Part shown: positions 1-64,000 of the stretch, piece by piece | Layout of the letters: every line of letters starts with the position of its first letter | How positions within the stretch are numbered: the stretch's first letter is position 1 | Source: Tubiluchus corallicola | Taxonomy: Eukaryota; Animalia; Priapulida | Assembly: GCA_030141605.1 (NCBI GenBank) | Contig: JAQGDQ010000171.1 | Coordinates: 248,001-312,000, forward strand | Reading direction: 5' to 3' | Length of the DNA stretch: 64,000 nucleotides | Made by a program: the position numbers and the translations under genes | Notes under the pieces: generated by a model | Databases searched by the model: none | What the model was told of the DNA's origin: nothing | The model's input: the letters and a program-made list of their open reading frames with translations, nothing else

Positions 1-329
1 ATGATGCGCAGAAAATGAACCTAATGAACAATATCCAGAAAACTAAAGCTGTAACTTATAGAAAATAAACGGAAATTCAGGGTCTAATTTTAGGTTTAAA
101 TGTTATGCAAGCACTCTAAAAATTACCGTTAATAAGTGCAGCTTGGGATTATGCTAAATACTAGTTTTCAGCCTATATCTTGGTACTATTAAAGCAATGG
201 CAGAGTTAACTACAATTGGGCGTTTGTCATTGTAGATATAAGACACATTGAGTGCTTTCTTGCAATTTTAGTAACTACATGTACTTAGCTCTATGGTCTT
301 AGGTGGAATTTATTGTTAACTGTGCAGAA

Positions 330-640
330 ACAGCTTTAGACCGGAGAGAGTTTTGTGCATCAGTACAGTAACGAGAAATTTTCCGAAAGTCAATAGTCAC
401 CAAAGATATGAGCTAGAAGGCTCTTTGTCTAGCAAGTCGTTTTCCATGATCTTCAAGAAAGAATCAGTATAGACTAAGTTCAGACTGGACCATGACATGT
501 TATCTGTCCACAAAAATCTGACAAAAATGACTTCAGAGAGGGAGTTTGGTAATCTTAACTTCAGAATTGGGCAAACTGAAAGCCAGCTGACCATATGGTT
601 AGAAATCTTCAAAAAGAAAGAAGGAGTCATATCTATGAGG
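330..640 (-). mobile_element. Highly decayed LINE reverse-transcriptase-like fragment
   Basis: Weak resemblance of PSFFLKISNHMV..., and of TIDFRK in a neighbouring frame, to CR1/L2-type RT pre-domain and DFxKAFD motifs. Confidence 0.25.
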
Positions 641-1764
641 TAGGCATGAGAAAATCATCTAAGACTTAAAAAATGTTGAAGAAAAATAATGCACTTCTGT
701 TATTCCAATTAGTGAATTCTATATATTATATTTAGTTGCTTTTTTTTAGTTTGAAGTTAGAGTTTTGCCCTAGATACGAAGACGAGATACGATGTTTGTG
801 TTCGAAAAGAAATGCAACTAAACGTAACTTATGTCAATACGAAATATGCAAAAATTCAGTAACGGAAAACAACTATTTCGTGCAGATTTTCCGAAGAAGA
901 ATGCATTTCCTGTTAGATACGGACATAGATAATTGGTAAGCTGTTTTCATTTTCAATTTCGTTGGCAAAAAAATTACACTTGTTTTTGGAAAAAGTGGCA
1001 AATACCTTGAACAAAATTTTCTCGCAACCGAAAAAAGTTAAAAATGTAAAATTAATGTTTAGACATAATGAGCAAACCAATTTTTAAATGTTTATGAACG
1101 GTTAGTACAGTATCATAATTAATTAGTTATACATGGTAAATGCTTTCCTATATGCTTCTTCGTCGATAATAAAAGGCAAAGTTGGACTAGTACTTAATGG
1201 ATGTAGTTCAGTGAAAAACTGTTGAAGCGATTTCTCTGCTATTAGAATCTTTGCTTTATCAAAATAATTGGGCATTTACTCCAGCGTTCTTGGTTCAAAT
1301 CAAAGCTCATTCGTTACCCTTTCTCATTTTCGCTCTTTCCACCTTAAAGTTTTGTTAAACATGTTTTTTTTTCTGAAAATCATCTGTTTTTCATTGCATT
1401 TGATGTTTTTTTATTTCAATGCTCTATAGTTCCGTAAAATTTAACAGTGAAAAAGTTACTCATGGAAAAAACTATATTTGTATTTTTGACAAAAATAAAT
1501 TACAAATAATTTGCGCTATAGATTTTTAGCTGGGACTACCATGTTGAAGATGATAAAAGTCTAAAACCCATGAAAGTGCTCTACAGCGCAGGCGCAGAAG
1601 GTACTACGATCTACAATACGATTATTGTTTAGCGAAAGTTGGTTGTTGTAATTATTACCGTAGCAGCGTGTCTATCGCTGGGTGATCATAACCCCGTGGC
1701 ACCAGCGAATATCGCACGGCTGAAAAATAACATCTTAGCGATGGGATAAAATATGGAGAGCTGT

Positions 1765-1915
1765 CACGTGGTGGGGGGCGGGTCATCTATGGAACATCGA
1801 CATATATAAGTTTTACCTTTATATTTTTGCTTGTTTAGTTTACATTGATGTGGTAACAAAGATATGTTGTCTCGTCTTGTCTTTGTTGTGTTTAATTAAC
1901 GGCCAAACTATCGGT
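1765..1915 (+). promoter_or_regulatory. Putative core promoter and non-coding first exon of the ZP-domain gene
   Basis: CACGTG E-box 1765-1770, GGGGCGG GC-box ~1775-1781, TATATAAG 1803-1810, Inr-like TTAGTT ~30 nt downstream, and a splice donor G|GTAAGC at 1913/1914. The first coding exon of the ZP gene begins at an acceptor (9648-9649), so an upstream exon is needed. Linking this exon to it is inference. Confidence 0.35.
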
Positions 1916-3384
1916 AAGCAAAGATTTAAATTAGCGTTATTATGTGAGTCTATTGTGCAATGATCTATGTGTTATGAAACGTATGTATCTAGTGCAAAAT
2001 TTAAAATTTAAAAAGTGCTTTTCAAAAAAACACGAACGAGTGCCATTAATTGACCAAATTAAGTAGCAATTACCTATTGGCAATTAACGATTTTGTTTCT
2101 CAGCCGCATTGCTCTTAATTAATCAGCTGGATTAAATTGTTGGCCATTAATTTCCTGATTAAACTAACAGAAGGGTGGAGAAAATTAGCTTGTATGGAGT
2201 ATAAATCACTTTGGGTTAGTAAATGTCTGTTTGCAACATTTTAATCAGCTTATAAAGGAATTACTTACATTTTAAGCTTGCTTGTAAACTGATTGTGCAG
2301 TATATAATCAAACTGGTATTTAATACGCATATCTTGAATGCAACTAAGCGGTAATATCAAGACAACTGAAGCATCACTGTGTTCACCTGCAAATCTTAAG
2401 CGAATTTGGAACGATATTTGGTTGATAACGAGGCATTATAACTTCTATTATTGCTAATATTTGCTCAGATAATGTTCCGTGGGTTGCTGGTTCGTTTCAT
2501 GTTGCATTTACTTCACATTTTGTTTGTTCTGGGAAATAGTTAAGGTTCTTTGCAGTTGCACTTTACTTGGATACTGGATTCTCTTACATTGGATATCACT
2601 GGGTTATCTGTAAGAAAGCGAAAAAGCTTGTTGCTAAACTATTTGTGCGGATAAGCAGCTTGGCTGTCGTCAACTCATCACACTTCTGATTTTAGCTGTT
2701 GGTAAAAAACGAGTATTTTTTCACAAACCCACAAGGGCTTTACATTAAGAATACTATAAAAACCCTTTTGGACCGCTAATCATTATTGCCATTATAGAAC
2801 CTGTTACTAGCTTTACGCAATCGTTTCATTGCGCACAAAAATTTGCTGTTTCTCGATTGTGACTGGTACACGCGTCATGAAATTACAGTGTTTAGATGCT
2901 GTTCTTCAAAATGCCAATTTGCAATTTCCTGCCTACATGATTACAGACTTCACTGCCTTGTGCATGACTTGTCGTACGTCGTTCTATTTGTATATTGATG
3001 AATGGAACTGATGCGAACTAATCTGACGATTCTAGCTTCAAACTGGATCAAACCGATAAATCTAATGCCGATTATAAGCGATAAATCTGTGCCGATACCG
3101 ATAACCTGCAACTGCAAATCAGATTTAAATACAGATCAAATTCTTAGATTTTAAAGGTTACTTGCAAATCTTCGTTAATTGTGGTTACACTCTTGTGCCA
3201 ATTTTTATTGAAGCATTGTCGTAAAGTCATCGTCGACTTATTTTTCCAATTATTGCTGCTACAACAACATGCAATTCAGCCGCTTGCATTACCAACATCT
3301 TACATAATCCAACAGTTTTGTAAACAATAAACATTTTTGCATGTATTTGAGTTTCTACTTCTCTCTTATATAGTAGTCTGATAC

Positions 3385-3617
3385 CATTACTATGACTACC
3401 ACTACTACTTCTACTAACACTACTACTATCAGTACCACTACTAACACTACCACTACTACTATCAGTACCACTACTACTACTACTACCACTACCACTACTA
3501 ACACTACCACTACTACTATCAGTACCACTACTACTACCACTACTACTACTGCTGCTGCTGCTACTGGTACTACTACTGCTGCTGCTACTAGTGCTACTAC
3601 TACTATCAGTACCACTA
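3385..3617. repeat. (ACT)n-type trinucleotide microsatellite
   Basis: Interrupted ACT/ACC/GCT runs. Confidence 0.95.
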
Positions 3618-5856
3618 CCTTTTCACTTTTTCTGTTTTCAAGTTTGAAATTGAGATGATTGTTGGTAAAGTTGTACCATCAAAAGAACTCAGTAAGTGTT
3701 GGAACAATCAGGTTTATCTATGGAAATTCTAACTTCCTGGTTTAAAAAATCATCATTATGCGTTGTATAAGCAGCTAAGTGTCTGCGCTATAACGAATTT
3801 ATATTAAAATAATCAAAATTCAAATTTATTAGTTCCGTGAAAAAAACAATTTATAAACGTTAAACATAAATATCACACCTGCATGCACGTTTAAATGTGT
3901 TCACGAAACGTGTGAAGTACTGGAAATTATGGGTGTTTCATTTTTATTTTGTACTCTATAGATGAATGAACAGCAAGCGGAAGTGCTCAGCATACTACTT
4001 TATAGCGTGATCTAAACATCAATAAACATAACAATTGTATGTCAGTGTTACAAAATAATCGATGTTAATGTACATGCTATTTTTACTAGTGTAAATAACA
4101 ACACATTCAAAGTATTAATTCAAAATCTAGGACACCTTTATACCACTACGTAACGTCGCTAACATGATACTGTGTTTCATAAAGGGAAAAACGATTTTTC
4201 GCTAAATTTGCTTAAAAACGTTGGAGCAACAGAAATCAAAAATAGTAGGTGATGATAATGATACATAATTAGCAAAGAATTTCACAGGTACAGAGTTTGA
4301 GCTACGTGCACTAAAGGGCTATTTATTTTTCTTCTCATTCTTTTAATTCACTGCGCACTGCCTGGCGTTATAACGGGGGTAATTCGATTATGTAAAATTA
4401 GACGTTTAGCACATCAAATGCGTTGGCGGATGGTGGTAGGCGAGGTTGGCGGTTTTCGGAGGCGGTCATTGAGACTACTTCACAGTTCGACGCAAGTCTT
4501 CAGATTTGACATCCGATCGTCTTCTTTCTTGTACATTATTCTGGAATTTGGTGTTTTGTTTATCGGTTTTGCGTGTATAATTAAATCACGCTTGTATAGT
4601 TAAATCATAGTAGTAAAAATATTTTCTTGAAACTCACACTGGTGAAAATGGTTAAGGGGTACGAAAGCGTACTTAGCTAGTAAGTGGTTAGGAACCACTG
4701 GTTTAGATGAATGTTCTAAAAAAATCAGCCACGAAATCTAAATCCTTGGCTTTGGGAGGGCCTTGAATTGACGAAAGGAACTGCCGAGAAGCTTCTATTC
4801 TGTGTAAAGAATTTTGTCTGTAAAGCTACAAAAACTTGCCATTCTAAGTTCACTTTTCCCTTTTCTAGACCGGTAAGCTCAGAAAAAGCACTCTTGTACG
4901 TTTCTGTAATAATTAACGATCTGCAAAGCACGACAGAAAACTTGCCCCCGCTACTGTAGTATAATATCGTAGTATTAGAACTGCATCAAATAATAAACGA
5001 AAGCATGGTATGTAGTGGACATATCAAGCGTGTTTTTTTTCAGAAGCACCCAGTATGTGTTTCTAGCACAGTTTACAGAATAAAAATGAGTAATTAGGGT
5101 TAATTGTTTCGTAAATGTTCACGTATTTGTTTGTTCTGTACAAGTAATTGGGCCAATTTTTAAGAACTACGCAAACTTGACCTTTGATTGTGCAGCTATT
5201 TGCCTATCGTAACACACATAATTAAGCAATAGATTTTTGCTTGGATACAATTTTGCGTTACAGATAACAAAAGGCTTCAGTTCACCGTGTATGCTTAGTC
5301 CATAAATGACAGATAATAAGGCTTTTGTTTAACGTGCGAAGCTTTCAAATACGTGATTCTTATATTTGTTATAGAGATGTGCAAAAGTTAGACCTTTAGG
5401 CATTCTATATAATATCTGCACAAGTATAAAACATTTTTGCTATGACACGTTCACACTTTTCGTAGACAGTTTGAATAACAGGTAGGGTCTATATCAAATA
5501 TCTAAAGTGACAAATAGGCAAAGTGTAAAAAGAACATAATTCATGTTGAATTCAACTTTTCCTGCATGTTTTGTACAACACATGGCCGATAAAGTACAAT
5601 TCATCAATAATTGGAGAATATAAAAAACGCGTAACATTCTAGGTTCATAAATTCATCATAATATAAGTGTCCATACAATAAAAAAATATACGACTGGTAC
5701 GGAAACTTACATGGCAAAAAAGTAGCAAAAAGTATCAAAAAGTATTAAAATTCACAACATTTCTTAAGTCACCATCATGTCATCATGTAGATGAATTTGT
5801 AGATATGTAATGTAGTATTTTAATGTTTTTGCACACACATTCGTCTGTTACTGACT

Positions 5857-5859
<3 letters not shown>

Positions 5860-5901
<42 letters not shown>

Positions 5902-5970
5902 CGTGCGTGCGTGAATGCGCGTGTGTGTGTGTGCGTGTGTGTGTGCGTGCGTGTGTATGTGTGTGTGTGT
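5860..5970. repeat. (GT)n / (GCGT)n microsatellite
   Basis: Directly visible. Confidence 0.95.
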
Positions 5971-6312
5971 ATTTATTGTATAGAATGCATTAAAAGACTC
6001 GGTTAATGTTTTAAATAAGTGAACCACTGAGTTAATTGTTTTAATGACGCCTACAAATCTGCTAGTGAAAAGAAAAATATAACTGAATGGTTTTATGTAG
6101 CAAGTGTAAAATCATTCTTTCTTATAAATGTGAATTATGCTATCGGTTTTATTTATGCTACTATATAGTACTTTTAAGCGGACTGTGCACTCTTCATTGT
6201 CTAAACTTGATCCCACACGTAAACCATTCACGTATTGATGACGTTGAAGTTTTGTTGGCATTTTACGATATTTAAGAGCGTTGAAAACGTTACAAACCAT
6301 GAACCTAAAGTT

Positions 6313-6534
6313 CTAATTGTTTCCTAAATCATTCTTGATTATATTTGTCGGTTGTAAAAGCTTTATATTTATAGTTTTATTATTTGTATGGTAAACTAAA
6401 GCATATTCTACTCTACTCTCACTCCTGACGAATACATCAAACAAAATATACAGTGCATATTCTAGTGTTCTAATAGTGGGAAGGTATTTTATAATGTTTA
6501 CAGGTAAACTCCAATTTCTCGTCTTCTCGGTCAT
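6313..6534 (-). mobile_element. Decayed LINE RT C-terminal fragment
   Basis: LYILFDVFVRSESRVEYALVY...NIKLLQ resembles the LY+xxIRPxxEYA...xxLQ motif of non-LTR RT thumb regions. Confidence 0.3.
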
Positions 6535-6984
6535 GTAATCTGTAAACTCCCTTTCATCATTTGTCTATAGAGACCTAGCTGTTATTCGTGCGCACTGATA
6601 AAAGTTTAATAACGCTACGACTATTGATTTAAAATTGAGAATATTTTGGCAAAACATTTCAGCTTGCAGGTATTGTTGTTTCATAATATTGTTCATTTGC
6701 AAAAGTTCATTTGTCCACGTGGGGATGATAATGTATTGCTTTAACCAATAGATCTAGTCAATGTCCTTTATGTATTCTTTTTCTAAATAAACCTATTGAC
6801 CAGAAAGATTTAGCACTTTAGCCAAGAAATTAACAAGTTGAAGTCTTGTTCAGGACAGAGAGCCTGTTGTACATTTTCTGGCGGAAGGGAGCTGTTTTAA
6901 TTCTTGAAAGTAAACAAAGTCATGTACGGAAGTCTGTTGTAAGCCCAGGCAATCTAACCAATGTTGTATGTTCATATATGCAGT

Positions 6985-7265
6985 ATAACATAGTGCTGCC
7001 GGTATCAACCGCATCAGTCACAGCATACCTATTACGACTTTTGGTTGCGGCAGAACCGAAGACCACATCATTGCCAAGGATATTTCTCTTAGATTAAAAA
7101 CTGAACCAACAGAAGAACCAACCAACTGGTCGCATTCTGGTGCACATACATCTCGCTGAACTTATAACCGTTGTCGCAGGCGATCACCCATCCGTTTACT
7201 AACTAGGCTCGATGCAGTTTGACTATCGTAGCCAAGTAGCCACCGTGACTACTCGGCTGGTTACC
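6985..7265 (-). mobile_element. SINE with a 5S rRNA-derived segment (SINE3-like), decayed
   Basis: Minus strand 7228-7177 reads ...gcatcgagcctagttagtaaacggatgggtgatcgcctg, colinear with the 5S rRNA internal control region ...ggtcgggcctggttagtacttggatgggagaccgcctg. The flanks are not 5S. Boundaries are approximate. Confidence 0.5.
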
Positions 7266-7419
7266 GATTATTAGAGGTTAAATACATTTTCATTGGTGAT
7301 TATAATGTCCACTGTCAATTATAATTATGTAAAGAACTAATCAGACGCTAAAAATAAACGAAAGCGCGAAATCTAAACATACGATGGCTCATTTATGAAC
7401 GTAGTCAAAACAAAAGCAA

Positions 7420-7585
7420 ATTTATTATTTCGAAATTTAGGGTTACTAAATGAAAATTTCGAGAAACGAAGTTAAAATTTCGGCTTAATAACTCGAAATT
7501 CCGACTTAGTAAGGTTCTACTTACATTCTCGAAATTTCGTGTTACTAAATCAAAATTTCAAGATACAAAGTGAAAATGTCGACAG
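7420..7585. repeat. Degenerate ~21-bp minisatellite (tcgaaatttcg...ttactaa-like)
   Basis: Recurrent cgaaattt/aaaatttc + ttactaa units. A related unit occurs at ~8927-8955. Confidence 0.5.
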
Positions 7586-7742
7586 GTTTACAACTAATAA
7601 CTTTCAACAATGAATTTAGTGAGAAGATATCATATTGGCCTGTTACTGTTAAAAACCAAAAATGACCAAATTTCTTGTTTAATGCAACTTGGGAAACAAC
7701 TCTATTTAAACAATTTGCTCCGCTCGGCACCTCTAATACGGC

Positions 7743-8112
7743 AATAAGCCTTTTCACAGTTCCAGCGATTGATGATGATTGTGAAAAGGTCAAACGTTAA
7801 GTGTACCAGACAACGCGTTTGTGTACACTTGACAACGCCTCCCAGCCCATGCTATTGTAATAGAAACAGTTTTACCAGTTAGCTAGAACCTTACCTAGTT
7901 CATTTTTTCTTGTTCCCAAGCAAGATCCTGCTAGAAAAATCACTCTACGGACAGACTAATGCATAATTAACTAAAGTCCACAACTGAAGTTACTAAGCTG
8001 ATACGGCAGACGGTTTTTCTTTACCCACATGTAGACGCGTTGCTGTGGTACACTTAACCTTTGACCTACAGCAACTACGCGTGTCCGCAACGAAACTGTG
8101 AAAAGGCTTATT
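7743..8112. mobile_element. MITE family A, copy 1
   Basis: TIRs AATAAGCCTTTTCACAGTT...AACTGTGAAAAGGCTTATT; internal inverted repeat GGTCAAA(C)GTTAAGTGTACCA / TGGTACACTTAACCTTTGACC; second copy at 25593-25944. Confidence 0.85.
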
Positions 8113-9671
8113 GTGTGAATACTTACGCGAAGTCAAAATCTGTAGAGTCTTGTTAGATTTGAGGTCATTTGCGCTGTATGAGTAAAAAACGATGTTTTCT
8201 CTCTTGTTATTCTTGTTACTTGCACTCTATGTACGTCATAATATATATGCCTATGTTCTAAAATGATCAGGAAATTAGGAATATAACTTTCAAACCTTTC
8301 TCGGATTAACTTACAGTATCATTAATGTAGTCAGAACATTATAACTGGGATTTAACAATATCGCCTATCTGCATCACTAAATTTTGTGGCTCTTCCTACA
8401 AGTTAATTGTACTTGATCATGGTTTTCTTAGAGTGGCCGAAAATGACTGTTTTTCGCTTCATGGCTTTCCGGATGTCCTGAATCGAAAAATTAATCCCTG
8501 TCTTGCCAAGGGAGACTGAGACGATTCATTTAATATGCCACTTGTCGCAAGAGTGACTTGCGACGAAACGAGCGACTCAACTATTCAATAAATACGATCG
8601 TATAATTGACAAAATCGCTATGAAACAGAAACTGAAGAACACCAAACTCGCCCTCTTTCCGATTATTGGATCCATTATACCAGTAAAATGTGCGAATATT
8701 TTTTATGCTAACCACCTCCTATTTTATTCTCTTTTATGATGGCAACAGACTGGTACATAGTTATTAAAGAACCAGCTTATAATGAAGCAAAATACTTTTG
8801 GGTGCCTTCGCTAGAACTTAGATTCAAAGTCCCAAACAATTAACAGTCACATTGGTGAAGTTTTTGTTTATATTATCGACAGCTTTGTAGGTTTAAAATA
8901 CTCAGTAATTAGGGCTGTATATAGGGTTAGTAAGTCGAAATTTCGAGTTTTTACTATGTGCCTGAACGACAAGCCAATGTTTAAAAAAGATCCTAGTAAA
9001 TCGTCGAGATAAATCTTACGTAAACGCAGCGGTCTGAAAATAAGTAAAACCGTAGTTGGTAAAATACACTAATTTATTGTTAATTGCACAACCGAATAAA
9101 CTTGAAAGTTGGAATATTTTTATCTTTTGTTGTGCACGCGGAAGACTTTGGTATAATAAATGTCTTAAAGACCGAATTACCATACACCATGTATCAAGTT
9201 TTAAAAACCCGGTTTGAAATTATAGCAACTTATCCACCGCCTAATCCTTGATCCACCACCTAAGCCGTTTCAAACAGATTGAACTAGAAGCTACTTGTAT
9301 TCTGACGAAGGGCACAAAACAAGAAAGTCATCTAAAGTGGCCTAGTCAAGAAACTGGAGTTCATTTATTAAAGGTTTATTACCTCTTTCTCGTCATTTTA
9401 ATGATCAGATTTTGCAAAAAGTTATTGCTACACAGATAAGTGCATTGTCGCTCCGACTTTGGAAGTCAAAATCTCTTCTGTTTTTGCAAAAAATGAAAAT
9501 TGGTGTAGTTTTTGGCAAAGTTTGTGCAACGTCTTACCTATATCACGCTGTTACTACTACTATTACTAATATTGTTATTATTTGTGTTTCATTATGAATA
9601 TCATGATTAGTGAAAAGCAGTGATTTTATTTTATTTATTCTGTTTCTAGATCACAACCAGCTGAAGTTGTT

Positions 9672-12600
9672 ATGATAATTCGAGAATTTGCGGCAGCATT
9701 GTTCTGCTGCCTGGTAAGTATCTTTACCATACAGAATATTTAATTGCATTGACTAATCGAGTAACTTACTGACAGGCTGCCTGACTGACACTTTAATCAA
9801 CTTACAGAGCAACCGGCTAACTAACAAAAGAAAAAAGTTGTTGCAGCCTTATAATTTTCAAAGAAGAGCTATTTTATAGTCTGTCATTTTATTAAACGAC
9901 CATTCACCTCACTGGCCAACTGACCGACTAACTGACTGACACTGAGCACGCTATAACTATTTTATACTAATTTGAGTGAAATTGAAAAATAAACAAATAT
10001 TAATGTTGATCGAGTTGCTACAAAAAATTGTTTTCAAATCTAAGCACTAACGAGGCAAAATTTTCCAGGTTGCCAAAACGTCGGGATTCTCTTTTGGCTA
10101 CAGTTCAGGATACGGTGGTGGAGGCTACAGCGGAGCTGGGGGTTATGGTGGGGGAGGTAGTCATGGAGGACATAGTGGAGGGTATGGGGGAGGAGGATAT
10201 GGTGCAGGGGGTTATGGGCTGAGCTATTCAGGTGGATATGGGGGTTATTCTGGAGGGCACGGTGGGGGCTATGGAGGACATGGTGGGGGCCATGGGGGTC
10301 ACGGAGGAGGTCACGGAGGCCATGGAGGATATGGCTATCAGCCCTTGTATTACTATGGCTATCTTCATAAGCACACGACTACGACGCATGCACCGTATGT
10401 ATACTTCAGACGTCACACTGTTCCATACGAGGACCTGTACGAGTCAACGTACACCGACCATTACGTGTTTCACACCCCAAGTCCATGCTACGGATATGGG
10501 TGCAAAAAAGGTGACAGTTACGGGTACGGCGGTAGTGGCGGACATCAAGGCGACTCATACGGTTATGGATCCAGCGGTTATGGCGGTCATGGCCGAACTG
10601 GTTATGGTTCTGATGGGTACGGAGGCTACGGTTCGGACTATGGAGGTCATGGCGGGTATGGCAGGACAGATTATCTTGACGGTTACGGTGATACTGGGTA
10701 CAGCAGCGGAGGAAGCAGTTACGAACACAATTCTGTTAACAGAGGATATGGTCAGAACTCGTACGGCCAAAGCAGCGGATACGGCAAAGAATCTCATTCG
10801 TCTAACAGCTACGAATCAAACGAAATAACAGGTACCTAATTTGACCAAAGATTAAATGCACGACATTTTTTAAACAAACGACGCTAAAACTCTAGAGATT
10901 ATTTTGCATTTATCAGTTTACGAGAGTAATGTAGGAATAAGTACTATACTCGCAACCAACTGTGTGATGACCAGCCGTAAATATTTTAAGTTCAGTTAAC
11001 ATTGGCACAAGCATACCTAGTGCTGCTAAGGATCATAGCACGCAATAAACCTGTCACATTGCTGAGATCAAAGATCAAAGTTACAAATTTCAATGTCAGA
11101 GCTGTAATTTCTATAGCAAACAAAAGATGTGTCCTCAACGAGCTTGAAGGACAAATTAAAGGATCACAGCAAGGTACAAGGTTACTAAATTTCGTGTGTG
11201 TCGAAGACAGGTGATAAAAAATAAACTTATTTTTGGTAAAGGGACCGTTACGTGCTATACCCCGATTGGCCTTGTTTTAGCGATATATACAAAAAATACA
11301 CCGGAACTGTGGATTTTTCAGTCAACAGCCCAGAAAAAATTTGTAGATGTCAGATAGCGGTTATGTCAGAACTGGTTATGGTTCTGATTAGTAGGAAAGC
11401 TACGGCCGAATTGGCCACGCTAAAGAGACAGATTATAAATTTAGGGAAACTCTAACAACTAATAATTAGTTGTACACATTAACGTACAATGTGTCAACCA
11501 AAACTCTAAATGTTTTAGATATCAAAACAACATGCGATGGACATTATAAAACATTACGAATTGATCTGACTTTCAAAAGTGGTTTCTACGGTAAGATATT
11601 CGCGAAAGGCTACTACGGAGTGGAGAGATGCTCGGCCCAAGGTGATGGCTCTTATCATCTTAGTTTCACACTTCCTCTGGATGGATGTGGTACACAAGAA
11701 TCAATTGATGTTGATAGGGTAAGCATTTCACAAACATTTAGAATAAGTTAAATTACTAGATCAAAAATCGTGCGTTTTATACCTTTGTGTGTAATGATAA
11801 GTCACCCTTTTCGAATAAAATAATAGTTTTCGGTTATCTCATTTCATACTTACGAGTCTTCTTATGTTCTCTTTTTGTTACTTGAGCATTTAATGCGGGT
11901 ATAAAATGATTCATAATGTCATAGAGAAATACGCTCTCCGTTCGTTGAGCTTCAGTTTCAACGATTACTTGTCAGGAGTACAACGTTTGTTAGTTTGTTG
12001 TACGCTCTTATATACGTAGTGATCTTTATCCTTCAAAAGGCCAGATTTACCATTATGATGTATTTGCCATTAGTTGTTTCATAACTCATAGATTTCCTTC
12101 CAAAAGTCTCTTCAAGTCTTTTTTAAGTTCAACTTCACCAATAAGGCTTTTAAAAAAATTTCAGTCTTCTGGTTATGGTGGTTATAGTAGTGGATACCAG
12201 CATAAGTACACATACAAGAACACGTTAGTTGTAATGGAACACAGTGGATACGGATACGGTGTTCTTGAAGCAAAGGATCGAGCCTATTCTGTCTACTGTA
12301 CCATTGAGGACAAGAATCAGAACCAGTACCAGCAACCTACAACTCAAAGCTACGGGTATTGTATAATGCCTTAGTTTTCTACCGTGTACAGCTGTGCACA
12401 TGTTGCTCAATAACATTGAGACTATAAACAGTAGGAGCATCAATTTTATTAAACCAAACTTTACTCATTTTTATATTTGCCCTTCGGAGTGTAAATTGAA
12501 GAAAATTTTTACCTGCTTTGTGCGAAGTATTACAAATCTTCAAAGAGTAACACATTTAATTATTTTTTGTGTCTTTTAAGTCATTTAGATTGTGTAAAGA

Positions 12601-15600
12601 AAATTTAAACTTAAAAAATAATTAATTTTTATGAATACCTATTAGAATTAATTATCCATCTGCATTATTAATGCTATTACTTCATGTGTATCAACTATAC
12701 TGTTAGGTGCAATTAGTCTGTGTGAATAATTAGTCTGTGCGAAAAATTAGTCTAACACAGACTAATAACACTAAACAGCGTAGTGAACATTCAATTATAG
12801 GTACATGACAGTCGTTGCTTCAAATTTTCATTTTGCATCTGCAGATATATGATAACTTTTAGTTAAAGTATTCATTTTATGTTTTTCAGCTATGGATCAC
12901 AATATCAGCAACAGAGTCAACATCAATCAACTCAGCAGCAACCTCAAGCACCCAACGTCTACCTCAAGGTCGTTGATGGCCATGAACCGTCCGCCCAACC
13001 AACAACTGGTCTAGTGGTGGGAGAGTATGCTTCGTTAGTCATTTACTACCAACACACAGGTATGACAAATTTTTTGCTTAAATTAACAGCAATATTAATA
13101 AATTTATAATCTTTATTACAAGATGATTGTGACGGATGGCATGACCACAATGACTAACTTTTTGAAAATAAACTTCTAATTGGGAAAGAAATTATGTGAA
13201 AAGTCGGGACTGGTTCCGCATGGCCACTAGACTACTCGGACGACTATTTACAAATCCCTGCACTCTTTTGCCAGCTTTTAACATCAATGTTTACAGTCTT
13301 GCATCAAATGAACTTGTACGTTTATTCCTGTCCTAGATAATACCCTAGAATCTAGATAAATCTGTGAACACTCAAATTTTGTTTTAGTGCAGTCTTTTAT
13401 TTCAAACACTGAGCGCTTTAAATAGTATTGACTTTGTTACTCTTGCTACTTATTACAACATTTTTGTACATTGTGGTCACCATTGTTCTGCTTCTGCCTA
13501 GCGTTTCGCTCCCACTAGGTGAGAATATACATCAGTTGTAAAACTGTCTGTTTCAAACCTAGTTATATGTTACATCTTCAATAAATTATGATGAAACCAT
13601 TTCCAAACTTACATTTACCTCTTCGCATTGATCTCCTTTCGGTTAAATTTAATATTTAGTTGTTGATAATAACAATAACATTTATTTTATAATTGCTGTT
13701 CTCGGTGTCTATTTCTTCGTTTTTGAAAACGAGGTGATTCCCAGATTCGAAACTTCTTTACCTAATTATGGTCGCTGATCAATTCATTGTAATGATGGAC
13801 GTGGTATACCAGCTAATAATAATATCATTAATGAACTTTCAGATCACTATGATGTAGCAGTAAGCAACTGTTTTGCGCACGATGGAACTGGTTATTACAA
13901 AGTGCTGCTCATTGACGAAAATGGGTAAGGTGAAAAAGGTGACGCAAAAAATGCACCAAAGTTTTGATCACGACATTATACGGAAAAAGTAACAGAATCG
14001 ATTAAAAAGCGCTACACTATGTAACAAACGTCTATGTATAAACACGAAAAATTTTAAGTCATTCCGTTAGCTTTCTTCAAACATACAGCAGTTTTATGAC
14101 AACAAGTCAAAAAAGTCGAAAAAACTTTGTGTCACTATTGCTGAAATGTACAGCAAGTGGCTCTACTTGCCCAACATTTTCACTTCCAACAGCTGACACA
14201 TTTTTTTCACTTCTGTAACGTGTATTTTCGTCCTGTATTCAACCGTTTTTACCTTTAGTTCCTGTGTATCAAACAGTTCTGTGTTGCCATTATACTCTTT
14301 CTCTGGAAATTCCAAATAGCGTAATACAAATGATTAAGTCACATTTTTTCTTGGCAATAGATCTTTATCAGTGCTTGGAATTTCTCTGCTGATAACCATG
14401 TTGTAAACTGGTTAATTCTTTTACTGTTTTACTTTCTGTCTTGACTTCTATATAAGTCACTGAACGTGGCCATTTTTCAGTTGAATGTTAGCTGACATTG
14501 TTCAGGCATTTACATTTTCAACATGCAAACACATTTCGGTCATTAATTAAAAACCACTAAAATTATAATCAGGTAACTTTCATAGCCAAACGCTATATAT
14601 TGCATTAATCAGCTGTGAAATTTTAACTTTGTGTGCACTCGCTTCCAATATTATTGTAATCTAAACAGCGACACAGTTTTCTGCGCCATCCGGTATATCC
14701 TTAATATAAGTCAGTATATGAGTGGCAATAAGAAATCTGCAATTGTGCACTAAACTTAGAGGTCCAGTATACTGTAAAAATGGAAAGAAATTGAATCTGA
14801 ACTGATCTGGGGATCTATTCAATCCAAGCTGAATAATGTATGCACCTTGTAGCTCACAGCCCCTACGTTTTTGGTTCAAATCCAAGTAGTTTACAAATTC
14901 TGTTTTAACACAGGTGTTCAGCAAACCCAGAGCACGTCAGCCAGCTACGTGAAGACTTTGAAAACAGTGGCTACTCTAATGATAAATCTATCTACACCTC
15001 ATTCCGAGCGTTCAAGTTTCCCGACAGATACAACGTTTACTTTCAGTGTAGCATTGAAATATGTTACGGAAGCTGTTATAAGGTACCCGGATTTTATTAC
15101 CAATCGACGCATTTCTTGTAGAGAAGCACTTTGCTCTTCAGTTTTCGTCATCATTTGCGTGCATAAAAATCAATTAAGGAGCAGAACAGATTGAAACTGT
15201 TGCTATTGGTATTAATGTATTTAAACCCAGTTAATTATATTTTCATATATCTATGGTACAGCACATTGTAATTACTTGTGCGCTTAGTTAGTTTTATTTA
15301 CAACAAAACTTTGTTCAAGGATAGAGTTTCGACACATGGCTATTAACTCTATTTACATCTGCTTGACTCTATTCAGAAAATGAATATCGTTTTTTATTAT
15401 TGCCCGCGTTCCTTTTCAAATAAAAATTTTGTGCCAAGAAATTGATAATTATTTACATGTTTCAGCAAAAAATAAAATATGAAGGTTTTAGATGGTGGTG
15501 TGTGTGCAGATGATTATAAGCTTCAGAAATTTGGTTGCAACTTTTTTTTTAAAACAAGGTTAAGTCTTGCTTGAAATCTAGAAGATACATAAATGCCACC

Positions 15601-17076
15601 TATTCACGAATTAATTCTTTCTTTTAGAAATCATGTAGTCCGGGAGAGGTACAAGGCTACGGTCAGCAAAACGAGGTGCAACACGACAGGTACAAACGAT
15701 CAGCAGTTGGAAATGGCACAGAAGAACAGCAGACAGAAGAGAAGCACACCGTCGAAGCAAAGGAGCTGTTTAGAGCTCTTACTATAATATTGCCAGGCGA
15801 AGAGCCAGATCCATCAAGTAAGTTAAGCGTTGTGAGTTACTGATCGATGATGTGACTAATTATTAAACGTTTCGAATAAGATTACTGTCTAGAATAATGA
15901 TGATCATTAGATTTACAGAGAAAAATTTAATTTTTTCGAACCCAGGTTACCTTTTCTCTGTTAGCCTAATGATCTAGTCCATTAAAGCAAAACCGGATCC
16001 AATTCTTAAACTGTAAATCAAAAACATCAGCTCTTTAAAATACTGAAAGGAAACATACTATTTTTTCAAAAAATGGCTTGTGTGAAAGAATTACTGCCAC
16101 GCAAACATAATTTCGCGTGCACTAGCGCCTGCATTTTGAAAACGCATTTCACAAAAACAGGTGATGTACCTCTCAGCTCAGATGTGTTAGTTTGTGACGA
16201 ACTACACACGTTCGACAGCTCATGCGTGAGCACAGTATTAAATTTGAAATTTGAATTTTTATCTTAAAACCTCCCTAGTTTTAGTACACCACGCTGAATT
16301 TCTTACAGTAGCACTGTACTTCAATTTTCGGTTTCGCAAACACGTGCAACAGGCTCATGAAAGATTTTATTTTTGAAAATTATGTTAGTTTGTGATGTCA
16401 TCAATAGTTGGGCTCGCCCGCCGTTAATTAAGTTTTTTTAACCGATCGTTTAATTATCAGAAACGCTGTTGTAGTATTAATTGTGTTACAACGTATGCTT
16501 TTATCATATTGAAAATGGGGTGGTATGTGAAAAATCACCCTGTCGTCTTTTAACTGTAATCAGGTTTTCACATTACAATGTTCTTGAAACAGGTTTTTAA
16601 ATAACGTAAGCTACTAGAAAAAGCCCCTCGGGCACAAACGTGGATAACAAGAGCAGGATAACCAGCTAGGATCAATAGGCTTACTGTTTATAATCACGTT
16701 ATTGCAATTGTAACGATATAAGGCGCCTTAACACCATTTCAATGTTGTTCGCTTAGGACAAGTGGAAGTAATATTATACATGTATCATGTACTCATATCC
16801 TGTATAGGGTTTTTTGCGAACTTCCACTAGTCCAACCTTATTCTTAGCATTACCATGCCGCTAGAGGCATTGAGTTTTCAGGGCTTCATTATTTCAAATG
16901 TATTTTCAGCATTCACTAAAGGAACTTACCTGCAGAATACACAAGAAATGTGCATTTCCAAGGCTGGCTTCGCCTGGGGAATAGTCATCATGGGCGCCAT
17001 CTTGATCATCGCCATCATCGTCTGCGTGCTGTTGTGCATACGAACCAGACAAGCAAAGGAGCTCTCGGGGTGCTGA
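9672..17076 (+). CDS. Cuticlin/ZP-domain type I membrane protein with Gly/Tyr/His-rich N-terminal region (~657 aa, 9 coding exons)
   Basis: Exons 9672-9713, 10069-10831, 11519-11718, 12165-12355, 12890-13059, 13843-13924, 14914-15082, 15628-15817, 16910-17076; all GT-AG with compatible phases (1974 nt). Signal peptide MIIREFAAALFCCLVAKTSG; GGY/GGH repeats; ZP-N (IKTTC...FYGKIFAKG...RC...LPLDGCG...NTLVV...YSVYC); ZP-C (VSNCFAHDG...LIDENGC...FRAFKFPD..VYFQCSIEIC); furin site RYKR; C-terminal TM FAWGIVIMGAILIIAIIVCVLLCI. Confidence 0.92.
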
Positions 17077-18394
17077 CCTGAGCTGCCATCTTTTGGTAGC
17101 TCTATGAACTAGAGTTTGCTCTGTGCTCACATGTAAATAGCAACTTTAGATTGTAATCTTTGTGTCTGGCCTAGAGTTCAAGCCTTCCTTTGTAATAGTG
17201 GACTTGAATGTGTACACAGAGGAAAAATATCGGTTTTTGTTCAATATGAGGCGTATAAATTTTTGCAATAAGGTTTAACAACCCAAATAATGTGCTTCTT
17301 CTATAATCAATTGATTGCAAAAAATAATCAGAGAATATGAAGAATGGTTAGTATGATAAACCAATTGGGATCTTGACACAACTAGAGCAGCTAGTTGAAC
17401 TCCGGCTAAGGAAGAAACGTAGAAACGGATGAGGCCTTAAATAGCGTTTGTATTTATGTGACAACGGAGGCTGCGATGACACTCGGGGAAAATGTTTGTT
17501 CGCGCCATCTGATCGTTATCTTTATCAATTGTCATGAATCTTGAAATATATGTAGAGCGCAGCCTACCTATTATCGTAATTATGTCAGAATTTCTGGTTT
17601 CTTTCCTGCATACATCGACATTCGGAGACTGTTGCTTGTCAAATTACGAAACGCTTTTTTGCTACTTCATGTATCATAACACTAAAGTGAACATTTATAA
17701 TTCATTTTTACAGATTTAATGTAATTATATTCATAGATAAAGTTCAATATCAAAGAAACGTAGTTTTAAAGAAAGCAAACCGTATTTAAACTAATCTGCA
17801 TGGCTTCACGCTTAAATCTCGAAATGCTATTTCCTGCCTTAATATATTTCCATGTTAACAATTTTTCTATTCGTTACTTGCCCAAGCAAATTCGCTTAAA
17901 TCCGAGTAGGTTGTTTACTGAAATTGAATAACTAGTGCTCATTTTTAAATTATACTTTATTTTACAATTATATAACCTATAGCGTTTATGTGAATCCAGT
18001 TCCATACAGTCGTGCTGAATAACCAGTTTTGAATACTGACATGAGAATATAATAACTGCCGTGTTTTGGGAATTGTTCATAACCGTAAAAATATATAGGC
18101 CTCTTAATACTAGTCAATTTACGTGCTATCCTGTTGTTATATTGTTTATAGTTAATATGGGTACTACCATTTTACTAATAATTTCTCTCTTAAAAATTGC
18201 ACCGTTTATTATTATTACTACTTTTTATTTTCGACAGAATTTAGTGCAAAAGTTTCATCACATATTAATATTGTTGTAATTGTCTGTTACCAATTTTCAT
18301 CATAGCCATTACGTTTTGTACTATTTGATTAATATGATCTTCTTTTGCAAAGCTTCAATATTTGTGAAACTTATAAGTGTAACTTGATGTCCAT

Positions 18395-18675
18395 TATCGT
18401 CATCATCATCGTCATCACCATCATCATCATCGTCGTCGTCGTCGTCACCATCGTCGTCGTTGTCGTCATTATCATCGTCGTCATCGTCATTATCATCATT
18501 ATCATCATTGTCATCGTCGTCGTCGTTGTCCTCATCACCATCGTCATCACAGTTACTACAACTACCATCATTACTATTACCGATGCAACCATCACTACCA
18601 TCACTTTCACTAACACCGCCAACACCACCATTATCATCATCACCACTATCACTATCACCACTGTTATAGCCATCA
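18395..18675. repeat. (ATC/GTC)n microsatellite
   Basis: Directly visible. Confidence 0.95.
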
Positions 18676-19734
18676 TACAACTGTTTACTTTAGATTCTCG
18701 CAAACAAGTATGTAAAACTTATTGTTGTTATTTTATACTTTTTATATCGCTTCATTTTTCTGGACCTGCGTTTTACTTTGAGTCACTTAATCTTTATAAT
18801 ACTGGAGTGCACACTAATTACAGTTATGTATATACAACAGTTAATTAACCTGCTTTTCTAACAAACTTTCTTCCTAAATAATTACCCTATCAATTATATT
18901 ATTCATAACATTTACAATAGGAGGAATTGCCATATTACTAAACATGTGGTAACATCATAATCATTGTTATTTTGTTCTTTGCCGGTAAATGTATTTTCTG
19001 ATTTACCTTGTACTAATTTATATACAAATTAACATTTATGCACGGTCATATAAAAAGTATCTTTTACTGATGGTAAATTTTCGTTTTTATGCACTATACT
19101 AACGACACTGTTAATTTAACATACTAACTACGCTAATGATAAATAATACTAACATAGCCACTACTTGTAATGGCTTTTTATATAATCAATACTAAACATA
19201 CGTACGTACATTATATAGTAGCCTCTCGTTCCATTTTGGGATGCAAGGACAAAGAATTATTCTAACAATGATCAGTAGTTATACAGCTTATTAATCACCT
19301 AAATCAATACGTGTATTATGTTTTAGTACAATAATATTTATGCACATATTTATTTATAATATGATAAATTAATAGTCACTTGCACTACAAGTGAGATAGC
19401 GCATGAATTTCTTCTCTATGATTGTAGTACAAAACCGAAAAAAGTCTGACATTAACTTCTGCATGCATTAAACTGATTTAAATGTAAATTTCTCTTAACA
19501 TCGTAATAAGCTATTACAGTGTATCGTTATTAATAATATACTAAGTATATTTATAATTTAGAACATTTTTCAAGCTAAAGTAAAACATTCTATAAAAATA
19601 ACGATCAAGTATACCTACTATTTACATATAACCCGAAAATTAACTAATAAATATTTACCTATTCTTCTGGTTTTGTTCATGTCTGTGCGAGCATATCATT
19701 TAAATTCATATGCTATTATTAAAACATTAATAAT

Positions 19735-20205
<471 letters not shown>

Positions 20206-20929
20206 CATGAGAGGTTAGCTGTTGTTTACTAACACAAAAAATGAAAATATGGCGTAATTACTTTGGCACAATTGTTGTAATGCTTTATTTCTATTTATTG
20301 TGAATTTCCTCTTGCTATCATATATTTATGTTCATGTATACATTTTGTGTATCTTACATTAAATATCATTTATAACATATCAATTATGATTGTGCCTGGT
20401 CAGAGCACATAACTTAAAGTGTTTTCCTTGCATGCTAAAATGCTGCATTGTACATAGTATACTATCATTATTTATCCCTTATTCCCTTTTAGGCCTGCTA
20501 GCCTTAAGTTATTAGAATTTATTGAACTCTACATACCTAGATTTTCATTTTCTCGTATATTAATAGCTTAATATAAAACATTAAAACTTAATCATAATTC
20601 ATTAGTGGTGGTCTATTTCTCATCTTTACCCTCACCAACAATTTATCGCTTAAATATGTAGATAATATCTCACTATTAATCAGTAAAATGACATTATAAT
20701 TAATTCCAGACAGATAACTGCATATTTTCATTTTATAAAATCATGGATTCCATACGAAGTTATGAACATGTCGTAATAAATATGCAATAAATTACTACTT
20801 TTTTTATTTGGGTTTTGTTCATATTAATTTTTATAATTATTACCTTATAGTAGTAATGGAATTCCATTATTTTCCGTTAATATGAGCAAATTGAACCACT
20901 GTACCAAATACCTTGTGCCTGGTTTAGTG

Positions 20930-21710
20930 TTCAAGAGAGCTAATGTGCTGCAGATTTTTCGGTCGAGCTCGACGCAATTCACTGCTCATCTATATCTTGT
21001 TCTTCTTGTTGTTATTGTTCAAAAGCTTGAGCCTAAGCCTGAATTTGCAATGCATTGTCAACAAGCTTCACATGAACATACTAAAAAGAATTCCGGATCA
21101 ACTGACGGAGTCGATTTTCGATCCGGTCAGACTGAATTCAAGATGGCGACGATAGCAATATTTGCAAAGAGCTCTAAAGCTCCTCCAGTTTGCAACATAT
21201 CATCATGTAACTTTATACGAATATACTTGAACGAATTTCATATCAGCTGAAAGAGGCGGTATTTCTGACTTGCCATCTTGAATTTCAGACGCTTGGACAA
21301 CTTACTTCTGAAAAAGCTTAAAGCTGTGTGAATCCCATTTCGATCGTCATGAAATCTTATACGAATGTACTAGAACGAATTCGTCATCGAATTCAAGATG
21401 GCAACGGTAACAACGTTTTCGACAATGTCTACAGCCCACCAATTCGTAGTGAATCATCATGAAACTATATTAATATATTAGAATGAATACTGTATCGACT
21501 GACAGAGACAATGTAAATACGACATAAACCTACAAACGAAAATACTAGAACACATTTCGGATCTGGAAACCGAGTCAGATTTTTGATCCACCATCTTGAA
21601 TTCAGCTAATTTCCTGCTCACCGTACGAACTACTTCACCACTGCTGGCGTGTCAACAAGAATTGAAAGAAAAATCTAGCCTATATATCTAGGATGTATCT
21701 AGCTTGTTCG
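20930..21710. mobile_element. Non-autonomous element with internal degenerate tandem repeats (Helentron-associated/HINE-like organisation)
   Basis: Short TTG/TTC microsatellite near the left end, repeated units starting GAATTCAAGATGGC (21134, 21389) with inverted CCATCTTGAATT copies (~21273, ~21591), and CTAG-rich palindromic right end. Class assignment is inference. Confidence 0.4.
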
Positions 21711-21849
21711 GATGTTCAACAATGGAGGAATAATCCTATCCTATGCTTCGTTGCACGAAACACCAGTATTTTCTAATACTGCGCTATTGTAGCTCATACA
21801 AAATGCCACAATCTAGTTACATTGAAGCTATCTTTTTTACGATATCCAA

Positions 21850-21850
<1 letters not shown>

Positions 21851-21910
<60 letters not shown>
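21851..21910. repeat. (CA)n microsatellite
   Basis: Directly visible. Confidence 0.97.
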
Positions 21911-21913
<3 letters not shown>

Positions 21914-23088
21914 GCGCGCGGAACATGCGAAACAAATATTTGTAAAAGGAACTGTGACGAATGGAATTATCATAGAATTACAAGCATTCTATATACGTTC
22001 AGACATTGAGCAAAAAAGTCAGAGTTAATATGTTGAAAGAAAATCAGCAACATCGAAAAAATTAAAACAATACTTTATTTACAGTACCAAATTAGCACTC
22101 GTAATTAACAAGTGAATGCACACGAGCACTTACACAGTACACGTTGTGATAATTAATAACTCTAGATAATTTAATTCTTTAGAAACAAGATCATTAACCC
22201 GAGTTGGCGTCTGCCGTGCGACTGCACAATGGCAACTTTTATCGGTATATAGTGTATCTAGTGCATCTTAACTCATTAATCAGTTTCAACTTGACCTAAT
22301 TACAGAATTCATTAAGTATATTCGCAGACCTACAGCTATGAAGCTAGACATGCTTATATGCGGCTAATAATATAAGGTATTTCAAAAGTCCCATATTGTT
22401 ATTAAATATATTAAAACTACTGGCAGTTACAACAGGTACCGAATAATACGATTTATGAGAATTTTAGCGGCATCAAGCTTAGCTTCATAAGTGTACTACA
22501 GCGATTTTTATTTACACGTATATATCACGCTCTTTTCTATATCTAGCCATGCAGTGGCTTTTCATCCCTGCATTAAACTCAGCTTACTAACAGAAGAAAA
22601 CGTCACATAATGTCACTAAAAAGTAGACTCAAGAAACTTCTCAAACACAGAGTAAGAATTTACAGCAAAGTAAATGATGTTTGTTGTTTAGCTGCAAAGA
22701 AAATTGAAAATTAAATTGTCGAGAGACTTAAGAACAGCCAATAGCCTTATAAAATTAGTTATTTAGCTGATAATTAATCTCTTCTGTCATTCAATGTGAA
22801 TCTCTTTACCTGCTGGAGGTAATAACATGCATCTTCGGGTTTTGTATTCTCTTCAACAGGTTAATTGAAAAGCTCGTTTGGTTCTTTACATAGATTTTAA
22901 AAAACGCAGTTAAAATAAATATAAAGACAGAGAACCAAAAAAACGAATTTTACTGCTTCTTCTATATGACACCATTAAGGTTGTACAGCTCAGACCCTTC
23001 ACAACCCATATTTTCATCTGGTCCAGCGCAGCTCCATGTGGATATCGGCTGTAGTGAGTGAAAAAAGGTAGGGTTGTATCGCTACAAA

Positions 23089-26000
23089 CTACAGTGATGA
23101 CTCATGATAACTTGCTACCTCATTTCCGTTTTCTGATTGGTTAACATTTCTATCTTCTTCTTCTTTTTCATCACATTTGTTTTCGTCTTTGCTTGGTCTT
23201 TTGCAGCAGGTGAAGCAAGGTATGAGACAAAGTAGCACTGCAGCAGACGTCAAAACAGCTCCAGCTACCACATATGACGTCACAAAGTCCTGGGTGAGGT
23301 CATATATCATGCCTTTAAATTCATAAAAATGGTAACCTCAAACGTTAAAATAAGATCATTATGAGTAGATGAGATTGCTGTCTAAAAAATGTGTTTCGGT
23401 TCAATTTAAATATGTTAAATTACTTTGCAAAAACTATTCAGTTGTAGATCTTTCATTAAAATATATGTTTCAAGCCTGATTTTAAGTAAATTTATAACAT
23501 TATTCAGTTGTTTAAAAGTTATGTTTCAATTCCACTTAAATATGTAAAATTACCTTGAAAATGCTATCATTAAATTAAATTTTATTAACTTTCATTAAAT
23601 TATCTGTCTCAAACCTGATTTTAAGTGGAATTAGTAACATTATTCATTCAATCACTTTTTAACAACGTGTAAGTGCAATGTTAAGGTTCAATGATTTTCA
23701 ATAAAAATTCATCTTATTTCATATCATATCATGCATACATGGTAATCTACGTGCTATACTGCAGCTAGATAGCCATTAAGATACCATGACGCATGATATA
23801 CCTGCTACAGGTGGTCCAATCATCATCGACACACCACGACATAAGCATAACAGACCAAAAGCATTTGTTAGCTTAAGCAATCCAATTGCCTCCACTAATA
23901 TTATAGACGTCAGGCAAATAAATGCAGCTGAAAGGCAACAAAATATATAGACACTGCATGCAAGAGTTTGCTTAACTCCAGCTCGTCAGACACCACAAGC
24001 AGACATAGACTGCATCATAGAGGATAGCTTAAATGATTCCAGTCAGAGCCAAAGCACATACTCTATGAACAGGGCACAGCTTTACCTGCCAAGGGAGGTC
24101 CTACCATAGATGTAGCACCTCGAAACAGACAGAGTAGTCCAAAGGCGTTGGTTAATTTCTCCAGACCCATAAGATTAACAAGAATCACAGACGTCAAGCA
24201 AATGAAGGCAGCTGAAATGTTATTAGTTTTTATGGCATATTTTTGCACCTGCTTCTTTTAAATTATAATATTTAGCACGGCCGGCTGTAGGTAGTTTGAC
24301 GCCCCGGGCATAAAGGTTTTTAGCGCCCCCTACCCCTCCTTCGCACGGTCCCTTTCTCCACCGTCTCAAGCATACCACAGAATTGATTTTTTTATATAAT
24401 ATTATAATAAAATATAACAGTACCTGTGTGCTACGCTTACACATGCATTACAGTTCACTAATTAAGTGTCTGTACCTTTCTGCAGCTGGTCTGAATTGAA
24501 TTTGAAATTGAATTTATCACCCCAATGTACGCTCGGGTCTTCGGCAGCAAGCACACTTCTGCAAATTCTGCTACTCTTGGCTACATTTTCCCTCAACTTT
24601 TTCATCAGAAAAATTTTCAAACCCCAATTCCTTTTTTCACGTATCTATCCATTTCACTAGTTTCATCATCTTCACAACTCTGATCTGGTTGTATCTTCAT
24701 CAGAGATATTTTTAAGATAATTTATGTTTTATTTAATTAAAGTGCTGTGCACTTAAGCAGCAATTGCACATACATTATGTTATTACGTATTCTAAACTTT
24801 AAAATTAAAGAGTTACTTCCAGAATTTGGCGTTCCCACAAATTTGGTGCCCTAAGCAACTCGTAAGCAGTTTGTTTATGATAGAACCGGTACTGATCTTT
24901 AGTAACGTAAGCACAGCCCGTTACTGAAATGACTTTATTTCAGGAGTTTTCACTCCAAGGCCATCAGCTGCAGGTCAAAATGCACAGAGAAATGGTGGCA
25001 TCTTTATAGCTCACATACAATCACTTTGAGATTTAAGGGAACTATATTCACTTTTTTCAGTTAAACATACGTAAATAATCAACCAAACTGTTTTGCTATA
25101 TTTTAATCCTTAATTGAGTCTCTTATCGGTTATCTCGTATATTGTTGACTACTTAAAGGGAAGACAAAGTTATTAAGTACGTCAACAAAAAAAAATTCAC
25201 ACAAAGTTATATTACTTAGCAGTACGCTTACCTGTTTGAAAGACTTACGTAATTAGAAAAGAAAATTCTTAACAATGTAAAATATTCACGCCACCTGGTA
25301 AAACGGCACTGCATTGTCATCCCGTTGTGCACAAAGTTGTTCACCAAAAAACATATTATTGATCTTACTGACAATATAAAGCAATTTAAACTTTTTCATA
25401 ATTTGCGAAAAGTGTGCTACGAATGCTCTGACTATTTTTTCAGACTTCGTACAATGTTCGAAACGACTCACTCTCAAAATCCACACAACGAGTCACGGGA
25501 GTCTAAATTTACAAGTTCTAGACACCCGTTGCTGCCCACGTAAGCTCTGTGCGCAATAAAACAGCATGTAAGTGATATAAAATTTCAAGACGAATAAGCC
25601 TTTTCACACTTCCAGCGATTGATGATGATCATGAAAAGGTCAAAGGTTAAGTGTACCAGACAACGCATTTGTGTACACTTGGGCCAGTTTTAACAGCTAG
25701 CTAGAACCTTATTTAGTTCATTTTTATTATTCCAAAGCAAGATCTTGATAAGTAAATCACACTATGCACAGATTAATGTATAATTAAGCAAAGTTCACGT
25801 AAAACAACTGAAGTTACGGCAGACAGCATTGCTTTACCCACATGTCACGTTACGATTGTAGTTAAGACGCGTTGCTGTGGTATACTTAACCTTTGACATA
25901 CGGGAACTACGCGTGCGCACAATGAAACTGTGAAAATGCTTATTTTAAGTGTTATTTGTGAAGATTGAATTCTTGTGCTTTAGCGTTACTCAGTGTAAAT

Positions 26001-28882
26001 ACTCACCAACAGATGATCCAAACACTGCACAATAGACTGCCAATGACAGGTAAGACGTGTACAGAGGTAAAAACAATGTGGACACGCCACTTATTAGCAA
26101 ACTAATATTGTTCACATAAAGAGCATTAACTCCAGGTCTATCACAGATCCAACCGACAATGACACGGCTTACAGTGTTTGTGATTCCAATGATGGACAGC
26201 AAGTAAGCAGCATCAGTTGCAGGAATACCAAGCTCAATAGCCCTTGAGTTGGTGTACATGAAGGGTATGTAAAATCCTATAAAAGCCAGAATGTTGGCGA
26301 TGCAAATTAATAAAAACACCGGATCTTTTAGCAAGGACAAGTCTAACATTTCCTTAAAGACGCTTCTCATTTCAGGTTCACAGCAGCGTGCCATTAAGCC
26401 ACTTTCACTCAAATCAATAACCGTTCCTTCTTCATCAGCCACACCTGGAATAGCCGTAATGCTAGTAATATATTCCATTTCACTTTTTGCTGCCTTGTAC
26501 TCTGGTAAGTTCATTATGCTACCACTAAAAAATATATCTTTCCTGTACATTGGACGTCTGTACTCTTCTTTTATGTCTTTGCCTGCTAGAGGTTTGTAGC
26601 CATTTGGTCGTAGTAGCTGTGAACCTCTAATATGAACGGTGTGCTCACTCTTCACGCGTTGGAGTAATTTATTCTGAGGTAGCTGCAATGCTTCTTTGTC
26701 TATGGCTGTTGCACTGGTACTCATCCTTCTGACTTCTGTATAGTTATCTGGCACGTCACTTTTGCTGTCCAGTTCGTGGTCACTCGAAATTACTATGTCT
26801 GGAATTGCAGGTCGCTCCCGAGCCACAGTTGACTGATATCCTGAGTCTTCTGTTTCGCGAGAAGAATCCGAAGATTTGCACAGCTCCCCTTCAGTTAACT
26901 CATTACCTGGAGTATTATTACAAAGAAAGGTAGCTCTGTTGTCGTCGTGTATAGTAAATGTTCTTACTCTTTCCATTTTCACTTCGTGCATTCTTTGCAA
27001 TAGTGGTTTTTCTGTCACCTTGATTTTCTTCGCTTTCAACGGTCTCATCAGGGCACCGCATACCATCCCGTTCATCACCAAGCCAGCCACGATCAATGTA
27101 GCACCCTTCCAGTCATACGTGGTCAGTAGAAATTTAGAGAAAGGTGCAAAAACAAACGTCCCTATTCCAGATCCACAGACAGCTAAACCTGTAGCGAATG
27201 CTCTTTTTTCCTCAAAATAATACCCGACACTCACGATTGCAGGCAGGTACATAAATCCAAACGATATTCCTAAAAAGACCAAACGAAATTAAATATCTAT
27301 ATTATTTAGTTATAATAATCTACCTCGTAAACGACACGAGTCCTCAGGTGGATTTTTAATCGTTTAAAAGAGGTTTTCTGACCTAAATTACTGTTAATAA
27401 AGCTTATAATCTGATAATAGGAAACAGTATATAGATATAGATTTAGATTTACTTCTCACAAAAAGCGATGCACATTGAATGATACGAAACAAAAATTATA
27501 AGATAGCATCGCAAAAAACAAATTGCTTACACTATAATGCTTCAATGTGTGTTTAAAGAAAATCTTGTAAGCACAATAATGATAGTGAGATAGTTATTTT
27601 GTAATTTCATATATTTTATGCTTCTAATCTTGCAGTTAAAATGTTAGAAACTCAGTAAAACGAAATTAACCTGCCATAACCCCATACGTCAAAATTAAAA
27701 CAGTGACATTCGGCGAAAAGATGCTAAGAATGAATGAGATTCCTGCCATGACGCTGCCAAATATTGTCACTGGTCGACATCCAAATCTGTTCACCAAGGC
27801 ACTGACTACAGGACCTGTGAAGAACCAAAAGTAGTCTGTAGAAGTAACAGCAGCACGTTTGTAGGAACAATTCCCAAGTTTTTGCATTTGCACAATAAGC
27901 ATTTACTGAATTTTGCATAGTTTGATGAAAAACTGCTCTCACTAAGCAGCGATTATGTTGTATTTGATAATTTTTGTAGGCCTCTACTCCCAACACAATC
28001 GTTTTTCATGCAAAATTAATACGAAATGCATTTGCTCACCTTAACCAAAAAAAAATGAAAAAAGCTTTCAGTAATTACAGTGTTTGCACTGTAACAATGT
28101 ACAGTATCAATTGTGTGAAATATGCTAATGCAGAAAATTTCAACTATCCAGACTCAACACTCTGATATATTATGGCCTCAAAGTCATCTCTTATTTTTAA
28201 GGAGAAATTCCAGTTAAAAGATGAAACGACCTTAATTTCTCTTTGGCTGATCGGTTTGCTTTTCCTGGAACTCAGCACAGCAGAAGGTTCTCTTGGGCTG
28301 TAGCAAGCAGGCGATCAATAAAATAGTGTGTACGATCACGCAAGTGTAAACCAGACTAAGCTACTCACTAGGCTAAGTTGGAGTGCCGGAAAACGGTGTG
28401 TTTTTCTTAATTTTATCCAATTAAATCAATTATAAATGTCAAAAGAAATAGCCGAGATTCTCCTTCATAGAACAGTACCTAATTTGTAATCATTTAGTTA
28501 TGTATGTGTTCATACAGTACCAGAAAAGTAATAGGTCTTATATATTTTAAATGGCGTGGTCCTGTGACAAACTTGTGAAACCAGTAAACATTGAAAACCT
28601 GTCAAACGTACCTGCAGTAAGATAACAGCCAGCAAGCAGTGATCCGACCATTGACGTTTTAGCAGCGCTTTCATTGAAGTACTCCTTAAATTCGACCAGC
28701 CAAACGCCATAGCAGTAGGTGATACCATCAACGAGAAAATTTAATATAAAACTTGCGAAGACAATCATCCAACCCCAGCTGCCATCTGGAGGCTGAGGAA
28801 TAAGATACTCCGGATCGAGTCCCTCCAATTCCGGATCAAAGTCGTCATCGCGTGCTGGTCTGTACTCGTCGCGCTGGCGCAT
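23089..28882 (-). CDS. SLC16 / monocarboxylate-transporter family MFS protein (MCT12/14-like invertebrate type, ~675 aa with one of the two alternative exons)
   Basis: Exons 28612-28882, 27671-27814, 26007-27269, [24086-24211 or 23802-23927], 23089-23312; all phase-1 GT-AG junctions. SLC16 motifs [49 protein letters not shown], large central loop with [10 protein letters not shown], and GPPLAG-MIYD. An acceptor at 28903-28904 indicates a further upstream exon. Confidence 0.93.
23400..23650. repeat. Degenerate ~120-bp tandem duplication in the last SLC16 intron
   Basis: TTAAATATGT.AAATTAC ... CTTTCATTAAA ... CCTGATTTTAAGT ... TAACATTATTCA occurs twice (~23400-23508 and ~23526-23649). Confidence 0.7.
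23802..23927 (-). CDS. Duplicated alternative exon (copy B) of the SLC16 gene, encoding the TM10-TM11 region
   Basis: 126 nt, flanked by tttcag| and |gtatat, same phase as exon 24086-24211. Translates to [42 protein letters not shown], 31/42 aa identical to copy A. Not in the ORF track. Confidence 0.85.
24276..24894. mobile_element. hAT-type MITE in an SLC16 intron
   Basis: Ends CACGGCCGG...CCGGTACTG with GCGCCC-type subterminal motifs; 8-bp TSD ATATTTAG (24268-24275) / ATCTTTAG (24895-24902). Confidence 0.7.
25593..25944. mobile_element. MITE family A, copy 2 (in an SLC16 intron)
   Basis: Colinear with 7743-8112 over its full length, same orientation, same TIRs with a few mismatches. Confidence 0.85.
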
Positions 28883-30010
28883 CCTGGTGGCGACAAACCT
28901 ACCTAAAAATAATTGGGAAATTAACTAAATTATTGCAAGCGTGCTGACTAACAAGGGGTGAAATTTAAAATTCCTATTAATTTATAAAAATTTTATATCA
29001 AAGCTTCCATCTGGATATAGAACCTTTGCGGAAACGCTATATGTTTTGGCATATTTATGGTGCGACAATGGCAGTCCAAACTAAAGACATTATTGCTGAA
29101 ACAAGATGCAAAACAAGAGTACAATATCACCTGGAAACACTCCATATCAATATTCATTAAGAAATGAAAAAATGGCCCTTGCGTTAACACGTAATAATGA
29201 CTAGCGATTTTAAAACTGAAACACGGCAAAATTGAAGGTAAGATAGGTCTAGGCAGTAATCGCGTAATCGATAGTCCTAATGCTCTATTTGTACCCTTAA
29301 CCGTTATGCTTAATGCAATGCTGAAACATAACTACTGCCCGCAGAGTTTATGTAATACTGTCATTAACCCAACTATCAAAAATCCCCAAATGGCAAACCG
29401 AGAAGTAAAATTATAATGCATTTCACCCCTATCCATAATCCCTTGTGTGAGAGTACGTGGAAATAGTTCATGTCTTTCTCTGTTTTGAAGAGGAGACGGC
29501 GTTCCATAGCTATTTCAAGTCAATTTTGACTGACATTTCTCGTATAGTTTACCCACGGGTTAATTGTTACCAATACGGTTACCCTAGTTATTATGATGCA
29601 TTGGCCTACAATAATATTTTAGTGGAAATGTGTCTAAATACAATAGTTGCATATAACTCAGCTATATAGATCATCTTTAACTCAATGTAGCATTACGTCA
29701 AAAATATTAAAACGAATCATAATTTGGACAAGTTCGCCTGTTCGACGTTCGTGCTCGGGTTCAGCTATAGGCTAGTGCTTATGCAGCAATTCGATGCCCT
29801 GCTTTGAATTCGATTAACTGCAGGTGTGTAGATTATACTTTGTAACTGTTTATCAAAACTTTTCAAAAACGTAGCTAACTTTCCTGACAGAAACTAAAAT
29901 GGCAATATGATCACAATTCCTGATGAACTATTATCAGAGTTTATGGTGAAGTTTTTAAGAGGTTATAACAACGATTTGAAGGCAATACCTAAAAAATTCG
30001 CACCTCCTTC

Positions 30011-30215
30011 CACGCACACTCACACACTCACGCACACACACACACACACACACGCACGCACGCACACACACACGCACAAAGAGGGAAAGAGAGAAAAAGA
30101 GAGAAAAACACACACTGAGAGAGGGAGAGAGAGAGAGAGACAAAGAGAAATACTGAAGGGAAAGGGGATGAGAGAAAGAAACAGACAGAAGAAGGGAGAG
30201 AGACACAGAGAGAGC
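30011..30215. repeat. (CA)n / (GA)n compound low-complexity repeat
   Basis: Directly visible. Confidence 0.9.
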
Positions 30216-31149
30216 GCTGATTACACACTTGAAAGTCATTGGGTTAAACAACTGATGAGTCAATGAATAAGCAGCGATGAATTGAGAAAAACAGAAAAAA
30301 TAGGAATAATAACAACAACAGCATCATAACATACAGGAGCAGATTAATTATTTGAACAACTGAGTTGTCATTGACTCTTGGGCTGATGGTAATGCATTTA
30401 AGTTTTCAAAATATAAAAATGATTTTACTATATATAAGAAAGTTGAACCAAGTAGCACTAAGTTCGCTAGTTATTACCTATTACAATATTTGTTGTTACA
30501 TTATACGTTTTATGCTAGTTATACATTATACGTCAGTTTCGTTATTACATTGTCAATTAATTTTGCTACATTATCGGTTATTTATTACATTATGTTTTGC
30601 TTTTTCATTATAGTATGCATTATTTTATTATTAAAATTAAAATGAGAATTAAAAAATGGGATTATAATGCGGGCGTTTATTACATTATCAGTTGTAACAC
30701 GCTGTGTCTTACGATAAATACTCACGTTGGCATTGAGGAAATCAAACTTTTCGTAAATCTTTGTCTACTAAACGATCGCAAGGTTTGTGTAGAGAGATTG
30801 ACAAGTCTGCAATTAGACTATTTTGTTTTATGTCCGTTTTAAATCAGTATATGAGTCTAACTATGCTTGGTAAAAATCGTATTTTTTAATGCAAAGATTT
30901 GTGAAAATCTTTATAGTGATTCTGAGATTCTGATATCGTTTCTTATGTACTGTATTGTAATACAAAGTTTGTGGCAACGACCGCTAAGAGTGCAGGCAAA
31001 AATTCATTTCTATCTACGTCATTTTCCCTAATATCCCTATGAATAATATTGTATGTAGACATAATGAATTCTTTTCTCTTCTAATGACAACATATTCAAA
31101 GCTAAAAGTCTGTTAGGCTAACATACAACATTAAATCCTCCACCTAGTG

Positions 31150-31340
31150 GACAATCTTCTACTGAAATTGAAATACACGTACTTTTGAATATAATATCAA
31201 TATTTCTCGTTAGATCGGGACACCATACTGGCGCACAATATTCCACAATAGGTCGAAAATAAGATTTAAAACCTTTAAGCAAAATTTCTGTCTGTTGTAA
31301 ATTGAAAACAACGAAAGAGCATATTTGTCGCATGATGCAA
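31150..31340 (-). mobile_element. CR1/L2-type LINE RT C-terminal remnant
   Basis: LLKGFKSYFRPIVEYCAPVWCPDLTRNIDII matches the LxxxYKSxVRPxLEYxxPVWSP...DI motif. Confidence 0.7.
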
Positions 31341-31837
31341 AATACATGTTATTCAGAAAGTCTGCGTTTTTAATGCTATAGATTTTGGGCTAAATGTAAT
31401 TTGCAAAGCTCTAATAAGGTAAAAGAAATGTATAAAAATACTAAGACTACTCGACCCTGTACAATTTGTGCAGCGAGTGATACTACTGTATTCTAAAGTT
31501 TCTTACGTACGGAGTTTCAAGTTCTTTTCTGGCTCTGACGTTTTTAGATGCTCAAGTATTTTTGCCTGTTGGAATGAAATTTTAATTTATCTTTGATGCA
31601 TATATCACTTATGTAAGTAAGTTTTATGGGTATGTTGCTTTTCAATTAAGCTTTTTTATCTTTGTAAGCACTGATTTTGTGTTTGCGTGCAACGAGCTCT
31701 AAATATATTGCTTTGCTTTTATAGCTAATTATTGTTAAACAGTTAAATTAGCAAAAGTAGTTTAATTAATATAATTCAATTTCTTTTATAGTTCATGCTG
31801 AGACATAGTGCAACGCTGGAGAACTTCCATTGTTGAA

Positions 31838-32182
<345 letters not shown>

Positions 32183-32711
32183 TTGATGGAAACGAACAAG
32201 ATAACCTTTTAAGTAATTCAGAAATGCGTCATGAAAATAAATTAAGCTGAAATACAATTCTGATAGAACTACAGTCACTGCTTTGTTTACTAATATCAAA
32301 ATGTCAGCCAGACGTAAAGTTTGCTTATATGTAAAAGTACGCTGGACAGTGGCGTGATTATGTAAACTATAATAACAAAGTTCGTCCAGACATACTGAAA
32401 TCTTAAAGCAAATCCCACAACATAATATATTGTTTGTACTACTCGAGAACGTTTAAACATACATGTTTGTGCCCTATTTTCATAAGATGAACAATCTCGT
32501 AATGTATACTTTATTAAACTGAAGAACTTTTAAACAGTGTTAGGACATCCTTGCTGTTTAGATTACGCTGAACAGAATTTGTTAGTTTGTTAAAAGCACA
32601 CATTAACAATTTCCTATTTCTACGGTTACACGATGGTCCCCGGAGATGGTACTTGTTATAGGTTAAGTGTAGTGCCTATGTACAATTCAAAGCAAAGTAA
32701 ACCCACAAAAG

Positions 32712-32742
<31 letters not shown>

Positions 32743-33333
32743 CGCTGACGATGGCGATGGCAATGATCATAACGATGATGACGATGATGATGGTGATTAC
32801 TCTAAGGAGACGACACTGTCGTCTAACGACTGCTAATAGCTGAAATGACAACTTGAACGCTATGATCTCATTTTAATTACTAATTATTGTCTGTTTGCTT
32901 TGAATGCACATGTTGACAATACAAGTTGCAAACTGCTGAAGAATGTGACCTTGTTCATAAAAGAACTTCCTTGACACTAGCGTTTTATATGCATACCCTA
33001 TTTTAGATACACTGTATTATTTTTTCTCATCGGTACGATAAAGACGTCCTGGTCTTGTAGCCCAAAGTTCTAATCTAGAACTTTGACCTATTACACAGAT
33101 ACACCAGCTAATTGCAGAGGGTCGTTAAGAGTATGGCCTTCGCTGGGAAAGTTTATCACTTTTCAAATATTGAAATTAATATAAGGTTTACTATTAGCAT
33201 TATTAGCGCCATCATACCGATCAATAAGTGCAAAAGAATATGTGGTCTACGTGACCTTATTCTGAGTGTATATTAGTGTAAATTCCCATTTTTTTTTATT
33301 CAGGTAGTAATTTCGAAACACCAACATCATGAC

Positions 33334-33685
33334 CAGGGCCGGGTATAGGCTAGTATAAACTGCAGCCAAGGGCCCTCAAGCTTCGGTAACATTTGGTAAA
33401 AAATCTTTCTTTTTATGGTTGTGTTGAAAATTGTGTTAGTACGGTTTGCAATAGATATGAAAATGGTAAAATTTCATAAAGAATATTTTTTATTGACAAA
33501 CAAAAGATAGCTATTCCAAATTGTTAAAAAAATGCAAAGAGTTTACTTAAAACTATGTAAATGTCGCTAAACTGTATTAAAAAATACTCAAGGCGTGTGC
33601 GGGCGAGTTAGAAGGCTGGCTACGTCTAGGGGGGGGGCATAATTTCATTAGCTTAGGGGCCTCAGAGTGTCATAATCCGGCCTTA
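33334..33685. mobile_element. hAT-type MITE
   Basis: Ends CAGGGCCGG...CCGGCCTTA; 8-bp TSD ATCATGAC (33326-33333) / ATCATAAC (33686-33693). Confidence 0.75.
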
Positions 33686-33879
33686 ATCATAACGAAAAGT
33701 GAAATGTAGATACAGGCCGACGTAAGCCATTTATTTTTAATGAAACGGTTTTACAAATATACCAATGTTTTGCTTAGCTTACAATTATAGTTACGACATG
33801 GGATCATAATAATAATTTCAAAACACCAACATCATAACATAAAACGAAAACTTAGATACAGTTATATTTTCAGTAATAG

Positions 33880-34200
33880 TCCACTTTAACTTGCTACCTC
33901 TATTCAATCTGGAGCAGATATTTAATGGTAGTCGTTTATTCGACTTGGTTATCAAATATCTGGTTTTTAACCAGTGTATTATTGTCGTCATCGAATAATC
34001 TCGTGTGAAAATTAGATATACAGTAGTAGAAAAGTCGGTAAAGTATATAATAAACAGGCAGTCGCCCAAGTATAGATTCTTGCGGAACACCACGGCTGAT
34101 AGAAGCCAGAAGACAGATTTTGACTTCTTGTATATTACTATGAATTATTTTAATGTATGATGTAGTTTTGATGCAATTATACCATAATGTGCAAATTTCG
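33880..34200 (-). mobile_element. Frameshifted LINE RT core remnant
   Basis: GVPQESILG, then LFIIYFTDF, LFDDD and W-L-K across three frames, corresponding to GVPQGSxLGP-LFxIYxND-YADD-WL. Confidence 0.7.
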
Positions 34201-34338
34201 AGATAAGATATGTAATACATAAATACTAAAAATTTAGTATCGAATACTAAAAAATACATGCTATTTTTATATTATTGTTAGTTAAAAGAGTACTGTGAGT
34301 GCTTATATAAATGGGCTAGTTAAGTTTCAATCAGGTTT

Positions 34339-34462
<124 letters not shown>

Positions 34463-34822
34463 TGGATCACCCAGGTCAACAACCAGCAACAGTTAAACAA
34501 TTGGCTGCTTTCTCACATTGTGTAATTTACTGAGCAACACAAAGATATTTTTGTCCACCAAATAAGATAGTTTATATCATTGTATTATTAGTGATGACTT
34601 CACATTAAACCAAACACTAAGCTTGCTTTTATTTACTTAGCGTGTTTGCACAAAAAGATACCTCACTTTACAAAGCTCTCTGGTTCGCAAAGTTACCATA
34701 TTTAAAATTTGATAGACTCACTGTCATTTATATGATGTCATATCAGTAAAAGTGACACAGATTAACGATTACGCAAGTTAACATCAGTTGATCTCAAAAC
34801 ATTGCATGGTGTTTACAGGCAT

Positions 34823-35188
34823 GGAATCCAGGTAATGAAGTCACAGATTAAAAAAAATCACACAGAAAAAAGTCACAGGAAAAAATAAAAACCCTAACCC
34901 TAACCTTAACCTTAACCTGGTAATAATAAAAACTTCAAAACCTTGAGATGTTGAACAAAACGTGACATTTTTCACATACATGATATCATATATAAATAGT
35001 GTTGGTACTATGTACAAATCATGTATTGCTAGTTAATAACTGATTTAAAATATTTTCTGTTTTATTTCTTTAATTGTTTATGGTACTTAAATAAATTGCG
35101 ACTGGCTTGAATATTTTTGTTTGATTGCCTGACTTTCTTTCTTAGCTAAATGTGTGACTTTTTTCCTGTGACTTTATTACCAGTCACC
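34823..35188. mobile_element. Foldback-like MITE with tandem subterminal repeats and telomere-like CCCTAA units
   Basis: Left GGTAATGAAGTCACAG plus AAAGTCACAG repeats; right CTGTGACTTTATTACC plus TGTGACTTTT; internal AACCCTAACCCTAACCTTAACCTTAACC at ~34889-34917. No clear TSD. Confidence 0.6.
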
Positions 35189-35449
35189 TTGGCCATTATT
35201 GCCATTCACAAGTGGGTCGTACATTGTTGAATTTATATTTTTGATAAGTGAAAGCAGTAGCAGCGTCACCTCCATCGTCCCATCATGACATCCACCATCA
35301 TCACCATCCACTTCAGGTGAGCTACTCTGTCGTGAATGCTACAAAGACATATCACTTATAACGATTACCTTCATTCCATGTGGACCATCATTTGAGAAGC
35401 ATTGAAATGGAAACTGCTGTATTGTGCTTCAAATTATATAATAATTTAT

Positions 35450-35498
<49 letters not shown>

Positions 35499-37669
35499 AG
35501 GGTACCTTTAATTATTTAAAAGTTTTTCATTATAATTAATATATTCAATTATTCACATTACGAAATTGCTCATCTTATGAAAATATTGTGCAAATATAGA
35601 TGCTTAAACAGCATTATTATTATCTTTCATTTTTATGATAATCGGCAATGAGAAAGACATCAACTACAGCTATCGGTTTCCTGCAATAATTAAGATGCGC
35701 CAAACCTAGATAGCGCATGAATGAGTGTTCACCCAGAAAACTGTTTCTATGTGTTTCTACCTTTTGTTGAGAGGGATTGTGTATATACTTTAGAACGTTT
35801 CTGCAGTACCATTGTTTCGTCTGCAAAGTTTTTGCCTAAATAAACATGGTGTAACCTACTAACTTAGCGGTGACACTCAGAGACTTAGATTGTGGACAGC
35901 ATACAGGGTGGAAAGCACGCACTTTAGATACTTGGAGGGACTTTTTAAATGTCGAAAATGAAGTACTAGTTAAATTTTCTAACGATGCTTCACAGCTTTC
36001 AGCTTAATTGTTTTTTGTTGGTATTAATTTTAAGCTTCATATCCAAGTTATACTCGGCGGAAAATCATATGAAAACTCGTTTCGTTCATTTATCTGACGT
36101 TCAGTGCAGAATTCAGTCTCGGTGAGACCCTAAGCTGTATAAACCCATGAGACCTCTTTTTTTAAATTGCCCCAGCTGGTCCCAGAAAACTTGAAAATAT
36201 ATGTGCCATTTAATTTAACATACAAATTATTTTCAAATAAACGCACTTACTAATTATACGTTAATATACAGCGTGACATACAAACAAACATTCCTTGGTG
36301 TTTGTTTACTAAATATAGAAAGGTAAGTTATAAAATCAGAAAAATTATATTATATAGTTTAATAATTTACAACTTAAAATATTTTCTTTCGTGATTCTCA
36401 AAAAGCAAAATCACTGATTACCTCCTCAAATGTTATATTATGCAATTTACCGCTTTCTATGCACATGATACTGGACAGTCTTTCTTGATACATAGTTGCT
36501 TTTAGTTCAGTTTTGATTCTCCTTATCTGTGAAAATCATCTTTCTCCTAGATATGAATGTAAACCCTATCTACAGTCTTCATGAAGCGCCCCATGCAGAT
36601 TTTGAGACCCCAAGCCTTAGCTTGTTTAGCAACTTTAGCTTACACCTAAATTCAGCCCTGTGAATATTAGATTTGAATGGCACTATAATAAATGTACGAG
36701 CCGGGTGTTGATAGCAATAGGTATTAGTAGCAGTGGGAACGTTCTTATGTTGCACTTTTATAGAGTTCAAGACCCTGGAACAGTAAACACGTATCTAGAC
36801 CAGTCACCTTTAGCAGAAACAATAACTGATTCATAGGCTTGACATGTTATAAAATATTGCAATACATGCTGATAGTTCGAACCTTTTCAGTCATTTTGAA
36901 CGCCCTGAAGTATATAATGCTACATTACCCTCACATTTGTCCTCACATTACCCCACACTTCTGGTGCGATAACGAAGGATCCTGTTTGTTTGTGACTTTC
37001 TACAGACGTTTGCGTAGCACATAAAGGCGAAACGTTTATGGATGGCTTTTTTGCTCTTAATTACTAAGTACTGATCACAAAACTTCATAGAACGCGTAAT
37101 CTACTATAAAATTTCACGTCGCTTCTTTAATATTGAAAGACATATTGAGTCGTCCTAATTGAGCTTCAAAGTGCACTGTATTTGTTAAAAAATCTACTGC
37201 TTGGTCGCCTGCCAGTTTTTGAAGGGCAATAAGTTTAGACAAAATCAGGAAAACTACCGGTAGTGTGAGAAACAACAAAAAGCGCAGGAACAATCCCATA
37301 CGCTAGAGGGATGCGATACGTGCGCTATGACGCATACATGAAACTGAACGAAATAGCGTTTCATTCGAACGTTTCCTACTTTTTAGTAGCATCCCATATC
37401 CTCCATGCGGAATGGTACCTCCTGCCCCTCGGAGAACAGTGAAACCACCTTTACTGTTTTGGGCCACACCTTATGATTATGAATCGATGTACATTTATTT
37501 AATGCCACACATTATAATTTTATGTCAGCCTAAAAATTTAATACTAACATTCAAATTTATACCCATGAACCTATTACTGGAGGCCACTACTAGCTATGAA
37601 AATTTTAAACCAATGTGGTTGATTTTTGTGCAGTTAAGTTCTGGTGATGGTGGTGGTGGCAGTCGCAAT

Positions 37670-37907
<238 letters not shown>

Positions 37908-39578
37908 AAATACAACTGTTACAATTAATTTCAAAAACGGCAAGTTATATAATGACTGTAGGTTATGACCGTTACTAAAGTCCAAATTGTTATAAAATTC
38001 TCTAAAATGTTCAGTTTTAACACAATGACACAGTTTGTGTTCTTCATCTTCCACGTCTCTTCTCCAAACACAGAAGTGTTCCTCCCGGGGCAGCCTATCC
38101 CATCTCCTTCTTTCTATCATAAGAAAGTTAGCAGACAAGTGAGATCTTCTAAAAACAAGTCTTTCCATTTCAGGAACATTGAAACTGAATTCACCGTTTA
38201 AGTAGACCTTACCTACTTCTAACTGAGGATTGACTGTCCTGTTCTGTACTTAGATCCAGATGAATTGGGAATTTTATTGCATAATTTGCAGATTAAAGAG
38301 CTCTGCTTGCTCTAACAAGCATTAGATAAACTTACCCGATTATTTGACTTATCCGGTCAGCGATGGTCAGTTACTCACGGTGATGGAGCGCCATTCTTGC
38401 AAGTGTTGAAACAACAGATTTGTAAAGAAAAAATGTCACATATTTTTAAGATCTGTATACAGAGTGGATCATTGCGAATCGCTGGTTATATTATCTATAT
38501 TTAGGTCTGAGTACAAAAGTTCCCAAGCCAGCTCTGCTTTACCTTCGACAACACGAATGTCAATTGCAAGTCACTTAAGCTGTTTGTTCACTAGTTGCAC
38601 TCTAACCGAGAGCATATCTTATCATGCACCTCTCTATTGATACGCAACGAATTCGGCGGTATTGCCCACTTTATAAAAAGCTCAGCAATCTATACAAAGC
38701 TGTGCGCATAGGCCTATATTTATTACAATTAATTAAACATTAAAGATAATAGCGAATGCTGATAATCTCGTAATTGGCATCTTGTAAAATTACAATTATA
38801 GATAGCCTACATACGTAATGCAAATAACATGTTCGTTATCCAGGCATCATTTCGCATATGGACTCTTTATCATTTTACGCTAATTTTTGTGAGTCTGGGG
38901 AAATTACCGCATCTTATAAACTGTATATATAGAACAGCCAACATGGTAAAAGGGTCAATATAAAGGAAAAATAGATCCACCACCAAAAAATTTTAAGAAA
39001 ACGTTTTTGGTGTTTTCCTACAGCATTTGGTCCAGAGAATAACATATCCAAATTAGGTCGAAATTTGAACACTGCAAATGGACTAATTATGACGTCAAAA
39101 AAGATGGCCGCCATTTGAACAAAACGAATGGGTATTTAGTCTACCAGAATAGTGAAAAAATTCTCACTTTTATTCAAAAGCATGAAATTCTGCACCATGC
39201 CAGAGCCCGTTAAGGTGATTAATTTTGATTATGGAGACAATCGAAATTCGCCCAATTTTGGCCGCAATTTTCGACACGGCTGACAATATGGCTGTTACAA
39301 GCTTATAATGTCTATATCTTAGCTATCAGAGCATACAGGAAAATGATATTGGTGTCTAAATATAGGTTTCAAGGTCAAGCAATCCACATTTGATATTCCC
39401 TATAATATCACCCCATTTCAAGATGGCTGCTAAGATGGCTGCAAATGTTTCACAAAATATCAGAATTGCTCATAGCGTAACGACTATCCAGTGATTACAA
39501 ATGCTTAACTAGGTTGTTTTACTTGAAGAAAATTTATTTCTTACAAAAAAACTTTCAACAAAATATATGGTGAAACGA

Positions 39579-39752
39579 GCTGTCGTGGTACGTTGGCTAA
39601 TGTCGGACAATGTCCTCCAGGCTTTTATTAAAAAAATAGCAAATTAGTAGAGACACTGTTTTTCCTCACCTCAACGGTTAAACAATTCCTTTGTTAATTT
39701 TAGTAAAAAACCGAAGCTCATTGTCTGACATTAGCCGGTGTACTACACCAGC
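39579..39752. mobile_element. Small degenerate palindromic element (MITE-like)
   Basis: GCTGTCGTGGTACGTTGGCTAATGTCGGACAATG is an imperfect reverse complement of CATTGTCTGACATTAGCCGGTGTACTACACCAGC. Confidence 0.55.
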
Positions 39753-39805
39753 CAAACTTACGTATTACATTGTAAACAAATCAATAACATTAATAACTAG
39801 AACAC

Positions 39806-40170
39806 CACAACTTTTGTGAAACTTTTAATTTGCTTAGTTAAAAATTATGTAAAACGTTTCGACAGAGCTACTGCTGTCATCATCAGTGGAAAATTTTTAC
39901 AAACATACAACCAGTTTATATAGGCAGAGCTTACAGTATAGAACATTATGTACAAATTATGTATTTAACAGAAGCCAAATAGGTAATGAATAAGCAGACC
40001 AGAAGACCAGTCTTCTGTTAAATACATAATTAGTTCTATACTGTAAGCTCTACCTATATAAACTGGTTGTATGTTTCTAAAAGTTCACCACTGATGATGA
40101 CAGTAGTAGCTCTGCGAAATGTTTGACATGATTTTAAACTGTGTAAATTAAAAGTTTTAATAAAGTTGTG
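39806..40170. mobile_element. Long inverted repeat (~160-bp arms) carrying hammerhead-ribozyme cores; Penelope-like retroelement terminal remnant
   Basis: Arms 39806-39974 and 40012-40170 with a 37-nt spacer. Each arm contains CTGATGA-T-GACAG-loop-CTG(T)C-GAAA. The right arm ends with AATAAA. Confidence 0.65.
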
Positions 40171-40981
40171 ATTTTTAACCATAAGTGCTTTTAAGAGTCT
40201 GAAATAAAAAAATCAATAACAATACAGTTTTTGTTTACAAACAGAAACATATAAACAAAGTTATCGTTTCGCCTGTTTTAAAATCTTATAACTTGACCAG
40301 TTGCAGAAGAGTTATAAGCTAGTAATTCAATCTCCATATATTAACATCAGCGAAAAAAGATTATTGTGGTGCAGACAGTTAAACCCACTTACAAGGTTAA
40401 TTACATCTACCAATAAGTAACAACTGATCCATTTTTAAGACCAGTAACTCTTTACGCCTCTACTTTTTCTAGATTTGAGCACTTTATAAATTTATGCCTT
40501 TTATTATGATTATTATAAGCCTATTAATCATTTATTAACTACATTTAATTATTTTTACTAAGAACCACAAAAGCTTTGTCCTATAAAACTACTATACACT
40601 TTTACAAAAAGGGCCCGGTGTTTATTAACCTTTAGGTTCACCTTTCAAAAGATGATTTAAAAATAGCACAATTAAGTCACACAACTAATACACAAATTAC
40701 ACTACATACTACATACACTGGAATATTATAAAAGTAGGCTCTTTCTATAACGCCAAGACAGACCTATCAATGAAGGAAATAAACGTCTAAACATTTTATT
40801 TAATTAAAATGTTATTTTTCTTGGGTCAGTAGCAAAGTTAAGCCCATTTTACATAGAGGACGCGAAATTTGTGAAATGAGCCTAAACGATACATAAACCC
40901 GAGCCAGCGCGTACAAAAATATACTTTGTGATTCATGACGAATAGGAATAGCTTCAAATGTTGTAGTAAAATTATGATCCA

Positions 40982-43009
40982 TTACCCAACTCGAAACTGA
41001 ACATTGATGCATGTAAAAGGTTCTTCGTTTTCATTTTGCTCGGTCAGAAATGCCTCCAATCTTGCCCTGTAGTGTCCGTGAGCAAGCTGAAAAGAAAGTG
41101 TGGTAATATCAGTGGCGTAGCTAATATGAGAGCAAGAGAAGCAACCTCTCCCTCTAAGCACATTTTTCAAAATTGACGCCTTTTCAACAAGCTGCCTTAT
41201 TACTCCTGTGTTTTCGAAATAAGCGGGCATTTTCACAACTTATTTGTCAAGTTTGACTGATTGAACCGAGGATTAAATTACCACAAATCTAATAATATTT
41301 AATAATCTAATAATAAATTTAATAATCCAATTATTATACATGTAGTATATTCTTGTCACACGCTGGATACTGTCTGTTGCCGCATAAACAAAGGTATAAT
41401 TTCTTCGTGTGTCACGGCGTCTTTTTATGTGCTTGCTCCCCCTTAACTTTAGAACCTAGCTACGCCCCTGGGCAGTATAGTTTGTTTTCAAACGTGTGCA
41501 ATGACAAACCTATGCCAAGTGTGTACCATGATGTGCGACATAGTTGCTGTCTTGTACTCGCGACATAGCTATGTCACAGAAGCGGGTTAGAAAACATTTT
41601 GTAACGACACCTTGGGATTTTGTAAATGAAATGCCTATAAACCGTCGAAAAATAATGTCATAATGTCAACTTATCATATATTTTTGTATTGTTATATCTA
41701 CAATCTGATTTTTAATGCAAATGGTAGAAACACAACTCAACAAGCACTAAAAGAACTTGTTTGTATGACAGTTGTTAACGTCATTTTCTAACCGCTTCGT
41801 ATAGGTGGGAGCACCTGCTTGTACCAGGATTATATTACCTGCTACTGTTTTAAATTAGGTTTGTACCTTAACTGGCTGTATAGGCAGTAGATGGAAACTT
41901 CAGTCACGCGAATATTAAAGTAATTATTTAAGTTAAATCAGCTAAAAAAATCGACTGAAGTTTGACGTTTCTCTGGATTCCTATGCCTGTTAAATTTTTA
42001 GCAGCACTATGCAAGCAATTTGTTTTTTTCTACATTTTGATTTGTAATAAATGATAATTAATAATGCCAGCTTCTAAACCGAATCATAATTGTTGAAAGC
42101 TAACTACTAAAATTTTGTGAAACGGGAATGAAACAGACATAAAAACTTCTTTGGACCCTACGATGAAGTTATTTCTTCGTGTTCCCAACACAACCCGTTT
42201 ATAAAGAACCGTAGCAAAAGAAGCAGTCGCCATGCAGGCGATATGCACTCTTATTTACTAATATTTGAAGACTTGTAGTTGTTAAGTCAATCTCTCTGTT
42301 ATGAAACGTGCTTACCCCTGAAATATAACGGAAAAAAGACGGAAACAGATCTTCAGTAATTGCCAAGTCGAAGCTACTGTCATGCAGTCCTCGTGTAACC
42401 GGGCAGTCAACGCGCCATATTGCAACCCTCTCACACACGTCTTCATACGTGCTGTAACAACGCAAAAAAACTGAAACGCGTTTGTATTTGAACACACTAA
42501 GTTTAAAATTTTACACAGTCTTCCCCTACACTGATTTTGTTTGACGAATTGCTGTATGTGCCGTCAAAAAACGTCAACTTATTTTTGATACAGCACTGTA
42601 TGGCAAAGGAACTACATGGTGCACGTAGTACTTCTTGAGCACCCCATAGGCCATTTGCAGCTTCGCACTTTAGGTACATAATCAACATATTAGTACTAAT
42701 TTATAGAGTCTTTCGAAGTGCTGTGCAGTTATGGTTGTTTGTGATGTAGTTAATAAGAGAGTAAATGAATGAACCATATATGATCCTGTATTAAACATCA
42801 GATAAAAACAGTGCAACGTAATTTTAATTGAAATTAACATGTAAACATAACTATTTAAACTATTATATCTTGAAGAGAGAAGGCGATGACGAAAACGAAG
42901 ATGACGATGACAATTATGATAATGATGATAAAGGTGATGATAAACGACAATGATAATTATGCTGACAGATAGCTGTGGAGGTAATGATTGTGATGATGAC
43001 GACGACGAC

Positions 43010-43040
<31 letters not shown>

Positions 43041-44226
43041 GTGATGGTGATGACGATGGCGATGACGATGGCGATGACAATGACAATGACAATGACGATG
43101 ACGATGGTGATGACGATGACGATGACGATGATGATGAGGATGAAGTTTCAGCAAGCACAGAAGAAAAAATGTAGTAAAAGGATTACCATGACCCAAGACC
43201 GCCAAAACATGGCACCCGAAACCACCACCAACCAAGTTTTCGTTCCAAGTAAGTTGTCAGCTGAATAGGTGACGTCAGGTCCTGGAAGACATGACCTTCG
43301 TAGGTAATTCGCATGGTACCAGGCAGCTGAACCGGGATCGGTGTAACCCCAATGCTGTTGTACCAAACCAAGTCTGTCCGTGCATCTAGATAAAAAGCAT
43401 TTATTTTCATTAATGGAGAACAGAACGGCTTCAAATAAAGACATTCGTTTCAAAAGTTGTTATCGAGTAGTAGTGTTGTGGCTTGCTTAGAAATTTTTCG
43501 TTTCATTGGAAATTCTTGTTAATTTTTGATACTCTATTTTCTTTTTCACGAATATGGCCATCGCTGTTACATTAATAAAACAAAAATCGTCTATGCGACA
43601 AAAAGACATTACAAGCTTGTAATTCTATGCTGAAATACAATTATTGTTGTTCGCTAAACAAGAATTAAGTAACTGTGTAGTTAAATTTTTGTGTCAATGT
43701 TGCGAGGAGGCCTCACAAAAATGGAACATGCTGTACTTCTACCAAGCGACAAATTCCGTCGTGAGGAGGACGCACAGCTTCTAGCTCGCGGTAGAATTCC
43801 TCCCAGGAATTACACGAGGAAAATTCTTCAGGAGGCGTCTGTGTGAAATGCGCCATAAAAACCTACGTGTTCCATTTTGTACCACATCTTTTTCCTCCGG
43901 GAATTTTGCCGTGCGCCCTCACTGTGAAGGGGCCTAACGTTCGATTACTCATAGTTTTTCCTCTACTGGTTAAATAGATGGTAGTACGACACATGAAACC
44001 CGGAAGCAGCTTTCATAGACGTCATCCACCCATTCAGTGTCCAGACTCGGCGTTGCTTTAGTTCGATCGATTGCTAAACACATCAACTATTCCTCTGGCC
44101 TCTGCCAGAAGAGAAGGTTTATACGACGAATTTATTTCGATTAGCCGCAGTCCCTAATTGCCTAACGTAAATTAGACGCCATTAAAGATACTTTTATGAC
44201 ACAGTTTGCAATAGTAATGATAATGA

Positions 44227-44260
<34 letters not shown>

Positions 44261-44759
44261 GGTGGTGGTGGTGGTGGTGGTGGTGGTGATGATGATGATG
44301 GTGATAATAGTAATAATTTTAAAAAACGCTTATATAAACCGTGCCTCTTTTTGCAGGCTCAGATTACCGACTTAGCGTATTCGTACTACGAATCTTTCAA
44401 ACATTTGCAGTTTCACAGTGTACAAATTTCATATGTACACTAGATTTAATGCAAGACATCAACAATGGAAAAAATTCTTAACGACTTTGTCAAAACAGTT
44501 TAATGATTACATAGTTAAAGGTAGTATGTCCGTTCTTAAATCAGAAAGGAAAATCTGCAAGATGTTAAATAATTTTAGTATAATGATAATGACACTAGTG
44601 AACTATGAAAAACATCGTGTCACAAATATTCATTGTGCACGGAAACCTAGTGTTATATTTACCATTGCAAGGCTCCCAATAAAAATCTGGTTCATCAGCT
44701 CGTATCGTTGACATTTGAAGTACTACACAAATGACTGACACAACACAAAGAATCTTCAT
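40982..44759 (-). CDS. GM2 ganglioside activator-like secreted ML-domain lipid-binding protein (~178 aa, 4 coding exons)
   Basis: Exons 44663-44759, 43187-43385, 42316-42451, 40982-41086 (537 nt, GT-AG, phases 1/2/0). Protein: MKILCVVSVICVVLQMSTIRA (signal), DEPDFYWEPCND...IGVTPIPVQLPGTMRITYEG...LTSPIQLTTYLERKLGWWWFRVPCFGGLGSCTYEDVC...DCPVTRG...LAHGHYRARLE...FTCINVQFRVG. This is colinear with the GM2AP motifs FSWDNC, PDPIIVPG, LEKEVAGLWIKIPC..IGSCTFEHFC, CPFKEG, GNYRIE and GCIKI. Confidence 0.88.
41579..41799. mobile_element. Small MITE-like element in a GM2A-like intron
   Basis: GAAGCGG(G)TTAGAAAA ... TTTTCTAACCGCTTC inverted ends. Confidence 0.45.
42990..43143. repeat. (GAT/GAC)n microsatellite in a GM2A-like intron
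   Basis: Directly visible. Similar tracts occur at ~32714-32795 and ~44215-44310. Confidence 0.95.
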
Positions 44760-45163
44760 CTTGAGAAGTTTTTTCTTTCAAAATTCCTTGCTTTACAAGT
44801 TTACAAGTGGAAACTTCTGTGCCTTTTTGTTCTCTGCCCGATAGCTGTGCATCTACTGGGATGAAGACGTGTTGACATCGTACGATGTATCACATAGCAC
44901 TGTAGCGTCCCCAGAGACAAAATAACAGCTAATTGACCCCTGACTAACACTGAGATCAGAGTGTTTTGTTTACTTATATCAAGTTACAAACCAAAAGCTA
45001 AGATGAACACTAGGAAAGCTGCTTGTCATTGAGTCACCTTTAAAACACATGGCTCTATTATTTTTTTATAAATAGAACTTAAATTTGTTAGAGCATTTGC
45101 ATGCACTTGGTTGCAAGATTGTTATTTTGCTAAACAAAGTCATAATATTCGTGAGAAACTTAC

Positions 45164-45317
45164 AGTGCTTTGTGAACAAGCAAGCTGTTTGAGAGCTGGT
45201 AAAGAAGGGAGATCAGGTGTAAGCAGAAGCAGCGTGGTGTGACTTGGTGGCGTGATGTTTGTAGATGCGAAGAAATGGCGCGCGGCTTCTTTGCGAATCA
45301 CGCACACCTTGTTTATA
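45164..45317 (-). promoter_or_regulatory. Putative TATA promoter and non-coding first exon of the GM2A-like gene
   Basis: Minus-strand TATAAA at 45317-45312, CpG-containing GCGCGCCATTT Inr/YY1-like element ~45283-45273, and a strong donor |GTAAGT after 45164. Assignment to the GM2A-like gene is inferred from position. Confidence 0.4.
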
Positions 45318-45321
45318 ATAT

Positions 45322-45968
45322 ATTATGTTATGTTATGTTATGTTATGTTATGTTATGTTATGTTATGTTATGTTATGTTATGTTATGTTATCTTATCTTA
45401 TCTTATCTTATCTTATCTTATCTTATCTTATCTTATCTTATCTTATCTTATCTTATCTTATCTTATCTTATCTTATCTTATCTTATCTTATCTTATCTTA
45501 TCTTATCTTATCTTATCTTATCTTATCTTATCTTATCTTATCTTATCTTATCTTATCTTATCTTATCTTATCTTATCTTATCTTATCTTATCTTATCTTA
45601 TCTTATCTTATCTTATCTTATCTTATCTTATCTTATCTTATCTTATCTTATCTTATCTTATCTTATCTTATGTTATGTTATGTTATGTTATGTTATGTTA
45701 TGTTATGTTATGTTATGTTATGTTATGTTATGTTATGTTATGTTATGTTATGTTATGTTATGTTATGTTATGTTATATTTTATATTTATATTATGTTATG
45801 TTATGTTATATTATGTTATGTTATATTATATTATTATATTATATTATATTATATTATATTATATTATATTATATTATATTATATTATATTATATTATATT
45901 ATATTATATTATATTATATTATATTATATTATATTATATTATATTATATTATATTATATTATATTATA
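45322..45968. repeat. Compound pentanucleotide array (TTATG)n(TTATC)n(TTATG)n(TTATA)n
   Basis: Directly visible; the pure TTATC block spans ~45391-45670. Confidence 0.98.
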
Positions 45969-46857
45969 ACTTCATTATATTTATTCGTTCGCTTGATTGT
46001 TTAATTGAAATCTAATTCAGAATAAAATTAACCTATAGTTTTTAACATACCCGTGGGAGATAAGAATGATGTTTACTGAACATGCTGTCTAAGAACCCAG
46101 GACACTGGGACAGACAAAAGTTAGTACTTACTGTCTGCTACAAATAAAATTAAAAATTTGTTCACATAGTCATTGAGGCAGGTAAGGCAGGTTGTATTTA
46201 TAAACGCATGACAGCAGGGTTAAATTATTGTTCTTAGAGTCAAATTGGGAAGCTTAGCCACCTTAGAAATCATACACTTTTTCATTATTTTCTGACTGAC
46301 CTATTCTATGCTTGGGTGGGATGATATCGGTCTCACAAAAATTCATTTTTTTGGAATCTGCGCAGCCTGATGGTAAAATTTACTACGCGGGGTGACTGTC
46401 CAAATTCTTTTCGATTTCTTTCCTTACCAACAAGGCCGTTGGCATGTAACACTGTAAAAATTTCTTACTACATTTTACATTTCGATTACTATCAAAATCA
46501 AATCAATAATAGATAAGTCTACTTAATTGCGTTATTATAATTATATAAGTTCATACACTACATAACTGTGTAATAAAACAACGCTTACGTAACACAATGT
46601 GTGTTAATTTAAAAAGAAATCATAAATGATATTATACTCATTGATTAAAGATATTGTTATGGCTCTTATCCGTTACATATTTAATTAATTTCAGTGCTTT
46701 CCGGATATATTTTATACATAAGACTCGAGGCTCCAACGAAAGAGCCTCCGCATCCGCATCTCTGCGATCCGCATGTCAAACAAAAGATCTCCATCTAATG
46801 TCGTTTCACGGATGGTTTATTTTCTGAATCGGGGCCACAGGAAGGAACGTGTGGCGA

Positions 46858-46923
46858 AAACCTCCAAAGTAGCCCTTTTAAACCTCCAAAATAGCCCTTT
46901 TAAACCTCCAAAATAGCCCTTTT
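46858..46923. repeat. 22-bp tandem repeat x3
   Basis: AAACCTCCAAA(A/G)TAGCCCTTTT three times. Confidence 0.85.
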
Positions 46924-47300
46924 GTCGGCTTTTTCGCAAAACTTAATTAATGATATTAGTATTATAATTTACGCCATATTATTCATGGTCATAATTGCAA
47001 CATAATTATTAATATCGGGATAAACGAGTATTTCAAAGTTTTAGAAGCAAGCTTGGCCTGATTTACCTAGGTCCATTTCTTTTCTGGCATATTTAGTTCC
47101 ATAGATCGTAATCGATGGCTTTACGGTCCATTGATTACGGATCATGAAAACTGTGTTTGTAAAAACTGGATCGTAATTTGACCGTAATCCTGCTATAATT
47201 TCGCAGCCGACGGTTAAAACAGGAATCTGGAAAGAACTTGGAAGCATAGTTATCACGTCACTGGGTGTAATTTTCGCTCTTTTCGTTTTGTGTAGAGATA

Positions 47301-47668
47301 GGGTACAGTCTGCAGTCTTAAGTTTAGACTGGGCAAAGTTGGAAAGGGTACAGTCTGTAGTCTTAAGTTTAGACTGGGTACAGACGGAAAAGGTACAGTC
47401 TGCAGTCTTAACTTTAGACTGGGTACAGACGGAAAAGGTACAGTCTGCAGTCTTCAGATGGAATAGGTACATCTGCAGTCGTAAATTTGGACTGGGCACA
47501 GATGGAAAGTGTACAGTCTGTAGTCTTAAGTTTAGACTGGGTACAGACGGAAAAGGTACAGTCTGCAGTCTTAAGTTTAATCTGGATACAGATGGAAAGT
47601 GTACAGTCTACAGTCCTAAGTTTAGACAGGGTACCAATGGAAAAGGTACAGTTTGAAGTCTTAAGTTT
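47301..47668. repeat. 45-bp minisatellite (~8 units) overlapping the DEG/ENaC stop codon
   Basis: Unit GGTACAGTCTGCAGTCTTAAGTTTAGACTGGGTACAGACGGAAAA, seen as 15-aa repeats in the spurious ORFs. Confidence 0.9.
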
Positions 47669-49737
47669 CCTGTAACGGTGGTGAACGCAAGAACTCCATT
47701 TCTGAGGCGCCATATTTGTCATTATTTTTCTCTCCTTGATTCATCACTTTCTTGTTTCTGGCCCGCCGTAATCCCTGCAGCAAAAGCATAACTACATCTG
47801 CGAGAAATTCAATAATCTCGTAAATTGCCAAAACAGACATGCCAATATACAGTCCCAGCAGGCCACCAATGTCACCTGCCAGATCTGCTTCCTTGTAGGT
47901 GATTTCCTCATGGACTTCCTCTACCATTGATGTCTCAAACATGACATGGAGCCAAGCCAGTTCGTTTACGCCATCCACAAGTGACTTTAGAGAATAGTTG
48001 TTTTGTTTTTCATCCGTCCATGCACTGTAGCGCATCAAGTACCCGGTTATATTTGTGGTATTGTGGTACTCTCTGACAAAATTTTTCCATTTCCTTGTTC
48101 GATTATGGTCTATCGTGTGACTGGACTCCCACGAAGTATGATACCTAAAAGCATTTTACAGAATAGATTTATAAGTTAATTTGTGAGTTAATTTGTGAGG
48201 TTCAATTTAACGGGATTTGCAAAAATTGCTAATGTCGACGTTAAATTAATATCAATGGTTTTTTTTCATGTAAGTACATGTATCATGCAATGTAGCAGTA
48301 TCAATTTTTGCAGTCAATTAAATTTAAAGCCTGTATTTTCAAGTAGTTCAGAGCCTGATTATACATTCTATATATAGAAGAAGTCTGACTACCTTATTTA
48401 GCTCGCAATTTTATGTTATAATACAGAATATGAAGGAAGTACATAAAATAAATAGATAGCTGAACGAAGAAATAAATAAACACCTAAAATAACAGATAAG
48501 CAAATAAACAAACAAGCAATTCCAATGCGGAATAACTTCGCGTTATGGTGCGTCTTGAATGACCAAACGTGAATGCAACTAAACCTTTACCTAGTTTGAT
48601 TACATGGTGCAGGACAGTTACACTCATCTTCTTCAATTTCAATCATCATAAAACAATCATCATGATCCGATCCAAGTAGAGTTTCACACATTGGAGGTTG
48701 ATCATCGATTGTCCAACCAGCCTCTTGTAACAGTTTGTCTGTCAGTGGGATGCTGTTGCTGCTGCAGTTACATTTCTGAATCAACTTTTTTTGTTCGCAA
48801 GTCTCCCTGCAAGTCTCAGTCCCGTATTTGGTGCCAAACGTTTCCTTAAACACATCTCTAAGTTGGCCTTTGTTCGCTTCTTCTTCTTCTATACAATGAT
48901 TTTTCGCACGCACTTTGTACACGTCTGTTCGCTGTATTTTTGCAGTGTTCAAGGTTCCAGCACGCACGAAGAATGGCTTGACACCAACATAACTGTAGCC
49001 AGGTGGAGTAATGATGACATTGAATCCTGGCTGAGGAGTATTTAATGGCATGTATTCTTCCAGGCTTGCATTCAATAAAAAAGTAAAACCGATCTTTGCC
49101 ATGGAGCGGTTCACTCTCATTCCCGCCCGTCGTGCCCCATCTGGAGTCCTTCTCGAAGGATTGAAGGTAAAACAGTTACCCTTATCTAGCTGTATGTTAG
49201 TCGTCTCAAAATGTTCAGCTAATTCACAACCTCTTAATTCTGATTTCTGTTGAGGCAACTTACACAACAATATAGTATCTTCTAACTGGTGACCGATCCT
49301 TAATCGCTGAGTTTGGTTCAATTTAGCTGCAAATTCTGAATTGAAGGCTTCATAGTTAACTAATCCCAAGCGGTAAAATCGTCAGATACATTATAAAATT
49401 CCGGCATAAATTTTTTGTACTCGCTAAAGCGCATAGAATTTTTGTTGCAAATGGTCACAGATGGTGCAGCAATTGTTTGGCTACTTAGTCGAAATCTAGC
49501 AGCAGTCTTTACAGGACGTGAGAGATACTTTTTTAACTGTATTCCACTCTGAACGCAGAACAATGATGTAGCCGCTCCTATGAGAGCAATCCAAATGCAT
49601 TTTCTCACCAAACTTTTTGAACGTTTTATATTACCTATGCCATGAGTAGCTGTATTGTCTGCTAGTGTAGCTGCTAATGTCTTGATGGACGATTCTTCTC
49701 CACTTTCAATCTCAGCATTTTCGTAATTTTCTTCCAT
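47661..49737 (-). pseudogene. DEG/ENaC (amiloride-sensitive sodium channel family) gene with one frameshift; pseudogene, null allele or assembly indel
   Basis: Exon 48591-49737 plus exon 47661-48144 (GT-AG, phase 2). Motifs: pre-TM1 NTATHG, TM1 KCIWIALI, PSVTICNKN, GHQLEDTILLC, GNCFTFN, Cys-rich thumb ending CNCPAPC, and TM2 LAGDIGGLLGLYIGMSVLAIYEIIE. The frame breaks between ORF 49360-49737 and ORF 48587-49369; adding one base restores a 543-aa protein. Confidence 0.8.
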
Positions 49738-52700
49738 ACCTGTCCAAAAGAAGCTTTTACAAAAGACGACAGAAGAGATTTACGTCTTGTAACTTACCAC
49801 AAAATTTAAATGCAAAAGGGTCCAACCGTTATTTTTTGACAAAATAAACCGAATTAGCACTTTGCGTTTCTTGTAAATTGCCTTCTAAGTTCATTCCTCT
49901 AAAGGAATCTTGGATCGGCCTTCCTGGTTAACTGACCTTCCAAGTTAACTGCAAATTTTCGGACATGAACTTTTATTAAAATTTCCTGTAAAAGGTTGTT
50001 GCGGCCATGGCGTTCTCTTCTTTACAAGACAACAGTGTGTTGAAACTTTAAAATCCCTAAATTTCCAAACCACTTTTTGTGACAGCACTATCTTTACTAT
50101 TCTGCACTCTCTGCAGAAACATCAACACTAGAAGACAATGAAGATGAACGTTCGAATGATTACAGCCGGATTTGCTGAAGCTGTCGACTTTTGTAGTTTG
50201 TATACGCATCATTACGATGACATAAAATTTCCCACGAGACCATACTTTTAATCTGATAAATTTGTCTCTGATCATTAGGCAAAATTGCTTTATAAATAAA
50301 TAAGCATGTAAAAGAATGAAAATTGCCATGCACCAATGTATTGCATTAAGCTAAATGGATTCCATTGGAACCATTTTTCGTTGTTGGACATCGCTAATTA
50401 CAGTGGTAGGTATACAGCATTTCCCAATGGCATCAATATCGTATTGATTTGCATGCATCTGAACTACGAAGCCCATTGATGATCAGCAGATAAATTTGAA
50501 GATTATATACTGCGTTCAAATCTCTAGTCAAAGCAAAAGACACAATAGTGACAAGTTGATTTATCTGGTTTAATAGCTTATATCGCAACACACACTTATT
50601 GCAAAAAAATTACAAAATTACAAAATACAATTACAATTTACTGTGGTTCAATGAATCATTTGCATAAAATATAATGAGCATTCCTTTCCTAAATATCTAC
50701 AAATTGCTATTGATAATGAATTCCAAAGCTCTATTGTTTAAATTTTGTATTTTATGGATGACAAAAAAGAGGAACCTTGTAAGTATAAACTTGCAAATGC
50801 TGACTGCGTGACGCGCGCGCTTTTTAACAAGTTACTTAAAATGACTGTTATCCGGACAATCTCTAAACACAGTTTATGTTTGTGGCATGAAAGGTCATGC
50901 ATTTGGATGATCGTTAACACAAGCAGGATAAATGAGAACAATGATAGATCCTGCATGAACCATGCTAGATTGGTCAGGTGACTCAGGTTTAGGAAGAAGA
51001 CCTTTATGTACCAGTAGTTTTATTTCCACATCATTTTATGTTGATAGTGGTGATTAATCTTTCATTTTAAAACACATGTTCACATAAATGGGCACATTGA
51101 AGGTATCTCTGCACAGTCTCTGTATAAACTTCACCTGTTCTTGATTTATCAGAAAGTTACCATGCTGCCACAATGGGTGATCGAACAAAAAAACGATCGA
51201 AACCGGAAACCTGGCCAAGTTCCTCCTGATGTCACAGACTGTAATGTTGTTTAGTGTGGTTAACTGGTGTGTGTTCCCTTGATAACGCTTTTCACGCAGT
51301 GTATCCTAGCAGGATCCTCTTCAAGAGCTAAAGGGTTTTCATTTGGCGAAGAAGAATTCGACGTATTTTGCTGATTCGGGATATTTTAATCTGAATGAGT
51401 GAACGAAAAGGCAGGATATATTCTATAAGGTTAATTTGTTTGTTAGTGAAATTCAGACATAGTAACAGCCTTCTTTAAACGCAGTTTTATTTCTTATAAG
51501 TTCCTCATTAACTTTTTGTTGATTAGATGCAGATGCACTTACCACACAAACGCATTAAACACAAAAAAAGAAAAACATCCTGATGAAATTTACACATTCT
51601 AATTTAAAAACGTGTTCTAAATAAGTAGACTCTGGTTCATACTTTTAAAAACTATTAGTATTACTTACCATATTCTGCTATGCAATATTAAGTTATGCTA
51701 CTTTAGATTTCTTTAGAATCCGAAGAAAAATAGTTAAAAATAGATAAATTTGCACAGAACTGGGCGCATTTAGCTAACGCCTCTCAGGTATAGAACCAAA
51801 TGGGATTATTCTCTATCTGTGTACTTACACTACAGGTCAATAGCCTGTCTGAAAAATTAGAGTAACACGGTTCGGAAGTAGCCTAATTTTACCCTGATTT
51901 TTATTAGTATAAATTTTAATAAAGGTGTGGCCATGGTATTGAGATTTGCACCTGTCGGTAAACTTTAGATCGCTGATCATAAAAATACTTTAAAAACTAA
52001 AAACAAGGCAGAAAACCTTTGATAAGTGAACAAAAACACGTACGTGACACTAAAATGCACAAATGTATTTACAATTTTTACAACAGTACAATATGCTATA
52101 CCCAGCAGTTACAGTTAAATTAATGCCTGCGTAGTGAAGCAGAAATTGGCTCTGAAAAAAAAATTAAGGATGACTGCTGTATCACACAACCACAACTATA
52201 TATGAAACAAAATCAAGAAAAAACGCCAAAATAGTGAAAGCAGGACATTCGTTTCCTTGTAACATCACCTGAAGGAGATGTTCATTAAAACCTTTAACAT
52301 TAAAGTTTAAAGCTATAATTTGTTTCTGCACCTATATTTTTGATTTGCCCTGACACATTTGCCTCCAACAGGGTATGCTTGGCCATCACTGATTGTGTGT
52401 TTGTTATGATTTTCAATATTATTAAAGGAAATAAAGATATGATTTTTTTACTTACTTACATTAATTTTCAGTTTTAGGCTATCACAAAAGTTCAAAGACA
52501 CGCACTTGTAACTTAGTAATGTTTTATGCGTATTGTGCTTGATTAGTATAGTAAAAATATATGAGCATTTACTTATCCAGGATAAGAAAGAAAACAGTTG
52601 ACTAGCATTATTGCACGTTTACTTTCTTAGGTGACAGACCTACTGCTAATGTTGAATTGTTGAGCCAGAATTGGAATTTAGCCAATTACCATCGACAATA

Positions 52701-53001
52701 AGATGAGATGCTGAACTGGAAGAGGTACCCTTTAGAAGCATCTATACCTTCTATCAACAAAACGAAGTAGTTGCAAGCAGAAACATTTTAAAACTGCCAG
52801 CGTAATGTCTCAACAGAGTTGCCAGACTATTAAGACATTCCGTGCGGTCTTAAACATTCACACATTGGAATGAAAGTAAGCAGTCGAACCTATTTTCAAG
52901 CTTGCACTGAACATCATTTCTCAAAAAACAGGAATAAAGATTTGGATTTGCATATTGTATTCACTTTTTCGAGGTAGATTTTCATAAATGTTGTGGTAAA
53001 T

Positions 53002-54672
53002 TCAGACAATCTCATCTATATTGCCTGCCATGATGTCCTGATAAACATCAATGAACATATAATCAGATAATGATTCGTAGCCACTAACAGCTTCCAGCAT
53101 TTGCTGTAACTGTTGGCGCAGTTGCTGAAAACTTGGTCTGTCATCGGGATTTTCACGCCAACAAACTTCAATCAGTTCATACACCTCTTCTGAGCACCCC
53201 GGAGGACACTCCATACGGTATCCATTTCTGATTGCTTCAATGACCTCAACAGCTGTTTTGTGTTCCGGGTAGGGCGTGACCCCAAGAGTTACGATCTCCC
53301 AGAAGAGTACCCCAAATGACCAGACATCTGATTCTATGGAATATTTGTTAAACTGCAAAGATTCGGGTGCCATCCAACGAACTGGCAAACGCTTTTGTAA
53401 CCTCTTCACATTAGACCGGTACTTGACAACGTCGTCTTCTCTTCCAAATTTACTAATCTTACACTTAAGGTCCGCAGAGACAAGAATACTCCTTGCTGCC
53501 AAATCGCGACACAGGCATTTATGCAGGGCTAGATGTTCAAGCCCTGACACAATGTCGGAAGCAAATGACACTGCCATTCTAACAGTCAAGTGAGCAAGAT
53601 TTGAATACTGGTCCGTATTCCCTGCTTCTTTCAAAAGAAAAGATTTTAAATCTCCGTTCTCCATGTAATCTTTAATCACTACTGTACCTTTTTCTGCATC
53701 ATTTATTTTTGTGATAAAACCTAATAAATTTTCATGTGCAGGAATGTCTTTTAAGATCTCCAATTCCTTTTCAAGATACGAAGTAATAAAATGATTGCGC
53801 TTTTCCTTTATTGTGTATTTAGCTGTGACTATTTGCTGCTCTCTAATTCTTTCTGGCTCAGTATTGTGCAAGATAGCTTTGTACACGTGATGATACGTGC
53901 CTTCTCCAAGTTTTTCTAGGTAACTTATTTTGTTTTTGTTCACGCATTCATCCGGTCGAGGAGGTAGTGCAGGAACATCGGATACCCGTGGCGGTAGTGG
54001 TGTAACATAAGGAAGGTCGTACACAACTTCTGTTCTCTGTTCTTGGTTGATGGCTACCACACCAGCCATTCTTCCAGGTTCAGTAGCTGATGCAGGCGTG
54101 ATTGTCACTTTGTTGTAGTCTGGTGTTCCGCAGCATACTAACCTACAACATAATGCAGCTGATACAATTGAGGCAATAAGTTCCAGTATACCCAAAATAG
54201 GATATATTATGTGAACACGGCGTGCAATGTTTTCTTCCCAGCAATCTGTTTCGTAACAGCTGGAATGTAATGCTATGATAGAACCTCCAACTATCATTAT
54301 GCAACTTGTTATTGCAGAAAGGATGCACAGTACCATGAAACTGATCCAGATGGGAAGTACGGGCTTTTTCTTTCCTATACATCCCACGATTCCTGTTACT
54401 GTGAACATGATCCCTGCCCATATGCCAATTAGGGCACCATTATAAGAAACCACTATAGAAAGTACAATAACTTCCAGAAGAAGGGCAATTGAACCAAGAA
54501 CCAATTGGACTACTGCTGCTGCAAATGCCACTTTCTTGGTTGTTATATTTCCTGCTGTACGTCTCTCTTGCTCTTGCTGCTGTGTGAATGTCATATTTTG
54601 TACAGACACTTGTTCTGGTACATAATTCAGCGTGTTGCCTATTTTTGCTGGAACCATCGCCATAGCTGGCAT
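53002..54672 (-). CDS. MS4A/CD20-like tetraspan fused to a tyrosine-kinase-fold pseudokinase (556 aa, single coding exon)
   Basis: aa ~46-181: four hydrophobic segments with MS4A signatures ([25 protein letters not shown], extracellular C-x4-[16 protein letters not shown]). aa ~249-527: TK fold ([65 protein letters not shown]). The ORF is uninterrupted. Confidence 0.9.
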
Positions 54673-57130
54673 GTAATTTCAACAAACTGAATTTCCTCCT
54701 AGATTCTAAACATAAAACTTTGTGAAGAGTGAATATCGAGTGACACTGCAACAAAACAAGAAAAATATCATTTATCTAATAACAAACCGGTTCATTTTCT
54801 CTACTGCCAGAATTTTCGGCCAGACGCATGTGCTATGTACGTACTTCACACTCGTACCCTTAAGCTTCCGTAAAGTGACAGTTTAGCAGCTTTAGCTTCG
54901 TCTTTCAAGTAAACGTTTTTCATATTAAAATAAGCCATAGCGAACCCTTAAATGGGCGCAGTACAGTTTTTAGTTTTTAAGAAAGACACGTATTGCCCAT
55001 AATTGATCATTACTTTCTAAACCAATTAAAATAAAAGACGCAACTTTATCTATCCTAGTCGACATGGAGTCCTGTATTTCATCTTATCACAGAGCAATAT
55101 CGCGTCATTTGGTAACACCAATAACTGCGCATATTAGTTGCAGATACTTTTAAAATTAAAAACTCATTTTTGTGCATTATGACATAAACATTTATCACGT
55201 TGTCACCCAATCACTAGTAGATTAAACTTACAGCAACGCACTTTCCTTGTAGTACACATTCGTGTCCGCCAGTTCTACCTATTATATTTCGCAGAACATA
55301 CGTCCAAGCATTACCGTACGAACGATCGCAGACTCGTCATGTGTTTAGTTATCTCGCTATGGTTCACACAATGCCGGCTTTTCTTACGCTTAAGTTGCTA
55401 CTTCTTGGAAAATTCCACTTCGGACTCAGTCTAGCGTGTAGAACATAAATAACTGCTGGCACAGATGTATTAGTTGGCGCAGCTGCCCTAAGGCACACGT
55501 TTCTGAGGACGTATCTGCACTGTGCCACGGTGCCTACAACCGTATAATTACATGATTTTTTCGATATTTTGTGAAGCTCACAGTCTCACTTATGTATGTT
55601 ACAATGCATTATAGTAACACGGAACATTTGCGAACGTATTAATTTTAAGCTGGTATAACGAAGTATCTCATTTAGGCCACCAACTCACATATAATCTAAT
55701 CTGCCTCAGTCTCGCCAAGTGCTAAGGCGCTAAGGCATAATTTCATTAAAGCTGTAACTGACAGAAGTGTAAAATTGATGATTGTTGAATATCGAAAAGC
55801 GCTGCTTAATATGCTTGGCATACCATATAACTCGCATTGTACAATGACGATAACGATTGCTGAAACTTCCTCCTTTGAATTTTTAATACCTAAGAGAAGT
55901 GTAAATCGGTCAAGAAGTACTGTCTTAAAAACACTGTCACTTTTAAACATGAATTCTACTTGTACAACCCTAAGAGTGAATAAGATATTTATTGTACAAA
56001 ATATTTCCAATTTTAATAACACTGTTTCTAATCATAATATATTTGCTTATGAGCTGTACTGGCTTACTGAAGGGGAAAACCACCTACCTGGCTTCTTGTA
56101 TGATGAAATTCGTCAGATTTTGTATCATATGATAACTAACTAATGTAAATATTCTTGTAAATTATTACTAACAAATATTGATGAATTGTAATATGTAATA
56201 AGTGCGAAATAAATCTTATACATATAATAAATAAAAAAAATGAATTGTTAATGTGTGCCTGATCACATCTTCATACTAACTATAGGGCATTTCTACTCTA
56301 CAGTACGACTGCTCGACGATATTACTTCAGAAATCGAGAGGTACAAAGGGTTGTAGACCACATCTGTGGTTGTAGACTTTTTTGCTCAGCAGAATAAAGC
56401 TGCCGTGCTTTTTGAAAGAAACTGTAACTCTCAACAATTGCAGTTACAAGTCGTGTCGTATTTACTTGTTATTTTATTATTATTTATTAGGCACAAAAGT
56501 ATACATTAAGATTAGTAGACAATAAGATTGTATAACTACGAGTCATACGAAGGTTACAGCCATACGACTGTGTGGCCATAGATGACGCAAGGAACTAAAT
56601 TTTGGAACAGGTCACTGCCTGTTAATCTATACACGTACCCCATAGACAAGAAACCAGTAGTAGCAATTCAAAATGTTTCCTATAGTCAGAGTAATACTCA
56701 TTAATGAAAGTACGAGTACATCAATTTTAAATTCTGAACAGCAGATACAGAGATTCTGTTTATTTTACCAACTGGGGCTCTTTTCTCGTATGTATTGTAA
56801 TGATTTCTTTTTCAGCGCCAAATTTTCAGCTTCAAAGATGGTTTTCCTACACTTAAGAAGGGACCATTTCAACCTTTGTAGTTTTCAATACAAAATTGGA
56901 CTCGGGCACTTCAGTACCAGCGCTATTAAATTAATGATGTACATTTTAAACATCGTTGAAGAGCAGTAGCTAACATTTTACACACTGATTTGACGTGAAC
57001 AAAAAAGCAAAAATACTAATTAATGGGTTCAGTAGACACATTTAATAAATAAATTCTGTTAACAAATTTAAGTCACTTTAAGTCACTCATTAGGACAAAA
57101 TGATTTGCTCAGTTAAAGTTTTGTAATATC

Positions 57131-57625
57131 CATTGGCGGCTCGTGTATACGCACTGTGGAACTACAGTACCCCCTATTTTCACTCAATATTATAAAAACT
57201 ATTCAACATAAGAGGTCTTTTTTCTTTAGTTCTTCTTTATACTTCTACGAAACTAGAGCACGTGAGGGTAGCACTGTCTGCTTCACAGCCCAGCACAGTG
57301 GGTTTTTGGTTGCTGTGCGCATGTGTGCATAACACGCTGTACGCTGCACTCGTTCACACAGTTTGTCAGTTGTTACGTGCTTAAAACCATATACAGGCAT
57401 ATTCTTGAACTATGGCAATTTAGGCTTTTCGTAAGCAAATAATTTTTTTTTTGTTTAGGGTTTTAAGTTTATGCATAAATTTTTGTATGTTTGTTTGTTT
57501 AAAATTACAATTATAAATAAAACATTAAATTACGTATGTTTGTTTCGTTTTACACAGTATTAAAACAATGGCTAAAATTTTTCTGAAGCAGCACCCCCAC
57601 TACTTTTAACTACGGGTCACCACTG
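57131..57625. mobile_element. hAT-type MITE
   Basis: Degenerate TIRs CATTGGCGGCTCGT...ACGGGTCACCACTG; 8-bp TSD GTAATATC (57123-57130) / GTCATATC (57626-57633). Confidence 0.7.
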
Positions 57626-57907
57626 GTCATATCACCACTACGGGTCATATCACCTGAAGTTTTACGTGATGAAACAAATCACTGGCAATACACGAAATTG
57701 AAATTTGTGATTCAAAATAAAGTTTCAAAATAGTTGTTTCAAAGAAGCTGAGATACAGATGGTTACAGTAGTACTTGTATAATTATGTCCCTAAGTATAC
57801 TTGAAGTAATGAAAATAAAATCCGAATACTCACTCTTTTCAGGCGGCTTTAATTTTATCCTTTTGTTTTTGAACTTTGGCTTTTTATATGGTGTGTTTGA
57901 AATTGGG

Positions 57908-57958
57908 AAATTGTGTAGAGAAAGAGAGAATGAGAGGGGGGAGGGAGAGGGAGAGGGA

Positions 57959-58029
<71 letters not shown>
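57908..58029. repeat. (GA)n microsatellite
   Basis: Directly visible. Confidence 0.97.
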
Positions 58030-58033
<4 letters not shown>

Positions 58034-58069
58034 ATTACAGTATTCGTGTTTTTTGGTTTAGTTCGTTGA

Positions 58070-58330
58070 CGACATGACGACGTGTCACGAAGCTCGCTTT
58101 GCAGACGTTAGGGTGCCTGGTTCAAACCAGGCTTCACAATTTAGTTTCACAATTCAACAATTATGACTCCATCTAAAGAGCCGACATATCGGACACTATT
58201 CCTTTACAGCAAGATAAATGGCTACCACTAAGCTCATTTGCAAACAGTAAACGTTTCCTACTTGCTTTTTGCCCCAGGTAACCATGACAGGTTAATGCCA
58301 TCTAGCGTAAACCAGTCTGTACCGTTATTG
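58070..58330 (+). mobile_element. Decayed tRNA-derived SINE
   Basis: Pol III B-box-like GGTTCAAACC at 58119-58128 within a CCTGG/CCAGG T-arm-like stem, followed by a TAAATGGCTACC SINE-core-like motif. No intact cloverleaf. Confidence 0.35.
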
Positions 58331-60089
58331 TGGAACAGTCTGTATTGTCATCGACTGGTATCTACGTAACAACAAGCGAAAACCAGTCCATCATATTGTA
58401 TTGGATACTAAATATACGTATTTATGATGTACAGCTAGGTGTAGTAAGCTTGTACAGCGTGTTTACGTGTTAAGCTCATACGTGAGGTGTACAAACTCCT
58501 AATATTGAAATGATTTTTTTTTTATTTATTTACTTGTGTACAGCTACTGTTTCTGAAGTGACAGGTATGAAAAAATACTTCAGCTTTACAGGTTTGAACA
58601 TTTTAATTGAATCTGATGCGGATGCAGTAATCAAAATCTTTAGAAAAAAAGGCCTAAGTTGATAATTATACAAAAATACTTTTTGGAATTTAAACGCGGC
58701 GAAAGCGAATCGTGCATGAAGCCACGTTAAATTTTTGTTTACTTTCTAAACCAAATTTAGGTTTATATAAGACCAAATGCTTATTGTAGAATTTTCGATT
58801 AGATGCCGATAGCTTCTGACAGATCGTCTTAAAGTAATGATGAATTAACTGTAATTTATTGCCATTTATTTGCAAGTCTAGCTTAATAACAGTTTGTAAG
58901 TTTGACCAATTTTTTAACTATAATTGAAGAAAGAGAGAAGTATCGAAATGATTCTAAAATATATGTAACAACTAACGCGATATTTTCATGCTAAATAAAG
59001 GCGAAATTTAACGGATTGGTGCTACTCGACTTTCAATTCTGATTTTTTTCAAGAAACAGCGTTGAGGTTGACTTCCTACACATTTATTTTGCACAATTAC
59101 AGGACATTTTCCAGTCATTGGACTGCATAACAAGGCAGATGAGTGCTGTACTATGAGCTACGCCCTATCATTGTTATTATTATCATATGGTACAAGTTTG
59201 CATCATCATTATAATATTACAAAAGCGGTTAGATGCACAGCATTGAGGGTAAACTTTTGGCAATAAGCCTTGTAATACTTATGATGATATAATTAAACTT
59301 CCTGACGCTTGCGGCTAGTTCCTACCACGAGTTTTTATCTATGAAGAAATCTTCTTGAAGGCCTAAAGGTATTCATTAGGGTCAACAACACACCTTTACG
59401 TCCAACTAGTACTGAATTGAGTATGTAGGTTAAAATTTTCACAGATTGAAAGAGCAGAATTTTGGCGCAAATTAATTGTTTTTTACTAACTCACATTTAA
59501 ATTCGTATATATATTATATATTTATATAATCGTTATATTTATTTAGCAAAAAGGTAAATATTACATTTTACAGAATTGCAATCTTATGTTAGTTCATCTG
59601 CACATTATCTAATATAAATTATGTCGATTAGTAACTAACATTTATAAGTAGTGTCTAATTACAAAAAATCAAATAATATAACCTTTAGCTGATCAGCAGA
59701 TTTAGCAATATCTCTTTTACTTCATCATTACAAAAGCTTCAGATTAAACATTCACCATTAAGTGTCCAGAAGAGTCCTGATTTCATTAAAACTAGCAACA
59801 CTCCTAAACTTTACTGAGTTAACGCGTATACGATTCTTTCCCATTGTTGTTATGCTTATATTATTATCGTGTAAATAGACAAGTTTCTCATGATCTCATT
59901 GTTTTGCATAATTTCTATACGATTGTACAACTTTTGCCTGCATTTTGCATAGTTTATTTCTGTCAGAAGTTATTAACTGCATAATGTAATTATGTTAATA
60001 GTTTTGTTATGTCAATTTGATTCTTTTCACATTATGAAATAAACTAGTTTGGCCGTTGATGTAATAGCGGTTTTTCGTTAACTTTGTAG

Positions 60090-63000
60090 GTAATGGAGCT
60101 GCTCTTTGGGCCAACATTAGGGTCGCTAGTCAAGAAACACCGCCTGCACGATGGAACACCTCACAGTACTCTGACCAATGTCCTCGTACAATTCCGCCAG
60201 TCATAAGAAGCCTTTTTTCTAATGTGCCACCGGTGGTCAATTTTGGATTCTCTGGACAAATTGGTAATAAGCGGCGGACGTATGTATGAGTTCGTGGATG
60301 TCCGTGCGTGCGTGAGTGCGTGTGTGTGTGTGTTAGTAGGTGGTATTTCAGCTGCATTATTTCTATTGCTAGAACTTAGAAGGCTACGTCATTTACAGCA
60401 AAGGTTGTCATTCGTGCCATCTGTGTTTATGTTTGTGTATGCCCATAAAACTAATTATAAAAAATCTGTTGTTTTCTTTTACAGCTGAAGAGCTGCCCAG
60501 CTCCTTGAAAAGAAATTTGAAGTGGAAGACGCGTTATATTATTTTGAAGAAACTCCTTTATCATTCAAACTTCCACATTTCAAGTAGGTACTGTATTGAC
60601 ATAGGAGATATTGAAGCGTACTGTATTATTGTGTATAAGCAAGCAACAACCAATCATGTGGCTACTTATATGCATAGAGGCAAGACATGATAAAACTGAA
60701 AATCGTTATTAACTAATGCAGTTTATTGTCCGCGTTGGACAGTCTGATAATGTATATCGCAATGTATAACTGCTTAATTGCAAGTCGATTAGTTTGTATC
60801 TTTAGTTTGTTTTTCTATATGTTTGGCTTATACAATAACCATTTCTGCAGCTTTTGCTGCCTGTAATATCTTCAGTATCTCCAAAAAGTACTTCCAGCCG
60901 CTGAACTTTAATATCTACCGATCGCATCAACATATAGAAAAAAGCCATATTTTTAAGCCGACGATATGTATAAGTGCAGCTCTATACGGCTGCTTATAAG
61001 GATTTTTATTTGTCAATTATTGTAGCTCTGCCAAAGTAAAACAAACACAGATGAAGAGGGCGCACCAAATTTAAGTCCCTAAATTCGTTTCTTTTTCAGC
61101 AAAAGATGGGTGGTTAGGGTTTTGGGGCAGTCCATTGAAAATTGTCGAATACCGGGACGTGTTAGAATACCAAAAAGTAAGTATGGTTGCTTGTAAAATC
61201 AAATTCAAACTCATGATTCAGCCTAAAAAAGAATTTTGTGAATATTCTTTATTTATATAAAATATATAAACTTATTTATATGACGGTTTTATCTACAGTG
61301 GGTATGCCGCAGATATGTATTCTAATGTACTACCACTTTCTGCACTGCACCGCACTGCACTTCACTGCCCTACACTGCACCGTACTGCATTACACTACAC
61401 CATATTGCACAGTACTGCAATGCATTTCACTGCACAGCACTGCATGATATGCACTACAGATGTTACGTTATGCAACACTGCACTACGCTACGCTACTCTA
61501 CACTACACTACACTACACTGCACTACACTGCACTGCACTGCACTGCACTGCACTACACTACACTACACTACACTACACTACCATACACCACATCAAACCA
61601 CACTACACTGCACTACACTACAGTACACTGCACTGCACTGCACTACACTACACTACACTACACTACACTACACTACACTACACTACACTACACTACACTA
61701 CACTACACTACACTATATCGTCTTGTTAGCATGGGATGCTCATTTTTGATATTCGATCCCATCGTTGCTTGGAACTAGTATGGAGTTATTTCGATTTCAG
61801 GGTTGGGCCTTTTTCTAATCCGTTTAATTAAATTTCTTTTTAAAAAATATGACACCATCGCCACTAGGTGTGCAATTGTGAATATGTACCGTTGCCTAAA
61901 CCTGATAATCTTTTAATCATACACAAAATAAAGATTTATTCGTGCACTTGTTTTGTGACTACAATTACATAGTTATTTTGTAGTTTGGTCATTTTCCGGA
62001 TACGTGGGAAGTCGGGCGAAAAGACCGGCTCTGGCGCAACATATTACGGATGCAAGTCATGCATGGGAAACCGGACTTCAATTTTGTTCCCTTGACCTTT
62101 ATTTTCCCTAACGATGAACAAGCATTTCGAAATTACTGGGAAGCAAACCCACGAAAACACAAATGGATCGTCAAGCCAGTAAGTTGTCTCCGTTCTTGTC
62201 CAAGAAAAGAATTTCCTGTGGCGGTACATCTTTAACTACGACATTATAATGAAATAACTTGTGGAATGTCATTGGATAATTAACTTCAACTAAATCGTAC
62301 ATCTTGAGAATGGAAAGATAAACAGCAAAGTCACATGTTTATAAAACCATCAAAACAAAAGAAGAATTTTAAATACTTTTTCTAGCTAGCTGTTTTTTTT
62401 TCTGGAAGCCAAAAGCGAGTTTATAAATTGCATCTGAGTCTGTTTTAGCAATTTAGTGCATCCATACTCTTGCAGAAGCCTGCCTGTGTTGTATTTTAGT
62501 TCAAATGTCATTATAATTATAACGGCAGAAATTTAGAAATTATTTGGGCATCATGCAATTATGTCATTCTAATTTCGATGCTTCATTGCTAAACTAATTA
62601 ATTAATATTGTAATACTGTAGGCCTACAATTATTGATTATTTAAGCTTGATAAACATTAATTTATTTACAGCAAGCAAAAGCTCGAGGGAATGGTATTTA
62701 CGTAATCGGCAAATATGACGACATACCAGCCCAACAAAATGTTGTTGTGCAAAGGTAAAATTGATTTTCTGACCCTCATTATGTTGCCTTATACGATCTT
62801 AACATTAATTTCACTGGCATTCATTTATGAGCTTCTTTGTTTTTCTGTCTGTCTGTCTCTTTATCGGTTAGTTCTTTCATCTGTTCACGTGCATCCATCT
62901 ATTACTAGAAACTGCGAAAAGCTGATTTCCAAACTTTTTGCAATAATCTATCTTTCATAGCTGTAGCCACAACTACAGTGGCTGACAACAGATACCCTAC

Positions 63001-63259
63001 CAAGCGTTCCTACCAGCTGCAAAAAGTTGTCTGTTTTTTGTTTTTTTTGCTGCTAATTTACATTTGTAAATTTTTAACTGAAATAATCTTGGTTATAATA
63101 TTTATAATCTCAATAGAACTTTTTTTGCAGATATATTACGAAACCGTACTTGATCAACGATTTAAAGTTTGACTTGAGATTGTATGTGTACATTGCATCG
63201 TATGAACCTCTAAGAATTTACCTTTACAAAGAAGGCATCGTCAGATTTGCTACAATGAA
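60090..63259 (+). CDS. TTLL4: Tubulin-tyrosine-ligase-like glutamylase, TTLL4-like (partial: start not found, continues beyond the window)
   Basis: Exons 60090-60263, 60485-60583, 61100-61176, 61984-62178, 62672-62754, 63131-63259 (GT-AG, phases consistent). [54 protein letters not shown] and [45 protein letters not shown] match TTLL4-type motifs. Orthology versus paralogy was not tested. Confidence 0.88.
61340..61714. repeat. (ACTAC/ACTGC)n pentanucleotide microsatellite in a TTLL intron
   Basis: Directly visible. Confidence 0.95.
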
Positions 63260-63424
63260 GTACGTGTTACGAAGTATAACAATAGATAGTAATAATAGTT
63301 CTAATTCTGTGAGGCCATGACAGTTCTAAAATTTAAATTATAATACAAACAGTTCGTAACGCTACAGTCCAAAAAAACAAGTTAAATTTCTATTATGTAT
63401 ATCGAGGTCTCAGAAATCGCTATA

Positions 63425-63798
63425 CAGTGTTCCCTCGCTACTTCGCGGTTAGTTTATCCCGGACTCGCTGTTTCGCGGGTTTTCAAAAATATTAATGCAA
63501 AATATTTATCGCGGTATTTTCGCTGTTTCGCGGGTTTTTGCGGTACTCCGTCTAAAGTGTTTTTGCACATGCGTAGTACGTATTGTACAGTAATGTATAG
63601 ATTTAATGAATTTTGCATAAAAAATCACAAAATGTAAAAAAGGTACATGTACAGTATGGGAAAAGTTATTAAAGGAATGGGAAAGGGTTGTGTATAAGAG
63701 TGTGGGGAGGGTTTATACATAGCGTCCCTACTTCGCGGAAATTCACTTATCGCGGGTGGGCCTGTAACCGAACACCTGCGATAAGTGAGGGAACACTG
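63425..63798. mobile_element. Tc1/mariner (pogo/Tigger-like) MITE in a TTLL intron
   Basis: TA|CAGTGTTCCCTC...GAGGGAACACTG|TA with TA target duplication and repeated TCGCGG subterminal motifs. Confidence 0.9.
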
Positions 63799-64000
63799 TA
63801 TACATATTACATTAAATATATTTTTAAGCAAAATGTTTGAAAATACGTATAGATGAACTAAAATTTTTGAAACTTCTTTTAGTCAAATTAGACGAAATCA
63901 GTAAAAATATTGCGTTGGTAGGTTTCTACATGTATGTTCCCGATCTTAAACTGTAGGTCAAAACAATCTATTCTTTAAGATATTGAAAGGAAACATAACT

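What the first reader, a model, noticed from the sequence alone, without database searches (positions are those of the whole stretch)
23802..24211. Tandemly duplicated, probably mutually exclusive exon in an SLC16 transporter
Seen: two 126-nt phase-1/phase-1 exons (24086-24211 and 23802-23927) encode the same TM10-TM11 segment and are 31/42 aa identical. In the shared [10 protein letters not shown] stretch, 9 of 10 codons differ only synonymously, which points to an old duplication under purifying selection in both copies. Amino-acid differences cluster in the loop (VNLMGLEK vs VEAIGLLK) and TM11 (FRGATSMV vs CRGVSMMI). Established: TM10/TM11 contribute to the MFS transport pathway, so the isoforms could differ in substrate or kinetics. 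Including both exons would stay in frame but duplicate helices. Gene predictors often miss such exons.
Basis: partly seen in the sequence, partly recalled or inferred. Interest (0 to 1): 0.7.

Follow-up and report, generated by a model that had tools for sequence, protein, structure and literature searches.

The report
Recurrently duplicated exon in SLC16 transporter
An invertebrate membrane-transporter gene carries two side-by-side versions of one exon that are likely used one at a time to make two slightly different transporters; clams carry a pair of the same exon that likely arose separately, but the phenomenon itself is a known kind.

Summary
Two 126-nt, phase-1/phase-1, AG/GT-flanked exons (24086-24211, 23802-23927, minus strand) encode the same segment of a 676-aa SLC16 transporter: 31/42 residues identical, silent sites saturated (pS 0.87, pN 0.20). 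The gene groups with priapulid genes (SH-aLRT 100) in the subfamily of Drosophila CG13907. No RNA run was available, so splicing in this species is untested. Relatives supply the evidence: 3 of 80 metagenome loci carry the same exon in tandem, and annotated bivalve isoform pairs (Ruditapes, Mya, Dreissena, Sinanodonta) differ only in this exon; 11 of 11 full-length contig ORFs of that clade hold one copy. Two species also have both-exon models, so exclusion may be leaky. The exon tree favours separate duplications (9.7 lnL) but does not reject one ancient origin (AU 0.24). The exon covers the inner half of TM10, the loop and most of TM11. No frame, steric or pairing mechanism for exclusion was found. 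The substrate is unknown: five of six MCT2 substrate/proton residues are replaced. Verdict: a new case of a known kind (tandem duplicated exon substitution), with probable convergence at one exon.

The parts
24086..24211 (-). Exon 4A, 126 nt, phase 1/1; the family-typical copy (second half of TM10, loop, most of TM11)
   Evidence: AG/GT, open frame; profile score 133.5 bits, above 38% of 138 homologous segments
23802..23927 (-). Exon 4B, 126 nt, phase 1/1; the more derived copy
   Evidence: AG/GT, open frame; keeps all 10 columns invariant in alignment A1; profile score 109.1 bits, above only 4% of 138 segments; A13, L17 and M34 seen in 0 of 138
23928..24085 (-). 158-nt intron between the copies; CTGAC branch-like sites 43 and 100 nt from the 4A donor; AG-free zone only 24 nt
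28612..28882 (-). First coding exon (ATG, SLC16 N-terminal signature D-G-x-W-G-W, TM1-TM2)
   Evidence: aligns to Priapulus P0200
27671..27814 (-). Second coding exon, 144 nt (TM3 to TM4)
   Evidence: AG/GT; weak MFS_1 match
26007..27269 (-). Third coding exon, 1263 nt (TM4-TM6, long cytoplasmic loop, TM7 to mid-TM10); its donor feeds 4A or 4B
   Evidence: MFS_1 E 1.8e-21; MCT1 E 1.4e-26; TIGR00892 E 2e-40, below the cut-off
23089..23312 (-). Last coding exon (end of TM11, TM12, tail, stop)
   Evidence: AG acceptor; both spliced models give 675 aa plus stop

Best explanation
The two exons are an old tandem duplicate inside an SLC16 transporter gene, both kept under purifying selection, and are likely spliced one at a time to give two equal-length transporters predicted to differ at the inner end of TM10, the TM10-TM11 loop and TM11. 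Shown: the duplication, the intact splice sites, the selection, the family. Inferred from bivalve homologues: one-at-a-time splicing. Inferred from position: the swap tunes inner-gate closure or the TM11 wall of the cavity (kinetics or selectivity) rather than the core binding arginine, which lies in a shared exon. Because 126 is a multiple of three and no steric or pairing device was found, the choice is likely set by splicing factors and may leak; transcripts with both or neither exon would give a 14- or 10-helix protein that is likely not functional. The duplication likely arose separately from the bivalve one.
For: pS 0.87, pN 0.20; a neutral exon at 0.5 substitutions per site kept AG, GT, frame and at most 11 residue changes in 0 of 20,000 simulations. 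Same exon in tandem with AG/GT in 3 of 80 metagenome loci (L047, L054, L057; introns 742, 360, 358 nt); L054 and L057 are near-identical, so two species. Between L047 and L057 copy 1 has pS 0.68, pN 0.00 and copy 2 pS 0.87, pN 0.11. Equal-length isoform pairs differing only inside the exon: Ruditapes X2/X3 (13 residues), Mya X1/X2 and X3/X4 (13), Dreissena X1/X2 (14), Sinanodonta (15). 11 of 11 unnamed full-length contig ORFs of that clade hold one copy, 7 copy-1-like and 4 copy-2. Model of the Priapulus homologue P0200: helices 561-590 and 595-624, exon = 576-617. Separate duplication is the best of three constrained trees.
Against: No transcript of this species was seen, so use of 4B is unproven. 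Mercenaria X1 and Ruditapes X1 are annotated with both exons and Mercenaria X4 with neither; I could not see the read support for any NCBI model. 4B is an outlier in the family profile (bottom 4%, three residues unseen in 138 segments) and has a longer branch (0.25 against 0.09), which fits new function but also recent relaxation. No exclusion mechanism was found. A shared origin with bivalves is not rejected (AU 0.24).
Confidence: 0.78

Rival explanations
1. Copy 4B was functional for most of its history but is now a silent or decaying pseudo-exon; only 4A is used.
For: 4B has the longer branch and three residues unseen in 138 homologous segments; its donor GTATAT is further from the usual consensus than GTAAAG of 4A (consensus recalled).
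Against: All invariant columns, both splice sites and the frame are intact; 4B has the better pyrimidine tract; long neutrality is excluded; the one difference inside 4B in run X1's contig is silent (one site, little weight).
Confidence: 0.1
2. The exons are independent cassettes: both-included, either-alone and neither forms all occur at real levels, with no true exclusion.
For: All four forms keep the frame; both-exon models in 2 of 5 bivalve species with multiple isoforms listed and a no-exon model in 1; no exclusion device found.
Against: 0 of 11 full-length contig ORFs hold both copies; 3 of 5 species list no both-exon model; both-included would add two helices to a 12-helix fold.
Confidence: 0.09
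3. Assembly artefact or collapsed paralogue.
For: Two paralogues of this subfamily exist in Priapulus.
Against: The copies are only 63% identical in DNA; one 704-nt contig of run X1 spans both exons and the intron with 2 differences (X1 may be the window's own sample); flanking exons are single.
Confidence: 0.02

Closest known systems
Tandem duplicated exon substitutions / homologous mutually exclusive exons (Martinez-Gomez et al., PMC9741552; e.g. SLC25A3, voltage-gated channels)
   Same: Adjacent homologous exons of equal length and phase; conservative changes; membrane transport gene; convergence between animal lineages is reported as common (passages read).
   Different: No SLC16 gene or CG13907 was found in the main-text passages or in the one supplement file held as text (that file is only 15,271 characters, so tables may be missing). 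Splicing is not yet shown for this species.
Bivalve 'MCT12/13/14-like' gene with isoform pairs in NCBI annotation (Ruditapes XP_060586796/XP_060586803, Mya XP_052805366/XP_052805368, Dreissena XP_052265118/XP_052265124)
   Same: Same subfamily, same exon, same boundaries and phase, 5' copy with E17 and 3' copy without it.
   Different: Window copies are 24-28 of 41 identical to either heteroconch or arcid copy, without preference, and share C4, C27 and M35 with each other; bivalve copies share S4 and mostly C11. Likely a separate event.
Invertebrate long-loop SLC16 subfamily: Priapulus caudatus XP_014662716 (P0200), Drosophila CG13907
   Same: Window gene sits in a clade with Priapulus genes (SH-aLRT 100) and beside the arthropod and lophotrochozoan clades.
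   Different: All listed arthropod, gastropod, cephalopod, oyster, mussel and scallop proteins carry one copy; Daphnia-type loci L016 and L068 and locus L023 span both flanking exons with one copy. CG13907 knockdown did not disturb lactate transfer in two studies (PMC13373199, PMC7203100; passages).
Human MCT1/MCT2 (SLC16A1/A7), proton-lactate symporters
   Same: Closest solved structures (E 1e-54 for P0200); 12-helix fold; TM8 arginine kept.
   Different: Residues aligned to MCT2 Tyr34, Lys38, Asp293, Phe351 and Ser355 are D, Y, N, V and I here, so proton-coupled lactate transport is unlikely.
OGDH exons 4a/4b, exclusion by distant branch points (PMC7969005)
   Same: A branch-like CTGAC lies 43 nt from the upstream donor, under the ~50-nt steric threshold.
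   Different: No long pyrimidine tract or AG-free zone follows (24 nt), and the bivalve introns lack such a site among those scanned.

Membership tests
Tandem duplicated (homologous) mutually exclusive exons | Adjacent exons of detectable homology, same length and phase | tested here: met
   126 nt each, phase 1/1, 31/42 identical
Tandem duplicated (homologous) mutually exclusive exons | Each copy has its own splice sites and gives an open full-length frame | tested here: met
   AG/GT on both; both models 675 aa plus stop
Tandem duplicated (homologous) mutually exclusive exons | Both copies under purifying selection | tested here: met
   pS 0.87, pN 0.20; neutral simulation
Tandem duplicated (homologous) mutually exclusive exons | Each copy is spliced alone between the shared flanking exons in this species | not testable with these tools
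   No RNA holder listed; met in bivalve homologues by annotation and contig ORFs
Tandem duplicated (homologous) mutually exclusive exons | Double inclusion absent or rare | tested here: inconclusive
   0 of 11 contig ORFs, but both-exon models in Mercenaria and Ruditapes; untested in this species
Steric (distant branch point) exclusion | Branch point under ~50 nt from the upstream donor followed by a long pyrimidine tract without AG | tested here: not met
   CTGAC at +43 but AG-free zone 24 nt
Docking-site/selector (RNA pairing) exclusion | Competing intronic pairings stronger than chance and conserved | tested here: inconclusive
   0 of 9 region pairs in the window beat all 12 shuffles; 2 of 9 in L057, 0 of 9 in L047; only 600 nt of flank scanned, no close relative for conservation
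SLC16 (monocarboxylate transporter family, MFS) | N-terminal D-G-G-W-G-W signature and TM4-TM5 signature | tested here: met
   DGSWGW in exon 1 and [17 protein letters not shown] in exon 3 (signatures from PMC7228944 section 8)
SLC16 (monocarboxylate transporter family, MFS) | Best matches among solved structures are SLC16 proteins; 12-helix fold with long TM6-TM7 loop | tested here: met
   13 of 13 hits are MCT1, 2, 8, 10 or SfMCT; model of P0200, pTM 0.69
Proton-coupled lactate MCTs (MCT1-4 type) | Lys38, Asp293/Arg297 pair, Phe351, Ser355, Tyr34 (MCT2 numbers) | tested here: not met
   Only the arginine is kept

The most novel reading that the evidence does not exclude
This one exon is a hotspot: it was duplicated separately in at least three animal lineages (a priapulid-like animal, bivalves, and the arthropod-like source of P0098), each time giving a switch that swaps the inner gate and TM11 of an orphan SLC16 transporter, with a parallel loss of the acidic loop residue 17 in the 3' copy of two lineages. 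The isoform pairs would be natural probes of what this subfamily carries and how it gates.
Probability: 0.4. Interest if true: 0.55.

Novelty: new member of a known kind. Interest (0 to 1): 0.4.

Why it matters
It adds the SLC16 family to the list of transport proteins tuned by duplicated exons, a case I did not find in print. Repeated duplication of the same exon in distant animals would mark TM10-TM11 as the part of these transporters that evolution tunes. Farmed clams already offer isoform pairs, RNA-seq and tissue series, so the idea can be tested now. For annotation, gene models that include both exons or read through the intron (Mercenaria X1, Ruditapes X1, Tegillarca) need a second look. 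It does not break a rule: convergent homologous exon pairs in transporters are a described pattern.

Tried and rejected
No whole genome is held for this window, so paralogues in the same species were not checked. Run search: no RNA holder listed. X1 behaves as DNA (unspliced 704-nt contig over both exons; no GT-AG joint among those shown) and X2 laid nothing on the exons; neither bears on expression. A search with exon 4B alone found 1 protein among 2 candidates. Cluster members of Daphnia, Hypothenemus, Tetranychus, Polyplax, Nymphon, Haliotis, Patella, Saccostrea, scallops, Mytilus, Octopus showed no isoform pair at this exon; annotation alone cannot show absence from those genomes. My recalled idea that insect CG13907 has such a pair (the Arg-Gly against Gln-Gly types) found no support: in the tree the Gln-type proteins fall outside as separate genes (they were chosen as outgroup). 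Frame-shift/NMD exclusion is rejected by length (126 nt). Steric and pairing exclusion: not supported (bivalve coordinates there were one base off, which does not change the scan). P0393's three copies are three fused paralogues, not tandem exons. Paper searches for MCT1 gate residues and MCT8/MCT10 TM11 returned 0. Earlier scan findings: three look-ups, nothing.

Full report
Observation. On the minus strand, 24086-24211 (4A) and 23802-23927 (4B) are 126-nt exons with AG acceptors and GT donors, separated by 158 nt, between a 1263-nt exon ending at 26007 and a last exon starting at 23312. Thirty of 41 whole codons give the same residue; DNA identity is 79 of 126. Silent sites are saturated (pS 0.87) while replacement sites are not (pN 0.20; Fisher p 1.5e-11), and the best of 100,000 shuffles reached 13 identities. 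A simulated neutral exon kept both splice sites, the frame and at most 11 residue changes in 1.2% of 20,000 runs at 0.25 substitutions per site and in none at 0.5 or 1.0. Both copies were therefore constrained for most of their history; recent loss of one cannot be excluded this way. There is no third copy in the window. One 704-nt contig of run X1 spans both exons with two differences, one intronic and one silent in 4B; X1 may be the window's own sample.

The gene. Five coding exons (28882-28612, 27814-27671, 27269-26007, 4A or 4B, 23312-23089) give 675 residues plus stop with either copy. The big exon matches MFS_1, and 13 of 13 solved-structure hits are SLC16 proteins. With the exon removed, a quick tree of 45 proteins and 528 columns puts the gene in a clade of six with two Priapulus caudatus genes (SH-aLRT 100), beside an arthropod clade holding Drosophila CG13907 and a lophotrochozoan clade. 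The source is thus likely a priapulid or close relative (inference). Against MCT2, residues aligned to Tyr34, Lys38, Asp293, Phe351 and Ser355 are D, Y, N, V and I; only the TM8 arginine is kept (alignments, carried to the window through P0200; residue roles from passages of PMC7228944). Knockdown of CG13907 did not disturb lactate transfer in two fly studies (passages of PMC13373199 and PMC7203100). The substrate is unknown and probably not proton-coupled lactate.

What the exon encodes. The window's spliced protein could not be folded, so I folded the close homologue P0200 (pTM 0.69). Its helices 561-590 and 595-624 are TM10 and TM11; the exon is 576-617. It starts one residue after the Phe351 position, includes the Ser355 position (I in both copies) and the Glu360 position (V or I). 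The 11 differences are V8I, N12E, L13A, M14I, E17L (end of TM10 and loop) and F29C, A32V, T33S, S34M, V36I, L40V (TM11). TM10 and TM11 help form the central cavity of MCT2 (PMC7228944, passage), and TM11 residues contact inhibitors in SfMCT (PMC9814091, passages and section 10). Position 34 lies on the same helical face as the invariant R30/G31 and G37 by spacing; that it faces the cavity is inference, as no coordinates were available. 4A is ordinary for the family (above 38% of 138 segments), 4B is derived (above 4%; A13, L17, M34 in 0 of 138) but keeps all ten invariant columns.

Evidence from relatives. No RNA of this species could be tested. A scan of metagenome contigs kept the best 80 of 222 loci; 3 of 80 carry the exon twice with AG/GT at the same phase; many of the other 77 are transcripts, paralogues or short contigs and cannot show a pair. 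L054 and L057 are near-identical, so this is two species, both bivalve-type; each copy is conserved between them under saturated silent sites. In NCBI annotation, isoform pairs of equal length from one locus differ only inside this exon in Ruditapes, Mya (two pairs), Dreissena and Sinanodonta. Eleven unnamed full-length contig ORFs, 66-86% identical to the Mercenaria protein, each hold one copy: 7 copy-1-like, 4 copy-2; these four are near-identical, probably one species. Against strict exclusion: Mercenaria X1 and Ruditapes X1 include both copies and Mercenaria X4 neither; I did not see read support for any model. Tegillarca's model has both copies with the intron read through. Among the 150 best of 901 representative hits, P0098 is a raw genomic frame with two copies about 190 nt apart; its 3' copy groups with CG13907 (92/81), and its splice sites could not be read in DNA. 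Loci L016, L068 and L023 span both flanking exons with one copy.

One origin or several. In the exon tree (41 columns, 49 rows, poorly resolved) no window copy groups with a bivalve copy. With other rows free (31 rows; 18 dropped as redundant, long or ambiguous), separate duplication scored -840.3, shared origin -850.0 and a crossed control -849.0; AU p 0.74, 0.24 and 0.33. Separate origin is preferred, not shown; gene conversion could also hide an older shared event. Holding 4B with the bivalve 3' copies (p 0.295) or 4A with the 5' copies (p 0.061) was not rejected either. In the first exon tree 4B paired weakly with the annotated exon of P0200 (86/80), a hint that the pair may be older than this species.

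How exclusion might work. All four splice forms keep the frame, so decay of frame-shifted RNA cannot enforce it. A CTGAC lies 43 nt from the 4A donor, under the ~50-nt steric limit described for OGDH (passages of PMC7969005), but the AG-free zone is only 24 nt. No region pair in the window beat all 12 shuffles in a duplex scan (0 of 9). I therefore favour choice by splicing factors with some leak (inference by elimination).

Literature. Searches for this case gave no paper describing it; I read passages of PMC7359550, PMC9803972 and PMC9741552 without finding one, and the single supplement file held for PMC9741552 has no SLC16 or CG13907 entry, though it may be incomplete. The library lacks most subscription papers. 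PMC9741552 states that such events are enriched in membrane transport genes and often convergent.

Verdict. Real, well supported, and of a known kind. The added value is the recurrence of the same exon pair in distant lineages of an orphan SLC16 subfamily. Confidence in one-at-a-time use 0.78; interest 0.4.

Noticed in passing
window 53002-54678 (-): Single open frame of 558 aa joining a CD20-like multi-helix stretch (E 2.8e-4, below cut-off) to a tyrosine kinase domain (E 3.7e-68); no intron in the kinase.
   Followed up: partly
window 47661-49779 (-): DEG/ENaC (ASC) channel gene in three frames; the first two overlap at 49360-49381, so there is a very short intron, a frameshift or a sequence error there.
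   Followed up: partly
window 10051-17076 (+): Gly/Tyr/His-rich exon(s) followed by a ZP-C/cuticlin-like exon and a transmembrane exon; likely a cuticle ZP protein (Pfam matches below cut-off).
   Followed up: partly
window 23379-23646: Tandem duplication of about 140 nt (75% identical) inside the intron after exon 4B.
   Followed up: no
window 25593-25944 and 7743-8112: A high-copy repeat with internal inverted arms, possibly a small transposon; very deep in run X1.
   Followed up: no
L047 6170-6200 and L057 760-770: The motif TACCCCACC occurs in the intron between the two copies in both bivalve-type loci, whose introns otherwise do not align; a candidate splicing element, not tested against chance.
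   Followed up: no
proteins P0274, P0019, P0272, P0268, P0018: Single-copy oyster, mussel, scallop and abalone proteins resemble either bivalve copy 1 or copy 2 in TM11, as if the two versions were sorted among lineages or paralogues; too few columns to test.
   Followed up: no
protein P0178: An 824-aa SLC16-like protein whose whole C-terminal half appears twice; gene-model error or domain duplication.
   Followed up: no

Follow-up and report, generated by a model that had tools for sequence, protein, structure and literature searches.

The 64-kb window analyzed in this study, a stretch of 64,000 nucleotides from the priapulid Tubiluchus corallicola, encodes a protein of 556 aa in which a CD20-like four-helix membrane domain is followed, in a single chain, by a predicted tyrosine pseudokinase (Table 1), and the same layout recurs in two proteins of Priapulus caudatus. 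Together, these three full-length proteins represent a conserved receptor tyrosine pseudokinase variant with four membrane passes, which is apparently undescribed. The receptor tyrosine kinases of animals, and their pseudokinase relatives, are described as crossing the membrane once; a conserved member with four passes is a new layout for this signaling class. The protein also builds in a connection that mammals are known to make only in trans, where FcERI-beta acts with Lyn and MS4A4A with KIT, and thus provides a one-chain system for asking what CD20-like tetraspans do in tyrosine-kinase signaling, as well as what invertebrate CD20-like proteins do at all. The family currently comprises three full-length members, all from non-model organisms, so that motifs termed invariant below are invariant in three sequences, and its function is read from sequence.

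Full-text searches of the published literature, with most subscription journals outside their scope, found no description of a CD20-like tetraspan combined with a kinase. A paper on the holozoan tyrosine kinome contains neither CD20, MS4A, nor Priapul- in its main text, nor the searched terms in one supplement, and its other supplements may list such proteins (PMC8662651); in the accessible part of a survey of membrane proteomes, the CD20-like family appears only as one that expanded in animals (PMC5620054). The suggestion of an earlier note on this DNA that the architecture is undescribed thus stands for the literature searched but not for the databases, as both Priapulus proteins are already in RefSeq as predictions, automatically and wrongly named 'proto-oncogene tyrosine-protein kinase receptor Ret-like'. 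The analysis presented here corrects these two public annotations.

Table 1. Parts of the tetraspan-kinase gene, with positions in the window
Feature	Position	Strand	Basis
Probable 5' UTR portion of the exon that carries the coding sequence	54673..54747	-	Inferred from sequence
Coding sequence in one exon (556 aa), comprising CD20-like tetraspan, linker, predicted tyrosine pseudokinase, and tail	53002..54672	-	ORF, Pfam, alignment, AlphaFold
Cytoplasmic N-terminal tail, aa 1-49, basic residues ahead of TM1, without signal peptide	54526..54672	-	Hydropathy, AlphaFold, charge pattern
CD20-like four-helix membrane domain, aa 50-181	54130..54525	-	PF04103 21.4-24.8 bits (under cut-off); profile vs human CD20; hydropathy; AlphaFold
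Second outer loop with C-x4-C, aa 136-152	54217..54267	-	Comparison of three family members
Cys cluster CCRLVCC, inner end of TM4	54130..54150	-	Alignment of three
Disordered cytoplasmic linker, aa 182-247	53932..54129	-	pLDDT < 50 at aa 184-237
Tyrosine motif YDLPY, aa 218-222	54007..54021	-	Alignment of three
Proline motif PALPPR, aa 234-239	53956..53973	-	Alignment of three
FGFR/Ret/Tie-type tyrosine kinase fold, predicted pseudokinase, aa 248-527	53092..53931	-	Pfam, tree, fold search
Beta-3 Lys285	53818..53820	-	Alignment
Catalytic loop CRDLAARS	53488..53511	-	Alignment
KFG replacing DFG	53443..53451	-	Alignment
C-terminal tail with Tyr532, aa 528-556	53005..53091	-	Alignment, register with Tie1 and Cad96Ca

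The membrane and kinase halves

The earlier note had proposed a Pfam scan for CD20 and PK_Tyr_Ser-Thr, and both domains were returned. CD20 (PF04103) is placed at aa 53-141 with an E value of 2.8e-4, scoring 21.4 bits for the whole protein and 24.8 bits for the domain alone against a curated cut-off of 27.9. The two Priapulus homologues score 48.6 bits, over the cut-off, and 27.7 bits, just under it, and CD20 is the best membrane-domain family in Pfam for all three proteins; a PHO4 match was rejected at 18.3 bits against a cut-off of 33.7. When a profile of the three TM domains was compared with PDB sequences, eight were returned at E up to 10, comprising CD20 in the top four places (human CD20 best, E 3.9e-4, with the likeness extending over TM1-TM3), two claudins (claudin-18 at E 0.0095, the other at 0.29), and two FcERI-beta chains (E 0.54 and 3.2). 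The T. corallicola TM domain alone matched no PDB sequence. In the ESM Atlas, the TM part led to CD20-family clusters at 0.87-0.89, which serves as a lead only, and the whole protein led to kinases only. These data support the assignment of the membrane half to the wide CD20-like family, below the Pfam cut-off in the T. corallicola copy, and stop short of MS4A proper.

The name MS4A, used in the earlier note, is better replaced by CD20-like (PF04103), because the domain falls under the Pfam cut-off and because the MS4A family study, in the part available, concluded that MS4A genes are absent from invertebrates and described them only in jawed vertebrates (PMC2826416). The protein shares with MS4A proteins (CD20/MS4A1, FcERI-beta/MS4A2, and MS4A4A) and the PF04103 family its four TMs, the inside location of both ends, and tyrosine motifs after TM4. 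It differs in that a strict MS4A protein is a stand-alone tetraspan, typically of 200-300 aa and without an enzyme domain, whereas this one has 556 aa and a kinase fold; the long MS4A proteins covered in that study owe their length to tandem repeats or extended tails (PMC2826416), and none is described with a kinase domain.

The predicted topology of the membrane half is consistent across methods. Hydropathy identifies four hydrophobic segments (aa 57-75, 81-99, 110-128, and 158-176), and AlphaFold, run on an alignment of 21 sequences, predicts four helices with a pLDDT of 75-89 per block, a disordered linker at aa 184-237, and a kinase fold, at a mean pLDDT of 73; this model was used in place of one from two sequences only, for which pLDDT was 38. 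The TM bundle was folded only within the whole protein, and fold searches of the whole model gave match lists filled by the kinase domain. A homodimer prediction for the TM domain gave no verdict, at a score of 0.00. All three members have clusters of basic residues ahead of TM1 and between TM2 and TM3, a positive-inside pattern that fits a cytoplasmic location of both ends and hence of the kinase. Four predicted TMs with both termini inside, as the earlier note had it, are therefore what hydropathy, AlphaFold, and charge all indicate, and the motifs it listed (QLVLG, IWAG..F..G, ILSAI, CYETDC, LE.IAS, and CCRLVCC) can all be found in the translation. The C-x4-C that it pointed out in the second outer loop is present in the T. 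corallicola protein but is not shared by the Priapulus members, one of which has two Cys far apart in this loop and the other none, and it was rejected as a family disulfide motif. The CC..CCG after TM4 is invariant in all three, and the CCRLVCC cluster is probably palmitoylated.

The kinase half was recognized by Pfam as PK_Tyr_Ser-Thr (PF07714) at aa 250-522 with an E value of 3.6e-68, and the corresponding part of the AlphaFold model superimposes on FGFR1 with a Z score of 31.4 and an rmsd of 2.7 over 284 aligned residues; a viral fold library returned kinases only. In all three proteins, the Mg-binding Asn of the catalytic loop is replaced by Ser and the DFG Asp is lost, giving KFG in T. 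corallicola and NFG in both Priapulus copies. The catalytic (HRD) Asp is kept in all three and the beta-3 Lys in two, as Lys285 in T. corallicola and in one Priapulus copy, with Arg in the other. Glu303 is retained in the T. corallicola copy, which is also the only one with a Gly loop (GEGTYH) near consensus, the loop being degraded in both Priapulus copies; the activation-loop tyrosine, Y418, is invariant. Catalysis requires cations, which are bound by the Asn of the catalytic loop and the Asp of DFG, and pseudokinases are defined at the sequence level by the lack of at least one of the beta-3 Lys, HRD Asp, and DFG Asp (PMC4718504). With both cation-binding residues lost, the domain is a pseudokinase by sequence, and the signature that the earlier note reported is thus upheld in every member. 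The domain belongs to the tyrosine-kinase group by Pfam, by its FGFR1 fold, and by the tree, while the protein departs from a receptor tyrosine kinase in having four TMs, no signal peptide, and no ectodomain in place of an ectodomain and single TM, and in lacking the intact set of VAIK Lys, HRD Asp, Asn, and DFG Asp.

Conservation is uneven along this domain. When T. corallicola is compared with Priapulus, the C-lobe is 50-54% identical and the ATP-binding N-lobe only 22-23%, but the two Priapulus copies keep 62% identity with each other in the N-lobe, unlike what free decay would leave. Outside the fold, the linker and tail carry short conserved motifs. The PY of YDLPY is invariant and its first tyrosine, Tyr218, is present in two of the three proteins, with Cys in the third; the proline motif conforms to P.LP.R in each. 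We take YDLPY to be a candidate SH2 docking site and PALPPR a candidate SH3 site. The GY of the C-terminal tail is likewise invariant; its Tyr532 lines up with the tyrosine in the tails of Tie1 and Cad96Ca, and residue 532 of the model aligns to FGFR1 764, within two positions of FGFR1 residue 766.

Family members and kinase ancestry

The first Priapulus homologue, XP_014662088.1, aligns with 33% identity over 99% of the length, is the only such match among the 120 matches listed, and carries both the CD20 and the kinase domain in Pfam. The second, XP_014667023.1, is encoded on a different scaffold and was recovered among the best 150 of 95,236 matches of an exhaustive profile search. Both have the same order of parts as the T. 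corallicola protein, four TMs, CC..CCG, the PY and P.LP.R motifs of the linker, the Asn-to-Ser change, the loss of the DFG Asp, and the tail GY; they differ from it in having NFG rather than KFG, and one has a longer second outer loop. Identity to the T. corallicola protein is 41-43% in the kinase and 27-35% in the TM domain, whereas the kinases of the Priapulus pair are 67% identical to each other, which indicates a deep split. Neither the cadherin-like ectodomain nor the single TM of Ret was found in any of the three proteins by Pfam and TM analysis, and the T. corallicola kinase does not group with an amphioxus protein named RET (P0205) in a tree that has an unresolved backbone and contains no vertebrate Ret.

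Four TMs ahead of a kinase were found in 3 of the 276 collected proteins, namely the T. corallicola protein and the Priapulus pair. The TM-domain profile had no further match among 348 proteins, and a metagenome scan gave 64 loci that are all kinase-only, none of which matches the TM profile. A word-based search with aa 1-245 found no match among 2184 candidates and missed the known homologue too, and two match lists lack XP_014667023.1, itself a family member. Such searches do miss true members; a fusion with another kinase could also rank below the best 150 of the 95,236 profile-search matches. One ENA record of 1119 aa (P0138) has three stretches that resemble tyrosine kinases, with about seven predicted TM segments after them, and multi-pass kinases of other layouts are therefore present in databases.

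Kinase relationships were assessed in quick trees with SH-aLRT support, built from the 86 or 36 domains that remained of 313 after filtering by redundancy and score. The three tetraspan-kinases form a clade (support 95-97), and a Logan record of 897 aa, P0003, is sister to this clade in three trees (96-97); both groupings hold at 97 when the catalytic-motif columns are removed. P0003, a receptor with Ig domains and one membrane pass, shows the same two changes (Asn to Ser, DFG to NFG) and looks from its sequence like an undescribed receptor pseudokinase itself. Its juxtamembrane IYEPY resembles the YEEPY and YDLPY of the tetraspan-kinases, and an insertion of one residue after TPY is common to them, P0003, and two Lingula kinases. 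Canonical kinases of Lingula come next in the trees, at the weak support of 72-85. More widely, the family shares its kinase fold and the signature PVRWMAPE with FGFR/Ret/Tie/Cad96Ca-type receptor kinases of marine invertebrates; unlike the tetraspan-kinases, these have a single TM, an ectodomain where complete, and mostly canonical motifs (HRDLAARN and DFG). Four receptor kinases outside the tetraspan-kinase clade, P0018, P0052, and P0111 of Ptychodera flava and P0157 of Lingula anatina, also have NFG for DFG, and loss of the DFG motif seems to be recurrent in marine-invertebrate receptor kinase expansions.

The grouping of the kinase with an Ig-domain pseudokinase that bears the same two changes suggests that the tetraspan replaced an ectodomain. 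The family may have originated from a receptor kinase of the single-pass, Ig-domain type, already without its Mg site, in which a CD20-like tetraspan took the place of the ectodomain and the membrane helix, and the simplest history would be that the inner half of such a dead receptor, docking motif included, was joined to the tetraspan. The deeper branches needed to orient this account are weak (SH-aLRT 72-85).

Candidate mechanisms

Receptor tyrosine pseudokinases such as HER3, PTK7, ROR1/2, RYK, EphB6, EphA10, STYK1, and FLOR-1 offer the nearest functional comparison, as they likewise combine a membrane-anchored tyrosine kinase fold without catalytic residues and tyrosines that could be phosphorylated in trans. 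All are described as single-pass and nearly all as having an ectodomain, in the text available (PMC13259870), in contrast to the four passes and short outer loops found here, and the T. corallicola protein is set apart from them in keeping the HRD Asp while losing both cation ligands. Receptor pseudokinases are reported to be trans-phosphorylated and thereby to dock SH2 proteins (PMC13259870). The nematode pseudokinase FLOR-1, which has the same Asn-to-Ser change, acts with the active OLD-1 and regulates the membrane levels of OLD-1 (PMC10523662). For the tetraspan side, the C-tail tyrosines of FcERI-beta are reported to dock Lyn, and the chain to raise receptor surface expression (PMC3353146), while MS4A4A is reported to direct the trafficking of the KIT kinase (PMC11663944).

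In the reading that we favor, which we regard as about as likely as not, the protein is a catalytically dead co-receptor whose tyrosines in the linker and tail are phosphorylated in trans by an active kinase. The tetraspan, with probable palmitoylation of its Cys cluster, would position the protein beside a partner receptor, and the C-lobe of the pseudokinase would bind or allosterically control an active tyrosine kinase. That kinase would phosphorylate Tyr218/Tyr222 and Tyr532, and the phosphorylated residues, together with the PxLPxR motif, would recruit SH2 and SH3 adaptors. This reading draws on the loss of both Mg ligands, on the C-lobe being better conserved than the ATP-binding N-lobe between T. 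corallicola and Priapulus, and on the invariant PY, P.LP.R, and tail GY; the retained catalytic Asp and the well-conserved N-lobe of the Priapulus pair speak against it. The data favor no immune, sensory, or developmental role over the others, the immune or chemosensory one suggested in the earlier note included. A wider and rather doubtful proposal is that these proteins belong to a family of receptor pseudokinases that is old within animals and crosses the membrane four times, the CD20-like tetraspan detecting a ligand or partner and exerting direct control over the fused kinase fold; such a family would unite in one chain the coupling of tetraspan and kinase for which vertebrates use separate proteins, and would be one case of a repeated recruitment of CD20-like tetraspans as platforms for signaling domains.

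It is unlikely that the tetraspan is itself the sensor, as a small-molecule chemoreceptor or a regulator of ion flux, with the pseudokinase as a built-in output or gate that changes shape on ligand binding. Mammalian MS4As are reported to respond to chemical ligands and to take part in Ca2+ entry (PMC11663944), and the presence of more than one copy per genome is in keeping with receptor repertoires. The second outer loop also differs strongly among members, at 17, 61, and 22 residues, but this variation could equally reflect absent constraint, and the outer loops of the T. corallicola protein, at 4 and 17 aa, are tiny.

Less probable again is an atypical kinase of the CASK kind, cation-independent or weakly active, in which the Lys of KFG replaces Mg2+. 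The retention of the catalytic Asp in all three proteins, and of Lys285 and Glu303 in the T. corallicola copy, could allow low or cation-independent activity, and the near-consensus Gly loop of this copy and the invariant Y418 agree with it; there is precedent in CASK, which is active without cations, and in STRAD-alpha, where basic residues substitute for the cation in ATP binding (PMC4718504). The KFG Lys is not conserved, however, being Asn in both Priapulus copies, which also have the degraded Gly loop and, in one of them, Arg at the beta-3 Lys. Equally improbable is a role as decoy or trafficking chaperone, in which the protein would relay no signal and would instead determine how much of an active receptor kinase reaches the surface, or damp that kinase. 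The control of OLD-1 membrane levels by FLOR-1 (PMC10523662), the effect of FcERI-beta on receptor surface expression (PMC3353146), and the routing of KIT by MS4A4A (PMC11663944) all provide models for such a role, which is compatible with the dead co-receptor reading rather than exclusive of it, but the conserved tyrosine and proline motifs point to adaptor recruitment.

Gene integrity and neighboring features

The uninterrupted ORF of the earlier note was confirmed as a single stop-free frame of 556 codons on the minus strand, in a window without any N. An in-frame stop lies two codons 5' of the ATG, and the alignment with XP_014662088.1 begins within the first residues of the protein. At 54747-54746, which is 73 bases 5' of the ORF, a pyrimidine-rich AG resembles a splice acceptor. 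The coding sequence is therefore likely to lie wholly within a single exon, with an intron in the 5' UTR ahead of it. Rfam had no match in the 64-kb window, and there are no notable repeats at the ends of the gene. About 1.1 kb upstream, at 55750-56200, is a high-copy repeat, where each of the four runs shows numerous contigs and loose ends.

A chimeric assembly, or a retro-copy that is not expressed, is a highly improbable source of this ORF, as the same fusion occurs in two proteins of an independently assembled species, Priapulus caudatus. The lack of an intron in the coding sequence would suit such an explanation, and so would the fact that no single contig covers the whole ORF, but one X2 contig bridges the TM4/TM domain to the linker (54001-54760) and an overlapping one bridges the linker to the kinase (53756-54025), crossing the junction at about 53930-54130 where the earlier note had called for a check of misassembly; run X2 is possibly the source sample, and its support is accordingly not independent. 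A one-base insertion at 53632 in one X1 contig (depth 8.3) is missing in X2 at depth 176. The frame break near 49360-49381 in the adjoining DEG/ENaC gene indicates that the assembly or region can contain broken genes. Set against this are the excess of differences at third codon positions and the second copy described below, and the in-frame fusion that the earlier note claimed is borne out by the stop-free ORF and by the Priapulus proteins.

Paralogues in T. corallicola were assessed only through contigs of the sequencing runs. A second, diverged copy is present in runs X2 and X3, from two studies, at 80% likeness; one of its contigs links the linker and TM region over 193 letters, against 178 in the window, an in-frame difference of 15 bases seen in both studies, and another (X2/X3) links the kinase and linker. 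Several different X2 contigs also cover the kinase C-lobe (53100-53350, five with another letter at 53215) and the YDLPY region of the linker (53950-54110), a hint of more than two related copies. Summed contig depth was rejected as a measure of copy number.

Run X5, from a third study, contains pieces 84-90% identical along both the tetraspan and kinase halves. In one X5 contig, 23 of the 34 listed differences, out of 58 in total, fall at third codon positions (p 4.5e-5), and dN/dS is about 0.09 over 66 codons of the kinase C-lobe, a value that uses the same 34 of 58 differences; of the check on both halves suggested by the earlier note, this is the kinase part. The loose end of this contig resembles that of the paralogue, and the contig may therefore be the paralogue's counterpart. 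In the TM half, most listed indels occur in compensating sets, with one X5 deletion (depth 4.1) lacking a listed partner.

The DEG/ENaC gene (amiloride-sensitive channel, PF00858) lies at 47661-49737, 3.3 kb downstream of the tetraspan-kinase gene and on the same strand. It apparently has one intron (about 48146-48590), and its frame break reflects either a broken copy or an assembly indel. A degenerate tandem repeat with a unit of about 39 bases follows directly after its stop codon, at 47177-47656. Farther along the window, an MFS transporter gene (PF07690) at 25990-28882 on the minus strand has a 420-codon open stretch with a long inner loop and is presumably of the monocarboxylate-transporter type. 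On the plus strand at 10051-10839, an open frame of 262 codons, rich in Gly, Tyr, and His and with GGY and GGHG repeats, resembles what we take to be cuticle or matrix structural proteins.

What the first reader, a model, noticed from the sequence alone, without database searches (positions are those of the whole stretch)
53443..53910. Targeted loss of metal-binding catalytic residues (HRD to CRD, catalytic-loop N to S, DFG to KFG) in an otherwise well-preserved TK fold
Seen: Gly loop GEGTYHH lacks the third Gly; beta3 Lys (K285) and alphaC Glu (E303) are kept; the catalytic loop reads C388-R-D-L-A-A-R-S395 instead of HRDLAARN; DFG is K408-F-G; the substrate-binding C-lobe ([19 protein letters not shown]...RPSF) is near canonical. 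Established: the catalytic-loop Asn and DFG Asp chelate Mg2+, and their loss defines pseudokinases. Inference: both metal ligands are lost together and a Lys sits where Mg2+ would bind, suggesting a selected scaffold or cation-independent nucleotide binder rather than random decay.
Basis: partly seen in the sequence, partly recalled or inferred. Interest (0 to 1): 0.7.

Follow-up and report, generated by a model that had tools for sequence, protein, structure and literature searches.

The report
Four-pass membrane protein with dead kinase
This animal gene joins a predicted CD20-like four-pass membrane domain to a tyrosine-kinase domain that lacks both magnesium-binding residues, a design the searches found elsewhere only in two unstudied genes of the marine worm Priapulus, and it likely acts as a membrane-anchored signalling scaffold rather than an enzyme.

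Summary
The motif changes are real. That domain's best fold match is the IgE-receptor chain inferred to be FcεRIβ/MS4A2. Two Priapulus caudatus proteins (33-37% identical) share the architecture, the catalytic-loop Asn-to-Ser change and loss of the DFG Asp, so the pseudokinase state is old and selected. A related copy in the same species keeps CRDLAARS and KFG under purifying selection (9 silent, 4 replacement differences). The Lys is not family-wide: Priapulus reads NFG. The fold is not evenly preserved: the ATP-binding N-lobe is unusually diverged, the β3 Lys register is ambiguous, and the related copy appears to lack the αC Glu. A PxLPxR motif, a cysteine cluster and a YxN site are kept in all three full-length proteins. 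Best reading: a catalytically dead scaffold subunit anchored by a tetraspan domain. Metal-free ATP binding through Lys408, as in EphB6 (RLG, Ser for Asn), is possible but secondary. Ten literature searches found no description of the architecture. There is no RNA evidence.

The parts
53002..54672 (-). Single-exon ORF, 556 aa: four-pass membrane domain + linker + tyrosine pseudokinase
   Evidence: aligns over 99% of its length to Priapulus XP_014662088.1 at 33% identity
54133..54531 (-). CD20-like four-helix membrane domain (about aa 48-180)
   Evidence: four hydrophobic segments; Pfam CD20 21.4-23.5 bits, below the 27.9 cut-off; model of four helices, pLDDT 75.8; best fold matches are IgE-receptor chains
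54127..54150 (-). Cysteine cluster CCRLVCCG after the fourth helix; likely palmitoylation site (inferred)
   Evidence: CCxxxCCG in 3 of 3 full-length members
54007..54021 (-). Linker tyrosine motif YDLPY (Y218, Y222)
   Evidence: P-Y conserved in 3 of 3; linker 53947-54110 stays alignable in related copies
53956..53973 (-). PALPPR, class II SH3-ligand-like motif (consensus recalled)
   Evidence: PxLPxR in 3 of 3 members; PxxPxR in 0 of 68 canonical kinases in the same zone
53107..53925 (-). Tyrosine pseudokinase domain (about aa 250-522)
   Evidence: Pfam PF07714 E 3.6e-68; model pLDDT 87.8; FGFR kinases are the top fold matches
53890..53907 (-). Degenerate Gly loop GEGTYH (third Gly to His)
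   Evidence: Priapulus CEGSTS and SQGRTG
53815..53829 (-). β3 strand VTAKY; register of the conserved Lys ambiguous (K285 or Y286)
53599..53607 (-). Kinase-insert YxN (Y356), Grb2-SH2-like site (consensus recalled)
   Evidence: 3 of 3 members plus P0003; also in 45 of 74 canonical relatives
53488..53511 (-). Catalytic loop CRDLAARS: His to Cys, Asn to Ser, catalytic Asp and both Arg kept
53443..53451 (-). KFG in place of DFG
   Evidence: NFG in both Priapulus proteins
53401..53439 (-). Basic activation segment, predicted helical, without the canonical activation-loop Tyr
   Evidence: helix at aa 412-424 in the model; column 421 is Tyr in 73 of 74 canonical kinases and in 0 of 4 (window, P0002, P0124, P0003)
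53359..53388 (-). P+1 loop / APE region [10 protein letters not shown], most conserved part of the domain
   Evidence: 74% identity to each Priapulus protein over aa 428-465

Best explanation
The gene encodes a protein with four membrane-spanning segments fused to a tyrosine-kinase domain that lacks both Mg2+ ligands, and it likely works as a catalytically dead, membrane-anchored scaffold subunit of a receptor complex. SHOWN: the architecture; the same architecture and loss of both ligands in two Priapulus proteins; one origin for the three kinase domains; purifying selection on the altered motifs; conservation concentrated in the C-lobe and linker; erosion of the ATP-binding N-lobe. PREDICTED: an FcεRIβ/CD20-like helical bundle, with both termini cytosolic by analogy. 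INFERRED mechanism: (1) the tetraspan domain, probably palmitoylated at CCxxxCC, places the protein beside a partner receptor, as FcεRIβ does; (2) an active kinase phosphorylates it in trans on linker Y222 or insert Y356; (3) SH3/SH2 adaptors dock on PxLPxR and pYxN; (4) the conserved C-lobe surface binds a kinase or substrate. Lys408 is a later change from Asn in this lineage and is not needed for the family's function.
For: Architecture and motif loss in 3 of 3 full-length members. The three kinase domains form one group: 100/97 in the full tree, and 98 after dropping the motif columns. Related copy: 9 silent and 4 replacement differences over 30 codons, dN/dS about 0.08, binomial p 2e-4, motifs unchanged. 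N-lobe identity to Priapulus is 0.23-0.25, against mean 0.436 and 1st percentile 0.289 in 597 canonical pairs of equal C-lobe identity. PxLPxR in 3 of 3, against 0 of 68 controls. Fold: 8k7t_B Z 17.8, rmsd 2.7, 142 aligned; 8yvu_B E 2.6e-4. Human receptor pseudokinases signal through docking and allostery (PMC13259870, passages).
Against: No RNA holder, protein or assay data exist here. Only three full-length sequences from two species were found. The catalytic Asp and both catalytic-loop Arg are kept in all three, which a pure scaffold would not need unless they are structural. YxN is also in 45 of 74 active relatives, so its retention is weak evidence. The control pairs are not independent, and N-lobe erosion is seen on the window's branch only: the two Priapulus proteins are normal to each other (N 0.60, C 0.69). 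No partner is identified. The window's membrane domain scores below Pfam's CD20 cut-off.
Confidence: 0.58

Rival explanations
1. Cation-independent nucleotide switch: Lys408 contacts ATP phosphates in place of Mg2+, as Arg813 does in EphB6, and nucleotide binding controls the conformation. This can coexist with scaffolding.
For: EphB6 carries the same pair of changes (HRSxxxxS, RLG; PMC13259870 Table 2). It binds ATP at KD 94 uM and is destabilised by Mg2+ (PMC8454701), and R813D impairs binding (PMC7586955). STRADα uses Arg/His for the cation (PMC4718504). K408 is unchanged in the related copy of X1/X2.
Against: Both Priapulus proteins and P0003 have Asn. EphB6 keeps an intact Gly loop; this protein does not. 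The β3 register is ambiguous, and on the K285 register Thr replaces the adenine-packing Ala. The gatekeeper is Lys334. The related copy cannot be aligned across Gly loop-β3 (53813-53947), and one X3 contig reads Lys at αC Glu303.
Confidence: 0.2
2. The tetraspan domain is itself the sensor (a small-molecule receptor or channel-like unit), and the pseudokinase is its built-in output domain.
For: Direct fusion in one reading frame. The second extracellular loop varies strongly in length and sequence between members. Several related copies are present in this species, and the fourth-helix region is diverged in one of them (joint 54110-54289).
Against: The closest folds are accessory subunits (IgE-receptor chain, sarcospan, uroplakin). 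No ligand pocket, expression site or ligand was tested.
Confidence: 0.14
3. Atypical but active kinase that uses the retained catalytic Asp390 with Lys408 in place of metal.
For: HRD Asp and Arg, the catalytic-loop Arg and the P+1 loop are kept in 3 of 3. Weak cation-independent autophosphorylation is reported for TRIB2/3 (PMC4718504).
Against: Both cation ligands and the activation-loop Tyr are lost in all members, the β3 Lys is Arg in P0124, and the Gly loops are degenerate.
Confidence: 0.06
4. Assembly artefact or a decaying retrocopy of an active kinase.
For: The ORF is intronless and no RNA run holds it.
Against: The 556-codon frame is open. Run contigs match with 0 differences. The same fusion and motif loss occur in Priapulus. 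dN/dS is about 0.08 against the related copy.
Confidence: 0.02

Closest known systems
Priapulus caudatus XP_014662088.1 (P0002) and XP_014667023.1 (P0124), RefSeq predictions named 'Ret-like'
   Same: Four hydrophobic segments, CCxxxCCG, PxLPxR, YxN, xRDLxxRS and loss of the DFG Asp; 33-37% identity; one kinase clade.
   Different: They read NFG, not KFG; His/Asn rather than Cys before RD; P0124 has Arg at the β3 Lys; gatekeeper Thr rather than Lys. No paper on them was found.
EphB6 (human receptor tyrosine pseudokinase)
   Same: Ser for the catalytic-loop Asn and a basic residue for the DFG Asp.
   Different: Eph family, with ectodomain, single helix and SAM domain; lacks the catalytic Asp and β3 Lys; keeps the Gly loop. 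The likeness is convergent.
FcεRIβ / MS4A2 (8k7t_B, 8yvu_B; chain identity inferred from size and fold) and sarcospan (8yt8_S)
   Same: Four-helix bundle: Z 17.8, 16.3 and 16.4; Foldseek E 2.6e-4 for 8yvu_B.
   Different: No kinase domain; 13-21% identity. PMC2826416 concluded that invertebrates lack true MS4A genes.
FGFR/RET/Tie/Cad96Ca-type receptor tyrosine kinases
   Same: Source family of the kinase domain: best sequence and fold matches, 36-39% identity.
   Different: Single-pass with ectodomain, active, canonical HRD..N/DFG. The tree does not place the clade inside any one of them with strong support; no RET row was in the tree.
P0003 (unnamed Logan protein, Ig domains + one helix + kinase with HRDLAARS / NFG)
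   Same: Same Asn-to-Ser and Asp-to-Asn changes; sister to the four-pass clade at 100/97.
   Different: Single-pass Ig receptor with intact Gly loop. The sister position loses strong support once the motif columns are removed.

Membership tests
Protein tyrosine pseudokinase (sequence definition, PMC4718504) | Tyrosine-kinase domain fold | tested here: met
   PF07714 E 3.6e-68; model pLDDT 87.8, FGFR matches with TM 0.77-0.79 by query length
Protein tyrosine pseudokinase (sequence definition, PMC4718504) | Lacks at least one of β3 Lys, HRD Asp, DFG Asp | tested here: met
   DFG Asp is Lys; catalytic-loop Asn is Ser; HRD Asp kept
Protein tyrosine pseudokinase (sequence definition, PMC4718504) | No phosphotransfer activity | not testable with these tools
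   needs an assay
EphB6/STRADα-type cation-independent ATP binders (functional class) | Basic residue at or beside the DFG Asp and neutral residue for the catalytic-loop Asn | tested here: met
   K408 and S395 in this gene and one related copy; not in Priapulus, which has NFG
EphB6/STRADα-type cation-independent ATP binders (functional class) | Intact Gly-rich loop (as in EphB6) | tested here: not met
   GEGTYH; only the second Gly is shared by the three members
EphB6/STRADα-type cation-independent ATP binders (functional class) | β3 Lys in register and an open adenine pocket | tested here: inconclusive
EphB6/STRADα-type cation-independent ATP binders (functional class) | ATP binding without cation | not testable with these tools
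   needs thermal shift or ITC
Canonical receptor tyrosine kinase architecture / RET | Ligand-binding ectodomain and a single membrane helix | tested here: not met
   four hydrophobic segments and no ectodomain family in Pfam
CD20-like family (Pfam PF04103) | Score above the curated cut-off 27.9 | tested here: not met
   window 21.4 and 23.5 bits; P0002 passes at 48.6, P0124 27.7
CD20-like family (Pfam PF04103) | Four-helix bundle closest to MS4A/sarcospan structures | tested here: met
   ranks 1-3 and 5 of 48161 chains are IgE-receptor or dystrophin-complex chains; the top four Foldseek rows are IgE-receptor chains
Vertebrate MS4A gene family | Orthology with MS4A genes (tree, intron pattern) | not tested
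   no MS4A sequences were in hand; PMC2826416 argues invertebrate look-alikes are not MS4A

The most novel reading that the evidence does not exclude
A small family of four-pass receptor pseudokinases, in which a CD20-like bundle is itself the sensor and signals straight to a fused tyrosine-kinase fold that switches shape. In this lineage the switch would use metal-free ATP held by Lys408. This would be a receptor design outside the single-pass rule for receptor tyrosine kinases, built by swapping an Ig ectodomain for a tetraspan after catalysis was lost.
Probability: 0.15. Interest if true: 0.8.

Novelty: new variant of a known kind. Interest (0 to 1): 0.52.

Why it matters
Receptor tyrosine kinases and pseudokinases are single-pass proteins with an ectodomain (established knowledge; PMC13259870 for the eight human pseudokinases). 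A kinase fold carried by a four-pass CD20-like domain is an architecture I found described nowhere in ten searches, although the Pfam pair is precomputed for XP_014662088.1. It fuses into one chain two things that vertebrates keep apart: a tetraspan accessory subunit and a kinase-fold signalling domain. It also gives a natural pair for one biochemical question, namely whether a basic residue at the DFG Asp restores metal-free ATP binding: KFG here against NFG in Priapulus, on the same Ser background as EphB6. The limits are a narrow known distribution and no functional data.

Tried and rejected
No whole genome was held, so copy number, synteny and taxon were not established. tblastn finds one copy in the window. 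The search restricted to residues 40-250 found nothing at E<=10, not even P0002, so it is uninformative. The word-based searches scored only 7996 candidates and both missed P0124, so they are incomplete. The profile search of 1.84 billion representatives listed only the best 150 of 95236 hits; among them only P0124 had the four-helix N-terminus, and more distant fusions below 211 bits would be missed. No RNA holder listed. The ESM Atlas did not complete. The VIA second look for the kinase model was not obtained. The model's coordinates cannot be read, so the K408 position was not measured. No complex prediction was sent, as no partner is known. The order 'pseudokinase first, tetraspan fusion second' rests on P0003 being sister; this held at 100/97 but not after dropping motif columns, so it stays a hypothesis. 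KFG could not be verified in the X3 and X5 related copies: 1 of 14 and 2 of 11 differences were unlisted. A recalled paper on adaptor docking to Drosophila Stitcher was not held, so that link was dropped. Searches for the architecture in print gave no description. Most subscription papers and all supplements were unseen, and kinome catalogues there could list it. Earlier findings had no match by sequence or place.

Full report
1. The observation. The finding lies inside one open frame on the minus strand, 54678-53002 stop to stop, 556 aa from the Met at 54672. Contigs from runs X1 and X2 cover 53385-53535 with 0 differences. They are one sample and may be the source of this DNA, so they are not independent and are not raw reads.

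2. What the gene is. Pfam finds a tyrosine-kinase domain (E 3.6e-68) and a weak CD20-like match at the N-terminus (21.4 bits; 23.5 for the domain alone; cut-off 27.9). Four hydrophobic segments begin near residues 57, 81, 110 and 158. A model from three sequences gives four long helices at pLDDT 75.8. Against 48161 solved chains the best matches are 8k7t_B (Z 17.8, rmsd 2.7, 142 aligned), 8yt8_S (16.4), 8yvu_F (16.3) and uroplakin (16.1); CD20 scores 12.3. The tool warns that Z under about 13 is common for helical bundles. Foldseek's only two hits at E<=0.001 are IgE-receptor chains. That these chains are the β subunit (MS4A2) and sarcospan is my inference from entry, size and fold. The kinase half models at pLDDT 87.8 and matches FGFR kinases best. 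The coding region has no intron. An acceptor-like site ends at 54746, upstream of the start, which would fit an intron in the 5' UTR; this is untested.

3. Relatives. Of 122 hits, one covers the whole protein: Priapulus caudatus XP_014662088.1 (P0002; 33%, 99% coverage; CD20 domain 48.6 bits). A profile search of 1.84 billion representatives added XP_014667023.1 (P0124), also from P. caudatus. It was the only one of the 150 listed hits with the four-helix N-terminus. A third search with all three added nothing, but it is incomplete (it missed P0124). The organism of the window was not determined; an animal related to priapulids is the simplest guess.

4. Are the substitutions fixed? Catalytic loop and DFG read [11 protein letters not shown] (window), NRDLSARS/NFG (P0002) and HRDLSTRS/NFG (P0124). 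So Asn-to-Ser and loss of the DFG Asp are in 3 of 3, the catalytic Asp is kept in 3 of 3, and the Lys is in 1 of 3. Within the window's species, runs X1 and X2 hold a related copy. Over 53435-53524 all 13 differences in the X2 contig are accounted for: 9 silent and 4 replacement, none changing CRDLAARS or KFG, with silent changes inside R389, A392, A393, S395 and G410. dN/dS is about 0.08 and the binomial p is 2e-4, on 30 codons only. A partial list over 53525-53673 gives 14 silent and 6 changed codons. dS near 0.77 favours a paralogue over an allele, but that is not proven. Three other contigs overlap the linker in X2.

5. History. The three kinase domains form one group in an 81-row tree (100/97), and still do when Gly-loop, β3, αC-Glu, catalytic-loop and activation-segment columns are dropped (98). 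Their sister in the full tree is P0003, an unnamed Ig-domain single-pass protein with HRDLAARS/NFG (100/97). That support disappears without the motif columns. The order 'metal ligands lost in a single-pass ancestor, tetraspan acquired later' is therefore a hypothesis. Asn as the earlier state at 408 is the parsimonious reading only if P0003 is the outgroup; without it the direction between Asn and Lys is open.

6. Against 'otherwise well preserved' and against conserved ATP binding. Window-Priapulus identity is 0.50-0.56 in the C-lobe but 0.23-0.25 in the N-lobe. In 597 pairs of canonical kinases with C-lobe identity 0.50-0.58, the N-lobe mean is 0.436, the 1st percentile 0.289 and the minimum 0.23. 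The pairs are not independent, and the two Priapulus proteins look normal to each other (0.60/0.69). Only the second Gly of the Gly loop is shared by the three. The β3 Lys is Arg in P0124. In the window its register is ambiguous: BLAST, phmmer and a profile of 73 canonical kinases choose K285 with a gap or insertion; MAFFT chooses Y286, which fits the spacing of 17 seen in 65 of 70. The gatekeeper is Lys334. The related copy does not align at 80% across 53813-53947 (Gly loop to β3), and one X3 contig reads Lys at αC Glu303 (loose end read by eye, one contig). The canonical activation-loop Tyr (73 of 74) is absent in all three and in P0003, and the segment is predicted as a basic helix.

7. For a scaffold. 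Aa 428-465 (P+1 loop to αF) is 74% identical to each Priapulus protein, although this part is conserved in most kinases. CCxxxCCG after helix 4, PxLPxR before the kinase and YxN in the insert are in 3 of 3. PxxPxR occurs in 0 of 68 canonical kinases in the same zone. YxN occurs in 45 of 74, so it is inherited. The linker 53947-54110 stays alignable in related copies while its flanks do not. That PxxPxR binds SH3 domains, pYxN binds Grb2 SH2, and FcεRIβ acts as an accessory amplifier is recalled knowledge, not tested here.

8. It has precedent. EphB6 reads HRSxxxxS and RLG (PMC13259870, Table 2 passage), binds ATP at 94 uM and is destabilised by Mg2+ (PMC8454701, passages). R813D impairs that binding and its Gly loop is intact (PMC7586955, passages). 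STRADα uses Arg and His in place of the cation (PMC4718504, passages). Here the Lys is limited to one lineage and sits in an eroded pocket, so I give metal-free ATP binding about 0.2.

9. Literature. Ten searches were run. Six aimed at the architecture and none of their listings describes it; I saw titles and abstract starts only. I read passages, not whole texts, of PMC2826416, PMC8454701, PMC13259870, PMC4718504, PMC7586955 and PMC6982143, and no supplements. PMC2826416 concludes that invertebrates lack true MS4A genes, so 'CD20-like fold' is the claim, not MS4A membership. Earlier AI notes of this scan report CD20-like domains fused to a pyrin domain in sharks and to a ZU5-UPA-death module in a sea urchin. 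They are unchecked, but suggest that this membrane domain is repeatedly joined to non-catalytic signalling modules.

10. Verdict. Observation confirmed; interpretation partly supported. This is a conserved tyrosine pseudokinase whose unusual feature is its four-pass CD20-like anchor. It is a new variant of a known kind, already present as misnamed gene models in one other species. Interest 0.52.

Noticed in passing
window 47661-49779 (minus strand): A DEG/ENaC (amiloride-sensitive channel) gene with few introns, matched by Pfam ASC in three pieces. The first two pieces overlap in different frames near 49360-49381 with no intron between them, so it carries a frameshift, either real or an assembly error.
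   Followed up: partly
window 25990-28924 (minus strand): Exons of what looks like a monocarboxylate-transporter-type (MFS) gene; family name recalled, not scanned.
   Followed up: no
window 10051-10839 (plus strand): A Gly/Tyr/His-rich open frame of 262 codons, resembling a structural or cuticular protein, with a possible further piece near 11994-12374.
   Followed up: no
protein P0003: Unnamed 897-aa Ig-domain single-pass receptor with HRDLAARS/NFG, another probable receptor pseudokinase.
   Followed up: partly
proteins P0122-P0131: Unnamed proteins with many tandem degenerate tyrosine-kinase domains (P0122 has ten matched stretches in 2911 aa, and none of the nine read has canonical motifs).
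   Followed up: no
window 53671-53673 and 53764-53766: Gatekeeper Lys334 is unusual. In the related copy it changes to Val while αC Glu303 appears as Lys, a single possible case of compensation.
   Followed up: partly
window 47041-47656: A tandem repeat of about 33 bases just downstream of the channel gene, open in several frames; the window also holds many microsatellites.
   Followed up: no
window 54713: A short out-of-frame upstream ATG between the acceptor-like site (54746) and the start codon.
   Followed up: no

What the first reader, a model, noticed from the sequence alone, without database searches (positions are those of the whole stretch)
53002..53079. ITAM-like three-tyrosine motif at the C-terminus of the MS4A-pseudokinase
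Seen: tail G-Y532ESL-SDY538MFIDV-Y544QDI fits YxxL-x8-YxxI, with a third Tyr (YMFI) in the spacer, and the protein ends in a possible PDZ ligand (EIV). Established: the ITAM consensus is YxxL/I-x6-8-YxxL/I and binds tandem-SH2 kinases (Syk/ZAP70; Shark binds the Draper ITAM in insects). The vertebrate MS4A member FcERI-beta also has a C-terminal ITAM with an extra middle tyrosine. Inference: a catalytically dead receptor signalling through Src-family phosphorylation and Syk/Shark recruitment, convergent on or related to FcERI-beta logic. Tyr-rich tails are common in RTKs, so chance spacing is possible.
Basis: partly seen in the sequence, partly recalled or inferred. Interest (0 to 1): 0.72.

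Follow-up and report, generated by a model that had tools for sequence, protein, structure and literature searches.

The report
Four-pass pseudokinase with inherited docking tail
The immune-receptor-like tyrosine motif is really in the sequence, but both true relatives of this protein lack it, so it is likely a variant of the ordinary docking tail of a receptor kinase; the unusual part is the protein itself, a four-pass membrane domain fused to a likely dead tyrosine kinase.

Summary
The motif is real. The 556-aa ORF (54672..53002, minus) ends YxxL-x8-YxxI with a middle Tyr (Y532, Y538, Y544). The only two proteins found with the same build (Priapulus caudatus XP_014667023, XP_014662088) keep only the first YxxL/I and the terminal E-x-hydrophobic end; neither has an ITAM. 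The acidic residue of the full consensus is missing. Counted from the kinase RPxF motif, the tyrosines sit at 17/23/29; Tie2 has 17/23/28, and Cad96Ca-like kinases have Y17 in 38 of 51 and Y28/29 in 39 of 51. So the motif belongs to the kinase tail and is not descended from the FcERI-beta ITAM. Whether Y538/Y544 were retained or re-gained is open (p about 0.12-0.24). Best reading: a likely catalytically impaired scaffold, phosphorylated in trans, docking single-SH2, SH3 and PDZ proteins. Syk/Shark binding is possible but unsupported. The novelty is the build: an MS4A-fold four-helix domain (top fold match an FcERI chain, Z 17.6) on a tyrosine pseudokinase, not found in my literature searches. 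In passing, 11 of 51 Cad96Ca-like tails fit the full ITAM consensus.

The parts
53002..54672 (-). Single-exon ORF, 556 aa: four-pass MS4A-fold domain + juxtamembrane linker + tyrosine pseudokinase + 41-aa tail
   Evidence: same build in P0010 and P0154
54130..54537 (-). Four-helix MS4A/CD20-like membrane domain (about aa 46-181; hydrophobic peaks 57-75, 81-99, 110-128, 158-176), followed by a Cys cluster (CCRLVCCG) shared by 3 of 3
   Evidence: hydropathy; Pfam CD20 21.4 bits, below cut-off 27.9, homologue P0154 48.6 bits; fold match 8K7T_B Z 17.6, rmsd 2.6, 142 aligned; Cys cluster
54007..54021 (-). Juxtamembrane YDLPY (Y218, Y222); candidate SH2 docking site (inferred)
   Evidence: YxxPY in P0010, CxxPY in P0154
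53956..53973 (-). PALPPR, class II SH3-ligand-like motif (motif class recalled)
   Evidence: PxLPxR in 3 of 3 four-pass pseudokinases; 5 of 150 representatives overall, a count that includes P0010
53107..53925 (-). Tyrosine-kinase-fold domain (aa 250-522), likely pseudokinase: HRDxxxxN reads CRDLAARS (53511..53488), DFG reads KFG (53451..53443); catalytic Asp390 kept
   Evidence: model pLDDT 88, best fold matches FGFR kinases Z 32-33
53068..53079 (-). Y532-E-S-L: conserved first tail tyrosine (family position 17)
   Evidence: YxxI/L in 2 of 2 homologues; Y17 in 38 of 51 family tails; in Tie2
53032..53061 (-). Y538-M-F-I and Y544-Q-D-I: second and third tyrosines, found in this protein only among the four pseudokinases; complete the ITAM-like core
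53005..53013 (-). Terminal E-I-V, likely PDZ ligand (E at -2, hydrophobic end)
   Evidence: same pattern in 4 of 4 pseudokinases and 37 of 49 short family tails

Best explanation
The three tyrosines lie in the post-kinase tail at the positions used by Tie2 and Cad96Ca-like receptor kinases and are likely a variant of that inherited docking tail, on a four-pass membrane protein whose likely inactive kinase domain would act as a scaffold phosphorylated by a partner kinase. Shown: the build, the loss of both Mg-binding residues in all four members of the clade, the conservation of Y532xxL, the PxLPxR motif and the terminal E-x-hydrophobic end, and the absence of Y538/Y544 in the homologues. Inferred: an Ig-type receptor pseudokinase swapped its ectodomain for an MS4A-fold domain; an SH3/SH2 kinase of the Src family or an active RTK partner binds the linker and phosphorylates the tail; pY532 docks a single-SH2 protein; the end binds a PDZ scaffold; Y538 and Y544 add lineage-specific sites and the ITAM spacing is a by-product.
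For: Positions from RPxF: query 17/23/29, Tie2 17/23/28. In 51 family tails: Y17 38, Y28/29 39, both 32, aromatic at 23 in 26 (F 23, Y 3). Y544 has 12 residues after it, the commonest distance for a distal Tyr in the 46 short family tails. Anchored profile including Y532xxL beats shuffles (87 and 51 of 3000 reach the score). 0 of 2 homologues have the core; both keep the first YxxL/I and the end. Tree: query + Priapulus pair 98/93, with Ig-type P0044 98/98. Reference titles seen describe the Tie2 tail as a multifunctional docking site for p85 and Dok-R (titles only).
Against: Past Y532xxL the tail is not significantly family-like: 727 and 345 of 3000 shuffles reach its score, and an unanchored tail HMM did not separate it from shuffles (455 of 1000). 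The sister sequences lack both distal tyrosines, so retention needs two losses and re-gain is as parsimonious. The third Tyr is one residue off the family mode. The exact parent clade is unresolved (forks 82-91; open) and the four pseudokinases have long branches. Only two true homologues, from one species. No expression, phosphorylation or binding data.
Confidence: 0.6

Rival explanations
1. A working ITAM in this lineage: Src-family phosphorylation of Y532 and Y544 would recruit Syk/Shark by tandem SH2, with Y538 tuning the output, converging on FcERI-beta logic.
For: Strict core present, 1.1% in whole-tail shuffles; all three tyrosines are YxxL/I; the membrane domain's top fold match is an FcERI chain; Src42A-Draper-Shark shows the pathway exists in protostomes (PMC4503800 passages); 13 of 51 family tails carry the strict core, so the tail is pre-adapted.
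Against: Absent in 2 of 2 homologues and in P0044; no D/E three residues before Y532, which the consensus in PMC11663944 requires; 6% by chance given the first YxxL; the Y532 segment is predicted ordered against the kinase.
Confidence: 0.15
2. Y532 is kept mainly for folding (it would pack on the kinase C-lobe) and Y538/Y544 are drift; signalling would run through the linker (YDLPY, PALPPR) and the PDZ end.
For: Model residues around Y532 have pLDDT 89 with a beta-bridge at S534, the rest of the tail 63-71; linker motifs are conserved in 3 of 3 whereas the distal tail is not; position 17 is Cys, Gly or Phe in 11 of 51 family tails.
Against: Tyr rather than Phe is kept at 17 in 4 of 4 pseudokinases and 38 of 51 relatives; the equivalent tails of Tie2 and FGFR1 are known phospho-docking sites (established knowledge; titles).
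Confidence: 0.15
3. The domain is not dead but a Mg-independent kinase, like CASK (recalled), and would phosphorylate its own tail.
For: The catalytic Asp is kept in 4 of 4; the losses are exactly the two Mg ligands (Asn to Ser in 4 of 4; DFG Asp to Asn or Lys); an activation-segment Tyr (Y418) is kept in 3 of 3 four-pass members.
Against: Glycine loop degenerate (third Gly lost in 3 of 3, first Gly lost in both Priapulus proteins); beta-3 Lys out of register or ambiguous in the query.
Confidence: 0.1

Closest known systems
Tie2 (TEK) C-terminal tail
   Same: Three tyrosines right after the kinase at 17/23/28 versus 17/23/29 here; similar tail length. Tie1 has Phe at 23.
   Different: Tie2 is an active single-pass RTK with a large ectodomain; its tail is not a strict ITAM; residues between the tyrosines are unlike; no orthology shown.
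Cad96Ca/Stitcher-like invertebrate RTKs
   Same: Nearest Atlas cluster (0.95); kinase falls among them in the quick tree; Y17, F/Y23, Y28/29 tail and E-x-hydrophobic end.
   Different: They are single-pass, cadherin or Ig ectodomain, intact HRD/DFG. Their distal YxN (Grb2/Drk-type, recalled) is YQD here.
FcERI-beta (MS4A2)
   Different: No kinase domain; its ITAM follows TM4 closely (recalled) whereas this motif lies behind a kinase; about 16% identity; Zuccolo 2010 (PMC2826416 passages) concluded invertebrates lack true MS4A genes.
Draper-Src42A-Shark
   Same: Protostome example of SFK-ITAM-Syk signalling (PMC4503800).
   Different: Single-pass engulfment receptor without kinase domain; no sequence link tested.
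Receptor pseudokinases HER3, PTK7/Otk, RYK, ROR (recalled)
   Same: Impaired kinase fold used as scaffold, tail phosphorylated in trans.
   Different: All single-pass; different lesions; none has an MS4A-fold domain.
Priapulus caudatus XP_014667023.1 and XP_014662088.1 (annotated 'Ret-like')
   Same: Whole build, 35-37% identity, same pseudokinase marks, linker motifs and end.
   Different: No second or third tail tyrosine at ITAM spacing; tails 43 aa, not 41.

Membership tests
ITAM | YxxL/I-x6-8-YxxL/I core | tested here: met
ITAM | Acidic residue three before the first Tyr, (D/E)xxYxxL | tested here: not met
   Val at that place; consensus as printed in PMC11663944
ITAM | Both tyrosines and spacing conserved in homologues | tested here: not met
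   0 of 2 full-architecture homologues; 0 of 1 sister pseudokinase. Only one species sampled.
ITAM | Match to an ITAM profile | tested here: inconclusive
   No ITAM family listed by Pfam at E up to 10; filters drop weak short matches
ITAM | Motif free and accessible to a tandem SH2 | tested here: inconclusive
   Y532 segment predicted ordered, distal tail pLDDT 63-71
ITAM | Double phosphorylation by an SFK and binding of Syk/ZAP70/Shark | not testable with these tools
   needs phosphopeptide or cell assay
MS4A/CD20-like domain | Four membrane helices with the MS4A fold | tested here: met
   hydropathy; FcERI chains rank 1-2 of 48,161 (Z 17.6, 16.1), dystrophin-complex chains 15.4/15.0, uroplakin 14.9, CD20 11.7; model from only 3 sequences, pLDDT mostly 60-79 there
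MS4A/CD20-like domain | Pfam CD20 above the curated cut-off | tested here: inconclusive
   query 21.4 and P0010 27.7 below 27.9; P0154 48.6 above
Vertebrate MS4A gene family | Orthology to vertebrate MS4A genes | not tested
   no PDB sequence hit at E 10 for the domain alone; no tree built
Tyrosine pseudokinase | Loss of DFG Asp and catalytic-loop Asn | tested here: met
   KFG and AARS; same pair of losses in 4 proteins against 193 with N+DFG
Tyrosine pseudokinase | Loss of beta-3 Lys or catalytic Asp | tested here: inconclusive
   Asp390 kept; Lys285 one place off
Tyrosine pseudokinase | No phosphotransfer | not testable with these tools
   needs assay
Cad96Ca/Tie-like RTK | Kinase domain groups with the clade | tested here: inconclusive
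   inside a fork of SH-aLRT 90 in the quick tree; unresolved in the careful 26-row tree
Cad96Ca/Tie-like RTK | Short tail with Y17xx-hydrophobic and E-x-hydrophobic end | tested here: met
Cad96Ca/Tie-like RTK | Single pass with cadherin/Ig ectodomain | tested here: not met
   four helices, no such domain

The most novel reading that the evidence does not exclude
A single-chain invertebrate immunoreceptor: an FcERI-beta-fold four-pass domain joined to a dead Cad96Ca-type kinase whose tail is a working ITAM for Shark/Syk; and, more widely, the Cad96Ca/Stitcher tail (full ITAM consensus in 11 of 51 sampled, from arthropods, amphioxus and a snail) is an overlooked ancient ITAM borne on receptor tyrosine kinases.
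Probability: 0.15. Interest if true: 0.8.

Novelty: new variant of a known kind. Interest (0 to 1): 0.4.

Why it matters
The ITAM claim itself drops: it is not a conserved feature of this protein family. Two things remain. First, receptor tyrosine kinases are single-pass as a rule (established knowledge); this protein and two Priapulus proteins, both filed as 'Ret-like', put a tyrosine pseudokinase on an MS4A-fold four-pass domain, which gives a testable link between an invertebrate CD20-like domain and phosphotyrosine signalling. Second, many Cad96Ca/Stitcher tails fit the full ITAM consensus; if they bind Shark, a wound-healing RTK would feed the same Src-ITAM-Syk axis as Draper, which can be tested directly in Drosophila.

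Tried and rejected
No genome is held for the window, so paralogues, Syk/Shark presence and taxon could not be checked. Search with the membrane domain alone: 0 of 4403 candidates scored, although two homologues exist, so sensitivity is low. Search for shorter fragments: 12 hits of 2118 candidates, all annotated or scoring as ordinary kinase pieces; longer fused forms were not searched there, but one search had no length limit. Sequencing runs: no RNA holder listed; contigs of run X1 cover parts of the gene, no variant was shown within 53002-53079 but 62 rows were hidden: no verdict on expression or variation; a closer look at the tail in that run is lacking. Full-length fold from 3 sequences was poor in the kinase (mean pLDDT 46.6); its Foldseek search only returned kinases. 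First tail script had a wrong anchor and gave nothing. Unanchored tail HMM did not discriminate. Y532 = FGFR1 Y766 rejected as exact: model residue 297 (Y532) aligns to 764, two before (that 766 is the PLC-gamma site is recalled). Frameshift artefact in the tail rejected. Atlas search of the membrane domain alone did not complete. Earlier findings: 3 look-ups, nothing. Literature blanks: MS4A+kinase domain+invertebrate+ITAM 0; Priapulus+CD20+tyrosine kinase 0; Cad96Ca+ITAM 0; Stitcher+Y762 0; Tie2+Y1108+Y1113 0. The library lacks most subscription papers; the primary Stitcher and Tie2 papers were not held.

Full report
Observation. The finding lies at the 3' end of a single-exon ORF at 54672..53002 on the minus strand, 556 aa. 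A strict YxxL/I-x6-8-YxxL/I core arises in 1.1% of shuffles of the 41-aa tail and in 6.0% when the first YxxL is held fixed. Outside tails the core occurs 7 times in 133,856 aa of 150 related proteins.

The protein. Pfam gives a tyrosine kinase domain at aa 250-522 and a sub-threshold CD20 match at 53-141. Hydropathy shows four membrane helices. A model built from three sequences is usable only in this domain; against 48,161 chains its best matches are two FcERI chains (Z 17.6, rmsd 2.6, 142 aligned; Z 16.1), then dystrophin-complex chains (15.4, 15.0) and uroplakin (14.9), with CD20 at 11.7. I take the FcERI chain to be the beta subunit from its size. Helical bundles score high in general, so this supports the fold and not orthology. 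The kinase reads CRDLAARS and KFG: the catalytic Asp is kept and both Mg-binding residues are lost; the glycine loop is worn and the beta-3 Lys is ambiguous.

Homologues. A full search of 1.84 billion representatives listed, among its best 150, one protein matching over the whole length, Priapulus caudatus XP_014667023.1. A profile search added XP_014662088.1, which passes the Pfam CD20 cut-off. A profile of the membrane domain found no further case among the proteins held. Both share the pseudokinase marks, a Cys cluster after TM4, a juxtamembrane xxxPY motif and PxLPxR. An unnamed Ig-domain receptor, P0044, has the same two lesions and is their sister (98/98; query plus Priapulus pair 98/93, 26 rows chosen by me from the 77). 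This suggests an ectodomain swap; long branches are a caveat. The organism of the window is not established; a priapulid or relative is a guess.

Test of the ITAM. One Priapulus tail has Tyr at 17 and 33 with no second YxxL/I, the other only at 17, and P0044 only at 17 beyond the helix. What all keep is Y17-x-x-hydrophobic and the end E-x-hydrophobic. The consensus printed in PMC11663944 (passages) needs D/E three residues before the first Tyr; the query has Val.

Where the motif comes from. Counting from the RPxF motif, the query has Tyr at 17, 23 and 29, and Tie2 in PDB 1FVR at 17, 23 and 28. From the 61-row fork of the quick tree I removed the 4 pseudokinases, 3 duplicates and 3 rows without a usable tail, leaving 51. 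Of these 38 have Y17, 39 have Y28 or Y29, 32 have both, 26 have Phe or Tyr at 23, 13 have the strict core, and 37 of 49 short tails end E-x-hydrophobic. Rows are not independent: several are amphioxus or arthropod kin. An anchored profile supports homology of the stretch that includes Y532xxL (87 and 51 of 3000 shuffles reach the score) but not of the part after it (727 and 345 of 3000), and an unanchored HMM gave no signal (455 of 1000). So the first Tyr and the end are inherited; Y538 and Y544 sit at family positions but may be retained or re-gained. Either way the motif is part of a kinase tail, about 350 residues after TM4, and cannot be the FcERI-beta ITAM by descent.

Structure of the tail. 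With 77 sequences the kinase plus tail folds at mean pLDDT 88; the block holding Y532 scores 89 with a beta-bridge two residues on, the rest of the tail 63-71. Best fold matches are FGFR kinases, Z 32-33, with Y532 two residues before FGFR1 766. Part of the conservation of Y532 may be structural.

Mechanism. Most likely (0.6) a scaffold: the four-pass domain sets location or partner (unknown ligand), the impaired kinase and PxLPxR linker hold an Src-family kinase or active RTK, which phosphorylates the tail; pY532 binds a single-SH2 protein and the end binds a PDZ protein. All binding steps are inferred. Rivals: true lineage-specific ITAM (0.15), structural Tyr with signalling from the linker (0.15), Mg-independent active kinase (0.1).

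Literature. I saw passages only: PMC4503800 for Src42A-Draper-Shark, PMC2826416 for the claim that invertebrates lack MS4A genes, PMC11663944, PMC11245153 and PMC8616247 for Tie tail sites, largely through reference titles, PMC6982143 and PMC6522504 for mentions of Stitcher, PMC11241275 with nothing of use. No supplements were read. Searches for the fusion and for a Cad96Ca ITAM found 0 papers; the library lacks most subscription journals. That Stitcher docks Drk and Src kinases on a tail tyrosine is recalled; the paper was not held.

Verdict. Observation confirmed, interpretation partly supported. The ITAM is not a conserved feature and is best read as a variant RTK docking tail. The four-pass pseudokinase build is real, shared with Priapulus, and apparently undescribed. 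Interest 0.40.

Noticed in passing
P0053, P0082, P0092, P0104, P0108, P0126, P0131, P0140, P0142, P0149, P0155 (tails): 11 of 51 Cad96Ca-like RTK tails match the full ITAM consensus including the upstream D/E, better than the query does; no paper with Cad96Ca and ITAM was found.
   Followed up: partly
P0044 (unnamed Logan protein, 897 aa): Ig-domain single-pass receptor with the same two pseudokinase lesions and a similar end; sister to the four-pass pseudokinases. Points to an ectodomain swap.
   Followed up: partly
window 53956-54021 (minus): Juxtamembrane YDLPY and PALPPR are better conserved among the three four-pass proteins than the ITAM-like motif.
   Followed up: partly
window 47661-49779 (minus): DEG/ENaC (ASC family) gene 3 kb downstream, in three large pieces; the first two overlap in different frames near 49360-49381 with no fitting intron seen by eye, so a frameshift, pseudogene or assembly error.
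   Followed up: partly
window 25990-27288 (minus): Large exon of an MFS transporter (Pfam MFS_1).
   Followed up: no
window 10051-10839 (plus): Gly/Tyr/His-rich low-complexity ORF of 262 aa, cuticle- or eggshell-like by composition; no Pfam match.
   Followed up: no
window 54746-54765 (minus): Pyrimidine tract and AG about 75 nt before the ATG suggest an intron in the 5' UTR; the coding region itself has no intron.
   Followed up: no
window 55700-56300 and 57130-57500: High contig depth in run X1 marks repeated elements upstream of the gene.
   Followed up: no
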